A program made the position numbers and the translations under genes. The notes under the pieces are model-generated. The model was not told where the DNA came from. It was given only the letters and a program-made list of their open reading frames with translations, and searched no databases. DNA of 63,880 nt, the filler included, from Reticulomyxa filosa (taxonomy: Eukaryota; Protista; Foraminifera): assembly GCA_000512085.1 (NCBI GenBank). It is 13 parts of 13 records of this genome, joined end to end, with 100 filler letters (N's around TTAATTAATTAA, not from the genome) between each part and the next. Parts side by side here need not be neighbours in the genome. Positions count along the whole stretch, not along the records: positions 9,372 to 20,375 come from ASPP01005996.1; 12 more parts are not named here. One strand, 5' to 3'. This document shows positions 1 to 63,880 of the stretch, one piece after another. Numbering within the stretch: the first letter of the stretch is position 1; every line of letters starts with the position of its first letter.

Positions 1-38
<38 letters not shown>

Positions 39-40
39 CA

Positions 41-1409
41 CCTTGAGCAATTAAATAGGAACAGTTGGACTTGTTGACTTGCAAACATTGCACGATGGGA
101 TTGATAATATCCGAAAGGATATGGGTTTCGCAAGATAAGGAAGGACGACGGAATTTCGGGTTCCAAAGGATCCTCCATTGCGGATAAAGCGTACATTGTT
201 TTTTGCACACGCAGCGGTTACTAACGCGCCAAAACTGGGGATCGGTTTCCCACTGCGCTTGTCGCATGTTTACGTAGTGGCTGTCGCTAGGCTGTCCATT
301 CATGTCGACAAGATAAGTGCGATTTTGAGCCCATAAAAAAGAAGAAGAAGAAAAAGATGATGATGATAATGATGATGATGATGATGATGATGATAACGAA
401 GAAAAAGAAGCCATTTGTTGTGACAAAGACAGTTCAGGATCATTTTCAAGTTTGGGAAAGGCTTTGACAATATGGGAGACGTTTTGAAACGTACTGCGTT
501 TATGCTGTCGAATCTTAAAATCGAGTAGCAAGTGATGCAGCAACGTAACGTTTTCGGGAAACAGCATTTCGAGCTCATGATTCAGCTGCTTCAGCAAATT
601 GGAATAGTACGTATACGTCTTTGTCAAAGGTTGCAGCACGTAGTACCAAGGGGAAGAAAAAGATGACAGCACGGACTTGAGTGATACTTGCGCTTTGGAA
701 TGACTTGAATCGATCGTTGCTGCACTCCCAGCTTTGATCTTCCTCGACTTTGATTGCTGGTGACGGATGCTATACAGATCGTAGATATCCCAATAGTGAC
801 CGACCATCTGTGGGACTATTCGACGCACTTTTGGCTTGCTGTTGAATACGTGCTTGTTGTGATATGAATTGCTACTTAGCAAATACCGTTCCTTCATATG
901 TGGCCAATCTTTTTCGCTTTCTTCTTTCATTCTCTTCTTCATCTTTTTTTCTTCTTCTTGTTTTTGCAAACCACTTCCAACCTTTTCATTCCTCTTTGTA
1001 TCCAAATTCGATAGTGACTCAATCCCTGTCCGCGACCAATACGCTATTCGACTGCTTACGTCATACGACGGAATGTCAAAATAACTTTTCTTTGCTCGCT
1101 TATACGTTTTTCTTTGTCTTTTTTTTTTTTTTTTTTTTTGATCGCTTTCATTTATTTATATTTATGTACAGATATTTTAATGAGCCACCTAAATATGTAC
1201 CTGTACGTATCTGGGCCTCTACTTCTTTCCTGTTGCTTCTGCTTTTCTTGTCTTCCGGTGAGGCGAGCGTTACCAGAGATATTTGCAACTCTCTTGGGTA
1301 CTCCAGATTCCCCAAACCCAATTCCCCTCTTTGCAATCGCAGTAGGATTGCACTCACGCAAATTACACTTACTAGACAAAGTCTTGTTTTTTGTTATTTG
1401 TGTTGCCAT
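41..1409 (-). CDS. Multi-exon hypothetical protein, 3' end lost at window start
   Basis: Exon 1 MATQITKNK...GPDTYR ends at a GT donor. A long open exon (~1110-41) contains a poly-Ser tract and ends at CAAG|gtgagt. No recognisable domain. Confidence 0.55.
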
Positions 1410-2404
1410 TAAAAAAAAAAAAAAAGAGCATTACTGTTGTTTTCTAATTTTTAAATGAAAAATAGTCACTAAACATTACATTCTGAGGTAGTCTTGTGAA
1501 TATTTTGAGCAATGCGACAAATTTATTCAAGTAGTAAGCTAACATTTAGTAAAATCAAATGCTGGTTTTGATTATTCTGCTTCTTCTCGTCAAACCACTC
1601 AAAATGAGATATGACAGGGAAGCAAGTGAATTGTTTTAACGGCACACGGTAAAACAGTTTAAACCTAAGTGGACGAATTTATTTTGTTAAACACAAAAAA
1701 CATTTTTTCGAATTACATTCCAATGGTTGGTCCTTTCTGTTACTTACGCTGTACTTTCGTTTTCTTTTTTTATACCATATTGTTTCTTTTACTTGAAAAT
1801 AGCGCTTCAATTGAACACTATACAAGATGAACCTATCACTTTAATATTCCTGCAAATTCGATTGTAAAATCTTGCCTTTTATTTAAATTAAAAATAAATT
1901 ACATGACTTCTAAATTGATCACAGCTCTTGCACGTTGAGGAATCAGCTTAGTCTGTCAATGTTTTTTTTTTTGCGCTCTGAAAGTGAAAACTTTTTTCAA
2001 TGAACTTATTGAAACCAAATGTAAGTTAATTGAACTTGACTCCAAAAACTTTTTTTGAATTGGAAAGAAATTGTTTATTCGTTTGGTTTTAGACACCCTA
2101 CACAATGATGCCTAAAGGAAAGTACAAAAAAAGTAATCGAGTTGACCGAGTTCGGATGAGGAAAAAAGATTTCCACTTTACGTTGTTTGGTAATTTGAGT
2201 GAAAGAACAAACAAGTAGTGCCATTAAAAGCATTTGATTTTCTCTGCAAACACTCAAAAATAACAAAAGAAGATCACAAACATACGGGCTTGTTCGCACA
2301 CAATTTACACTAAAGAAAAAGGATTGCCGAGATAACAATTAATTTGTTATTATCAATTATAATCATTATAATCATGATGATTATTGTAATTGTCATTGCA
2401 ATGA

Positions 2405-3866
2405 TTAATGACCAGTATTTCTTTGAGTATAGCTATAGTGGTTTGTCTTCTCACGATTTGCCATTTGATTCTTGTACGTCGAGGTATAGTAAGCATTTGG
2501 TGAATTGGTGTCGACCTGGCCTCTTCTGTGATGCCCAGTGAAGAAGTTACTTCTCTGGTCTTTTTCAGCGCTGAACTGGTTTGCATTGCGTGGCTTGGAT
2601 TGACCGTACCTAGCACCGTTATCGCGAGAATCGCTAGCGCTATAGTGTGAATAATCTGATGTACTATGAGTATATGGGTATTGCTGTTTCGGTTTTTTGG
2701 CGTGGCTATAGTAAGCGTCGTATTTGGGTTTGGAAGAACGAGAATAGTCGTAATTGTTATCGTTGTATGTTCCATATGAATCGTACTTGCTGTTGTGATT
2801 GTTATTGTTATTGTGATTATGGTTATGGTTATGATTATGATTATGATTGTAATTGTACTGTTCACGTTCACGCTCACGATCGCGGTTTGTGTTATTTCCG
2901 CGCTTGTCATTTGATCTCACCGGTTTTCGTTTATTTGAGTCTTGGTGGCGTCGTGGGTGGTGCGACGATGCGTCAGTTTCACCTTGATAAGATTTTTGTG
3001 CCTCATGGCCTTTCTTTTGAGTATCCGAGGATCGAACATCTTGTGAAGAAAAGACACGACCCGAGTTTGTCTTACCCTATATAATAACAATAAAACAATT
3101 TTTTATTATTATTATTATTAGTTGTCTGCGCTATTTCTTTCTCCCTTTTGGCAAAGGACAAAAAAAAAAAAAAAAAAAAATGATCACTATACCTTGCCCT
3201 GTTGATGACTTGGATAGCGTTGCTTTCTCAATGGTTGTCGAGTTTGCTCAGCTTGTTGGTATTTTTGTTCTTCATAAGCGTCATCTTGGTGATCATAGTC
3301 ATGATACTCATCCTCGTCTTGATAATAATTGTCATCGTCATAGCCGTTTTCATCGTAGCCATGTTCGTCATAAATTCGGTCCTGATCATCCTCTTCGTTC
3401 CCCTGCTCTTTGTCGTTTTCCTCCACTTCTTCCGCCTCTTCCTCGTCTTCTTCACTGGAAGGCATTCTGTCCAAATCGGCCCAAGACTTTGCTCCGCGCA
3501 TATCGTTCTCGTTTTCCTTCGTGCTTTCTTCGGCTGTTCCCGACTGGTTCTTTGCTTCTTTTTTTTTGTCACTATTGTTGTCGATGCTCTTATTACTGTT
3601 ATTGTTATTATTGTTATTGTTATTGTTATTGACATTGCCATTATCGTTATTGTAATACGCACTATTGTTACTATAATGTGCACGTTCTACTCCTTTTCCC
3701 ACAGCATATGTGTTCGGTTGGAGTGATATCTTTGTGTTAAAGTCCTTACTCAGGGAATCACCATTCTCTTCGCTCGTGAGAAGGTCGTCCGTGCTTGTGC
3801 CAATAGATTTTTTTAACTTTTCACTTCCGTGCGAATTCACGTACGTACTGTCGTTCTCATTTCCTA
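2405..3866 (-). CDS. Low-complexity N/D/E/Y-rich disordered protein (5'-truncated by contig end)
   Basis: ORF 3187-3840 splices (CAAG|gtatag ... atag|GGTAAG) into an open frame that continues into ORF 2405-2920. Contains NH, N and RE repeats. Confidence 0.55.
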
Positions 3867-3921
3867 TCCAAAAGATTTTTTTTATTTAAAAAAAAAAAAA
3901 ACGGGGGGGGGGGGGGGGGGG

Positions 3922-4021
3922 NNNNNNNNNNNNNNNNNNNNNNNNNNNNNNNNNNNNNNNNNNNNTTAATTAATTAANNNNNNNNNNNNNNNNNNNNNNN
4001 NNNNNNNNNNNNNNNNNNNNN
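3922..4021. other. Artificial contig-joining spacer N44-TTAATTAATTAA-N44. Also at 9272-9371, 20376-20475, 23681-23780, 33829-33928, 42614-42713, 51956-52055, 54601-54700, 56883-56982, 58196-58295, 60389-60488 and 61489-61588
   Basis: Identical 100-nt N-padded linker occurring 12 times, with stop codons in all six frames. Confidence 0.98.
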
Positions 4022-4043
4022 AAGTTTAACCAAAGGGAGCTCC

Positions 4044-5544
4044 TCAGTTCCATACAAGTTCAACTATGTGTGATAAGTGCTTGCCCTACAAAAGGTTGGA
4101 CAATAGTCCGTTGTCAACGTTCTTATACAACAAAGATAAAATTTCTTGCACATTAATACGTTTTAATCACACTCAACAGGACAATCCTTTCTGGAACCCC
4201 ACTCATTCCAACTGCCATTGTACAAACTCAATGGTGGGAATTGTTCTGGTGTCTTGTCAGTCCATTGTACCAAATGAATACCAACTATTTGCAAACACAT
4301 AAAAATATTTCAAAAAGATGATAGAAAAAAACCCATAAAAATGCATGACAAACATGAAACAATGGCAGCAGTGACTCCACTTCCACAAGTGGTGACAATG
4401 GGCCGTTTTTTCACATCAATTCCAAGATTTTCAAAAATAGATCTCAGTTCATTCACATGATGATAGCATAGCTTGCTGTCATCCAACAACAGTTCATAAA
4501 ATAAGGATACACTTCCTGGAATGTGTCCACTTCGTAACGCGGGATTTGTTTCTTTGATCTTTCCTGAAAATCGATCAGGTGAACGTGCATCTACAATAAG
4601 TGCATCGTCAGTGCCCGCTACTATTTTCTTGATTCGAGCAATATCACTTTTTATATTTAACGTACATACGTATACATATGTATAATATAATATGCGATAA
4701 TATAACGCATAAGATAATCTACAACCAACACCTCGCCAAAGGATATGACTATAAAAAAACAACTAAACGCAATTGAAGCAGCATTAAAACGGGCAGCAAA
4801 TGAGGGCTGGTTTGTCTGTGGCACTTTGACAGGACCTTCTTCAACGGGTCTTTTTTCTTTGCGCCACAACGGAAAGCCACCATTCAACACACTGACGTTC
4901 TTGACACCCATTGCTTTGAACATGTACCATACACGCGGAGACCTTTTTTAACAGTAAAATAAAAAAAATTTCAAAGACCAAATATGAACAACAAGGATTT
5001 TATCTCATTACATTGCATAATGAACGTATTAAAATTTTTAAAAAAAACCTCAGTCGATTGTTTTACTCTGTCACATTTACTGTTTTTGTCACTCAAACGA
5101 AAAGATTCCCGCGCCATCATATACAATAATGTCGTCGTCGTGTCTAAGTCCGAGTCGTGACATGTGCGCTTCGAATTCCTTCGGAGATGGCATCATTCGA
5201 GGATAAGGATTACTTTTATCTCGAATTTCTTCCAGGTCAAAGTAAACAGCTCCTGGAATACGCATTTGCGAAAATTCTTTCGCTCCATTACGCTTTGCTG
5301 CTGGCAAATACCAAGATCCATCCACCACTTTTACATTTTTCTTCGACAGCTCTTGTTGCAACCAACTCCCGCTCACCAACGGTGGTATTTCCGTCTATGA
5401 TCAAATTTATTTTGCTTTTGGCTGTCCTTCGAAACTGTTTTATTAACACTAAGAAGGCAAAGGAAAGGAATTTACTTTGGCAGTGTAGAAGGTCCTACGA
5501 GGCAAAAATCCCATCATGCTTCTCTTTAAAAGAGGTGCACTCAT
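4044..5544 (-). CDS. MPST: 3-mercaptopyruvate/thiosulfate sulfurtransferase (tandem rhodanese), probably mitochondrial
   Basis: Motifs LVSGSWL, VVDGSWYLP, RIPGAVYFD, IIVYDGAG, VSVLNGGFPLW, IVDARSPDRFSG, GHIPGS, catalytic loop TTCGSGVTAA and LYNGSWNEW. The Arg-rich N-terminus MSAPLLKRSMMGFLPRRTFY resembles a transit peptide. Several short introns; the last exon is inferred. Confidence 0.93.
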
Positions 5545-5843
5545 AATACGCTTCATATTTCTTAATTATTAATTTTTGAAGTGAATTTCGCAAAAAAAAA
5601 AAGGTCAGTTTTTTGGTTTAAACTCAACATTTTGACTTAGTGATTTGTCTATGTCTTCCTTTTTAAAAAATGGCAATTATATTTGCAATGATTCACGTCT
5701 AATAATTTATTAGAATGAGCCATGACATCGACAGCTTTTAATGTTTCCATTATGCTATCATGATATAGCATAGATCGAACAATGTTTTGTGTAACAAAAA
5801 CTATGTACGACACAAAACAAATTGACGGTGAGAGATGAACATG

Positions 5844-6702
5844 TTAAGCAACTGATACTTCATCGTCAAAATCAAATAGAGTAACAGCAGGAGAAATAGG
5901 TATGCCAATTCCTTGACAAACAAGTCGATAATCTGAAAAAGTATTGATAGCAACATATATATTACACTTAGGTTGGTTAGGCAACTTTTCAAGCTTCATT
6001 CGAACAACATCACTCGTTTTTAAAGATTTACGAACAACCCCAGCCCGTTGTTCGCTGCCAAAAATGCTTGCAAAAATTTTTAATTGGTCTTCGTTCATTT
6101 TCACAGTTTGTTCAAATCCATAGAAACCAAACGAATAGCTTGACCCACCCAAAGGGGTCCTCCAATCTAAAAAAGGCTTCAGCACCACACCTGTGAATCA
6201 ATCAGCATTTTTTTTGTCAAATGAAATATAAATAAATAATAAATAAACAAGTTATATACAAACCAATGCCAACGTTGCCTTGACTTTTATGGATATTGAA
6301 AGAAAGGATCTCTTCCTTCGCTGTGGATTGTGGAGTAAATAGCCATTCTTGACAACGTATGGTTCCATATGAATTTCCGACAGCTTTCATCACACGCATA
6401 TCTTTGTGCTCAGGGGGCAACACTAAGTCATAAGCTTTATTAATATAATCGAATCTCCAGTTCCATTCCAATCCCGCAAATTTTGCAATTATACGCTGTA
6501 TGTCTACATATACGTCCACACCACACTTTCTCCCCCAATACTCGGCCACTACGCACTTTATCACATTCCATTCCAATGATTTTTTTTCGATTGCCAATTT
6601 CCATGCCATTTCGGACAGACGCCGTTGATGTCGTTTCTCTTCCCAGTTTTTTTCTTTAAATATATCGTCGTCGGACGTTTCAGTCACTGTATCAGCACTC
6701 AT
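5844..6702 (-). CDS. Two-exon hypothetical protein with a beta-rich (SPRY/B30.2-like?) C-terminus
   Basis: ORFs 6217-6705 and 5844-6188 are joined by a short intron. The FNIHKSQGNVGIG, SYSFGFYG and ISPAVTL segments resemble a SPRY pattern (weak). Confidence 0.5.
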
Positions 6703-8675
6703 CAATACTTTTTCTTCTTGCTATAGCGCCAAGACGAAGGGATTATATTGAATTTTTTTTTTTGACTCCCTCTTTTTTTTAGGTTTGACGTTTGTTAAAA
6801 CAATAAGATTAGACAGAAGTTTTATACTTCACAAACTTACGTTTTCAATTTTGACTGGAACAGCCATTGCCAATCAAAACTAAAAAAAAGGACTAAGTTT
6901 GAGACGAAGGTGGTTGCACGTGTGCTCACTGACGTAAATATTTAAAAAGTCATTTAACCAGTGGAAGCCAGTCTAAAATTTTTTTAACGCCCTTTTCTTT
7001 TTTTCTTCGTACATACTTTTAAGGTGTTGTTATCTTTTCTCTTCAGCAAAAAATTGACGCAACTAACAAATATTGGATACGAAAAAAATTTTAAACAGTT
7101 CTTACAAAATACGAACGATAAGGCTGTCAAATTGAAAAATTTTAATGGATATATTTTATATCATTTACTGTGTTTGCAAGAATTTTTGCGGTACAAATAT
7201 CTTTTTTGATTTGCAGTTTGTTTTTTTCTATTGACAAGTTTGCGTTTTCTTAACTCAAATCCTATAGTATTGCTAGTAAGGCATTTGTTTTGAAATATAT
7301 TTTTTAAAGGGCAATATCAGTTTTAAAAGAACGTAATTAAACTGGTACGTTTTCTTTGATAATTTGGATTTGAAACATGATGCAAAAAGATTATTCAATC
7401 AAGAAAATTACCAAAATGCTAAATGCAAAAAAATTTTTACTTCAAATTACCCCTCAAAATACAATTTCATCACAAAATTTGTACTTTCAATTGCAAAAAA
7501 CCATTCATTTCTTAAAACATTAAATTACATTTGATCGTGCGATTTTTCTTTAATTTTTTGCACCTATATGTATCAACACACAATCTCTTTTGTTCATTTT
7601 TCTTCAATTATTGCATAATTAGCAAAACAAAAAATCAGAAACACAGGTGAAAGTACTCATCTCTTTTCTTCAGTTCGTACAGAACTAACATCACTTTAAA
7701 TACAAAAAAAAGCAAGAAAAACAAACTTAACTCTAAAAAAATTTCCAAAAAAAAATTCGCAACATCTATTCAAAAAAAATAAAAAATCTTAATAAAATAA
7801 TAAAATAAAATGTTTAAACGAAAAATTGTAATGCCTCAGCCCCCTGTACAGCTTTTTTTGCTCGTCATCGAGATCGAAGTTTTAAACTTTCTCTCAAGAG
7901 TAGCAAGGAAAGTTGGTTCATCATAATAAAAAGATAAAGAATAACAAACAAAAACTAACTTCTTTAAATGTTGTTTGGATCTCACAAATAAACAAGTTAA
8001 ATTTTTGAAAAAGTCAGAAACCATTCAATACTAAAAAAAGGGGAAGGTACTACTTTGAGCACGTACTTTATGAAATTTTTTTGAATGAAGAAACAAATGG
8101 AACTATAGCCACGTAGCCTCGGAATTAAGCTTTTCCAAAACTATACACTAAGGCAAATTGAAAAAATATATAGCAAAACAATCTGATTGTATGATGTTCC
8201 AATGAAACGTTAAACAATTCAGTTAATATTTGTTTGCTATTATTACTAACTTATTTTGTTTTAAATATTTTAAAAAAGATCAAATTTAAAAAGAAAATTC
8301 TTTCATAAGATACAGTTTTCGATCCCAAAAACTAAAAATTTGTTTAGTTCAAAGTAAAAATATTGTTATTTAAATATTACAAATTCGATTTTTGTTTTTT
8401 AAAATATCGGTTATGAAACACATACAATATCCATGTTTTTAATGTCACATGAATCATCAGTACAATACATGCAACACAAATTACTACGACAAAGAGCCGT
8501 TACAATTGCTTGTTCAACTCAGTTTTGGCAATCGAATTACAACATAGATTTTTTCCGCGTTTAGTCTTAAATAAGTATTATTAAGATTTTTTCCGGTCAC
8601 TTGTTTATTGGTAACAAAAAAATCCTAAGAACCAGCCTTGTAGGTTTTTCATTGAAATAATCCATCCAAGAGAAA

Positions 8676-9271
8676 ATGTATCATAATGCAGAACCAAGAG
8701 GATATTATGTTCCCAAGATAGCACCACAAAAACAAAGTGATGTCTCAGAACAAGAAATGGATAACGACGACATACTCTTACAGGCACAATTTGAGCACGT
8801 TTTCAAAAAAGAAAACGTGAAAAAAGAAGACATATCCGAAGCCTTCCAGACAGCACTACAAACGAAAGACAAACATTGGTAAGTACTTTGGTTTTTTTTT
8901 AACAAAAAAAGAGGCAGTTGTTTTTTCCGCCTGTTTTTGGGCAATGTTTGACGATCAACAAAAAAAAATGAAAAGGTTTCGAGATACATTAGCCAACATA
9001 TTATCGCATAGCAAAGATTCAGTAGAATTGCTTTTGGATGTCTTCACAATGGATCTGAAGACAAACAATAAACATCAGGTACCCTTGCGAATGATATTGT
9101 TGGAAATGATCAACGGAAACAAGAGAAATATACAATCTGATCCAACAAAACTCAATTTTACCGACACCGATAAAACGCAAGCATTAGAAATTGTTTACTC
9201 TTGGCTTTGCACAGACAAGCTGTAAACACACACACAAAAAAAGAAACGACCTTTTTTTTTTTTTTCCCCCC
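8676..9271 (+). CDS. Hypothetical protein, 5' part (truncated by contig end)
   Basis: ORFs 8676-8882 (ending at TG|gtaag) and 8944-9225, with helical composition. Confidence 0.45.
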
Positions 9272-9371
9272 NNNNNNNNNNNNNNNNNNNNNNNNNNNNN
9301 NNNNNNNNNNNNNNNTTAATTAATTAANNNNNNNNNNNNNNNNNNNNNNNNNNNNNNNNNNNNNNNNNNNN

Positions 9372-9797
9372 AAATTAAATACAAAAAAACATGCATTAAT
9401 GGATGCATGTTTACGAAGTATGTGGAGTTGTTTGTTGTCAAGACCTTCTTTAAAACCTTATCCTTTGGAATTTAATTCCAGTTCAAAATTAAATGATGAA
9501 ATCAAATCAAAGAAAGCGAAAATCAACAAAGAAATATTAGGAAAAGAGAGTGGTTGTAATGATATTGGCTATTTTACTTGGCCTACTTTAATACGATGTG
9601 ATACTCAAGAGTTATTAAATATTCCAATTGCTGTTTGTTGTGCTCGTTTCAATGTCAATCAAACGAATGATCAACATCTTTTAAAAAATGATTCACCATC
9701 AAATAATTCAATTACTTCCAATGCAAAAGCAGCTGACAATGTCAAAGATGAAGAAGATATCCAAGAGGTATATTATTTCCTTTTTTAATTTAAAAAA
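9372..9797 (+). repeat. 426-bp direct terminal repeat, copy 1 (matches 19950-20375)
   Basis: Matches 19950-20375 at an offset of 10,578. The one difference I found by eye is 9749 T vs 20327 C (synonymous GAT/GAC). Confidence 0.95.
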
Positions 9798-10001
9798 GTC
9801 AATAATTTAAACAATCAAATAAATCAGAAATCAAAACTATCTAAGGAAATTCATCATTCATCCAAGGATGAGATTGGTGAAGAAACAAAAACTGATCAAG
9901 TGGATCATTTATCCAAGAATGGAATTGGTGAAGAAACGAAAGTTGGACAAACAGAGAGTTCATCTAAGGATGGGATTGGTGAAGAAACGAAAACTGACTA
10001 A
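9372..10001 (+). CDS. 3' end of the coiled-coil/Mieap-like gene (upstream tandem copy of the gene at 17473)
   Basis: Same exon as 19950-20345, then intron 9768-9827 (gtatat...aatcag) and last exon 9828-10001 KSKLSKEIHHSSKDEIGEETKTD...IGEETKTD*. Confidence 0.75.
9858..9998 (+). repeat. 51-bp coding tandem repeat x3 (17-aa unit xSKxxIGEETKxxQxxx)
   Basis: Units start at 9858, 9909 and 9960, each containing ATTGGTGAAGAAACRAAA. Confidence 0.85.
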
Positions 10002-11022
10002 ATAGGCCAGCGGATTTGGATTAAAGAGGGAATTTTATCGTGGGTGTGTCGTATGCAACCACAAAACAAATTGTCTATTTGTCAGTCACATGAATTTCAT
10101 CAAAGCACGAAGATGTTAGAAAGAGATTACAACATTGTTTTTCACTCGGTCTAGTGTGGTGTTTAATGACTAACCGATTGTAATTAGCTTTAAATTCTTT
10201 TGGAAAAACTCATTCAAAATTTCTAGGTAAAAGAAGTAAAATAAAGCGATTAAATCTTCAACCCACACAATCTTTTTTTGACGAGCGAATATCTTTCTTC
10301 ACACAAACTCAAATAATAGCCATGCAAGATATTAGCTAGATTTCGTACACTGTTCACATCTTTTTAGGTGATTGTAAGTTACTTACTTTAATTCACAAAT
10401 GTTTCAATAATTGTCAAAATCTTTTCTAAGAATATTTTGGTCAATCTTCTTGCATACATTTCTTTGTATCGTTTAAGAATATAACTTTTTGTGATATCAA
10501 TGTTTATAATTATTTGCGATTCTCAATAATGTATTTTTCTAACTTGACTGTAGAACAGCCCTTGGAAGTGTAAAGAAGTTCACCGAACTTTCAAAACTTT
10601 TCTTTACTTTGTTTTGTTTGTCATTTTGTTTTTATTTAATTCATTTTCTTCTGTTGAAAGTGGCTCAAAAGAGCACATTTTGAATTACACTTACTTTCTC
10701 AGTGAAGTTCCGCTTACAACTCAATTCTTTTTATAATTTTCGACAAAGTAACTTAATTTTTAACACACAAGGTTAAATTTTCAACTTTTTTCATACCTAT
10801 AATGGTGTTATTCTATCTTTTTTTTATAGATACTTTTGGATTTTTTTCAATATTGATGAAATTGTTCAGTCAACTGATCTATTTTTTTATGGTTTAGATG
10901 ATGCCATTTTGTCATAAAATCTTCAAGTTGTTAGTCTTTTAGTCTTTCCAAATTTTTCAAAAATGTAACAGTTTGTTCTATTAGCCCAAAGATCAAGAGT
11001 GCACAGTACACAAAGAAGGATA

Positions 11023-13432
11023 TCACAAATGGTCCTTTCTTTCAATATACTCGAACTCACTACCGATTTTGATGGTGTCATCCGTACTTCCACCATCAAA
11101 CTTAACTTGAGCAAATTGAGGATGTCCTGTATCTGGATGTTTGTATGACAATTGAACTCGATCATTTCTCAAAATGATAGTGATTTCAAAATCAACTTGT
11201 TCAGAAAAAGGATGTTCAAAAAACATTTTAAATTTTTTGAGCAGCTGACATTTGGCTCTATCGTCACAATATTGTACATCTTTGTGTTTAGACTTGTATA
11301 GTTCAAATTCTACAAATTTCTGCCGCCGTGGGAGGGTATACACCTCTTTGTGTTCCTGTTTCAATTTATTATTTATTGTTTCAAACCTGTGTGTCTAAAA
11401 AGTTATATACAATAAGTGCATATTAGCAAAACACATGTCACTGAACTTTTCCATCGTCATACTTCTCATCTCGTCGAATAATTGTATAAAAACACCTCTT
11501 GCGTATGTAGCCGGTGGATGACTCCAAAGAGCTAATTTTGTGATCGTCATCAGGATCTCCGGGATACCATATCTGATCGACACCCCATCCCAATGTTGAA
11601 GGTGCTCGAAGAGATGATAAATCTTTTTGATTGACGGCCCAGAGAACAGAGCCAAGTACAACACTTTCGTGAGGATTGGATGGTCGATAAATTTTCAGAG
11701 GAGCTTTTCGTTCACTAATGAGTTTTTCTAATCTTGGGACAATGTAAGGACAATTGGAAAATCCACCTGTCACTATTAATACTTTTGGTTTCACTCGCTC
11801 ATGATCCAAAAGTTTTGAAACAAACTCGCAAATGTCGTGTAACACTTGCTCATGCAGAAATAGCCAGGTTTCATAAGACAACTCCAAAAACGATTCACCC
11901 ACCAATCTTATGTGACTGATAAACCACAAAACAAAACAAACATATTGTACAACTCTTGTCTACTTGCTATTTTTTTTCTCTTCTTCACTTGGATTTGCTA
12001 TTGGTCTTGGAGTACGTTTGTAATGCATCTCCAACTGCAGCAAGAGTTCCGAAAGTCGATTGCAAATAACTTTTAAAGTTTCTACTCAATCTTACATTCC
12101 ATTGCTCACGTGGAGGCAGTGAATGTTTTGCACGCCAAAATTCATTTCTTTGTTCGAGCCATGATTCCGAATTCCTTTTGTTTTGTTGTGATTTTCTTTT
12201 TCTTTTAATTTTTACATTTATTAATTCAATGCCACTCAATTAACAAAAACTTCAAAGTTGTTTGTTGTTGTATTGAAACTTTTCTTGAAATTTACGAATA
12301 ATGCTCTCTCCAAAAATTTTTGAAAGTAAAGCCTCAAATGCTAGGTCTACAGTTATGCCTCCAATGTTCAGACCTTCTCGGTGATGTGTTTCTGCCATCC
12401 TTTCCTCATCCACAAACGTTAAGCATGCAGCATCGACTGTACCTCCACCCATGTCCAATAGCACTATTTGTTCCCTATTTTCATGTATTTTTAATTTTTT
12501 TTTGGAGTCACATATACATGTATACGTATACATATATTTTTTCAAACCCTTTATGGAATTTCAATCTTTTTGCTTCATCGCTATCTTTGCTTTTGCTTTG
12601 GCTAACCACAGCAAATGCTGCCGCAATGGGCTCAAAACATATTTCGATATGCTGCATTTCACACCTTTGACCACACTCTCTCATCGTTTCGGTATTCTTG
12701 TTATCAATTTTCATTTGTGTTATTGTACATGTACGTTTTTTTGATTTGTAAAATCTGAAGGATGAACACTGCCATTCACTCTTTTTTTTTTTTGATTAAC
12801 TTCGTCCTCCCAAATTGCAGGGACAGTCAACACATACAACACATTCCTTGGATTCAGGGGTTTCCATTTATCTCCAAACATGTTTTTTCGATTATCTTCC
12901 ACTTGTTTTATTGCTGTTTCTTTAATGGCGTTCAGTGCCATGACAAATAATGTCATTGCAGGCATTTTATATGTCCCACTACTGTCCAGTATTGTCATTG
13001 ACCGAAAGTTAGCGCCTTTGCTTAGCAATACTGACTTAAAGTTCGCAAAGTATGCATATTTGCTCCTATTTTCTGCCTGTGTTTGCAGATTAAACATAAA
13101 AATGAAAAATAGAGCCACTCTTTTTTCTTTTGTTTTTCGTTATTTGCCTTTAGTATTGTCCAAGTGTTCAACTTCAGCAAAACTTTTGTTTGGAAAAATT
13201 TCTCTTCTGCTTTGTAGCCCCAACAATCCAACTTTTTTGTTTTGCGATCCAAGAGCAAAGCTGACAAATTTTTACTTTTGGCATACTGGGCCATTTGTGG
13301 ATAGCCACCAGTATGCCGAATTAAGTCCACTCTAGGAATAACACCTGGCTTTGAATGTTCGCATGCCACCGCAGCAGAACCAAAGGAGCCAAAATCTATC
13401 CCAATTACTTGATCGAATATCTGGCTTGACAT
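11023..13432 (-). CDS. Atypical Hsp70-family ATPase, HSPA12-like (gene A), about 7 exons
   Basis: IGIDFGSFGS (phosphate-1), FANFK, LTVPAIW, FEPIAAA, LLDMGGGTVD (phosphate-2), IGGITVDLAF, IVTGGFSNCPY (adenosine) and ESVVLGSVL. Non-canonical C-terminus without EEVD. ATG at 13432; introns e.g. 13183-13077 and one starting at 12800. Confidence 0.88.
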
Positions 13433-13794
13433 GGTGAAGACAAATGTGAGTGTCCAAAACAACAACCAAAAAAAAAGTGTTTTTACACTTGAAAAGATAA
13501 ATTAGTTATTGTTGATATTTGATTTTTTGGGTTGTTTAGTATACTTTGCATAAAGTACAATTGTCATAAATTGCTATCTTTATTTCAGAATGAACTACGA
13601 TAGATAGATTCTTTGAACAGCAGGCTCCACAACCTCATGAAACCAAGGTAACATCAATAGCATTCAAATTAATCGTTATTTTACGATGCTATCAAATGTT
13701 TGAACTCGGCTTGTTATTTTTTACTTCCCTGTTTTTCTTTTGTGCCACAAATTCTTGAGTCAGTCAGGAATAATCAAAATAGTGCAAAGTAGAA
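13433..13794. promoter_or_regulatory. Putative bidirectional promoter between the head-to-head Hsp70 genes
   Basis: 362 bp between the ATGs. Carries an inverted motif pair AACAACCAAAAAA (13461) / TTTTTTGGGTTGTT (13523) that is conserved in the paralogous spacer 62470-62817. Confidence 0.55.
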
Positions 13795-16700
13795 ATGATT
13801 GTAGATTTGTGCTTTGTCATGGATTGTACAGGTAAGAAAAAGAAAGACGAGCAAGGTGGCCTATCTCGAAAGAAACACATGTTTGTGATTTTTTTTTTGG
13901 TGTAGGATCAATGTCCAGTTGGATAAACCAATGTAAGAACGATATCCAAGGTATTGTGGCCAAAATATTGAGTGAGTATCCTTTCGTTAAGATGAGACTG
14001 GCATTTGTGGGTTACAGGTATGTTTTCATTGTTCATTTTGATAATGATAAAACAAGAAAATAAAACATCCACTCCAGAGATTATGGAGATACTCCTGATT
14101 TTGAAATACTGAACTTTACGGAGGATGTCAATGTATTTAAGGAATTTCTTGGGAAATTAAGCGCGACAGGAGGTGGCGATGAATGTGAAGATGTTATTGG
14201 TGGATTGGAAAAATGTGTGGGACTTAAATGGTCATCAACAACCAAAGTATTGTTTCATATTGTTGAGTCCTCTTTTTTTTTGTTTACATTATTTGAAGAG
14301 GGGAAAAAAGTAGCTCCAAAAAAAAAAAAGAAGAAATTCTAAACTGAGAAAATTTTTTTAAAAAAAGGGAGACGCTCCTCCACATAATCGCAAGTATCAC
14401 GATGGAGCTGGAGACAGTTATCCAGACGATACAAAACGAGATCACACTAAGGTTTTGAAAGAACTCCAAAAAAAAGGAAACATGAGATATTACATTGCAA
14501 AATTGCATGACAGCTTAAACAAAGTTTGGTGTGTGTGCTTTGAGAAGATCAAAAGCGCAATAGAGGGAAAGAAGGGGGGGGGAGAAAAAAAGCATGTTTC
14601 ACATTTGCATTTGTGTTGGATTAAAAAAAAGATGATTCGAGTGTTTAAAGCCACTGGTCACGAAATGAACTTAACAGTGGAAGAGCATGAAATGCCTGAT
14701 ATTATGCATCTTTTTGAGGGCGTGGTGCGGTCTGTGACGGATGCAATCAAAGCAATTCGTGTTTCCAAAAAAAAATGGTTTATTTCTTATGTTTTTTTTT
14801 TTTGGAATGAATAACTTCTTTTTTGATATAGTTTTGCTAACGAAAAAAATTGCTAGGAAGATGAGTGGAGAGTCAGATATTGGTATAATTGCTGGTAAGC
14901 GTAAAAGGCATCCGTTTAAGGCATTTGCGGGTATTGACTTTGGAACTGACGGCACTGGATTTGCCTATGGTTTTTCCGATGGAAAAATATACACAGAACA
15001 AAAATGGGAGGGGTGTCTGTTAGCAGAAGTGAAAAACAAAACCAATATATTGCTAGACAGCGATGGCGAATTTATAGCATTTGGCCAAGAGGCAACTGAG
15101 AGATACGTTTCAAGCGCCGATCGTTCCTTAGAATTTTATGAAAGATTCAAAATGGCTTTGTACGGTTAGGGCTATAAAAACTGATCACTTTTATATATAT
15201 ATAAAAAAGAGTGTATAGAATAGCATAACGACAGAACAACAATAATAATGGTAACAGATAAAACGTTAGAGGAAGTGCATGAGAAGTACGACGATGAAAA
15301 AAAAGAAATGGACTTGGAGCCTTATTTGACAGCTGCAAATGGAAAGAAAAGGAAATCAATGGATGTGTTGGTGCAAGCCTTTAAATTTATGAGAGGACAC
15401 ATAATGGGAGTCCTCAAAGACACTACATTTGTGGAGGAGGTCGAAGATGTGCAGTGGGTGGTGACTGTGCCTGCCATTTGGTCCAATACTGCAAAAAACA
15501 GAATGAGAGAGGCTGCGCTTCGTGCAGGATTAATAAATAACTCCATTCCTGATCACTTGATTATTGCATTTGAACCAGGTATGGTTCGTTAATTGTCACT
15601 GCTCCCCATTCCCTTTTCTCAAAAAAAGAAAATGTTCCAGCTGCTCAATAAACTTTAAAAAAAAAAAAAAAACAGAGTGTGGAAGCGTCGTCGCACGTAG
15701 ATATTGCGATCTTAAAAAAGGAGATAAATACATCCTGTTGGATTTGGGTGGAGGCACTGCCGATATTGCTTGCCATAAAGTATTGGATGAAACCAGTGTA
15801 TCGCAAATCTATATTCCGAGTGGCGGGGCGTGGGGTAGCACATATATCGACGAAGCTTTTTGGGGAATACTTTGTGAGATATTCGGAAGAGAGACGATGG
15901 AAGAGTTCAAAATCAAGTATCCCAATGAATTCGTTCTCTTGAAAGAAAATTTTCGACAAGCCAAACACAGCTACGACCCAGCCTCGTCCGATATCCCCAA
16001 GATAAAGATTGACATCATGGTGGATTTCATGGATACACACAAGATTGATTTGGAAGCTATGGGCAAGAAAGTGAAAGCGTACAAATTGAAAGGCGTGAAA
16101 AGTACATTTGAATTTGATACCAATTTCGCGACTTTAAATTTGGGTCATGGAGGATGGAAATTTTTAATGGACATAGTCATTGACCCTCTCATTACGCACA
16201 TGCGGAAATTGCTAGCACAACCACAATTGCGAGGGTGCGAGACCATGTTGTGCGTAGGGGGATTGTCCACATCACCTTATGTCATACAAAGACTACGAGA
16301 TGTGTTTGTCACTCAGCTTAAAGTTATTAAAACAATCACAAAGCCAGAACAGCCTGTTTTGGCTGTAATGGAAGGTGCAGCTCGGTTTGGTATGACTCCG
16401 TCCTTGATCACAGAATACATCATGGAGCACACGTACGGCTTGAAATGCGCCAGATTTTGGGCAGAGTCGGATGGGGAAGAGAGCAAACTTTGGAGTGAAG
16501 AAGAAGGCAGATACGTATTTGAAGATGGGTTTGAAATATTTACCCGCAAGAACAGTAAGTTGAACGTGCATGACCCTCCGAAGGTGCAATATTTCCAACC
16601 TCTTAACAAAGGGGAAAAAGAAATTATTATTGAAATTCATCGCAGCATTGAAGAAGATCCCACACAATGTACCGATAGAACACTGTGTGCACTTGCCCCT

Positions 16701-16862
16701 TTCCGATTACCAGAAGATTGGTGGGATGGAGTAGGTGCGGAAGACAAGGAAATTCCAATTGCCTTCTTTTTCAACAGAGCCGAAATTCAAGTCAAGGTTG
16801 AATTAGAAAATTACAGCGAGAAAGATAGATATATCAAAGTCGAATGGCTGAAAGGGGCATGA
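13795..16862 (+). CDS. vWA domain-Hsp70 (HSPA12-like) fusion protein (gene B), about 8 exons
   Basis: vWA: MIVDLCFVMDCTG|SM (MIDAS-like), AFVGYR|DY, GGGDECEDVIGGL, LFHI|GDAPPH. In-frame phase-2 splice (TG|gttt ... ctag|G AAG at 14857) into Hsp70: AGIDFGTDG, FYERFKMAL, WVVTVPAIW, FEP|ECGS, LLDLGGGTAD, GGAWGSTYIDEAF, CVGGLSTSPY and AVMEGAARFG. Confidence 0.88.
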
Positions 16863-17472
16863 GTATTATGTTTTTTGATGGTTTCTTGTGTTTGCTGTAA
16901 TAAAAGCGCAGTCGATCGTCAAAAAAAAATTACTCGTTCAAACAGTAACATTTTCAAGCAATTTCATCTTTTAGTAGAACTTCTAAATAAAAAAAATGAT
17001 ATTTTCAATGTGAAACTCAGTCAAATTCAAAAAAAAAATTTGTGGTAAAATCTCATTTTTGAATTGGAAAAAATCGATAAAGATTCGAAAGATTCATTTT
17101 CAGCCTTTTCTTTTAAGTCAGAGCTACTTGACTGGCAAAATCGTTCTTCAAATTTTTAAAATACTGTCTTCAATTCCTCTTCGTTTTTTTTAAGACACTA
17201 TTGTTTTAACTACAAGAACGGTTGCTACTTTTTTTTGCTGCAAAAGCTTTTTTCTTTACTTTTTATATGTGATTATCTTGAAAACGCATAACTCTCGTTT
17301 TCAACTGTAGCCAAGATACAGATTACATTAACACACAAAGTTAGCACGAATAATCAAACATTAAAGGGGGAACACACAAGTTGAATTGTTGCTTCTTCTA
17401 GGTTTTCCCTAACAAATTCACTCTGTATTAGGTCTATCTCCAACTCAAGAAGAATTCCCAGAAAACGTGAGA

Positions 17473-20375
17473 ATGGAAAGACACGAACATATCCAAAGTC
17501 TAGAAAAGAGAGGCTTTGAACGTAAAGCCACGAACGAAAATAAAACTTCTACAAACGAAAGTAAAAGTTCTGCGTGTGAACACGAAACGTACATGAGAGT
17601 ACAGGGTGAATACTACGTAAAAGTGTTAAGAATAATAAAGAGATTTTAAATGTTTATGTGTTTGAAATCAAATAGAAAAGAAATTTGAATTGACATTGTT
17701 TTTGGAGTGGCTCTTGTTTTTGTGTTGTTTTGGTAATATTATCAACAAAATTTGATCACACAAAGTACGCTGGATAATGAGTTTCCAAAGAGCGAGCCTA
17801 GTATAAGAGTTAATTTAAAAAGCTGGCGCTTAAATGAAGATGGCATTGCATGCATGGATGATCTGTTAGAAGACAGCAATACGTCGCTAGGTGACGCTGT
17901 AGAAAAGCTTTTAGATAACATAAAATCGACACCGAACGAAGCAGTTCAATTTTATTTTTCTTATGTACACATTAATTCAAAATGTATTTTATGATATTTG
18001 ACATTTGACAGTCAGAAGTTGCAAAGAGTGATTCACCAATGGTGTCAGTGAAAGAGCTGAGCAAACTTTTTTCAAACCCAAACGTTAGTCCATCTTCTTT
18101 AAAAATCTGGAGTTTCTCTTACTCAAACAATTATTAAAATTAAACAGATTCAGTGGATGAAAAATCACAAAGAAAGTACAATAGAGCCCGTTTTTGTTGT
18201 CAAACACATTAAAAATGAACATATTTTCCAAAAGAATCAAGAGTATTTTAACTATTCGTCTGCTGCTTTGACCAAATATTTTGAAGATTTGGAGGTAATT
18301 TGTTTATTTTTTTGAAGAAACATTATTTACTGCATTTCAACCTCATGCTATTCAATGTTTAGACAAATGACTCTCTCGAAGTGTTGAAAAATATTATTCA
18401 GTCTTTAGTATCGTGTTGTGCCGAATTGATGTCTTCTCAAGGAGTTTGATGTCTTTTATTTCTTTTTTAAAAACAAAATATTAATTTTGTTTAAGTCATT
18501 AAAAAATAAAAAAGCTGTCAGCTGGGGCGTTGGTGCTTTATGAAGCGGAAGGTAGATGGTTTTCGGCTTCGACTTATAAAACTTCTCGTGTCAGCAAAAT
18601 TGTAATGGATAGGAAAAACATTCAAGTGAAACTAGAAGATGGCAACTGGTGTTCCCCAAATATGCTTACAGTTTCATTTGTATTTTTCTTTTCTCCTTTA
18701 TTTGACGCAAATACACAAGTGATAAACTGTGCAGGTGCTTCCGAAACATTTGGTCTCTCAATTTTCTCAAGTTATTTCAAACAATGTTTTATTTTAATCA
18801 TCACAGCAATATAATAATATACTATCGCTTGTGCACATGTGTTTTTTTATCACAGATGAATATAAGGGAAACCGAGTTAGCTATTTAATCAAACAAAAAA
18901 AAGTGATTTTAGAGTTAATTTATTAATGTATTCTCACAACGCTTGAAAAAAACAACAGAGCCATAACCAATTTGCGTACTACCGTCCAAGAACGAGATAC
19001 ACTTATTACAACATTGAAAGAACAGCTTGACGACTGTGCAAAAAAGCTAGAAATCTCTAACAAGTTATAATTTGCAAAACTTAAAAATAAAAATTTAAAA
19101 ACAGGCATCATCATATATGTACAAAATATGGCGATTGTTCAATATAGGAAACGGAAAGAGCAATCTGAGGAAATCAAAAAAATTAATGATGATAATAAAA
19201 ATCAAAAAAACAAACTCAATTCATTAAACACTGAAAAATCGACTATGTATGAACAACTTGAAAGCTACAAGCTAGAAATAAAACACTCAAAGAGTTTACC
19301 ACTATACATCACACTCTTAACTTTGATCATTTATTGTATTGGCTATACGTAGGAAAAAACTATCCACTTTTTGATATACATATATTAAAAATTGTCGAAT
19401 AAAGAATTTATATTATTGTCTGGCATAAATAATGTAGAGCAAATGCAAAATTGTCCAGTGAAGTGAAAGATTTGCGAGGAAGGATTTGTGAGTTAACGAT
19501 AGGAGTAGGAATGAAAGGAATTCCCTGCAATGAATAAAATTGTGACAGCTTACGATGCAATACGCGATAACTATCGAGTAAGTTATACAAGTGAAATAAT
19601 GACACAATTAAAAAGTAGTGAGGAAACCAAAAAATTTGATACAGCACTTTTGGCAAGATTTGCACATTGTGTATCATTCACAATTTTGAGATTATCTTAT
19701 GAATTCATACAATCATATTGGGATACACAATTACAAAATTTGCAAAAACCATTTGGATTAAATAAAGAAACTGCACAAAGATACTTTCAAACCGTATTCC
19801 AAGAACAATTTACTTCTTCACTCACACAATTACTTCCACATGGAAAACAATTCATTAATTCGAAATTGAAACAACAGCTTATCAAAAAAAAAAAATACCG
19901 ACAATGTTTAGTAGATGTGATTATTAATGAAATAGAAAAAGAAGATAGCAAATTAAATACAAAAAAACATGCATTAATGGATGCATGTTTACGAAGTATG
20001 TGGAGTTGTTTGTTGTCAAGACCTTCTTTAAAACCTTATCCTTTGGAATTTAATTCCAGTTCAAAATTAAATGATGAAATCAAATCAAAGAAAGCGAAAA
20101 TCAACAAAGAAATATTAGGAAAAGAGAGTGGTTGTAATGATATTGGCTATTTTACTTGGCCTACTTTAATACGATGTGATACTCAAGAGTTATTAAATAT
20201 TCCAATTGCTGTTTGTTGTGCTCGTTTCAATGTCAATCAAACGAATGATCAACATCTTTTAAAAAATGATTCACCATCAAATAATTCAATTACTTCCAAT
20301 GCAAAAGCAGCTGACAATGTCAAAGACGAAGAAGATATCCAAGAGGTATATTATTTCCTTTTTTAATTTAAAAAA
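17473..20375 (+). CDS. Multi-exon coiled-coil protein with putative Mieap (SPATA18)/GrpE-like C-terminal domain (gene C). Its last exon is seen at 9828-10001
   Basis: Series of short exons from MERHEHIQSLE. Heptad-rich exons at ~18930-19500. Long exon 19530-20345 contains LMDACLRSMWSCLLSRPSL...IGYFTWPTLIRCD, resembling the Mieap C-terminal pattern (helix-W-x4-P-x-L ... YxxWPxL). Confidence 0.65.
19950..20375 (+). repeat. 426-bp direct terminal repeat, copy 2 (matches 9372-9797)
   Basis: The end of this contig duplicates its start. Confidence 0.95.
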
Positions 20376-20775
20376 NNNNNNNNNNNNNNNNNNNNNNNNN
20401 NNNNNNNNNNNNNNNNNNNTTAATTAATTAANNNNNNNNNNNNNNNNNNNNNNNNNNNNNNNNNNNNNNNNNNNNACTATAAATCTTCTCAAATATTTTT
20501 CTTGTCCAAAACAAAAAAATTTCGTGCGAACTCTGGCCGTAGAACGAAAAGTTTGACATTTTTCTATTTTCGAATTGCAAAAATTGCAGCTCATAAACAA
20601 ACAGAAACTGACCTTCAGTTTATCACCTTACAGTGTCAGGTCAAAAGTCTCTGAAAGTGAAGTAATTCTGCTAAATGTGTAAAAATAATTCGAGTTTTTT
20701 ATTTTATTAATTTATTTAGTGAAGTATATATGATCATAATTATGAGTAATTAATAAAAAAACGAAATACACTAAG

Positions 20776-21099
20776 TTACACCAAAAGATCATCATTGTTT
20801 TCAACTGTCTTTTTACGACAATACAAGCGTATGACACACACAAAAAGAGCAATTCCATATACAAGCAAACAGCTAATGATGACTCCATTTGCACAGTACA
20901 ATCCTCGCAAATTATCTTTCGTAGCCTGCTCGCACCCGGTGAAAGGAAGTAAAGTAGTGGTCGTCAAAGTGCCATTTATTGTTCCAGAAGAACTTTTACC
21001 ATCAAATCCACAACAGTTCAATTTTTGCTCAACTCGACGTTGTTCTTCCACACTTAAGCCATTCCATGTACTCTCCAGGACGTTGGGAGTAAAATACAC
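20776..21099 (-). pseudogene. Tetraspanin-like C-terminal fragment (EC2 loop plus TM4)
   Basis: W..L...RRVEQKLNCCGF...C followed by the hydrophobic helix GVIISCLLVYGIALFVCVI and a short basic tail. No TM1-3 exons are apparent upstream. Confidence 0.55.
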
Positions 21100-21492
21100 T
21101 ATTTACTAATCTTTCGTTTGTGTAATTCTAAACGATGACAAACAATTTTTTAAGAATACAAATTCATTGTTCATTTTATAAATGATCAAGATACATCATT
21201 GATGCATGGTTTAATTAAAATAATTTTGCATATCTTCATTCAATACATTACTTCGACAAGTTACAATAACTTTCATATATCATTAATTTTTTTATAAAAA
21301 TCAGTAAGAATAAAAATAAAAATAATAAAATTGGTAAACGTGTGAATAATAGTTGTTAAAAAACATATTTATTGTTATTTAAAAAAAGAGCAAGAAAATA
21401 TTTCCTAAAAAACTATACTAAAGACAACGTTATTATATATAGTTGAATTTTGCTTCTTCAATCTCTATAATGTGGCACTTAGATGTCAAAAT

Positions 21493-22786
21493 TTATTTCT
21501 TTTTACTGTATCTTATTATAATTTTATCAAAATCATCAATCCATCCTAATTTAATCTTCAAGTTTCGGATCCAATATTGAGTGACAAATTTTATTTCATT
21601 TTTTGACTGTTCATTATGTATTATTTGTTAATCAATTTTATCCAATATAATTTATTTGTGTTTGATTACAAAAAGAACAAATTATTACCAATTGCGAAGG
21701 ATCCCATACACGTACTTTTGTCTTCATATGAGTTAATACCGTGGTATTTTTGTCATTTTGTCCTCCAATGATGTGTATATAAGTGTCATCTTCATTTAAT
21801 ATTGCAACACAGCCCTCCAATGGACTGGGTAAAGTGTTTTGAAATGTTGTCCATTTATTTTCTTGAATTGAATATTTGTGCACTGATTTTGAAACGATCC
21901 ATCCAATGTCATTCCATCCCCCAAAGAACAAGATAACATCATTTATACACACATATGCATAATGAAAAAATGGTGCAATATTATCACAAACAGGTAGTTG
22001 ATGAAATTGAAAAGTATTGCTATCTTCATTATATTCAATTAATAATCCTGTCTTTTTACAAAACAATAACATTTCATTATTTTTCTTATTTTTTTTGGTC
22101 ATTTCTTCATCATTTTCTGACTTTGATACAAAACAATGATGTTCAATATAATCATCAGTTGGTAAAGTGTCATGTTTAATAAATTGAAATGTATTTAAAT
22201 CATACACACTAATGTTATTTGGGCTATGAGTGATAAACAATAAATTATTGCTTCTTCCACCAATCACTGCACACATCCCAGTATAATCGTCTTCATCTCT
22301 TCCAATCTGAATTGGATTATTGTGATTGTCTGTGAAAGGAGTCCATTCATTACAATTGTTTGATTTCTTTAATTTCTTTGGTTTATTCATTTTATTGTTA
22401 TTACCATTATCCCAAACACTTACATATTTCATTATCAATGTATGTTTACTTTCTCCAAGCAAAGAAGACCCAAAAGACAACAAAGTGATTTCATTTTTGT
22501 CTTTATTGTTATCTACCAGCTTCACTACACAGTGCCCAATTAAATCAACATCACTTGGATATTCACAGATAAACTTGTATTCGTTTTTGAGTGTATGATA
22601 AGAATAACAAGCTCTTTCTTCATAACCCCCACAAATGAGAATTTCGTGTTTGTATAGCACACGTTGAGATAGGTAAAGTGGAACGCTCAACTCCTTCAAA
22701 CTTTGAAATGGAGTTGAAGTACTAATATTTTGATTTTGTTCAATTTGTCTTTCAGGAGGTTTATGTGTTTTAGTTTGATTAGACAT
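21493..22786 (-). CDS. Kelch-repeat beta-propeller protein (lineage-expanded family)
   Basis: Repeated GG motifs (ILICGGY, AVIGG, LFFGGWN, HIIGGQN) and KWT. A short 3' exon SKNEIKFVTQYWIRNLKIKLGWIDDFDKIIIRYSKKK* lies at ~21606-21493. Confidence 0.85.
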
Positions 22787-24567
22787 GCTGCTGATTTTTT
22801 TTTAAGTAGTTACCTTTTTTCTAAAAAGTAGGATGTAACATGATCCTTTTTAAAAAAGGTATTTTACATGACAATAAAATAGAATTTATTGGGATTGAAA
22901 TTTGCAACTTTTAAAACGTGAATTAATTTTTTTTTTGGTAAGGAAGAAAAAGATGTGAAATCTGCTTCCTACTTGCTATTCAGTAACTTAAATAAAATAC
23001 AAATCGCAATGACTAAAAAATGTTGTGTTACAGCCAATTCCGAAAAAGATCAAATCTTATTTTTATCAAATACGACAAAAAGAAATGATAACATAAAATG
23101 TAGAAATGGAAAACAACTGAATATGTATGTTTAAAAATGTGAAAAAAAGCAGTTGCTGAAATGCTACTTTCATTCCTCAATTTCATTATATGTACAAAAT
23201 AACAAGTTAATGAAGACAAACTTTTAAAAACAATCCAAAAAACGTAAATAAAACGTAATTATTGCATTTATAAATAATCAATACCATTAAATTTGTTTTC
23301 AGATTGTTCTAAAATTTCAATTGTGTTTTTACTTTACTGCAAAAGTGTACTTCACTTTTATTGATTTTGAGATAAAAAAGTTCAAACAGTTTTTTGTCTA
23401 ATATCATTATTCAGCTTTTTTTATAAAATTACTTCAAGGGATAAATAAATAATTTTTTAGACCCCTTTTACAGAAACGAGGGGAAAAGAAAAAATATTGA
23501 TAAAAAGAAGTTGTTAAGTACTTGGAGATTATTTTCGCGTTGTAGCCCTTCAAAAAAATATTGATTTTTCATGAGTAAAGCCGCAACTGTTTGCAGAAGT
23601 TCGTTCTGGGGGAACTTTTTCTTTTTGCGATCGACTGTGTCAGTTCTTTCTATTGCTTGTAGTAATTGAAATTTTTTTAANNNNNNNNNNNNNNNNNNNN
23701 NNNNNNNNNNNNNNNNNNNNNNNNTTAATTAATTAANNNNNNNNNNNNNNNNNNNNNNNNNNNNNNNNNNNNNNNNNNNNTTACTTTTGTTTGCCTTTTG
23801 AAAACCACCTTTCAGTAATTACTTTCTTATTACACTTGGTGCTACCTCAATCTTCCTACAATGTAAGCGCCAAAAAGTTGAAAAGCACATGAACATGCAA
23901 GTAGTTGTTAAAGTATTTGCCATTTCATGTTCGTGGGTGTACATTAATTACAAAATTATGTAATTTTATTAACTCACAAATGTTTAAATTATGTTCAAAA
24001 AGACATAGCACAACTGTTTATCTCAAAATATTACTTTGAAAGAATGCTTTGGATTTCGAGCTATCCAGAAACAGTGAAATCTCAATATTACAAACTATTT
24101 CACTTGTCCCTACGTTCATACACTAGCAACTGGTGCACGAAAAATCATAAAAGGTAAGTGAACAATGGCATAATCATGATTTTAACTATCTTAATTAGTA
24201 AATTACAATGATCTACACTTCATGAGTTTCCTCTCTGCAACTAGCGCATAACCCAAGCGCTTCGTTAATATTCAAGTGAAGTGTGATCATTGTTTTTTTT
24301 CATTCAAAAAATCATTTTTTTCATGCGAAATAAGTTTAAATGGTTTTGACTGCAATGCCAAATAAATTTTCAAAACGTCGCAAATACTGACTTATTTCAA
24401 AATGTTGCTTGATTTGAAAATCTATAACAGTATTTGGCATGATATTTAGTTATCGTTTTGGAGTGTAGTTTATGTTCATTGTGATTAGTTTACATTTAAT
24501 TATTTAAATTGTTGAAACAAACTTTTTATTCAAAATTTTCAAAAAGTGAAGCAAAGATCGACACGCA

Positions 24568-26628
24568 TTACAAGATGACATGAAGCGACGGAAACAAATA
24601 CATAGTGTCAGGATGACGACTAAAAAAAGAGGGAAGAAAGAAAAAGACATTCTCCGCATGGATTGGCGAAGAAAAAAAGAGATAGCTTTAAAATAATAAC
24701 AACTATATAAAAACAATGGACTCACCATTTGAAATTTTTCCAATATTGCAAATACTTTGGTAGAAATACAATGACCCAAGTCATAGCTCCAAATGCGCCA
24801 GCCAAAATGACGACAGTGTAGAGTCCAGGATGCTTTGGTTTAAAAAAAAAATAAATCATGGGTACGTAAGTGAATAGAAGATAAGCTGACAGACAGCAAT
24901 GATTGAACAAGGCATAGTTCTTGGCTTTGCATTTATATAAGCGCACATTTAATGCAACAGTGGGCAATAATGGCAAGACGAAATAGAAAGTTTGTAAAAA
25001 GAAGTAGCCAAGTCGTTCACAAAAAGTGAGCGGCACTGGAGGCTCTTTTTGATTTGGATTGCTTTTTATCACTTTGCGAAAAGGCATGACTCCGAGACGA
25101 TTGCCATCTGAATCCACGTAAATCCATAAAAACAGTAATCGCACGACGCAAGACAGCGCAAGATAAACAATCAATGCGGTTTGACCAATGCCATTATACG
25201 AGTACTTTTCGATCAACACCTATCACATTTATTTCGCACAAAAAACGACGCTTTGCTCCAAAAAAAAAAAAATGATGGCAACAATAATGACAAAACTGGA
25301 AAAATGTTAATCAATTCCAACAAAGTGAGAGGGGCAATAGAAAAGAGCCACAGGCCCATAAGCGAGAACAAACGACATATATTCAAATAAATGTCCGAGT
25401 CTTTGGATTGTTGCAGCCACGCAAACATTGGCGAAAATATCAAATGGCAAGTGTTCATACCCATTTGAAACACCACGTAAATGATATAATTGCTTTTTGT
25501 CGCTATTACATTATCCGTCATAAAAAACAGCATATTCAATACAAATTGTACCAACGCTGTAAGCATATGCACCGGCAGCGAGTGTACCCCTTTTTTTTTT
25601 AAAAAAAAAAGACAACAAAATAAAGCTAAGTTTCACAGTTTGCAAACAATTCAAAAAAAATTTATATAAACATATATTATATACATATATGTTTATATAA
25701 ACATTTATATATAAATTAATAAATAAGAACAAACCAGGAATTAAAAGTAAAGTGTAAACTAATCCAAAGGGCGGTAAGCTCAACAAACATCGGAGCAGAG
25801 GCGCAAAAGGACCGCTCCAACTGCAGAAGGGAGAGTAGCAAAAGAACAGAGAGCTGTTAATAGTGTAGTTGAACAGAGTGACGCTGCTGGCGAGGATGGA
25901 CAAGACAAAGTACGTCGGGGAATTGCCAAAGAAAACTAAAGTGGCCAAGAGGAAATCGCTGACAATACAGCCCAAAATGATGAGCACAGGCAAAATTGAA
26001 ATGCACAGGTAAATGAAAAATCGAAAATGTGTATAGCATTTGCTTTTCTGATTGTTATTATTGTTATTGTTAGTTGCACTTTCATTTCGATATTTTATTA
26101 CGAACTCACTTAACAATGACTTGGTCTCATTTTTGTATACGTTTTCGGAATGCGATACTATTCTATCCTCTTTTCCTTTTCCTTTTCCCTTTCCTTTGTC
26201 TGTGTCCTTTTCTTTGCTTCCCTTATTTTTATTATCATTATCATCATCATCCTCCTCCTCCTCCTCCTCATCACCATTTCCATTTTCATCACCATTTCCA
26301 TCATTATCATTTCCTTCTTTCATCTCAAGCAGATGTTGTGCTTTGCTTGCATCATTCGCAACTCCATTGCTTTGTCTTTTTTGCACTGCACTTTTGTGTC
26401 TTTCTTTTATGCTTTACGTTGTATGCACATTTATTGTATACATATATGTATTTGTGTATCCATTTATTTCTTCATATATGTATATATATATGTATATACA
26501 TATATATGAATGTATAAATGTATATATATATGTATACTTGCACACATACACACAAAATCAAACTTGTCAGGCTTTGTTCTGGATCCTTTGCTTGAAGAAG
26601 ACTCATAATTTTCATATAATTGTTTCAT
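24568..26628 (-). CDS. Multi-pass membrane protein with an acidic/low-complexity N-terminus
   Basis: Exons across ORFs 25511-26386, 25213-25572 and 24722-25219 give roughly 9-10 hydrophobic helices. Last exon is CRHPDTMYLFPSLHVIL*. The start is uncertain, with possible upstream exons to ~27340. Confidence 0.6.
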
Positions 26629-27556
26629 CTTTTTTGGCGTCAACTGTTTTGTTTTTTTTTATTTGTTTGTTCTTCTGTTTGTGGGGATTGCCTTTTTTTT
26701 TTTTTTTTTTTGTTTGTTTTCAAAAGGATGAGCGACGAAAAGTATATTTGCTTTGTTGGATAAGTCATTGGAAGGGGGGGGGAGGAGAGGAGAAAAAAAA
26801 AAAAAAAAAACTTAAACGTTTGGAAAATGATCTCGCAAATACAAAAACTCGCTTAGCAAGGAGGCATTGTCTTCCATCCTCGTTAAAATGTTTTGATTGC
26901 TTGCAAACTACTTGGGGAGTTGTATTTTTGTTTGTTTGTATGTTTGTTCGTTTGTTTCAGGTTGCTGTCTTTCGCAAGGAGAGGGGAAAGAGGGGGAATT
27001 CATACGTACACGTTTTCGGACAAAACACTTCCGTTATGCTATTAATAGGTGTGAGATAATGTTGCGACGTAACGTTTGGACATAGAAGTGTGTTCGTGGT
27101 CACTGACAGCACCGAACGGGTCGGAGGAGGACGACCATTCTCCTGGTTCGCTGCTTCGCATGCGTTATATTGCTGGTCACTTACTTCTTTTGACTCTTCC
27201 AAAAAGGAACGTTCGTTTGGCGGTGATTCTTGGGGATCCTGTGGCCAAACGAAGCTTTTTTTTAATTAAGCGCGTTTTCATCAGATAAACAGGTCAAAGG
27301 ACAAATACCGCAAAGATCCTACCTTAGCAGCCACATCTTTCTTTTCGTATTACAATGAGAGTTTCCTCAAAAAAAGGAGCGTCACTAAAACGTGCGTCTT
27401 TTTTAAAAAACTATTCATCGAAAGTTTAAGCGTGTAAAAATTGGTCTTACGAGAATGAAAGTTTACTTGCTTTTAAAAAACCGTGTTTAGTAATTTGTTA
27501 CTGTTCAAACCTTTTTACGGGGTACCTCCACATCAAAAAAAAAAATAATAATTAAG

Positions 27557-29055
27557 ATGGCGTCACGCTCAGCAAAGGTGCTTTCATTTGAAGGTTCGGT
27601 CCATATAAAAGGTTGGACAATTGCATATATAGCTTGGCTACCGGCCCAAGGACAACTAGGCTATGTAAACGCAACCGACGTACAAGCAAAGAGGGAAATG
27701 ATGCCCGACGAAGGGTACAAGCCAATGGACCCAATATCAATGACAAGCCACTATGAGACTGTAATATGTTCTCATGGATGGCTAGACAACGCGAATTCGT
27801 TTTCGATGATCGCGCCATTGATAGTGGAAGAGTTACAAATGCGTGTAATTGCAATCGATTTACCAGGACATGGGAAATCATCGCATTCGCACACAGGCTA
27901 TTACACTGTCGAAGACTACGACGTTATTTATCTTTTTTTTCCCCCCTTTTTTTTTTTTTTTTTTTTTTCAATTCAATACAATTTCGCAAAACATAAATAA
28001 AAAACAACCACTTATCACAAGAACTAGAACAAATGTGTTATAAAAAAAAAAAAAGGTGACATTGATTCGATTTTTGCATGCGTTGGACATTCGTGATTTT
28101 CATATGTTGCTGCATTCTTTGTCGGCGTCACTTTTCCCTTTCATATCATCTCTGTTGCCACCAAACGTTAAAAATTCAAGAGAAGAAGGGAGGGGAGGGG
28201 GAGGGGAAAAAAAGGGGGAGAGGAGAAATTTTAATTTTTTTTTTTTTTTTTGGAAAGAATAGTGGAATGTTCGATCGCTAATTTGCTTGGAGCAATTTGC
28301 ATTTATGAGAAGTCAAACGATGTTGGAAAGAGTGAACTTGCACACGTTTTTGGACTATCACAACGATAGGATACAAGGAAAGGACGTAAAAATCGAAAAC
28401 AGCCTGGATGCTGCCAATGCACTGGAATCCACGAAATTGTACGACTCGTTGGAAGATATTGTCAAAGCTCGTGTATACGTAACTGAACGTAAATATCCTG
28501 GCAAACAAACGATCGCTTTCGAATCAGCCAAGAAAATTCTTGAAAGAAATGTTTCCAAGATCGCCACTATTGAAACGGAAAATAACCAACGACTCATCAA
28601 AACCAAGTATTATTTAAGACACGACCCTGCTTTGAAAGAGTCGGCCATCAACAACCTGAGTACCTTTGCTTTTCCAAGAAATGGTTCATTTATACTTTAT
28701 CTATTCTACATGTGCGTATACGTGTGTCTCGCTTTTCTTATGTGGCCATCTGTTTTTTTTTTAAAAAAAAAATAACATAGCTGATCTGATGATGGAGGAA
28801 TTGCTCGTTAAGAGACTCCACTGCCCAATATTATGCCTGTTTGCATCGCGTGGTTGGCCTGGATTAGACGGGTCGGCCAAGAAACTGCAAGCGAAAATGA
28901 ACAATTTAAAACTTGTTTATGTGGAGGGAAGCCATCATGTACACATTGACGATGCTCCCTTATGTATGCGACACATTACTCCTTTTTTAAAACAAGTCAT
29001 CGAAACTTCCAAAAAACAAAAAGTAAGTGACAATTCGCAACTTGCCAAACTTTAA
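27557..29055 (+). CDS. Alpha/beta hydrolase, serine hydrolase-like (SERHL) family
   Basis: ICSHGWLDNANSF, IAIDLPGHGKSSH, nucleophile elbow LLHSLSA, HDPALK, CPILCLFA and VEGSHHVHID. Four exons. Confidence 0.88.
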
Positions 29056-29557
29056 TTTTCAATATTTGAAATAAAACACAAATCTTTTTTTGTTTGCTTG
29101 ACTCCACTACCATTTTTTTGACAAAACCTTATTTTATTTCTTATTAGCAACTCTGGTTTATCAAGGTTTTTGTGAATTCAAACATTTTCATCAATCTCAT
29201 AGTTTTTATTCTAAATAAACTTTGTTTGGTGTTCTATTGCAAAAAAAAAAAACTCAAAATGCACCCAGGTCGAATAGTATTGGATGTACATCATTCACTA
29301 ATATGTGCAAAGCTCTTCCAATAGTTTAACTTTAAAAATTAATTTTTCCAAGATGTAATTGCATAAAAAAATGTCCGGCTTTCGTTGATTGTGGCATTAT
29401 TACTCACTGTGCGGAAATAACACTTCTCAAATTAAAGGAATTGTGGAAGTTGCAATCGCTTTTATTGAATAAAATTTGATGAAGCAAACAAAAAAGAGTA
29501 AAAGTTATACACGAAGTTTTTTTGGAACGGGGGTCTTTTTTGCTTTGCCTTTTTCAC

Positions 29558-29941
29558 TCACACAACTCCAAAAGTACAAAAAGCCTTTATTTGTTGTCTA
29601 GCAACGACAAAAAAAAAGACAAACAAGATTGAAAATGCCACAGCGTTATCCTTATTACAAGTGGTTACCGTTAGTAAACTTTGTGATCGCGGGTTCGGCG
29701 TTGCTGTTTCAAATTTCGGTTCTATATCCTTGGCATAGTGAAGTATCCGACCAAGTGAACGGCCTGCTGCAAAAAGTGCGTTGAATAACCAATCAACTCC
29801 TCCAGCGGCAGCACCTACGCCACCTGATCCGAAAGTCCCACCAAAGAACCATTGATGGACCGTTTCTTTTTTTGTTGCTGTGGGAGTTTTTGGTTTTGTT
29901 TTTTCTTCCTTTTTTTTTCGTCCTCGTAATACTTTTGCCAT
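29558..29941 (-). CDS. Small hypothetical protein with a basic N-terminus
   Basis: Open frame from ATG 29941 (MAKVLRGRKKKEEK...) with higher GC than its flanks. No recognisable domain. Confidence 0.35.
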   Translation of the reverse strand: MAKVLRGRKKKEEKTKPKTPTATKKETVHQWFFGGTFGSGGVGAAAGGVDWLFNALFAAGRSLGRILHYAKDIEPKFETATPNPRSQSLLTVTTCNKDNAVAFSILFVFFFVVARQQIKAFCTFGVV

Positions 29942-31211
29942 GGCCAAAGTTGACCTTTGTGTTTTATGTAAGTTACTGCGACCAATGGCGACACAAAAAA
30001 TTTTGGAAAAAAATTATTTTGTGATACTGCCGTTTTTTGGAAACATTTTGGGTTTTTTTGTTTGGTTTGTTTTTTTTTTGGTGATAATTCAATGTTTGTT
30101 CTCGATGAACCACTTTTGAGGGAACGAAAAGAAAATCTTTTTGTTACTAGTGGAAAAAAAAAAAGCTGCGTACATCCGTAGCCATTCGTGCAAGAAAAAC
30201 CAATACTAAAAGACCTTTTGTAACGGTTTCGTTGCTAATTTTTGTACAACTTTTGAAGGGAAAAAAAGACCAATTGCACAACAAAATCTTTAATCGTTTA
30301 CGTTGACTTTTTTGGCAGTTTTGTTAGGGAGATCAAACCGACACGCTTCTCCATTTTATTGGGCTTGTAAATTGTGAATGTTTCTTCTAATCATGTTTTT
30401 GCTTGCTGGAGGAATAGTATAAAACATTCGGAATTCACAACACTATAAGTAGGATTCTGGTTCGGATCAGATTCACGAAAACGTGACTGAAGGATTTACA
30501 ATAGAAATTTTTTACATTTAAGGACGCTATACGTTTGCCATTTGCTTGCTATTGTTGAGAAATTGTGAGGGTATTCCCAAATCGCATCCCTTTGTAAATT
30601 TTGTATTGGGATCAGTGCAAATTTAACTATTTGTTATTGCCAGTCTTTTTTTAAAAAGCAACGAACAACTAATCCGTTACACGGGTCGACAAGAAACGTA
30701 TTAAACTAGGCGTGGCAAAAACGCGCCAGAGCACTCACAAATACTTTTTAGTAAATTATACATTTGCAGTTATTTGTTTTTTTGTAATCAATCGACCTTG
30801 TCTGAACACTATTTATATATTTTTTTGACAGCTTTCAACCAAAGTCTTTAAAGACCAAAAAAAAGAAATAAAGCGTGGAACAAAGTAATAAAATTTGCAA
30901 GCTACTTTCGAAACTATGTATGAAAAGGTGAAATCTCCTGCGAATAATTGGCCAAAAAATTCTAAGCCACTAATAAAAACGTGGTCACTATAAAAGGCAC
31001 AGTTTGCAATGTCCTTTCTCAAAAGATCAAGATTTGATTCATTGTTGTGCAGATGGACTAATGCATTTGTGAGTGACAGGAGCAGAAGAGAAAGAGAGAA
31101 GAAGGAGACAAGGGTATGAATACGTTATGCAGAAAGAACTAATATAAGCCGCTAGCCGACCACCAGCAACAAAAAAAAAAAAAAAAAGCTCAAATTACAT
31201 TTACAAAAGAA

Positions 31212-32258
31212 CTATTGTTTATTTTTAACATGTAAACCATTTCCCACCAAGAAATCAAGAGTGGCCTGTAAAGCCTGCAAGTGAGCGTTTAAGCCATCAA
31301 CCCAAAGATTTCTATCTTCTTCCGACAAAGCGCGGAACTGGTAAACCCTGGAAACGGTGGCTACATCAAACTTGCGGCCTCGCGTGCTGTTGATTTTTCG
31401 AATTTGATTGACCTGAAGCAAAGGCAGGCAATTTTGGAACTTGCGACGTTCAGTAACGTCCAAAGGGTTGTTGATACCCTGTTCTTTTTTGCTCCATAGC
31501 AAATGGGTCGTGGTCACCACCAGCCATCGTTTCTGCCAACGTCCCATTTTGTCGCCCGATTTTTTGGTGACCCAACCCGACAACTGCGGCAATTTCAACA
31601 CCTGTTCCCTCGCCGCATTGAATTCCACCTGCGTTTTCCGAGTTTCTGTCACATTCAATTCCAATCCTTGCAACAAATGAGAGTTTTGTTTCGCAAACGC
31701 TGATTGTTCGGGTGACTTTGTATCCTGCGCTGTTGTGGTTGCTGTTGGCGCTGCGTTTGAAGATGACGTCACTGTCAATCGCTTCCTCGTCTCTTCCACG
31801 TCTATCGATTGAAGCGTCTCAATAATATCTGGCAACTCGGACACCTCTTTCATCTCGGTTTTCGTTTCCTCTGCTTTCTTGTCTTTATCCTTTTCTTCAC
31901 TTTTCTTCTTTGCGTCTTTTGCTAGTTGCGAAAATTTTGTCATCCATTGTGGCAACTTACCTGGTTCATTTGTCGTCTCGGTTAGTGTCTCTTCTATGTC
32001 CTCTTCATCTTCTGCTTCGTCCAAGTCCACTTCTTCCTCTTTTTTTTTTTTTTTTTTTGTTTTGTTTTTTGTTTTTTTTTTGAAAAAAGGGAACAATATT
32101 GAAGAGCTGTGCATGTTCGCACCGTCGTCAAACTCCAAATCTTTCAACCATGCTTCTTTGTCATTTAACTCATCCAAACAAAGCAAGACATCCAAACCCA
32201 AGCTTAATGGGGTCACACTTCGTTCCAATTTTGTCACTGTTGGTCTTGGCTTTGACAT
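31212..32258 (-). CDS. Pleckstrin homology (PH) domain protein
   Basis: LSGWVTKKSGDKMGRWQKRWLVV...LLW...FDVATVSRVYQFRALSEEDRNLWVDGL. Probable in-frame A-rich intron at ~32122-32042. Confidence 0.88.
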   Translation of the reverse strand: MSKPRPTVTKLERSVTPLSLGLDVLLCLDELNDKEAWLKDLEFDDGANMHSSSILFPFFKKKTKNKTKKKKKKEEEVDLDEAEDEEDIEETLTETTNEPGKLPQWMTKFSQLAKDAKKKSEEKDKDKKAEETKTEMKEVSELPDIIETLQSIDVEETRKRLTVTSSSNAAPTATTTAQDTKSPEQSAFAKQNSHLLQGLELNVTETRKTQVEFNAAREQVLKLPQLSGWVTKKSGDKMGRWQKRWLVVTTTHLLWSKKEQGINNPLDVTERRKFQNCLPLLQVNQIRKINSTRGRKFDVATVSRVYQFRALSEEDRNLWVDGLNAHLQALQATLDFLVGNGLHVKNKQ

Positions 32259-33487
32259 CTGTGTCAATATTATATTCTTTTTTTTCTGTTCCCCTCGTCT
32301 TCGCCGTTCAGTACTTTTTGTACCAAAACTGTAAACAGAATCAACAAAAAAACTGCTTTGTAAAATGATGCTAGATGTTCCATTTCTCTTATCCATTTTT
32401 TTGGACTTGTCCACTTTTAAAACATTTCATAACGCAAAAAAAAAACGAAACAATAAAATTTGTTTTTCTTCGGTGTACAGTTTTTTTGTTGTCACTCCAT
32501 TGCTTCTATTTCACCTATAATTTGTTGTTATTCTGTTATTTTACTGGTTCTACTTGTAGTATGTTGTTAATATTTCAATCAAATGATTATTGAATCGATA
32601 TTGAAACTGGTAATCGATATTCTTCTTGTCCTATAGAAATCCTTCTTGATTTTTTATGTTTCTGTTTTTATTTTTGATATGTGTCTTTTTGTTCATAGTT
32701 TAAACGCTTTTCAATTTTTTTTTTACTTCCGTTATCTTTTTCATTATTGTTTTTGCGAGAGAGATCGTTGAATTATTAGGATGCAGTTGATTATGTCAAC
32801 TATCGCTTTTTTATAATTTCTTTTTAAATTTTCAACAAATTCATGTGTCTATTCATGAATGTCCATAGGGATTCATTTTGGGGAATCTTTTTTTTAGTTG
32901 TTGTTGTATATTCCTGAAAAAAATTTTGCTTAAAATCAAGTTGGTAGTGGCGTTTTTTCCGATAGATTTCCTTTATCAGCAGAAAAAACTAAATTACATA
33001 TTAAATTGTTTTCCAATGAAAAATAATTAATTCAAATAAGGAAGGTATTGATAAAATACCAAAATATCTGAAAAGTATTGGACAGCCGAATTTGCCATTT
33101 ACCAAATTTTTCACAAAATTGGAAAATTTTTGATACCTTTTGCACCGCAGATACTAATGTTACTTATTTTCAAATAAACTATAAACATTTACCATGAGCC
33201 AATCTTTAATTTATATATTTTTAGATGTATATATCATTTAAAAAATTTCGTGAATAAATTGCAAGAATTTGTAGATGTTTGCTTTAGAGGTGTTTTTTTG
33301 CGGACTGTGAATTAATACATTAAAATACCAAATTAAGCCAGTCAGGAAACAATAAAGCTTTTTTGCAATAATCAATGTAAAGAAAAATAATTGATATCTA
33401 TGCATTAATTGAAAATTAAATGTCTGTTGTTTACTTTTCTTCATATGCAATCTTTTAATTTATGTAAAATGAACCACTCAAGATTGG

Positions 33488-33828
33488 TTATTCAAAATCT
33501 TCACTCGTGAGTACGTCGAATTCTTTCTTTGCTCCCGTACCACGAAAATAAAATTTGACGATTTCCATGGTTTGGAGCCTACACAGAATTATAGGCAATA
33601 TTTTCTCTGTTATTGCTTCTAGCAATACTCCTATCGCTGCTCCTGCTATTGCTCCTATCGCTATTCCTGCCACTGCTCCTAACATTGCTCCTACCTTTGC
33701 TCCTGCCACTGTCATTGCCATTGTCCCTGCTCCTGTTCCTGCCACTGTCGTTGCTCCTGCCACTGTTCCTGCCATTGCTCCTGTTCCTGCCACTGTTCCT
33801 GCCATTGTCGTTGCTCCTGCCACTGTTC
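33488..33828 (-). CDS. C-terminal fragment of a Gly/Ala/Thr repeat protein with a glycine zipper
   Basis: Tandem (GCAGGAACAGTG)-like repeats encoding AGTV/AGAT, followed by GAMLGAVAGIAIGAIAGAAIG. Truncated by the spacer. Confidence 0.55.
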
Positions 33829-34111
33829 NNNNNNNNNNNNNNNNNNNNNNNNNNNNNNNNNNNNNNNNNNNNTTAATTAATTAANNNNNNNNNNNNNNNN
33901 NNNNNNNNNNNNNNNNNNNNNNNNNNNNAGTACTTTGAACAAAGAGTAGTAACACTCGGTTTCAACGCATTAGTCTTTCTCGTAAAAGAAGCGCAACTCT
34001 TTATTGCAAAAGGTGACATGTACAGACGTCGACAGTAACCCAGCGGAACTTAGGCCATCTTCATTCATATTGTAAAATTCCCCCTGTATTGGTAATCGTC
34101 GAGATCAAAAC

Positions 34112-35152
34112 ATGACAAAAGAAGGAGCAGAAAAAGAGTACAAGATGGTGGTCATGGGAGGAGGTAGATTTTTTGTGTTGTTTGAATAAATGGGAATGTC
34201 TCTCTCGCCTCTCCTTCCTCCTGTTCCACAAAGAGAGAAAAAAAAAAAGTATAAAACGAAAAACACAGGTGGTGTCGGCAAATCAGCTCTGACCATTCGT
34301 TTGATATCAGGAAATTTCTTGGACGAATATGACCCAACCGTTAGTTTTTTTTTTAAGTACAGCAAAATTTTAAACAAAACCAAGAAATTTTTTTTTTTTA
34401 TGTAAAGCCAAAAAAAAAAAAAGAAATGAGTTGTTTGGGGGGTGGTATGGGGACGGTCTATTTTTTTCTTCGAAATGGAATGTTAGATCGAGGACTCGTA
34501 TCGAAAGACAGTTGAAATCGATGGAATACCAGCGACACTGGATATTTTAGATACTGCCGGACAAGATGAGTTTGCGGCAATGAGAGACTTGTGGATCAGA
34601 GAGGCAAAAGGATTCCTGCTAGTCTATGCGATAACCTGGTCGTCTTCATTCAACCAAGTCCAGGAAATGTTTCAAAAAATCCACCGAATTAAAGAAGAAG
34701 AGTTGAATCAAATTGCTATTGTTTTAGTCGGTACGTTTTTTTTTTTAAAAAACTTTTGTGTACGTAAAAGGGGGTTTTTTTTTTACAATCCTTTTTTTTT
34801 TAACCCCTTTTTTATTTTTTTAATAAAAAATTTAAAAAGTGCTTTAAATTGACAATAACAATAAAAACAACAATAATAATAATAATAATAATAATAACAA
34901 AAAATAGGAAATAAATGTGACTTAGCAGACAGTAGAACAGTGTCGATGGAACAAGGACAAAACTTGGTTGACCAATGGAAAAAAGAAGGAGTTAGCGCAG
35001 CATTTTTTGAAGCAAGTGCAAAGGCTCAAATAAATAATGAAGAGTGCTACTTTGAAATTGTTCGACAATTGAGAAGGAAGGAAAATATTGTCGGCCCTGG
35101 TGATGACACTGGAAAAAGTGGAGGAAATTCGTGTGCTTGCACTATGTTGTAA
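34112..35152 (+). CDS. RAS: Ras-family small GTPase
   Basis: YKMVVMGG|GGVGKSALT, effector loop YDPT|[19 protein letters not shown]|NKCDL, EASAK and C-terminal SCACTML (CAAX plus an upstream Cys). Four exons. Confidence 0.95.
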
Positions 35153-35877
35153 TGTAAACGAGACAAACAAATTTCAATTTTATCATTTGATTTGTTTTCT
35201 TCATCTCTCTTTTTTATTTTTTGCCTCCTTCCTCTTTCTTCTTCCTCTTATAAAATCCCACTCATCAGGGAGTTGATGTCTTCGCAGTTGTTATAATAAT
35301 TCTCCCTGTGCTTTTTTTTCACTGCACGTTACTCTTACTTCCTCTCTCTTATCCTCGTTTCAGAGAGCTTTGTCTATTTTATATTTTTTAATTTGATGCT
35401 GTTGTGAGAATAGAACGAATTTTCATTAAAATAGAATGCTGGTTGTTGTATGTTTTGATTTTCTTTTGACATATCATTTGTTAACTGAACCTTTTTTCAA
35501 AAGTAACAAATTTGATTGTTTTCTTTGGCAACAAGGTTGGTATTAACATTTTGCGTTGTGGTTGTAGTTGGACTGAAAAAGAATATTTTTGAAATGTATT
35601 TTCGTCCAAATGAACGGAAAAAATATTCAGAAAAGGAATCTGTTGCTTAGATTTTTTTTTCCTTTTATTGAAAGATTACTTTTTCCAATTAATTACAGCA
35701 AACAAGTATCACTCAGGAAATTGTTTTAACAAATGTTTATTATATGTTGAAAAAAGTATATTGACTACTCCACAGTTACACAGTGAGTGTAAAAAAAGAA
35801 AGAGTTCAAATGGTATATGATTGAGAAAAACTCAATTTTATTTGTAAAGATAATCAATAATAATATAATAAATTGTG

Positions 35878-37087
35878 ATGGAGAGAGAGGTCCAAGAGCA
35901 AAGCCAACGGTCTCCATTATCCTTAGTGAGAGCAGGGACAAACTTTTTGACGAGACATAAAGTGTTTTCATTGACGTGGGTGGTGGGTCTGCTGATTGCC
36001 CTCTTTGCAGAAGGATTGGGAGTGGATAAGACTACCCGACTGGAATATCGTAATGTTGAGTGCATTTGTGAGACATTATGTGCACCAATCAACTAACTTA
36101 ATAACACACGATTTCACAAAATAAATAACGGAGATATGATCTAAAATGCGTACAATTTGTGTATGTGTTTATTTTTTTCGTTGTTTTTTTTTGGAGAACA
36201 ATGCGAGAACTCCTGGAACTGTGTATTGAGGAGTGAGAGCAACTTTGCAGTGATATTGTGTTAATGCAAGTGCAAATACAAATGCAACACAACAACAACA
36301 ATTGACAACAGCTAGTGTACGAAGCAGAAGACTTCGCGGCGACACGAATGCGAAACCACCAACTTGCCACAAACGACGCCTTTAAAGCATACTACAAAGC
36401 CAAAGGTTGGATCTCATGTAACCTCGAATGCCAGTACTACTATCAGCGCTATTTGGAAGCCAATGCCCAATTGCGAGTGGCTGAGGTATGTACAAGACCT
36501 CTTTCCTCCCCCCCTCCCTCCCTCCCCAAAAAAAGGGGGAAAGGGGTGACAAAAAAAAAAAAAATTTTAAAAATCCCCCTTTTTTTTTTAAAATAAATAA
36601 ATAAATAAAGCGTGAGTACAACGATAAGTTGTCTGTTGCTCGAAAAACTGTGGGCATCTTTAGCGTCTATGGCGTCGAAGATGCAAGGAATTTGTTTTGG
36701 TCTTGCTGGGAGTCAGGCAAGGGCTTGGCCAAGAGGATGTCTTGGTACGACTCGCTGTTTTTGTTGTTTGATTCAAGGGATGAGTCGTGGATTATGGTGC
36801 TTCGCTTGTTGGGCCAAGTGATCATCAACTTCACCATTGGCTTCATTTGGGCCTTTTTCGAGTTCATGTGGAACTTGATTTGGTTTGTCTGGTCCTATGG
36901 CCATGGCCTCACTGGGCTGGCCTTCTTCATCGTCGCCAGTGTCGCTGCCTTTGGCTATGTCACCAGCATCATTGCACTCATGTACTTTGGCGCTGCTGGG
37001 GCAGTCGCTGGGGTTATCGCTTATGCCAATAGGAGAGGCTTGGCGGCGCCGGGGGGACGTCAACAACAGCATCTTCATTTTCAATGA
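35878..37087 (+). CDS. Conserved-looking multi-pass membrane protein of unknown function
   Basis: Three exons: an N-terminal TM helix, a YYKAKGWISCNLEC segment, and GIFSVYGVEDARNLFW...KRMSWYD followed by 2-3 TM helices. Confidence 0.7.
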
Positions 37088-37773
37088 TATTTTTTTTTTT
37101 CTTTCTGATGTTTTCTTCTTCACTTTCTATCCCAATTTCTCAATGCAATATTTCCTCGTCATCATGTCTTCTTCCTTCTCATACACTTAATACATGTTAC
37201 ATTGTTTCGCATTCGAATGTCTTCCAGTGCCAATGTTTTCTTTTTTTTTTTTTTTATAATCATTTAATGGTTTTAAAACTTTTTTTTAAGAAGACGCATC
37301 ATGCATTCAACATTTTTGTAACTTCAGTTGTAAATAAATACTCAAATAGCTTTTGTAACGCCATAAAATTAAATAAATTTAAACATGCACATTTTTAAAG
37401 TTAACAATAAGCAAGGACAAGAAATAATTTCTTGAAGTGTCACTTTCAGCAAGTATTGTCTTGCGTTATAAAGATTTCAAAAAATGCAACGCAAAACGCG
37501 TTCTCACGTCTGAACTTGTCAAGTACAAGTAGGTTAACACAATTTACATTTTATTAGCAATAGCAGTTACATTTTCATTTTTTTGCTTGAAAACACATTT
37601 TTTGTCACTTGCATCATTCTCTCACCAGGTCAAACAAAGGATTAAAAAAAAAGTTCAACAAAGAAAAAGGTGGCCGCAAAGGATTTTTCTTTTTTTGTTT
37701 TACTTGTTTTTTGGTTGTCTTTCTTTGTTAATTTTTATCGGTGCTTAAAGCTTTTCCAAGAAAAAAGAAAAAA

Positions 37774-39004
<1,231 letters not shown>

Positions 39005-41559
39005 ATCTTACAATTTAAACGTAAATAATAAATAATACGTAAAACAAAAGCGCGTTAGTTGTTGTTCAATGATTCTTGTAAGATTCTAAAAGCTCTTTTT
39101 TTTTCAACTAAGTATCGCTTTTTGTTTAAAAATGAAATTCGCATTTTCGGCAAAAAAAAGTGCAAAAACATGGTTTTCGAAACTGCGATAGTTTTTTCTT
39201 GTAGAATTTTTTGATACAAAACTTTCGAAATTTTGCAAAATCACATTTTTTGTGATGATTAACAAAGGTTCCCAGGAAACGAGTTCCCTTGTTTGACATT
39301 TTAAATAAATATAAGATAATTGATTAATAAAAAAATAGTTAAAGTTGCACTTGATTGTAAAGTAAGACAATTTTAGCTTTGAAAGAAAAGAAAGTTTTTA
39401 TAAACTTTTTGTACTGAAAATAAACAATATTCCACTTATTTTTTGGCTGTTGGTAAAAGTTTTTGAATAGATCTTCGTTCATTGTATATTTTGATGTATT
39501 GAATAATTTATTTGAAACAGTCTTTGAAAATGTTTTTTTTTGTGAGTTATACGAAACAGAACACTGTGACGTTTCGTCTCAGCTGAAAGAACACACTTTA
39601 GTTTTTTCAAAGAAGTAGAGTTTGTCAGTTACTTTTTTTTGTTGTTTCTTTCTGTTTTTTTTTAGTGTTATCTAATGTTTAAAAGATAAGTACGAGAATT
39701 TCTCACTATTGTCGGTCAAGAGGCATACAGCCAGGCAGCGCCATCTGGGAACAATATTGCGCACAGCACGCAATGACAACAGTAGCAAAAGAAAAGAGAA
39801 ATAAGGAAACGACGACTCTTTTAAGGTCTTCTTTGAGAAACAGGTAGTGGCCAATTTGTTCATCGTAACTTGCAGTTCATTTTTCATTGTACGTATAACG
39901 TAAAAGTTTTATGAGATGACTTTTTGTTTGGGGCGCAAATAACCTTAGTGTTTATACTTAAAAAAGTTTTTTGGCCAACTGTACTTCAAGTGTATTATAA
40001 AGAAATTATATGTATCGATTATCATGCTAAGATGTCCAAAAATGTTGAACAGTTATAATAATGAAAAAAGGAAAAAACAATTGCAAACAAAATGTTAAAG
40101 GATTGCATAAACAACCAAAAACGTGGATTTTTTTACTTTTCTTTTTGATTTTTGTGCTATTTTCTTGGTTTTTGTTACTTTTTCTGTTTTTTAGAAAGTT
40201 TTTTCTCTATTTAAATTTGAGAAAACAAGAGTTTTAAGCCAGGGGCCTAAGTGAACAGCAAACTGTTTTGGCAACAATAATTTGTAAATTTAAAAAGAAT
40301 AATGAAAATATTAGTATTGCAGCAGCAAAAGCAGTAACCAAACTCAATTCGGAATAATATAAAATTCATTGTCTGAAAAACAACTTAAGTTCTAAGTATA
40401 TCTAAATTATCATTTGATTGCTCAGAAGTATATATGATAATTTTCATCAGATTGTAAAATGATTGTATTATCAAGCAGTTTATACAATATCCGTATTATC
40501 AAACAATTTAAGTAAGGAACGTAAAAGCAATAAACGAAATTCGTGTTGGTTGTGTAACGAAAATAGATATTTCATTAAATTGACTTATTGTGACAACAAT
40601 GTTATTCATTTTTGGAGATAATGAATCATAATTGGATATACAAGTTAATTTGCTAGTAAAGGTATATATCATTTTCATTTTTTTTTGTTTTACGTAATAA
40701 ATACAAATGAAACATATTTTACAGTTTACAGAAAAACAACTAGTCTTATCAATGAAAAAAATATGATGCCAATGAAAATAAATTATAATTTTAAAAGGAC
40801 ATTTTGATACTGTTTATGGAACAGATTTGTATTAAATGAAAATAATGTGTTTGACTAGAAAACACATTAACTTGTGGTACAAAATCAGTACTACAAATAA
40901 ACATTTCAAGTTATGTTTTTACATTTCGATTTTCATTGAATAGAATGACACAATTTAAAGAAAGTTGAATTATCTGTGTTCATTAAAAATTTATTTCTTT
41001 ATTGATACTTAGGATGATCAATATTGTTACTAATAATTTTTTTTATTTGTAAAATCAGACGCAGTCCACATATATATGCAAACTAAGTATAAATCAATCT
41101 TTTCAAACAAAAATACAACACCATATATTGAAGTAAATACTGAGTGCACATTGAAATATTATGTAACAAATAATTTTGTTCCCTTGTTACCGCAAGGATT
41201 TTCTACAGTTATTGATATAGTATCTTTCGCACGTTCTTTGAAATTGCGAAAGCAAAAAACATACATTTTGAGTGTATATCTATCTCCAACTCAAAACACA
41301 TTTTCTTTTTGTTTCAAAGAATGAGCACAGCTTATTTTTCTTGTTAGTTAGGCAATGCTCGCTTTCTTACCTTTTGAAAGGTAATCCTGCAACTTAAAAG
41401 TCGGTCAAAGATAACAGCAATTGGAGACATATCTCTGAACTGCTGTGTGAATAAAAGTAAATAATATTCATTCATTTAAATTATAATTTTTAAAAGATTT
41501 AAAAAGAACTAGCTTTCTGAAAGATTGAAAGGAAATATGTTCCTCAAATACGAATATAG

Positions 41560-42206
41560 CCATTGTATGATCCATAACACAGACTAATACCACAACTAAA
41601 ATTATTACTGCTTTTCTATTCTTTTTTAATTGAAGAAATGTAAGAGAAAATAATCTCTTTATTTGTCATTTGATTGAATATCCCAAAATCGAATTGTATT
41701 ATCCTAAACATATCAAATATCGTCAAATTAATAAACAAGTTTATACAACTATTTATTTCATATATTATGCGCAGATTTTGAGAAAGTATTAATGGGTATG
41801 GAAGGAGAGTTGCAATATATTGGATTCAAAAAAGGATATAATGATAATTGGTATTCAATATTATCATATTCAATTACTATAACTGTGGAAATGTTATCGA
41901 ACAGTAATCAATAAACAAACTATGTATTTATTATATTGTGTTTATTTTCTTATCAATAAAACAAAATATTGGGTGTGTATATTATGGAATGGAAAATGGA
42001 AAGACTATTTTAGTGTATTTGATTATGAACATCGAATAATAATGTTATTTGATAAAAATAAATTAAAAGTAAAACCATTACAACTTGGAAATCCAAACAA
42101 ATCATCATTGGAATTCAATGTGAGTATTCAATGTATAATCATATTGACATTGATAAATCATCTCTATCTCGTCCTTCAATTGCGCGGAAGTGCCAAGTAT
42201 GATTGA
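41560..42206 (+). pseudogene. Degraded remnant of an AT-rich multigene-family gene
   Basis: Coding-like segments (KYWVCILWNGKWKDYFSVFDYEHRIIMLFD) interrupted by stops and frameshifts. Confidence 0.3.
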
Positions 42207-42481
42207 GAATGAGACAAGCCCATTTGGCATGCATTTGATCAAATTGTGTATCAGTTAATGAAAGCAAAAACATACAGATATTTTTATCAATTATCAAATA
42301 TAAATTATCAATTACTTGTTAAATTGTTAAAATTGTATTTCAAACACACAGGAGTTCAACTCTTTCCGTGTCACTTGAAAAATAAAAATAATACAACATG
42401 AAGATAGTAGATGCCTATGTTAAATAAATATTTGAATATTTTGGTTAGCATTTAAAAAAAAGATAGAATAAATGAACTGAC

Positions 42482-42584
42482 ATAATTGACAACAAATTTG
42501 TCAAAATCTTTGATCCATCCTAATTTAATGTTTAATGTTCGAATTCAATGATGAATAATTATTTGGGTATCTTCTTCTTTTGAC
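42482..42584 (-). pseudogene. Exon remnant with the IxxWIRxLxIKLGWIxxFDK motif and an in-frame TGA
   Basis: Translates as SKEEDTQIIIHH*IRTLNIKLGWIKDFDKFVVNY, homologous to the kelch gene's last exon. Confidence 0.7.
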
Positions 42585-42713
42585 TGTTTCAATGATAAGG
42601 CAAAAGGAGAAAANNNNNNNNNNNNNNNNNNNNNNNNNNNNNNNNNNNNNNNNNNNNTTAATTAATTAANNNNNNNNNNNNNNNNNNNNNNNNNNNNNNN
42701 NNNNNNNNNNNNN

Positions 42714-43719
42714 TTTCTGTATTATTATTATTTCTTCTTTTTGCAATTGCAATTGCATTTGCATTTGCAAAACATAAAATAAACTATGGCAATTTTGTTC
42801 TTCAATCGCGAGAGTTTCATGGTGACATGAGACACGTGGTCATTGGCTTGTGTGGTTTCTATTCTCTGTCGATGCAAGTCAGCGTTTAGCTTGGATACTT
42901 TATCCAACAGCTCCTTTTGTTTGTTGTTGTTGTTGTTGTTGTTGTTGCTGTTGTTGTTGTAAGAAAGTGAAGCACAGTTTTATAATATGCAAGTTTTGAC
43001 CCAAAAAAAAAAAAAAAAAACTTTAAATAGAAACAATAGATATGGTCATTCAACTCTTGGATACAATGGACGGATGACCGAATCAATTGGCACCATCTTG
43101 CCTTTGCCAGCCTCGCAAACATAATATCGCACGCCATCGATTAATCCGTCATGACCATTTTCAGATCGGTCTTTTTTTTTTAAAAAAAAAAAAAAAAAAG
43201 ATTGATGGTTACAACAGAGAGGAAAAATTAATAGTGATAATTATATGACTATTAAAAAAAAAACTCTTCCCCTCCCCCCTTTGAATCAAACTTTAAAAAC
43301 GCATATTTTTTTTTTTTTTTTGCAATATATGTACGTTTTTTTTTTTTAAGACTTCAAATAAAATATAAAACTTACCACAAAGCTCCAAGCCCACATACAC
43401 GTGCTGGGTATCTGTCGTCTCACAAACACATAGCAATCAAAGCACAAAAACACACTTCACTTTAGCTTTGGACTGTCTGTTTTGCTTGCTTTGACTGTGA
43501 CTGTCAGACTTTTCCTCTGTTACACACAATTTCATGTGGACTGTTACCCCAATGAACATTTCCAATAAAGTATACAACACCGACGCCGTCCTCCAACAAT
43601 AAGACGTCTCCGATCTAGTATTCAACAGACGAAATTCTTTCATATACTAAACAACTAGCTCTCTCCTCTTTTTAACATACCCGAAAATCCAAATATGAAT
43701 ATTTCACTTTACTCATCAT
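42714..43719 (-). CDS. CAP-Gly domain plus coiled-coil protein (3'-truncated); not visible in the ORF track
   Basis: Spliced model MMSKVKYSYLDFR|IGDVLLLEDGVGVVYFIGNVHW|DTQHVYVGLELC|DRSENGHDGLIDGVRYYVCEAGKGKMVP...|ELLDKVSKLNADLHRQR, using GT-AG junctions. Confidence 0.8.
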
Positions 43720-44270
43720 TTAAGTTTTTTTCCAATCGACGTGTCAAACGTGAACTTCGACTTTTTTCAAACAGACGACCCAAGTGAAATTTTTATCTTT
43801 ACCAGAAAATTGTTTTGCATAAATCTTATTTCGAATATTCAAAAAAAAAATTGCTTAATTTAAAACAAAATTTGTGGTGGTACATGTGTAATAAAATATA
43901 GCCGAAGGGACAACTTGTTCCTGAACGAACTTGCTTGACGATTGCGGACAAAAGAGGTTCTCGCTCTTCGTTGGTTAGACCTTGCATACGTGGTAAAACT
44001 GTTGGAATATGAGTGTGTTGTTCAGAAAAAACCAAACATTAGTAAAAAAATTTGAATTAGGAGAGACGGTGGCTCCAAAATTTTTTTGAACGAGCAGTGG
44101 ACAATAACGTGATGTGACACGTTGATTTCTTGGTTTTGTTTTTATTGATTTAACTCAGTTTACATTTGCTTGACGTGTTAACAATTATGAGAACATCTCT
44201 GTTTTTCTCACTAATCTACCGCAAACTAGACCAATTTTTTTACCTTTTTTCTTTTTTAAAGTCGAAAATA

Positions 44271-47200
44271 ATGAACACAACAAAACAAAAATTAAAAAAG
44301 CATTACAAATCTCAGAATAAAATTTCTCTAATGTTTAACGAACCTCAACAGTATACCGAAAGTTGTTGTGTTCAGCTGTCAGCGCAATTTCAAAAAAGAA
44401 AAGGACACGCGCCAAACAAGAGAAACAGTACAGAAGAGCGTGGTGAATGGTCAAATCTATTCGACTACTCTTCAATGTGTGATGACATACAAGACACAGT
44501 TGAAGTACAAGATATTTGGGAAAAAAAAGATAGAGAATTAGATATACGTCATGTTAGTATTCACGGACAATCAGGATCTGGAAAAGAGTTTTTGACTAAA
44601 AGAATTGCATATTTATGGGGAAATGGTCAAATTGGGATCAATTCCAATTGTTACTCGTTCCTTTGAAAAAAATTTCCAAAGCTTTCGATAATGATAATAG
44701 GAGTGATGATGATGATGATGATGATGATATCGAAAAGGGATGGTTAAAAGTAATGAGTGTATTATCTATTTCAAACTGGGATATAAATGATACAAAGCAC
44801 ATTTTACGTTCAAAGGATAGCTTGTTGTTATTGTTGGATGGATTTGATGAAATTGCAAATGAAGTGAATAAAAAGCCTGGATTGAAACAATGGCTACAAC
44901 ATTGTACTGCAAATGAAAACTCCAATTATTTTGTGTTTATGACAAGTCTTCCCGATTCAACGTGTGAATATTTGAAGAATCCAAGAATTTTCAATATCCT
45001 TGGATTTCAATCACAAGATATTCAAACTTATGTTATAACTACTTTCAAACGATTTCTAATAGTCCAAATGATGGTACTATCAATCCGCTGCGAATTGGTT
45101 GATACAAAAGTTGAACAGTAATCCAAGTTTGAAACTGTTAAGTCGTATTCCATTATACTTGTACTTGCTTTGCTATTTAACACGGCAGTCAATACCGGAA
45201 AGAAAAAAGAGTAACAAAAGAAAAAATGTTTTACAGTTGGACAAATTAAATGATATGCTAGTTTCAGGACTGTACGAAAAATTAGTGGGATGCTATATAA
45301 AATGGAATTGGATAAAATTTCATGGAACGGAGTGCATACCGGATTTACAAACAATGTTTAATGCTTTTGAAATGGAAGTCAATTATTTGGCACATATTGC
45401 ATGGGAAGGATTAAAATGTGGACAAATTGTCATTTCTTGTGAAATACAACAAAGGGTATTAACTCATATTAACAAAAAATATCCACGCGCAAATATTTCA
45501 GAAATTTCTCAATGGTCTCGAATCAATTCTTTTACATTTTTGAGAGGACAAAAATATGCCAATTCGTCATATCCAATTGAAACTGTACATTTTCCTCATT
45601 TTGCGTTTCAAGAATGGTTCGCTGCTTATTATTTAGTCAATTGTTTGTATGAACTAAATGAATCGGATAATCACAAACAAGCATGTTCTGTTTTGGTTAA
45701 TGAACAACTCAATCCAAAATATTCAATGGTAATACCGTTTATGGCTGGAATATTATATGATAATATTGAAAAAAAAAAGGACATGTCAGGATCTGGATTA
45801 TTATACTTTTGGAATTATTACAATCTTCACCACCTCAACCCGTTCCTATTCATCATATAATGTTATGCATGCGTTGTCTTAATGTTTGCAAAGCAGATAC
45901 AGATAGTCCAATTCTCTCACGTGCACTTCAAAGGTGCCACAAAAAACTCATTGGATCATTCGAGTCTATACTCACTGGCTGGATCAATTTTAAAAAAATT
46001 AAAGGCTATATTTGTGAGGATAGACCATTGAACAGGATGATGGAATTGAATCTTCCTAATTTGCAATATGTTTTGACTCATCCGAATATCCATCAATGTA
46101 TCATTCATGAATTGAATAACTTGACTAACGATGAAATATCAAGAGGTCAAATCGATGTATTCAAATGTTTGTGTGTTTCAGCACAAACTACAAGCGTGAT
46201 TGCACAATGGTTGCAAAAACACTTTCAACATTCAAATCGAAACATACGCAAAGATTGTGCAAATGCACTTGGAACAATAGCAATGAAATTGGATGAAAAT
46301 CAATTAGAGAGTATGGCAGAATTGATAATAGATGGATTTAAAACAGAAAATTTTTCTTATATTGATGTGTACGCAAATTTACTTTCAAAGTTATCATCAT
46401 ATTTTAATGAAAAGCAATCAAGTCATATCTTTCATTGTTCGATAGATACATTGAAAGACACAGACAAAAATACTTGTTTATCATTTTCAAAAGCACTTTA
46501 AAATACTAGCAACGAGATTGAATGAAAAACAAATGAACAAGTTTTAATTGTTTAATGAAAAAAATCCAATATGGGGAAAACTGTGAATGTTATGAAGAAG
46601 CATTAAAAGTGATTTCTTTGAAATTGAGCAAAACAAAATTTGATTATTATGTTAAAAATTTGTTGACTAGTTTTAATAATAATCAGCAGAGTGTTCGTGG
46701 ATTATGTGCTAGATTGCTCGCGGAGATTTCAGTGAAAGTGGATGAAAAACAACGAGGTTATATTTTTAATTGTTTATTCTCTGGATTAAATGACTGCAGT
46801 AAAGATATTCGTCAATTATGTGAAAAATTACTTGAAAAAATTCCAGCGAGATTGAATAAAATACAATTAGATAATGCTTTTTCATATTTTATAAATGGAT
46901 TAACCAAACATGGACAAGACATTGTTCGTCAATATTGTGCAACAGCGCTTGGAAATCTTTCAGTGAAATGGGATCAAGAACAATTAGAAAATATTACAAA
47001 CTGTTTGATGGATATTTTGACTAAAAAAAATGATAAGAGCGTGCGTTGGGCATGTGAAAGAACATTGGGAATTACTTTAGAAAGAATAAACCAAAAAAAA
47101 TTGGAGATCACTTTTGAATATTTGATGAATGAATTGAAAAATACAAAACAATATATTCGTAAATCTTATATTAATGTACTGAGAATAATTGTAATGAAAT

Positions 47201-50026
47201 TAAACCAAACGCAATTAAATGCCTTCTTTGTGGATTTGGTAATGAATGAGAGTAAAAATGAAAATGGACGTACTCGTTATTTATGTACACAAATCACCCA
47301 AAAAATGTTGTTATTACGATTTAATGAAATACAATGGAGTGAAAATATTTTCAATTATTTCATGAATGGACTTCTAGGTGATCCAGATAAAAATGTTCAA
47401 TATGTATGTGCGGAATCATTAGGAAAACTTGCAACAAAATGGGATAACCAACAATTTGATAATATTTATTACTGTCTGATTAACAAATTTCAAGATGACA
47501 ATGAAGATGGATTAGTTCGTATAGCATGTGCGGAATCACTTGGAGCAATGTCAAAAAGAATGTGTCAACAACAATTTGATGATACTTTTAAATGTTTAAT
47601 AAAAGAATTCAATAATAATGAAAATACAATTGTTCACAAATACTGTGTAGATTCTCTTGAAGTGCTATTAGTGAGATTGAGAGATGATTTTAAAGATTTG
47701 CATAGTGAATTGGAAGAAGATGAAGATAGAGATGTTTGTGCATCATCTACACAATCTCTAGAGGCTCTTGTAATGATATTGAAAAATAAACGACTTAATA
47801 CTATTTTAATAAGTTTCATTAATGGACTTAAAGACGACAATGAAAGTATTCGTTTGCATTGCTCAGAAGAACTTGTAAAAATTTTTATTCAATTACACGG
47901 GAAACAATTGGATGATGTTTTCAATAGTTTGGCTAATGGATGCAATGATAAAAACAGAGATGTTCGTAGTTCGTGTCGAAAAGCATTTGAAATGATGTCG
48001 ATGAAATTGAATAATGAACAACTAAATGATGCATTCAAATGTTTGATAAACATTTTTAATAATGAAGATGACCATATTCATGATGCATGTGCAAACACAC
48101 TCCAAGAAATAGCATTTCAATGGAAAAAAAAACAAATAGATTGTGTGTTTGATTGTTTAGTTTATGAACTTACTACCAAAGATTGTAATGTTTGCAGTTC
48201 ATGTGCAAATGCACTTGGAATGATTGTGATGAGATTAAATGATAAACAATTGTGTTCATTAATAAAAGGATTGTTAAAAAAAAAATTGACATGTGCACAA
48301 AGAGGTGTGGATATGATATTACAAGCAATGACAAATGATATATGGAAACGTTTTATAATGAGTGTGTTGAAAGAGAAAAAGAACAAGAAAAATGAAAAGA
48401 GGAAACAATTAACTGAAAATGAACAAATAGCATCAAATCAAAAAAATGAAAAGAAAGAAATTCAACTATTGACATTTGCTTTATTGATATACACTCCTCG
48501 TATTCAATTGAATGTTGATGACACATTTACTGGATTGATATGTTGGTGCAATAAACAAGCCATGAAATGGGGTTTCCCAATAGAACAAAAATGGACTAAC
48601 TTTGATTCTATTTCATATCCTTCTTTGGATAATCTTTCTAATGGCAGTCAATACAATGATACGTATCCTATTATTCATGAGGCAATAGAATCCAACGATA
48701 TATCACAAATAGAGCGTGCATTGGGATATTATATTAATATCAATAATGTATTACAATTGGCCATCCGTAATAAAAATTGGAATATTGTTCGTTATTGTAT
48801 TGAGAAAGGTGCATGGATTGATATTACTTTTGATATAATCAAACCATTAACTCCTTTGCAATATATCATAAAACTAAGTGATAAAAGGAAAAAGATAAAA
48901 GATAACAATAATGAGAGTGAAAAAAAAAATTTGGAAATGGTAGAAATGTGCAAATGGATATTGAAAAAACGAACTAATTTTCCAATGAAACAAATTGAAT
49001 ATGCCATTGATTATGTTAAAGATAAGTTAATTGATGAAGATGATCAAACTAGTAATGACGAAAGTGATGAGAAGTTATTACAAGAAGGTGCAAGTTTCTT
49101 ATTGGGAATGAGTCCAACGCAATTACAAGAGGGATTAGATAGTAATTCAGTTTATTGGACAAATACTCAAAGTATTGAATCGATTAAACACAATAATACA
49201 AACAAAAAGCAATGGGATCCAATTCCATTTTTAATATATCGAATATTTTTATTATTTGAAATATGTGTCAAATTAAAACAGCAAGGAACAATTAATATTA
49301 ATTTGCCAAAGCATACAACATTTGAACAAATATATGAAAAAGGGACAAAAGAATTACAGACACAATTGACAACATATTGGGATTATAACACAACTAAAAT
49401 ACTTCAACACAAATATCCAGAGCTAATTGATGAATGGAGTTGGAATATAGTAGATCGTGTGATGAATTTAAAACCAATGTCATTGAATGAATGCTGTGAA
49501 ATTAGTTTAATAGTTGGCTATAAAGATTATAAATTTTATTTGAGTTTGTGTAAAACATCTACTTCTATTTTGATAAGACTTGACAATCGATGGATGGGTA
49601 CTGTTCCATTGAATACACCTCATCTGAAGAAAGTAATATCAATAAATGGGAACAACTATGAAGCAATACAACCATATTTAGTTGCATTTTTTCCATGTGA
49701 TAGTTCAAATATCGAACAAAATAAGGAATGGTTAAAAAATTATATTAAATATGCAATTGAGTTAAGAAACAGTGATAGTACTGAAAGTATGGAACACTTG
49801 TATGGTAATGTTAGCAAGCCACATAGCGTCCTTCCCTTGAAGGTGGTTGGCCATCAACCACAAAGAATTGGCCATATCGCCCAATACAAACAGATATAAA
49901 TGAGTGTTATTTACGAATCATAATGTCGGATATCGAATTCGTTTAGGTGATAACATTTACCAATGGTTCCGTGATCAAGAAAGAAAGTTTTGTATCAAAT
50001 ACAGGGGCACCAAGAAAAATTCGTAA
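44271..50026 (+). pseudogene. NLR-like STAND NACHT NTPase-HEAT repeat-ankyrin protein, broken by multiple frameshifts
   Basis: Walker A IHGQSGSGKE, Walker B LLLLLDGFDE, FMTS, IPLYL, winged-helix FPHFAFQEWFAAYY, ~41-aa HEAT units (D...VR..CAESLG) and an ankyrin-like LQLAIRNKNWNIVRYCIEKGA. Spread over at least 5 ORFs in different frames, without intron-like sequence. Confidence 0.8.
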
Positions 50027-50988
50027 GGAGGTCATCGAAAATATATCCCCGTCATAATAATTCAACTTAAGTTGTTTGAAAATTTTCAGCAGCTGAAAGT
50101 TTTATTTGATGAGTGGTACAGCTTATGTTTTGTCGGCAAGTCCTTTTTTTGAGTTCTCATTTCATTACAAAAGAGAAAAAGTTATGAAAGATATCCTCTT
50201 AGCAAATTATTGTCTTTTAGGCAACAAAGCTTAAGTGTTGTGTGGTCACGTCAATTAAAACAGTTGTTTTTTCAATTCCTCATTTTTTCCGAACGCTTAT
50301 ATATTTCATCGTCAGTACATATCCAAATATTTTACTACACAATATGTAAATTTCCGTGGATAATCGCAAATCCATTTTGCTTCCTGGAATATAATAGGAG
50401 TAACAACCTTCTTGGTTGGCATCCACAAGCGAATCTTTGTAATCAACATTTTGTAGGGAATAATCTCGGCGCTGAAAAAAAGTTGAAAGATGATCAACAT
50501 CACAAAATTTGAAAGTAATCTCATGTACTCCTTCAATAAATGTGAATAATATCCTGTTTTTTCAAAACCAAAAATAAATCTTATTTTGTTACAACAGTGT
50601 TAATGTGCTCTCGAGTTTAGTAACTGTAAGTTGAATTCTGAAGACAGTACTTGCATTCTTGTTGAATTTACTAAATAGAACTTGTTGGTTTGCTTTTTTG
50701 TATTTTTAAAAGGGACTATACCACAGGAAATCTCCAAGAAACGTCATATTTTTTTAAAAATCAATATTCATAAGCAGAACGTATTTTGAACATTTTTGCT
50801 TCTCAAGATGCAGATTGATAAATGTAACGTCTTTGCTTTTTTTTTAAAACAATTCTTTTATTGGGCAAAGGCGTGCCGTCCATTACATACAATTTTTTTC
50901 CAAAAGAAAAATTCTACAATTTTCAAAAAAAAAATTCAGATGATTTTTTTTTTTAGGGAAGACAAATAATTGTGCCGAAAGAAGCGGG

Positions 50989-51955
50989 ATGAAATGGTTC
51001 AAGATTGAAGATATGCATAATTGTTTTTTAGCACAGAAAATAAAATGCGGTGGAGGAATGCAAGAAAACAATAACCAAGGAGAGAGGAAATACGCAAAAG
51101 AAATAAAAACATTGATTCAATTATTCGGGGATTCTATCAACAAGGAAGACTTGCAACGAGAGATAATACGTTACAATGGAAACATCGAATTGACAATTAA
51201 GGATCTTGTTCAACGATCGATTGAAAAAGAGGTATGAAAAAACAGTAATATTTTATCAATCTAAATACTTCACTCTTTAACATACAAACAAAAAGGATCA
51301 ATTGGAAGTGGAAAGCAAAGTTAATAAATTAGAGATAAGATCATAACAAAGTTACTTTATATGTCCACGGTACTTTGTATTTCATTTTAATAACGAATAG
51401 AAACAAGAACAAGGAAATGCAATGGATGAAAGCAACAGTAATGGTAAAAGTGTACAAAAGGAAATGGAAAAAACAGAAATTGGAGAAACAAAACCGGGGA
51501 TCAATTTGCAAGGATATTGCAACAATGAAACTTGCTTAGTATCAAAAGCAAAATTATCAGTTTGGATTAATATTGGATTTGGTGATATCACGATTTTTTC
51601 AAACAGTACATCTTTCAGTTGCCCTGACTGCAAAAAATCAACAGTCAATTTAATTGTAAGAGCATTGTTCTATAATTCTGAACACTCGATTTGTGCAAGT
51701 GGTGATTCAATGCCTGTAAATGATAATAATTACCAATGTTCATATGCAATCAAACCTGGATTGTCTTATGAATTAAAAGCGAATAAAATAAGACAGCATG
51801 CAAAAAATATTGAAGACTTGAGAGAAAGGAGTGAACGTGCAATGAATGATGTTGAAATTAGGAATTTGGTAACAGAATTACAGAAATATGAGATTACAGT
51901 TGTGAAACCACCCAGTTTAAAAGGAAATGAAAGATTATTAGAAAAGATTCAAGCA
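50989..51955 (+). CDS. Hypothetical protein with a CUE/UBA-like helical N-terminus and a Cys-rich zinc-binding module (3'-truncated)
   Basis: KTLIQLFGDSINKEDLQREIIRYNGNIELTIKDL, followed by PGINLQGYCNNETC...FSCPDCKK. Confidence 0.6.
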
Positions 51956-54900
51956 NNNNNNNNNNNNNNNNNNNNNNNNNNNNNNNNNNNNNNNNNNNNT
52001 TAATTAATTAANNNNNNNNNNNNNNNNNNNNNNNNNNNNNNNNNNNNNNNNNNNNATGTTAATATCGATGTAAAATGGTGGATCAAGTCATCTGTCGAAC
52101 ATTTATAAGTGTTTTTTCAAATTAAAGTAAATTGAAAAAAATAGGCTTTATTGTTGTTATGTCTTAATATTTTACAAAATGCTTATTTCTCATTACAAAG
52201 TTTATATTTATTAAATAAAACAATTTTTTATTGACCTTCGTGGGCTTGAAAATAAAAAAATGTGTAAATATCAAGCAAAGTAATTGGATTGCTGATTAAG
52301 TTTTTTTCCTTATAAAAAAAATCATTTGTAAAAGTTTTTTTTTTTTGGCGATCTGTCAATGCATTGTGCATAAAAGTTTTGTTTGAAGGTTATTCATGAA
52401 TTCAATGAACACTTAGCGTCTTGTTTTTTAATTTTAAAATATTTTTTTCCTTGTTTATCCTCCGCGCACGTGTGTGTGGATAGCATAATGATCTTTTGCT
52501 CATCAAATAAATTGTGAAAAAGTTTCAATTAATTTCTTTTTAAAAGAAAAAAACAATTCTTCAACGTACTGTATAGTGTGAACTTCATGTCAAGTATATA
52601 CAGTGATAAAGACACTTTTAGGAAATCCCCAAAGCTGTGAGAAACTACAAGGATGCGAAGAATGCTTTCTTCCCCCTTAAAATGATCGCTGTTCGAACTA
52701 TGCATCCTTTCCCAAAAATTCAACGAACTTTTTTTTATCTTTTGTTATAATTTCAGCAATATTTTTAATAAATGAAATATTGATGAAAAAATATTAAAAA
52801 AATATTTGATTCTTCTGGTAATAAACTCATTAATTTGTTTTTCAAACACATTCAGCATATTTAAAAGGTATGAAAATTGATATCTGCAACTTGAATAAGT
52901 TAAATATTGAGAAAGATTATTTAACTGCTTTTGTAATAATGTCAAAATGATGAAAATAAATTAGTCAATTCATTTTAGCCAATTTAATATTATAAAATTT
53001 TGAGTGTTTATCAAAGAATTGTTCTGTTTTTGTCATTAGTGTAATTGTGCAGTTGTTTGTAAATCTCCTAAGGAAGTGTTTCTGCGCAGCAATGTAATGT
53101 AATTGAATCGATTCAGATATTGCAAATATTTGAAACTAATAAACAAAAATAATTTAATGCAAAAAAAAAACACAAATGTTTCTAGAGAATAATAACTTCA
53201 AACATCTAAACTGTAATTAGTCTTTGTTATAAGTTTGTTTTTCAACCTGAAGTTATTCAAAATGTAATGGGGAAACAAAAAGAAAGGTATGGATCAAGAA
53301 AAAAACTTATATTCATTTCACGTTGACTTTTTGTTGGCAGTTAAAACTTTTTTTTGTAATTTGATTTACATGACTAAAATAAAACATTTCTCTTTAAGAA
53401 AACTGGTTACAAAGTAAAAACAATTCGACGTCAATGTTGATTGTTTTATCAAACAAAAATTCACTTTAAAATTCCAAATAAAAAAAAAGATCTTAAAAAC
53501 ATTTAAGTTCGAGAATTGAACCTTTGCATTTATTAGCCAACACGTTTCATAAAAATTAGTTCAACGCATTTTCGCAATATCATTCTCAAATTTTGCTATC
53601 ATATCAAGCAAAAACACACAAATATTTCAGAAATAATACTCATAAAAAAAAATTTACAACAAAAAATGTCAATTCAGTACTAATCAAACAATCCATCACC
53701 AATCTCAGTCTGGGGCGACTTTTTTCATCAAAAAAAATAAACAATTATTTGGTGTTACATACCTCTATCACAAGACACTTTGTGTCAGCCAAATTTTTCA
53801 TTCACAAAAGTGCAACAAATACACTTTGGTTTTATCCCTAAAACATTTTTTCTTCAAGTGATGGGCAAAAAGATCTGATTCTCCCCTTATATCAAATTGA
53901 TAACAAACTTTTTATCCTTTTTTAACTTAAAAAAACTCAGGTGAGTTCAATTATTTTAGCAGTAAAAATTATTTATACAAAATGACCATTTTGTCAAGTG
54001 ACAGAAAGCAATCAAAGCATCATATAAAAGAGGCTTATTTTCCATTGTTTTTCTTCAAATGCATTTGTATACATTCTTTTCCTACCCAATAAACTTGTTC
54101 TGCATTTTCATGTTTATTACACTGTAATTCCACTGCAACTTCACCGCATTATTTGCAATTTGATTACAAAGACAACATCCCTTATATAGAAATAGCATTG
54201 ATAGATTTACTCCTTTGTCAAAATAGGGCAAAAAGATCCATGTTGATAATTACATTTCGCGATATTCTAAATATTAAACCTCGCAAATATTAATCTATTA
54301 TCACAATGCACAACCAAATGGAACAAAAGAGTTTTGCATAACATTCAAATATTACTTTTAAATTATTAATGGCAAAACCCCTCTTGCAATAAATAAATTA
54401 CAACTTCTAAACAAAAAAATGTGTTATGCATGTGTCCATTTTTGGTACAGGGTATTTATTTAAATGTACTTTATGTCAATTAAAGAATGTTATTATAAAC
54501 AATATATTGAAAGACATACTCCATTAAAATTTTACATTGATTGAAAATATATTTTCTACAGTATGTTGCAAAGAAAACTGAACGCATAAAACGATATCAT
54601 NNNNNNNNNNNNNNNNNNNNNNNNNNNNNNNNNNNNNNNNNNNNTTAATTAATTAANNNNNNNNNNNNNNNNNNNNNNNNNNNNNNNNNNNNNNNNNNNN
54701 CTAGTGGTCATTTTTTGATCCGTGTCATTCATTCATTTTTGTTTTGTTTCCAGTGTGTGTAACAACGATTTCTTTTCTTAGCTGCTCAATGCAGGCATTA
54801 TGCATATCTGTGTATCAATTTTGTTGTTCCTATTTTGGATTGATTTGTATGTGTGTGTGGTGTGTTTTTTTTTGGTTGTGATAAAAATAACAAAGAAGGA

Positions 54901-56204
54901 GAAAAAACAAATAAATAAACAAACATCAAACATATTTAGCATTGCTTACTTTTTTTCATGGTGGTATGCTTTTACCTCAGATGTAAATGTGTTCCTTTTT
55001 TTTATCATTTGAATTGCTCACAAATTCGATTTGTTTAAACTCTGCCTTCTTCTCAAATCTTAATATCTCTTTCATAACGGAAAAAATTTCTGCACTATGG
55101 TTGTAATTTGAAAAATTAGATTGCAAAGAAAATAAACAAAAATATTTAGTACAATCTTAATTTTCAAAAGATATTTTCGTATCATAATTTTTTTGTAAAG
55201 AAATAAAAAAAATTATATTATATCCAGTCGCAGGATCGCTAATCCCGGTCCAAGGCGCACACCAATGCTCAATTAGTATCGTATACCTTCGCATACGATT
55301 CACCATTCCCAGCCAGAAAAGTCTTTCTGCGTCTGATATCATAATATAATTAGTACTTTACTGTGTACATCAGCTATGTTGACCTTTATATAATGATTGA
55401 TCTATATAGTTGATTTAAATTTTGTATCAAACTTTTTTTGCAGGGAAAATGTTGTTTATCTTCAAAGTAAAATCTTCTTGTTGAACCTGCTAAACTTTAT
55501 ACAATCATTCGACCCAAACAACGTTCTCAATCTTGGTGCTCCTGGTGATAGTGCTTGTGAGCGTCCATATGTGTATAAGGCCTTCAGGAGTTGAACAACA
55601 AGTATGGCCATCGAATCAAATTACAAGATCGATTGCGATTGTTTACAGCTGCTGCTGTTTTTAGCTTTGAAGAAGTGGACTCAAAATGGAGAGTTACAAG
55701 GAAAAGCAAACACAACACCAAAAAGCACAAGCACGAGTGCAGAGCAAAATTTACGAATAAGAAAGTGTCTGTAAGATCAATAATTTTTGTTGAAGAAAGC
55801 AATTTCAACAATGTTTGGTTGATCGAGCATGAACATAGTTCAATAAAAAAATGAGAAAAAGACAAATTTTTACAAGGCAGCCAAAATTTTTCCTCAAAAT
55901 GTCATAAGATGTCATCAGTACATTTGGATCAATGCCAAATGATCAAACGTTGCTTTGTTACCTCTACAAAGCATGTATAGCGGACAAAAATAAGTGAGTA
56001 GTAAACAAAAAGTTGACAAGCAAAGACATAGACATGGCAGACTTTATCAAGAAAAGGATATTTTATACACGAGAATTGATTTAGGTATAATTGTTTATTT
56101 TCTCAGTGAATTTGAAAAAAAATTCCTTAATTCACAACTTTTCATTTGTTCTATGTGACCAAGCATTCAACATTTAATAATAAAAAAAGTTTATAAAAAT
56201 TTTA

Positions 56205-56882
56205 CTACTTGAATGATGCCATCGTATTGTTGAAAGGATGTTTCGGACCGTTTTTGAAATAATTTTGCAACGGCTCCAATGCTTTAAAGGCTTTGTAAAA
56301 GCGTGTTAATTCTGGGAATTTTTCATACACCTCACCACACAATTTCGAAGTTTGCTCAATGAATTCAAACAATAAGAAATCTGCATAGCATAAATCTTTT
56401 CCGCCCAACCTTTTAAATCAAAACAAACATACGATATTTTTTTTAATAATAATAAAAAAAAAAAACATACCATTTTCTTGGGGTACGGTCACCCTTTAAC
56501 CATTTTTCCAAGGGACGAACCAAATCTGGCAATTGTTGAATAAATCCAGTTTTCTGCGATTCAAAGTTTGGTGAATAGCACAATCTTCCCCATTGACCAA
56601 ACAAATCTTTGAATATATCACCAATCATTTCTTCATATGCTCTGCCTTGGCTGTCACTGCTTCCAATCTTTAATTCACGTCCCAAATATCTAGTTACAAG
56701 TTTATGTAGTTTATGTTGTTTGTCAAATGAGTGTGCTTAAAAAAAAAGTAACACAAACACTCAAACCTATAAATAGCATGGGACTCGGTAATTCGCAGAT
56801 CATTACTGTGATCGATCAAATAAGGGAGATTTGGAAATTCCAAACCAAGTTTAAATTTAACATCCAACCATTTCGAACGATC
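56205..56882 (-). CDS. GST: Glutathione S-transferase, mu-like (5'-truncated)
   Basis: [31 protein letters not shown]|[14 protein letters not shown] and [10 protein letters not shown]. Confidence 0.92.
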
Positions 56883-56982
56883 NNNNNNNNNNNNNNNNNN
56901 NNNNNNNNNNNNNNNNNNNNNNNNNNTTAATTAATTAANNNNNNNNNNNNNNNNNNNNNNNNNNNNNNNNNNNNNNNNNNNN

Positions 56983-57015
<33 letters not shown>

Positions 57016-57958
57016 GTAATAATGATTATAACAGTATCAACACAAATAAACATACAATTATGTATGCAAAAATTGATACGCAATCATAACAACAATAGTC
57101 ATGACAGTTTATTGTTTCAGCAGCGCAAGAAAAAGATGCCGAAAAAAATACTCGGAAAAAAAAATGGCTGCTATGGCGTCATGAATAGTAGTGTGAATGC
57201 GAATGGCAACAGTAATAATAATAGTAATAGCAGCAGTAGTAACAGTGGTGGTAGTGGTCATAGGTACGATGACTCTCGCCCAATCGATACGGGAAACATC
57301 ACTTGCGACAATGACAGAAACATTAATATCAATGTAAATGTAACTGCAAATGCAACATGCAAATGCAACATGCAGCCACTGCCGCTACTGCAAATGCCAA
57401 TGTATTGTTGGCAACTATGTCTGTGCTTACGATACCCGCCAATTTAATGGGCATGACTTTGGTAAAACAGATCAACACCTTTGATTCCAATGGTATTACA
57501 AATTCCAATCTCAACATCTCTCATAGTCACATGATTCATCCATTCAACAAACACGATAATTTTGTGTATTCCATCTTCCCTATCCAAAATCAACTCAATA
57601 ACATCAATCCTGTCGCTTCCATTCACAGTATGTCCATTGGTGCATGGGTGTATGTATGTGTGCTTTTATGTTTTTGAACAGCACTCTCGGCAAAACTGAT
57701 CTTTCCTTCCTCCTCTCAACATTCCACACAACACACAGATATTCCATACTTTTCGTTTTTGTATTTTTTTTACGAGATTTTCTTTGATAACTTTTTTTTT
57801 TTTTTGTTCCCTCTAGGATTGGATGAAACAGGTCGTACCTGTGACAACTTCGGCCACCCGTTTGATCCCTCCGTTCCAACAGCTTTGTCAGCTCAATCAA
57901 GCCAATGGTATCAATCCCAAACTCATCTCCCTTTGTCCCCGGCCGCATGATCAAAGAG
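56983..57958 (+). CDS. Low-complexity N/S/A-rich protein fragment
   Basis: GC-elevated open frames with apparent GT-AG introns. No domain recognised. Confidence 0.35.
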
Positions 57959-58295
57959 GTTTGTTTTGTTTTTCAACAGAAGCAAGAGAAGTAATCTCCC
58001 AACAAAAAATCTGCTATTTTAAAAACTTTTTTTTTTTTTAAAAATTAATTTTATTTGGTTTTTTTTTTTGTATTTGTTGGTGGTAACAATTTTTCAATTT
58101 ATAACAATTAAAATGTGCTTGCGAATTTTCGCCATTGTGAACGTTTCATTAGAAAGGGAAATGCAGAGGGGATGAAGAAAATGTAAACAAGCTGGNNNNN
58201 NNNNNNNNNNNNNNNNNNNNNNNNNNNNNNNNNNNNNNNTTAATTAATTAANNNNNNNNNNNNNNNNNNNNNNNNNNNNNNNNNNNNNNNNNNNN

Positions 58296-58335
<40 letters not shown>

Positions 58336-58676
58336 ATGGCGACAAAATCTTGTACAAATTGACAACAGCGAAACACGCAAGACATTCGCGCGAGTCGAAA
58401 CCCTTCGTTTCCACAAGGCTTGGAAGATGAGTCAATCGACAACCGAGATCGAAACGAGTCGATGGCGTCGCGAATGAAACAAGACAATCAGTCTCAAGGT
58501 CATCCAAGGACAAACGTCCCATATAATCCTCACGGATACAGCCCACAGTCCAAGCACAAGCACAAGCACAAGCACAGTTTTCTTTTCATGAGACAACACA
58601 TTCCCAAGAACGTGCTCATTTGCAAATCCCATCGCATCAACACTCTCAAGGCGGTGCAGTAAAGCTGCAGGGCCAA

Positions 58677-58709
<33 letters not shown>

Positions 58710-59360
58710 CCACTTCCATCCTCTCCATCTCAATCCCAGGGTCAGCCTCAGATGCAGGGTCAAGGCCAAGCGCAACGCCAGCCCCAAAGTGGTGCGTCGA
58801 CCGCCAAAGACAGCAGCGGCAAGCCAGGCAAATACCGTATCGAGTGGGGACGTTCCAACCAGCAAGATACACTTGCAACTTCTTCTTCGTTGTCACAGCC
58901 AAAGCAAGAACTACCTACCACTACTACTACTACCACCACCGCTACCAATGCCGCCATGTTTTCTAATGATCCCTCTTTCTCCACTCCACTATTTCAGACC
59001 GGTCCTATCACTTCGCAACCCTTTGGAAATGTAGCCATGCATTCTCAACACTCAGCCAGAATTCCTGTAGTTTGTTACTTTTCTATATTTCCTTATTACG
59101 TATATGTACATATATGTATATGCATATGTATATTTTTGTCATAGTCGTATCAATCAACACCTGCTGAAGCTCAATATACACACCTCATTTCGGATCATTC
59201 TGCGATTCCATACGATGGCTCGCAAGGTACTCCTGACTATCATGTCATAAATACGGTCCCGATTTCTTCATTTCTGCAAACCGCTTCCCATCCCACCGTA
59301 CAATCGACCATGCGCGCTTATCCTGAACACAATATCCCTAATGTGCAAAACCAAAGTAAT
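58336..59360 (+). CDS. Q/G/S/T-rich low-complexity protein fragment
   Basis: (CAAGCA)n and (CAAGGT)n hexamer repeats encoding QA/QG, a poly-Thr tract, and intron-like TA-rich breaks. Confidence 0.45.
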
Positions 59361-61588
59361 GTACTCTTCTTTTCTGTCTTTGCTTCTCTGGCACATCTCC
59401 TCTTTGTTGTTTGTATAGACATAAGGCAACGTGACCCGCAATGGTGATTTTTAATATACGCTGTCCTTGTTTGTTTTTTTGGTTAAAATTGAAGTTTTGT
59501 GGCTTTTGCTTTTTTTTGAATATCCTTTGTTTTATGGAATTGGGCCTTTAAAGGTTTGGCTTTGTAGGTTTGCTTTTATCTCATAAAAGTAACAACAACA
59601 AAAAAAAAGAAAAATCACTTTTAATATCTTTCTTTAGAGCACTGACATGTGTTTATTGTCTGTTTTGTGTTTTGTCCACTTGATTCACACCTTAAAAATG
59701 TTTCAATGGCTATAGTTTTTTCAAAACACAAAATCTAATATATGCAAAAAAAAAGACAATTTTAGCATTTCACTGAATTTAATTAAATCTAGCTATTTTT
59801 GCAAGCAAACAAATATAAACATGATAATCAATATATTTTTTGATAATTTTCATTTAAAAATTACAATAAAAGAACAAATGTAAAATAAAATGTTTATGTT
59901 ATCTCAAAATAAACTTTTTGATATTGCAAATGCATAAACATCATTTAAAATCTGTAAATATGATTTTTTTAAAAAAATTTACCACATTTGTCATTAATAT
60001 TAACTTTTCTTAAAAAGTTGTATTTTGAAAGAGATTGCGGTTGGAAGTGTCAAGATACTTCGGCATCTCTTAAGTTTTGAATGAGATTATAAAGTATTTC
60101 AAACGTCGTCTAGTCCAAGAAGAAAATTCTACTATAAAATTTTTAACAGTAAAAATTTTTTTATAATAGTTCGATTTTGTGATATTGTGGCTGGAGTGTG
60201 ACTTTAAACTATTTTGTCATCTTTGGCAACGTCTTTTGTTACAATTCATTTTTGAGGATTGTGTCGGTTCAGCGTCTAGTATGGTGTGATTGTAATAGGT
60301 GGAAGTGATTTTAAACTTCAGCATATCTTGTCATCAGTTACTTTAAGTGTAACGAGGTGCAAATTCCTGGTAACTGAAATGGTATCGANNNNNNNNNNNN
60401 NNNNNNNNNNNNNNNNNNNNNNNNNNNNNNNNTTAATTAATTAANNNNNNNNNNNNNNNNNNNNNNNNNNNNNNNNNNNNNNNNNNNNTTGGTCCCTGTT
60501 GACTTGTGAGAAAATATGAAAACACTTTCTCGTGGCTGCAAATGAAGTTTTGAGCTTTTTTTTGTTGTTATTCGACTCGACGTCAGTTAATTTATGAAAT
60601 TTGACGGAAAAAAATGTTATTGTGACATGTTCACACAACATATGACAATCTTTTGCGCAAACAACTGTTGTGTGATTTATTTTAATAGCAACGAGCCCAA
60701 AATAATTGTAATCCTTCACCAAGAATTTTTTTTTAATGAATAAGCATTGTTTTTCTCTTTGTTGCGTAAAATCGGAATAAATTATTGTTATTTTTTTCAT
60801 TACATTTAAACAACCACTACATTTGTTTGAATGGTGCCAATTGTGATCACTTAATGGCAATCACTACAAATAAAAACTTTTTTCCAAAAGCTCGCTCAAA
60901 AAAGGGGTAGTTCCTTTTTTTAATTTTTTTTATCTTTCATCTTTTTGTGTTGTCTGTTTTGGAAGACAAGCAGCTGATGTTTGAATTGTTTTGTGTCAAT
61001 GTCCCTCAAAATTTAATTGCATGTTTGTTTGCGTGCTAGCAGTTTATTTGTCAAAAAGTATAAAGACCAAGCCTTGAAGTTTCTGTGCAGCAAAACGTCA
61101 GAAATACTATATATACGAAAAAATTTTATTTTTAGAAAATAAAAAATTGACCGATGTAATTCTGGGTCTGTTAACCGTGCTCTTGTGTGGAAAAAACCTT
61201 ATTAAGCTTGATCAAAAAAAATTTTTCTGTGTCAAAACGTTTGAAGATGGCGAAGTGATTTTGTAATAATGCTCTTGTGATGAGTTATTATTGCAAAAAA
61301 AAGAAGGGACGTATAAAAATTTTACTAGTTATTACAAATCCTTCTTTCCCCCTCTCCCCCTTTTTCAAATCAATCAAAATTGCATTATGAGTGCATATCA
61401 AAAAAAATTTGTCCATTTGTGCTTTTTTTTGGGCTGGTTTGCGACACGTCATAACAAAAAGTATCTTTCTAATCATGCTATCGAATGANNNNNNNNNNNN
61501 NNNNNNNNNNNNNNNNNNNNNNNNNNNNNNNNTTAATTAATTAANNNNNNNNNNNNNNNNNNNNNNNNNNNNNNNNNNNNNNNNNNNN

Positions 61589-62469
61589 AAAAACAAAAAG
61601 TAACTCAACTCTTCAAAGAATTGAAGTTTTTTGTATCATCCTATCTTTGCTATGACTGTGACTAACCACAGCAAATGTTGCTGCAATGGGCTCAAAACAT
61701 ATTTCAATATTATGCATTCCACACTTTTGTCCACATTCTCTCATTGTTTCTGTATTCTAATTGTTTCATTTTTATTTGTTTTGTTTTATGAAACACTAAG
61801 AAAATGGAGAGACACAAGTGACTCCACTCCTTTTTTTAAATAAAAAATATTAACTTCGTCATCCCAAAGCGCAGGGACAGTCAATACATACAATACTTTC
61901 TTTGGATCAAGAGGTCGATATGCCTCTCCAAACATATCTTTTCGGGTCATTTCCACTTGTGTTAATGCTGTTTCTTTGATGGCATTCAGCAGCATCACAA
62001 ACAATTCCATCACTGGCATTTCATGTGTTCCACTGCTATCTTTTATCTTCATCGATCGAAATTTAGCGTCTTTGGTCAATACAGAAGGTTTGAAGTTTGC
62101 GTAATATGCAAATTTGCTCCGCTCCTCCGGCTATATTTATAGTTGAAATGTGTTTAAAAAAAAGGAAAAGAGTGGCTCCACTTTTTTATCGTGTTTATAG
62201 TAGTTTGTTGAAAACGAAACTTTTGTTTGAAAATATTTGCTCTCTGCCTTGTAACCCCAACATACGACTGACTTTGTTTCGCGTTCCAAAAGTAGAGCCG
62301 ATAAATTTTTACTCTTGGCGTACTGAGCCATTTCCTCACAACCTCCAGTGTGTCGAATTAAATCCACTCTAGGAATAACTCCGGGCATTGTATGCTCACA
62401 TGCTGCTGCAGCAGAGCCAAACGAGCCAAAATCAATCCCGACCACTTGATCGAATAGTCCATCAGACAT
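61589..62469 (-). CDS. Paralog of HSPA12-like gene A (5' exons; truncated by spacer)
   Basis: MSDGLFDQVVGIDFGSFGSAA, LTVPALWDDE|NTETMREC and FEPIAA. Same intron positions as 11023-13432; exon 1 is 66/83 identical by manual count. Confidence 0.9.
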
Positions 62470-62817
62470 GGTACCAACAAAGACTAGTTAGAGCAACCAA
62501 AAAAAGGTCTTAGTTAAAAAGGTAACTAGTAGTTAGGTTTGTTTTTTTGGATTGTTAAATATACAAATTTTTTTATAAACAAATTTGCAATAAGGTGCTG
62601 TACTTATTTTAAACGAAATGATAGAAAAGCAGACTTAAAACATCAAAGTTTTTAGCAGCACAAGTACAATACTTTTTAAGCACTGGAAAAGTACATCACT
62701 TTCAATCTCTTTCTTTGTGTTGTTTGACGAGGGTCAATACTTTGGGTTGCCCCCTTTTTTTTTTCTGTATCTTCTTTTTGTTGCTGTGTGTATCACCGAA
62801 AATTGTGAAAAACAGAA

Positions 62818-63880
62818 ATGATTGTTGATTTGTGCTTTGTAATGGACTGTACAGGCAAGAAAAAGACATGTTCACTAATTGGAAAAAACAGAGGGAGAAA
62901 TTTGTCACGTTGTGGTTGTTGTATAGGCTCAATGTCCAGCTGGATAACCAAATGCAAGGATGATATCCAAAACATTGTAGCCAAAATATTAACCGAATAC
63001 TCTTTTGTTAAAATTAGAGTGGCATGTGTTGGATACAGGTACATTTCTTCTTTGTTTTCAATGAAAATAATACAACAACAATAAAAAAACTCACTCCAGA
63101 GATTATGGTGATACTCCTGAATTTGAAATATTGGATTTTACTGAAGATGTTGACGCATTTAAAGCCTTTATGGGAAGGCTAAAAGCAAGTGGAGGTGCTG
63201 ACGAATGTGAAGATGTGATAGGTGGATTAGAAAAGTGTGCAGAGCTTGCATGGTCATCGCCCATCAAAGTATTATTCCACATTGTTAAGTCCTTGTTTCA
63301 TTTTAAAAGAGTAGCACAAAAGTAGCTCCAAAAAAAAAAAAGACACATAACAAACTTTTAACGAAGAAAAAAATATAAAAATAGGGAGACGCTCCACCGC
63401 ACAATCGCATGTATCACGATGGAGCCGGAGACAGTTATCCAGACGACACAAAACGAGATCATAACGTAGTGTTAAGAGCACTCCAAAAAAAAGGGAATAT
63501 GAGATATTACATTGCAAAATTGAATAATAGCTTAAACAAAGTTTGGTACTGTGTGAAGTGGAGGGAGAAAAAGAGACATTATTTTTGCATTTGAGTATAT
63601 CAAAAAAAAACAAAAAAAAAAACAGATGATTCGAGTGTTTAAAGCAACTGGCTACGAAATGAATCTAATAGTAGAGGAGCATGAAATGCCTGATGTTATG
63701 CACTTATTTGAAAGTGTGGTACGATCTGTAACAGATGCGATTCGAGCGATCAGAGTCTCCAAAAACAAAAAGTTTATGCGTTGTTCTGTTTCTTGGAGTT
63801 ACATCATTTTACATTTTGCTTTCAACTCATACAAAAAAAAAAAAAAACTTGGACATAGACGAGTGGCATCACATCGTGGT
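62818..63880 (+). CDS. Paralog of vWA-Hsp70 gene B (vWA exons; runs off the window)
   Basis: MIVDLCFVMDCTG|SMSSWITKCKDDIQ...GGADECEDVIGGLEKC...GDAPPHNRMYHDGAGDSYPDD, with identical intron positions. The first intron has a GC donor. Confidence 0.9.

What the first reader, a model, noticed from the sequence alone, without database searches (positions are those of the whole stretch)
9372..20375. Operon-like three-gene cassette: Hsp70(HSPA12-like) <- -> vWA-Hsp70 fusion -> Mieap/GrpE-like coiled-coil protein, amplified as a 10.6-kb unit
Seen in sequence: two atypical Hsp70 ATPases lie head-to-head 362 bp apart, one fused to a vWA domain. A coiled-coil gene follows them. The whole contig is bounded by a 426-bp direct repeat, and a diverged second copy of the head-to-head pair sits at 61589-63880. 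Established: HSPA12-type Hsp70s lack the canonical substrate-binding domain and EEVD tail. vWA domains act as adaptors for ATPases (e.g. MoxR-vWA), and Hsp70s need nucleotide-exchange factors such as GrpE (coiled coil plus beta head). Inference: this is a co-regulated, co-amplified module (a possible Hsp70 heterodimer with a vWA adaptor and a cognate co-chaperone or effector), perhaps for stress or immunity. I know of no description of this arrangement.
Basis: partly seen in the sequence, partly recalled or inferred. Interest (0 to 1): 0.92.

Follow-up and report, generated by a model that had tools for sequence, protein, structure and literature searches.

The report
Amplified Hsp70-vWA-Mieap gene block
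[quoted passage not shown] The block is a real physical link between gene families that also expand together in bivalves, but a shared function is not shown.

Summary
The piece is Reticulomyxa filosa contig ASPP01005996.1 (11,004 bp). Its ends overlap by 426 bp with one mismatch, giving a period of 10,578 bp.

- Gene A (minus strand) and gene B (plus strand) start 362 bp apart, head to head. Both are HSPA12-type Hsp70 ATPase domains.
- B begins with a vWA domain. This fusion is expressed as one transcript in the foraminifera Ammonia and Nonionella.
- Gene C has an N-terminal part, about 110 aa of coiled coil, and a MIEAP (PF16026) domain. It is not GrpE-like.
- In this copy, C carries a 2-nt deletion that shifts the frame between the coiled coil and the MIEAP domain.

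At least seven other R. filosa contigs hold diverged copies (about 72% nucleotide identity) in the same order. One of them is a second complete unit about 10.6 kb long. All three genes are under purifying selection: dN/dS is 0.1-0.2 for B, 0.2-0.3 for A and 0.3-0.75 for C.

The functional coupling is inferred, not shown. No RNA runs were listed and the complex prediction gave no verdict. Because the copies arose by en-bloc duplication, their shared order is not independent evidence. The co-expansion of HSP70 (HSPA12) and Mieap families in bivalves is an independent hint. I rate this a new variant of known kinds, of moderate to good interest.

The parts
9372..9797 (.). Left copy of the 426-bp terminal direct repeat. 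It equals 19950-20375 and holds the 3' end of gene C (stop codon at 9786-9788).
   Evidence: 426 bp, 1 mismatch, period 10,578; it matches C6 residues 146-283.
9853..10005 (+). Tandem repeat of 51 nt, about 3 copies, encoding ...GIGEETK... peptides. The NCBI model P0029 splices it onto the end of gene C. Other C paralogs carry similar GEETK stretches, or a WD40 extension, at this place.
   Evidence: repeat; P0029 model; P0032, P0034, P0037; WD40 ORF after C in L006.
11023..13432 (-). Gene A: an HSPA12-like Hsp70 with the ATPase domain only, about 6 exons, ATG at 13432. Conservation among paralogs places the stop at 11023-11025. NCBI splits it into three models that reach 10931.
   Evidence: Motifs GIDFGS, FEPIAAA, LLDMGGGTVD and VTGGFSNCPY were read. 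It is 23-37% identical to B. Paralogs in L003, L006 and L012 are 45-78% identical by exon, with dN/dS 0.2-0.3.
13433..13794 (.). Shared divergent intergenic region of 362 bp between A and B, a presumed bidirectional promoter. It has patches conserved in L006 and L012 and no canonical heat-shock element.
   Evidence: alignment of three paralogous loci, and an HSE scan allowing one mismatch that found nothing.
13795..14760 (+). Gene B, vWA part, 5 exons. It starts MIVDLCFVMDCTG|SMSSW (MIDAS-type DxTxS) and continues with GGGDECEDV and HIGDAPPHN.
   Evidence: VWA_4, E = 4.9e-6 on one exon; splice sites read in the DNA; VWA_4 above threshold in P0048, P0052, P0061 and others; family alignment.
14759..14831 (+). 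Proposed 73-nt GT-AG intron joining the vWA frame to the ATPase frame. The exact borders are not proven.
   Evidence: in-frame GT...AG candidates; all three paralogs change frame here, and L002 has no ATG between the last stop and GIDFG, so its ATPase part cannot start on its own.
14832..16862 (+). Gene B, HSPA12-like ATPase part plus a beta-rich C-terminal region, 3 exons. The large last exon starts at 15675 and the stop is at 16860-16862. NCBI's model P0001 (505 aa) covers 15248-16862.
17413..18811 (+). Gene C, N-terminal exons of unknown fold. A possible ATG lies near 17476. The exons at 17737-17991, 18157-18312, 18366-18467 and 18503-18811 are shared with paralogs.
   Evidence: The AF2 model of the full-length relative P0035 is poor in this part.
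18954..19510 (+). Gene C, coiled-coil exons, about 110 aa in three pieces. The last piece starts after the acceptor at about 19437.
   Evidence: P0035 is modelled with one helix of about 100 residues just before the MIEAP domain.
19511..19518 (+). 2-nt deletion relative to eight paralogous or orthologous copies. GGAATTGAAAGTGAATTT has become GGAATGAAAGGAATTC. It shifts the frame between the coiled coil and the MIEAP domain.
   Evidence: DNA alignment of 9 copies; sequence.
19515..20366 (+). Gene C, MIEAP domain: a helical bundle plus a small beta sheet, residues about 1-238 of this frame, followed by a disordered tail. The stop is at 20364-20366. The NCBI model (272 aa) starts at ATG 19530.
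19950..20375 (.). Right copy of the 426-bp terminal direct repeat.

Best explanation
The piece is one unit (period 10,578 bp) of a tandemly amplified three-gene block of Reticulomyxa filosa.

**The three genes**
- A is an HSPA12-type Hsp70 that has the ATPase domain only.
- B, divergently transcribed from a shared 362-bp region, has an N-terminal vWA (MIDAS) domain fused to a second HSPA12-type ATPase. It belongs to a fusion family found across Foraminifera.
- C, downstream of B, has an N-terminal part, about 110 aa of coiled coil and a MIEAP domain, the same layout as animal Mieap/SPATA18.

**Shown:** the families, the layout, the amplification, the conserved order in diverged copies, and purifying selection on all three genes.

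**Inferred (the mechanism I commit to):** the three genes form one lineage-specific stress or defence module.
- A and B are made together and act as a two-ATPase machine, comparable to an Hsp70-Hsp110 pair.
- B's vWA domain tethers the machine to a partner.
- The ATPases use ATP to control assembly or disassembly of the coiled-coil MIEAP protein C. Animal Mieap forms condensates.
- C is the faster-evolving, variable-tailed output or sensor part.

The logic resembles prokaryotic three-part systems built from an NTPase chaperone, a vWA domain and an effector. The copy of C in this particular unit is probably disabled by a 2-nt frameshift.
For: **Anatomy.**

**Unit and tandem nature**
- The 426-bp end overlap has one mismatch.
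- A second contig, L012 (10,559 bp), carries C, then A reversed, then vWA-B, then C. It starts and ends inside gene C and is circularly permuted relative to L006.

**Same order in diverged copies.** L002 to L006 and L012 keep the order at about 72% nucleotide identity and 50-80% amino-acid identity.

**Selection.** dN/dS is 0.09-0.21 for B's large exon, 0.20-0.29 for A and 0.31-0.75 for C's MIEAP exon. dS is 0.4-1.6, so these are old copies that have been kept open.

**The fusion is real and expressed.**
- Ammonia sp. P0052 (1044 aa) and Nonionella stella P0061 and P0079 carry VWA_4 plus the ATPase in one transcript.
- L002 has no start codon for a separate ATPase gene.

**HSPA12 identity.**

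**MIEAP identity**
- The language-model search scored 0.93 with 186 of 256 shared features.
- phmmer from C found P0046 at E = 5e-5 in 1.84 billion proteins, and P0046 scores 47.5 bits on Pfam MIEAP against a cut-off of 27.
- The AF2 model (pLDDT 77.5) matches a MIEAP cluster at TM 0.61.

**C is the variable part.** It has the higher dN/dS, and its tail is either WD40 or GEETK repeats.

**Independent parallels in bivalves**
- The HSP70 orthogroup has 68 genes per bivalve species against 4.4 in other molluscs. The Mieap orthogroup has 53 against 0.6. Both are among the most bivalve-enriched families (PMC8382680).
- HSPA12A and SPATA18 both rose in cadmium-exposed zebra mussel gills (PMC11036304).

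**Background.** Mieap forms condensates (PMC10845071). Prokaryotic conflict systems pair an NTPase chaperone with a vWA domain and an effector (PMC7159879).
Against: - There is no expression or co-expression data: no sequencing run was listed.
- All copies derive from one ancestral arrangement by en-bloc duplication in one genome, so the repeated order is inherited and is not independently selected evidence.
- Synteny could not be tested in any other species, because only transcriptomes of other foraminifera were reachable.
- An exhaustive search found C-type relatives only in R. filosa, one environmental transcript (P0035) and one bacterial-type contig. Ammonia and Nonionella have B-type fusions, but no C-type was seen there.
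- L010 holds a C-type gene with no B within 6.7 kb upstream. L002 lacks the MIEAP exon after its C exons.
- The bidirectional region has no heat-shock element.
- This unit's C is frameshifted.
- The roles assigned to A, B and C are analogy only.
Confidence: 0.42

Rival explanations
1. Hitch-hiking. A chunk of repeat-rich genome that happened to hold three functionally unrelated genes was amplified as tandem or segmental copies. The HSPA12-like genes may be the selected cargo, as in bivalve expansions, and the MIEAP gene simply rides along, or the reverse. The conserved order reflects common descent only.
For: - All copies are collinear at the DNA level, introns and intergenic DNA included, which is what en-bloc duplication gives.
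- Exceptions exist: L010 has C without B, L003 has an extra inverted C, and L002 lacks the MIEAP exon.
- C-type genes were not found in the other foraminifera that do have the vWA-HSPA12 fusion.
- This unit's C is broken.
- The complex prediction gave no support; that result is not evidence either way.
Against: - All three genes stay open and constrained through dS of 0.4-1.6 in several copies. A passenger gene would be expected to decay in some units instead.
- A and B are two old, distinct HSPA12-like lineages (23-37% identical) kept head to head over a conserved 362-bp region in 3 of 3 loci.
- The same two families co-expand independently in bivalves (PMC8382680).
Confidence: 0.38
2. Gene C is a GrpE-like nucleotide-exchange factor (long helices plus a beta head) that serves the two atypical Hsp70s.
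For: - The general shape is similar: long helices followed by a small beta sheet.
- A GrpE cluster appears among the atlas fold rows, and a GrpE-DnaK model appears in the Foldseek list.
Against: - Those matches are at noise level: TM 0.30 and 0.38, and Foldseek E = 2.3.
- No GrpE appears among 48,161 solved chains aligned in full, where the best Z is 5.4 to unrelated helical proteins.
- Pfam and NCBIfam give no GrpE hit.
- The domain belongs to MIEAP by four lines of evidence.
Confidence: 0.03
3. The 10.6-kb unit is not a chromosomal tandem array. It is an extrachromosomal circular amplicon, or the end overlap is an assembler artefact of a single-copy locus.
For: - The contig closes on itself.
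- L012 is also about one unit long and circularly permuted relative to L006.
- Read depth and long reads could not be examined.
Against: - The overlap has a mismatch, so two non-identical copies were joined.
- L006 shows the same C-to-A junction inside a contig that is linear across it.
- L003 shows a rearranged version, as expected of chromosomal arrays.
- Tandem arrays that collapse to unit-length contigs are the usual cause in short-read assemblies (my own knowledge).
Confidence: 0.1

Closest known systems
HSPA12A/HSPA12B (Hsp70-12), the most divergent Hsp70 subfamily, massively expanded in bivalves
   Same: - It has an Hsp70 ATPase domain with DxG, EPxAA and DxGGGT motifs, a beta-rich C-terminal part in place of the canonical substrate-binding domain, and no EEVD tail.
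- It is about 600-700 aa long.
- It expands in a lineage-specific way by tandem duplication.
- Bivalve HSPA12A/B-like proteins are the nearest named relatives (E = 1e-42 to 1e-74).
   Different: - In the quick tree the foraminiferal genes form a clade of their own (SH-aLRT 98).
- B carries an N-terminal vWA domain.
- A and B are two distinct lineages fixed head to head.
- They are physically linked to a MIEAP gene.
- No heat-shock element was found.
Mieap/SPATA18 (Pfam MIEAP, PF16026)
   Same: - It combines a coiled-coil region with a C-terminal MIEAP domain (PMC10845071).
- The family is also hugely expanded in bivalves (PMC8382680).
   Different: - Similarity to the Pfam model is detectable only through intermediates. 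The window's own exon does not reach Pfam's threshold.
- It occurs in a rhizarian protist, whereas PMC10845071 reports orthologs in metazoans, not in fungi and not in bacteria.
- It has extra N-terminal exons and variable tails (GEETK repeats or WD40).
- Nothing is known of a mitochondrial or cardiolipin role here.
Prokaryotic MoxR-vWA 'ternary' conflict systems and GTPase-tubulin-HSP70 systems (Kaur et al. 2020, PMC7159879)
   Same: The logic is the same: an NTP-driven chaperone-type ATPase, a vWA co-chaperone domain, and a variable, faster-evolving third component, all encoded side by side and diversified in many copies.
   Different: - It is eukaryotic, with introns and separate promoters.
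- The ATPase is of Hsp70 type, not AAA+ MoxR.
- The vWA domain is fused to the ATPase.
- The third component is a MIEAP protein, not a known effector.
- No homology to those systems beyond the vWA superfamily was tested.
Hsp70-Hsp110 (Sse1) heterodimer of two Hsp70-superfamily ATPase domains
   Same: Two diverged Hsp70-superfamily ATPases could pair through their nucleotide-binding domains, one regulating the other. A and B are encoded divergently from one short region.
   Different: This is pure analogy (my own knowledge). A-B pairing was not tested here, and neither A nor B resembles Hsp110 specifically.

Membership tests
Hsp70 superfamily, HSPA12 (Hsp70-12) type | Hsp70/actin-fold nucleotide-binding domain, shown by significant sequence similarity to solved Hsp70 ATPase domains | tested here: met
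   A profile of the B family hits 120 solved Hsp70 sequences, the best (BiP/Kar2) at E = 3e-16. Pfam HSP70 is matched by 6 of 17 family members. The window's own exons alone stay below Pfam's threshold.
Hsp70 superfamily, HSPA12 (Hsp70-12) type | Catalytic and phosphate-binding motifs: DxG(T/S) phosphate 1, EPxAA, DxGGGTxD phosphate 2, and the GG adenosine motif | tested here: met
   Read directly in the translations. A has GIDFGS, FEPIAAA, LLDMGGGTVD and VTGGFSNCPY. B has GIDFGTDGTG, FEP|ECGS, LLDLGGGTADI and VGGLSTSPY. The motif list follows PMC12692333.
Hsp70 superfamily, HSPA12 (Hsp70-12) type | Closest named relatives are HSPA12A/B rather than canonical Hsp70, Hsp110, HSPA13 or HSPA14 | tested here: met
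   [quoted passage not shown] This was tested for the B family through its paralog P0002. A was compared only exon by exon.
Hsp70 superfamily, HSPA12 (Hsp70-12) type | No canonical substrate-binding domain, lid or EEVD tail | tested here: met
   B ends ...RYIKVEWLKGA* and A ends ...EYIERKDHL*. The PDB profile matches cover only the ATPase domain. The C-terminal 100 aa carry the DUF8340 (PF27033) signal seen in HSPA12-like proteins.
vWA domain (Pfam VWA_4, PF25106) | Score above Pfam's gathering threshold | tested here: inconclusive
   One exon of the window scores 26.6 bits against a cut-off of 27 (E = 4.9e-6). The joined model was not built. The paralog P0048 scores 30.2 bits, and the orthologous fusions score 33-44 bits. 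They align with the window's exons throughout.
vWA domain (Pfam VWA_4, PF25106) | MIDAS metal-site motif (DxSxS-type, then a later T/D and D) | tested here: met
   The motif D-C-T-G-S spans the exon 1/2 junction, with GGGDECED and HIGDAPPH downstream. It is conserved as DxTxS, GGxDxxED and DAPPHG in the foraminiferal family. Metal binding itself was not tested.
MIEAP domain (PF16026) | Sequence membership: a Pfam hit above threshold, directly or through significant intermediates | tested here: met
   There is no direct hit. Through intermediates, the window exon reaches P0046 at E = 5.3e-5 against 1.84 billion proteins, and P0046 scores 47.5 bits on MIEAP against a cut-off of 27 (E = 2.7e-12). 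The window exon also reaches P0035 at E = 1.7e-39, and P0035 scores 20.9 bits on MIEAP (E = 3.8e-4).
MIEAP domain (PF16026) | Same predicted fold as family members | tested here: met
   The AF2 model (pLDDT 77.5, pTM 0.77) has as its best atlas fold match a cluster that is 97% MIEAP, at TM 0.61 over 206 residues. The language-model features score 0.93 with 186 of 256 shared. No solved structure exists for comparison.
MIEAP domain (PF16026) | Function as in Mieap/SPATA18: condensates, cardiolipin metabolism, mitochondrial quality control | not testable with these tools
   The only basis is analogy to PMC10845071.
GrpE nucleotide-exchange factor | GrpE sequence or fold similarity | tested here: not met
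   There is no Pfam or NCBIfam GrpE hit. The atlas TM is 0.30, Foldseek gives E = 2.3, and no GrpE appears in the full VIA scan.
Operon (polycistronic unit) | Genes co-transcribed on one RNA | not testable with these tools
   No RNA runs were listed. The genes have spliceosomal-type introns. A is on the opposite strand, and about 600 bp separate B from C, so this is a eukaryotic gene cluster.

The most novel reading that the evidence does not exclude
HSPA12-type ATPases and MIEAP-domain proteins are an old functional pair in eukaryotes: an ATP-driven regulator and its coiled-coil, condensate-forming client or effector. The foraminiferal block, with a vWA tether added, would be the 'Rosetta stone' that reveals the pairing. 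This would explain why the two families expand together in bivalves, and it would give the poorly understood HSPA12 and Mieap proteins a shared, testable mechanism. A further possibility is that the units are amplified as 10.6-kb circles.
Probability: 0.22. Interest if true: 0.8.

Novelty: new variant of a known kind. Interest (0 to 1): 0.6.

Why it matters
HSPA12 proteins are the least understood Hsp70s. MIEAP-domain proteins are known from essentially one mammalian protein. Yet both families reach dozens of copies in bivalves, for reasons nobody has explained.

Here the two families sit side by side, with a vWA adaptor fused to one ATPase. They have been copied together many times and kept intact in a distant protist. 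That turns a vague co-expansion into a concrete hypothesis: the ATPase controls the MIEAP scaffold. The hypothesis can be tested in tractable systems, for example:
- human HSPA12A/B with SPATA18;
- oyster gene pairs;
- recombinant foraminiferal proteins.

The finding also documents a vWA-Hsp70 fusion family across Foraminifera, and MIEAP domains outside animals.

Tried and rejected
- **Direct family scans of the window's exons.** Pfam, NCBIfam and PDB scans were mostly blank. The families showed up only through relatives and profiles.
- **Sequencing runs.** A search for runs covering 13780-19779 listed none. So read laying was not used, and splice junctions, expression and copy depth remain untested.
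- **Complex prediction.** The B-family ATPase (P0002 residues 76-664) was folded with this window's MIEAP exon (residues 1-240). The score was 0.00, verdict "no answer". This is not evidence either way.
- **Structure searches of the MIEAP model.** Foldseek against PDB gave nothing below E = 0.6. VIA against 48,161 chains gave only generic helical matches, Z at most 5.4.
- **Full-length C relative.** The AF2 model of P0035 left the N-terminal 200 aa unresolved.
- **Atlas search with the vWA C-terminal part of P0008.** It gave only weak Hsp70 rows.
- **Search for MIEAP relatives and fusions from P0046.** It found only P0046 itself, so no profile-profile test against animal Mieap could be made.
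- **Bivalve HSPA12 locus L009.** It showed no neighbouring gene calls within 10 kb and no MIEAP match, so it is uninformative.
- **Heat-shock element scan of the A/B region.** Nothing was found.
- **RNA genes.** Rfam and tRNA scans of the piece found nothing.
- **Paper searches.** No paper holds both HSPA12 and Mieap, and none describes a vWA-HSPA12 fusion. The R. filosa genome paper was not in the library.
- **Spliced models.** Spliced proteins of A, B and C were not joined. All searches were made exon by exon or with database proteins of paralogs. As a result, A could not be placed in the tree or folded, and an A-B pair could not be tested.

Full report
**Identity of the piece.** Window 9372-20375 is identical to Reticulomyxa filosa contig ASPP01005996.1 (assembly GCA_000512085.1, 11,004 bp). 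It is AT-rich, 26-43% G+C, and its genes are split by short GT-AG introns. The first and last 426 bp are the same sequence with one mismatch, at 9749 versus 20327, so the contig closes on itself with a period of 10,578 bp. No tRNA or Rfam family is present. The only internal repeat is a 51-nt unit in about 3 copies at 9853-10005.

**Genes A and B.** Gene A runs on the minus strand from ATG 13432. Gene B runs on the plus strand from ATG 13795.
- Both encode Hsp70-type nucleotide-binding domains. A carries GIDFGS, FEPIAAA, LLDMGGGTVD and VTGGFSNCPY. B carries GIDFGTDGTG, FEP|ECGS, LLDLGGGTADI and VGGLSTSPY.
- Single exons barely register in Pfam. A profile of B's relatives, however, hits 120 solved Hsp70 ATPase domains, the best at E = 3e-16.
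- Neither protein has a canonical substrate-binding domain or an EEVD tail.
- A and B are only 23-37% identical to each other. A has no closer relative among the 148 proteins collected. They are therefore two old lineages, not a recent inverted duplicate.

**The vWA fusion.** B starts directly with a vWA beta strand and a MIDAS-type motif, MIVDLCFVMDCTG|SMSSW. GGGDECEDV and HIGDAPPHN follow downstream. One exon alone scores 26.6 bits on Pfam VWA_4, against a cut-off of 27.

GenBank's annotation splits B into a 349-aa model (vWA plus the first ATPase exon) and a 505-aa model (P0001). Four observations show that it is one gene:
1. A 73-nt GT-AG intron (14759-14831) joins the two frames.
2. In the paralog L002 there is no ATG between the last stop and the GIDFG motif, so the ATPase part cannot start on its own.
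3. The paralogs have single models of 814, 869 and 871 aa (P0048, P0049, P0050), and P0048 scores above the VWA_4 threshold.
4. Transcriptome-derived proteins of Ammonia sp. (P0052, 1044 aa) and Nonionella stella (P0061, P0079) carry VWA_4 at 33-44 bits plus the ATPase. P0052 aligns collinearly with the vWA exons, the ATPase N-terminus and the large exon of gene B.

A quick maximum-likelihood tree puts all foraminiferal sequences in one clade (SH-aLRT 98), apart from the bivalve HSPA12s. The R. filosa B genes are monophyletic (support 100). The vWA-bearing forms lie basal to the vWA-less ones. This was the quick search only and the root is at the midpoint, so I take it merely as consistent with an old fusion.

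**Gene C.** Gene C lies about 600 bp downstream of B on the same strand. Exons shared with paralogs lie between 17413 and 18811. Coiled-coil pieces of about 110 aa follow (18954-19510), and then a last exon that ends at stop 20364-20366. That last exon is a MIEAP domain, by four lines of evidence:
- The language-model search scored 0.93 with 186 of 256 shared features, to MIEAP clusters.
- An exhaustive phmmer search of 1.84 billion representatives found only 19 relatives. One is P0046 (E = 5e-5), which passes Pfam MIEAP at 47.5 bits. Another is P0035 (E = 2e-39), with a sub-threshold MIEAP hit.
- A good AF2 model (pLDDT 77.5: a helical bundle plus a small sheet) has a 97%-MIEAP cluster as its best fold match (TM 0.61).
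- The full-length relative P0035 is modelled as a helix of about 100 residues followed by this domain. That is the layout of animal Mieap (PMC10845071).

GrpE likeness fails. The TM-score is 0.30, Foldseek gives E = 2.3, and no GrpE appears in a full scan of 48,161 solved chains.

In this contig, C carries a 2-nt deletion at 19511-19518 relative to eight other copies. The deletion shifts the frame exactly between the coiled coil and the MIEAP domain. The two lost bases are not one homopolymer slip, so I take the deletion as probably real. The downstream frame is still open and constrained, so it would be recent.

**The block is a repeated unit.** Seven further R. filosa contigs carry parts of it. 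Arrows show the direction of transcription.

| Contig | Arrangement |
|---|---|
| L002, L004, L005 | B→ C→ |
| L003 | B→ C→ ←C' ... ←A |
| L006 | C→ ←A vWA-B→ |
| L012 (10,559 bp) | complete second unit: C→ ←A vWA-B→ C→ |

- L012 is collinear with this contig over 5.9 kb at 72% nucleotide identity.
- L012 begins and ends inside gene C. Its two ends together make up the continuous C gene of L006, so it too is about one period long (about 10.63 kb).
- The exhaustive search also showed at least 15 C-type gene fragments, all from R. filosa.
- Exceptions: L010 has a C-type gene without B upstream, and L002 lacks the MIEAP exon.
- Some C paralogs continue into WD40 repeats, where this copy has GEETK repeats instead.

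**Selection.** Nei-Gojobori estimates on single exons are given below.

| Gene (exon) | dN/dS | dS |
|---|---|---|
| B (large exon) | 0.09-0.21 | 0.9-1.6 |
| A | 0.20-0.29 | 0.6-1.4 |
| C (MIEAP exon) | 0.31-0.75 | 0.15-1.0 |

The copies are old, kept open and functional. C evolves fastest.

**Regulation and interaction.** The 362-bp A/B region has conserved patches in three loci but no heat-shock element. No sequencing runs were listed, so expression, splicing and depth are untested. The one complex prediction allowed (B-family ATPase with this MIEAP exon) gave no verdict. As a consequence, A could not be folded, placed in the tree or paired with B.

**Interpretation.** The descriptive reading is secure: a tandemly amplified, diversified three-gene block. 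I put about 0.42 on a true functional module and about 0.38 on hitch-hiking of unrelated neighbours.
- The module reading is favoured by retention of all three genes through deep divergence. It is also favoured by the fixed head-to-head pairing of two distinct ATPase lineages, and by the faster, variable C.
- Independent observations in bivalves also favour it. The HSP70 orthogroup has 68 genes per bivalve species against 4.4 in other molluscs, and the Mieap orthogroup 53 against 0.6. Both are among the most enriched families (PMC8382680). HSPA12A and SPATA18 both rose in cadmium-exposed zebra mussels (PMC11036304).
- Against the module reading, the order is inherited within one genome, and no C-type gene was seen in other foraminifera.
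- The mechanism I propose is that A and B are co-expressed ATPases. B's vWA domain tethers them, and they control assembly of the coiled-coil MIEAP protein with ATP. This rests on analogy with Mieap condensates (PMC10845071) and with prokaryotic systems that pair an NTPase chaperone with a vWA domain and an effector (PMC7159879).

**Novelty.** The families are known. I found no description of the vWA-HSPA12 fusion family in Foraminifera, of the HSPA12-MIEAP linkage, or of its amplification as a unit. My verdict is a new variant of known kinds, with interest 0.6.

Noticed in passing
L007:10001-11719 (GCA_003358065.1, contig PJEL010001422.1): P0046 is a 572-aa protein with a coiled coil and a MIEAP domain above Pfam's threshold. 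It is encoded without introns among bacterial-type genes (FtsH, PheS, SpoU methylase, a Na+/H+ antiporter), with a SET-domain gene nearby. PMC10845071 states that Mieap orthologs are absent from bacteria. This may be a eukaryote-like protein of an intracellular bacterium.
   Followed up: partly
window 19511-19518: A 2-nt deletion frameshifts gene C in this unit, relative to eight other copies. It could be a recent pseudogenisation or an assembly error. No reads were available to decide.
   Followed up: partly
L006:3064-3951 and L012:188-1297 (P0037): Some C-type paralogs continue past the MIEAP domain into WD40 repeats. This window's copy has a 51-nt tandem repeat encoding GEETK peptides at the same place (9853-10005). 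The C-terminal modules of C are therefore variable.
   Followed up: partly
L003:4396-5100 (+) and 6011-6724 (-): Two MIEAP exons lie convergent, tail to tail, on one contig, about 84% identical in protein. This is a rearranged version of the unit, with a long coiled-coil ORF on the minus strand (6812-7747).
   Followed up: no
L012 (10,559 bp); P0049's contig (10,223 bp): Other contigs that hold the block are also about one unit long. This suggests the short-read assembly collapsed several tandem arrays into unit-length contigs.
   Followed up: partly
P0052, P0051, P0057, P0061, P0079, P0064 (alignment A4, columns about 215-300): The vWA domains of the Ammonia and Nonionella fusions carry an acidic insert of about 80 aa between the DAPPHG..YHD motif and the D.FP..H..DP motif. 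The R. filosa copies lack it.
   Followed up: no
P0066, P0068, P0082 (bivalve HSPA12A-like, about 1000 aa): Long bivalve HSPA12-like proteins carry an extra Pfam domain, PF21523, and no vWA. N-terminal add-ons to HSPA12 ATPases therefore differ between lineages.
   Followed up: no
L010:1-5000: Upstream of a C-type gene there is no A or B. Instead there are ORFs of different composition on both strands (2081-3320). This is the one clear exception to the B-to-C linkage.
   Followed up: no
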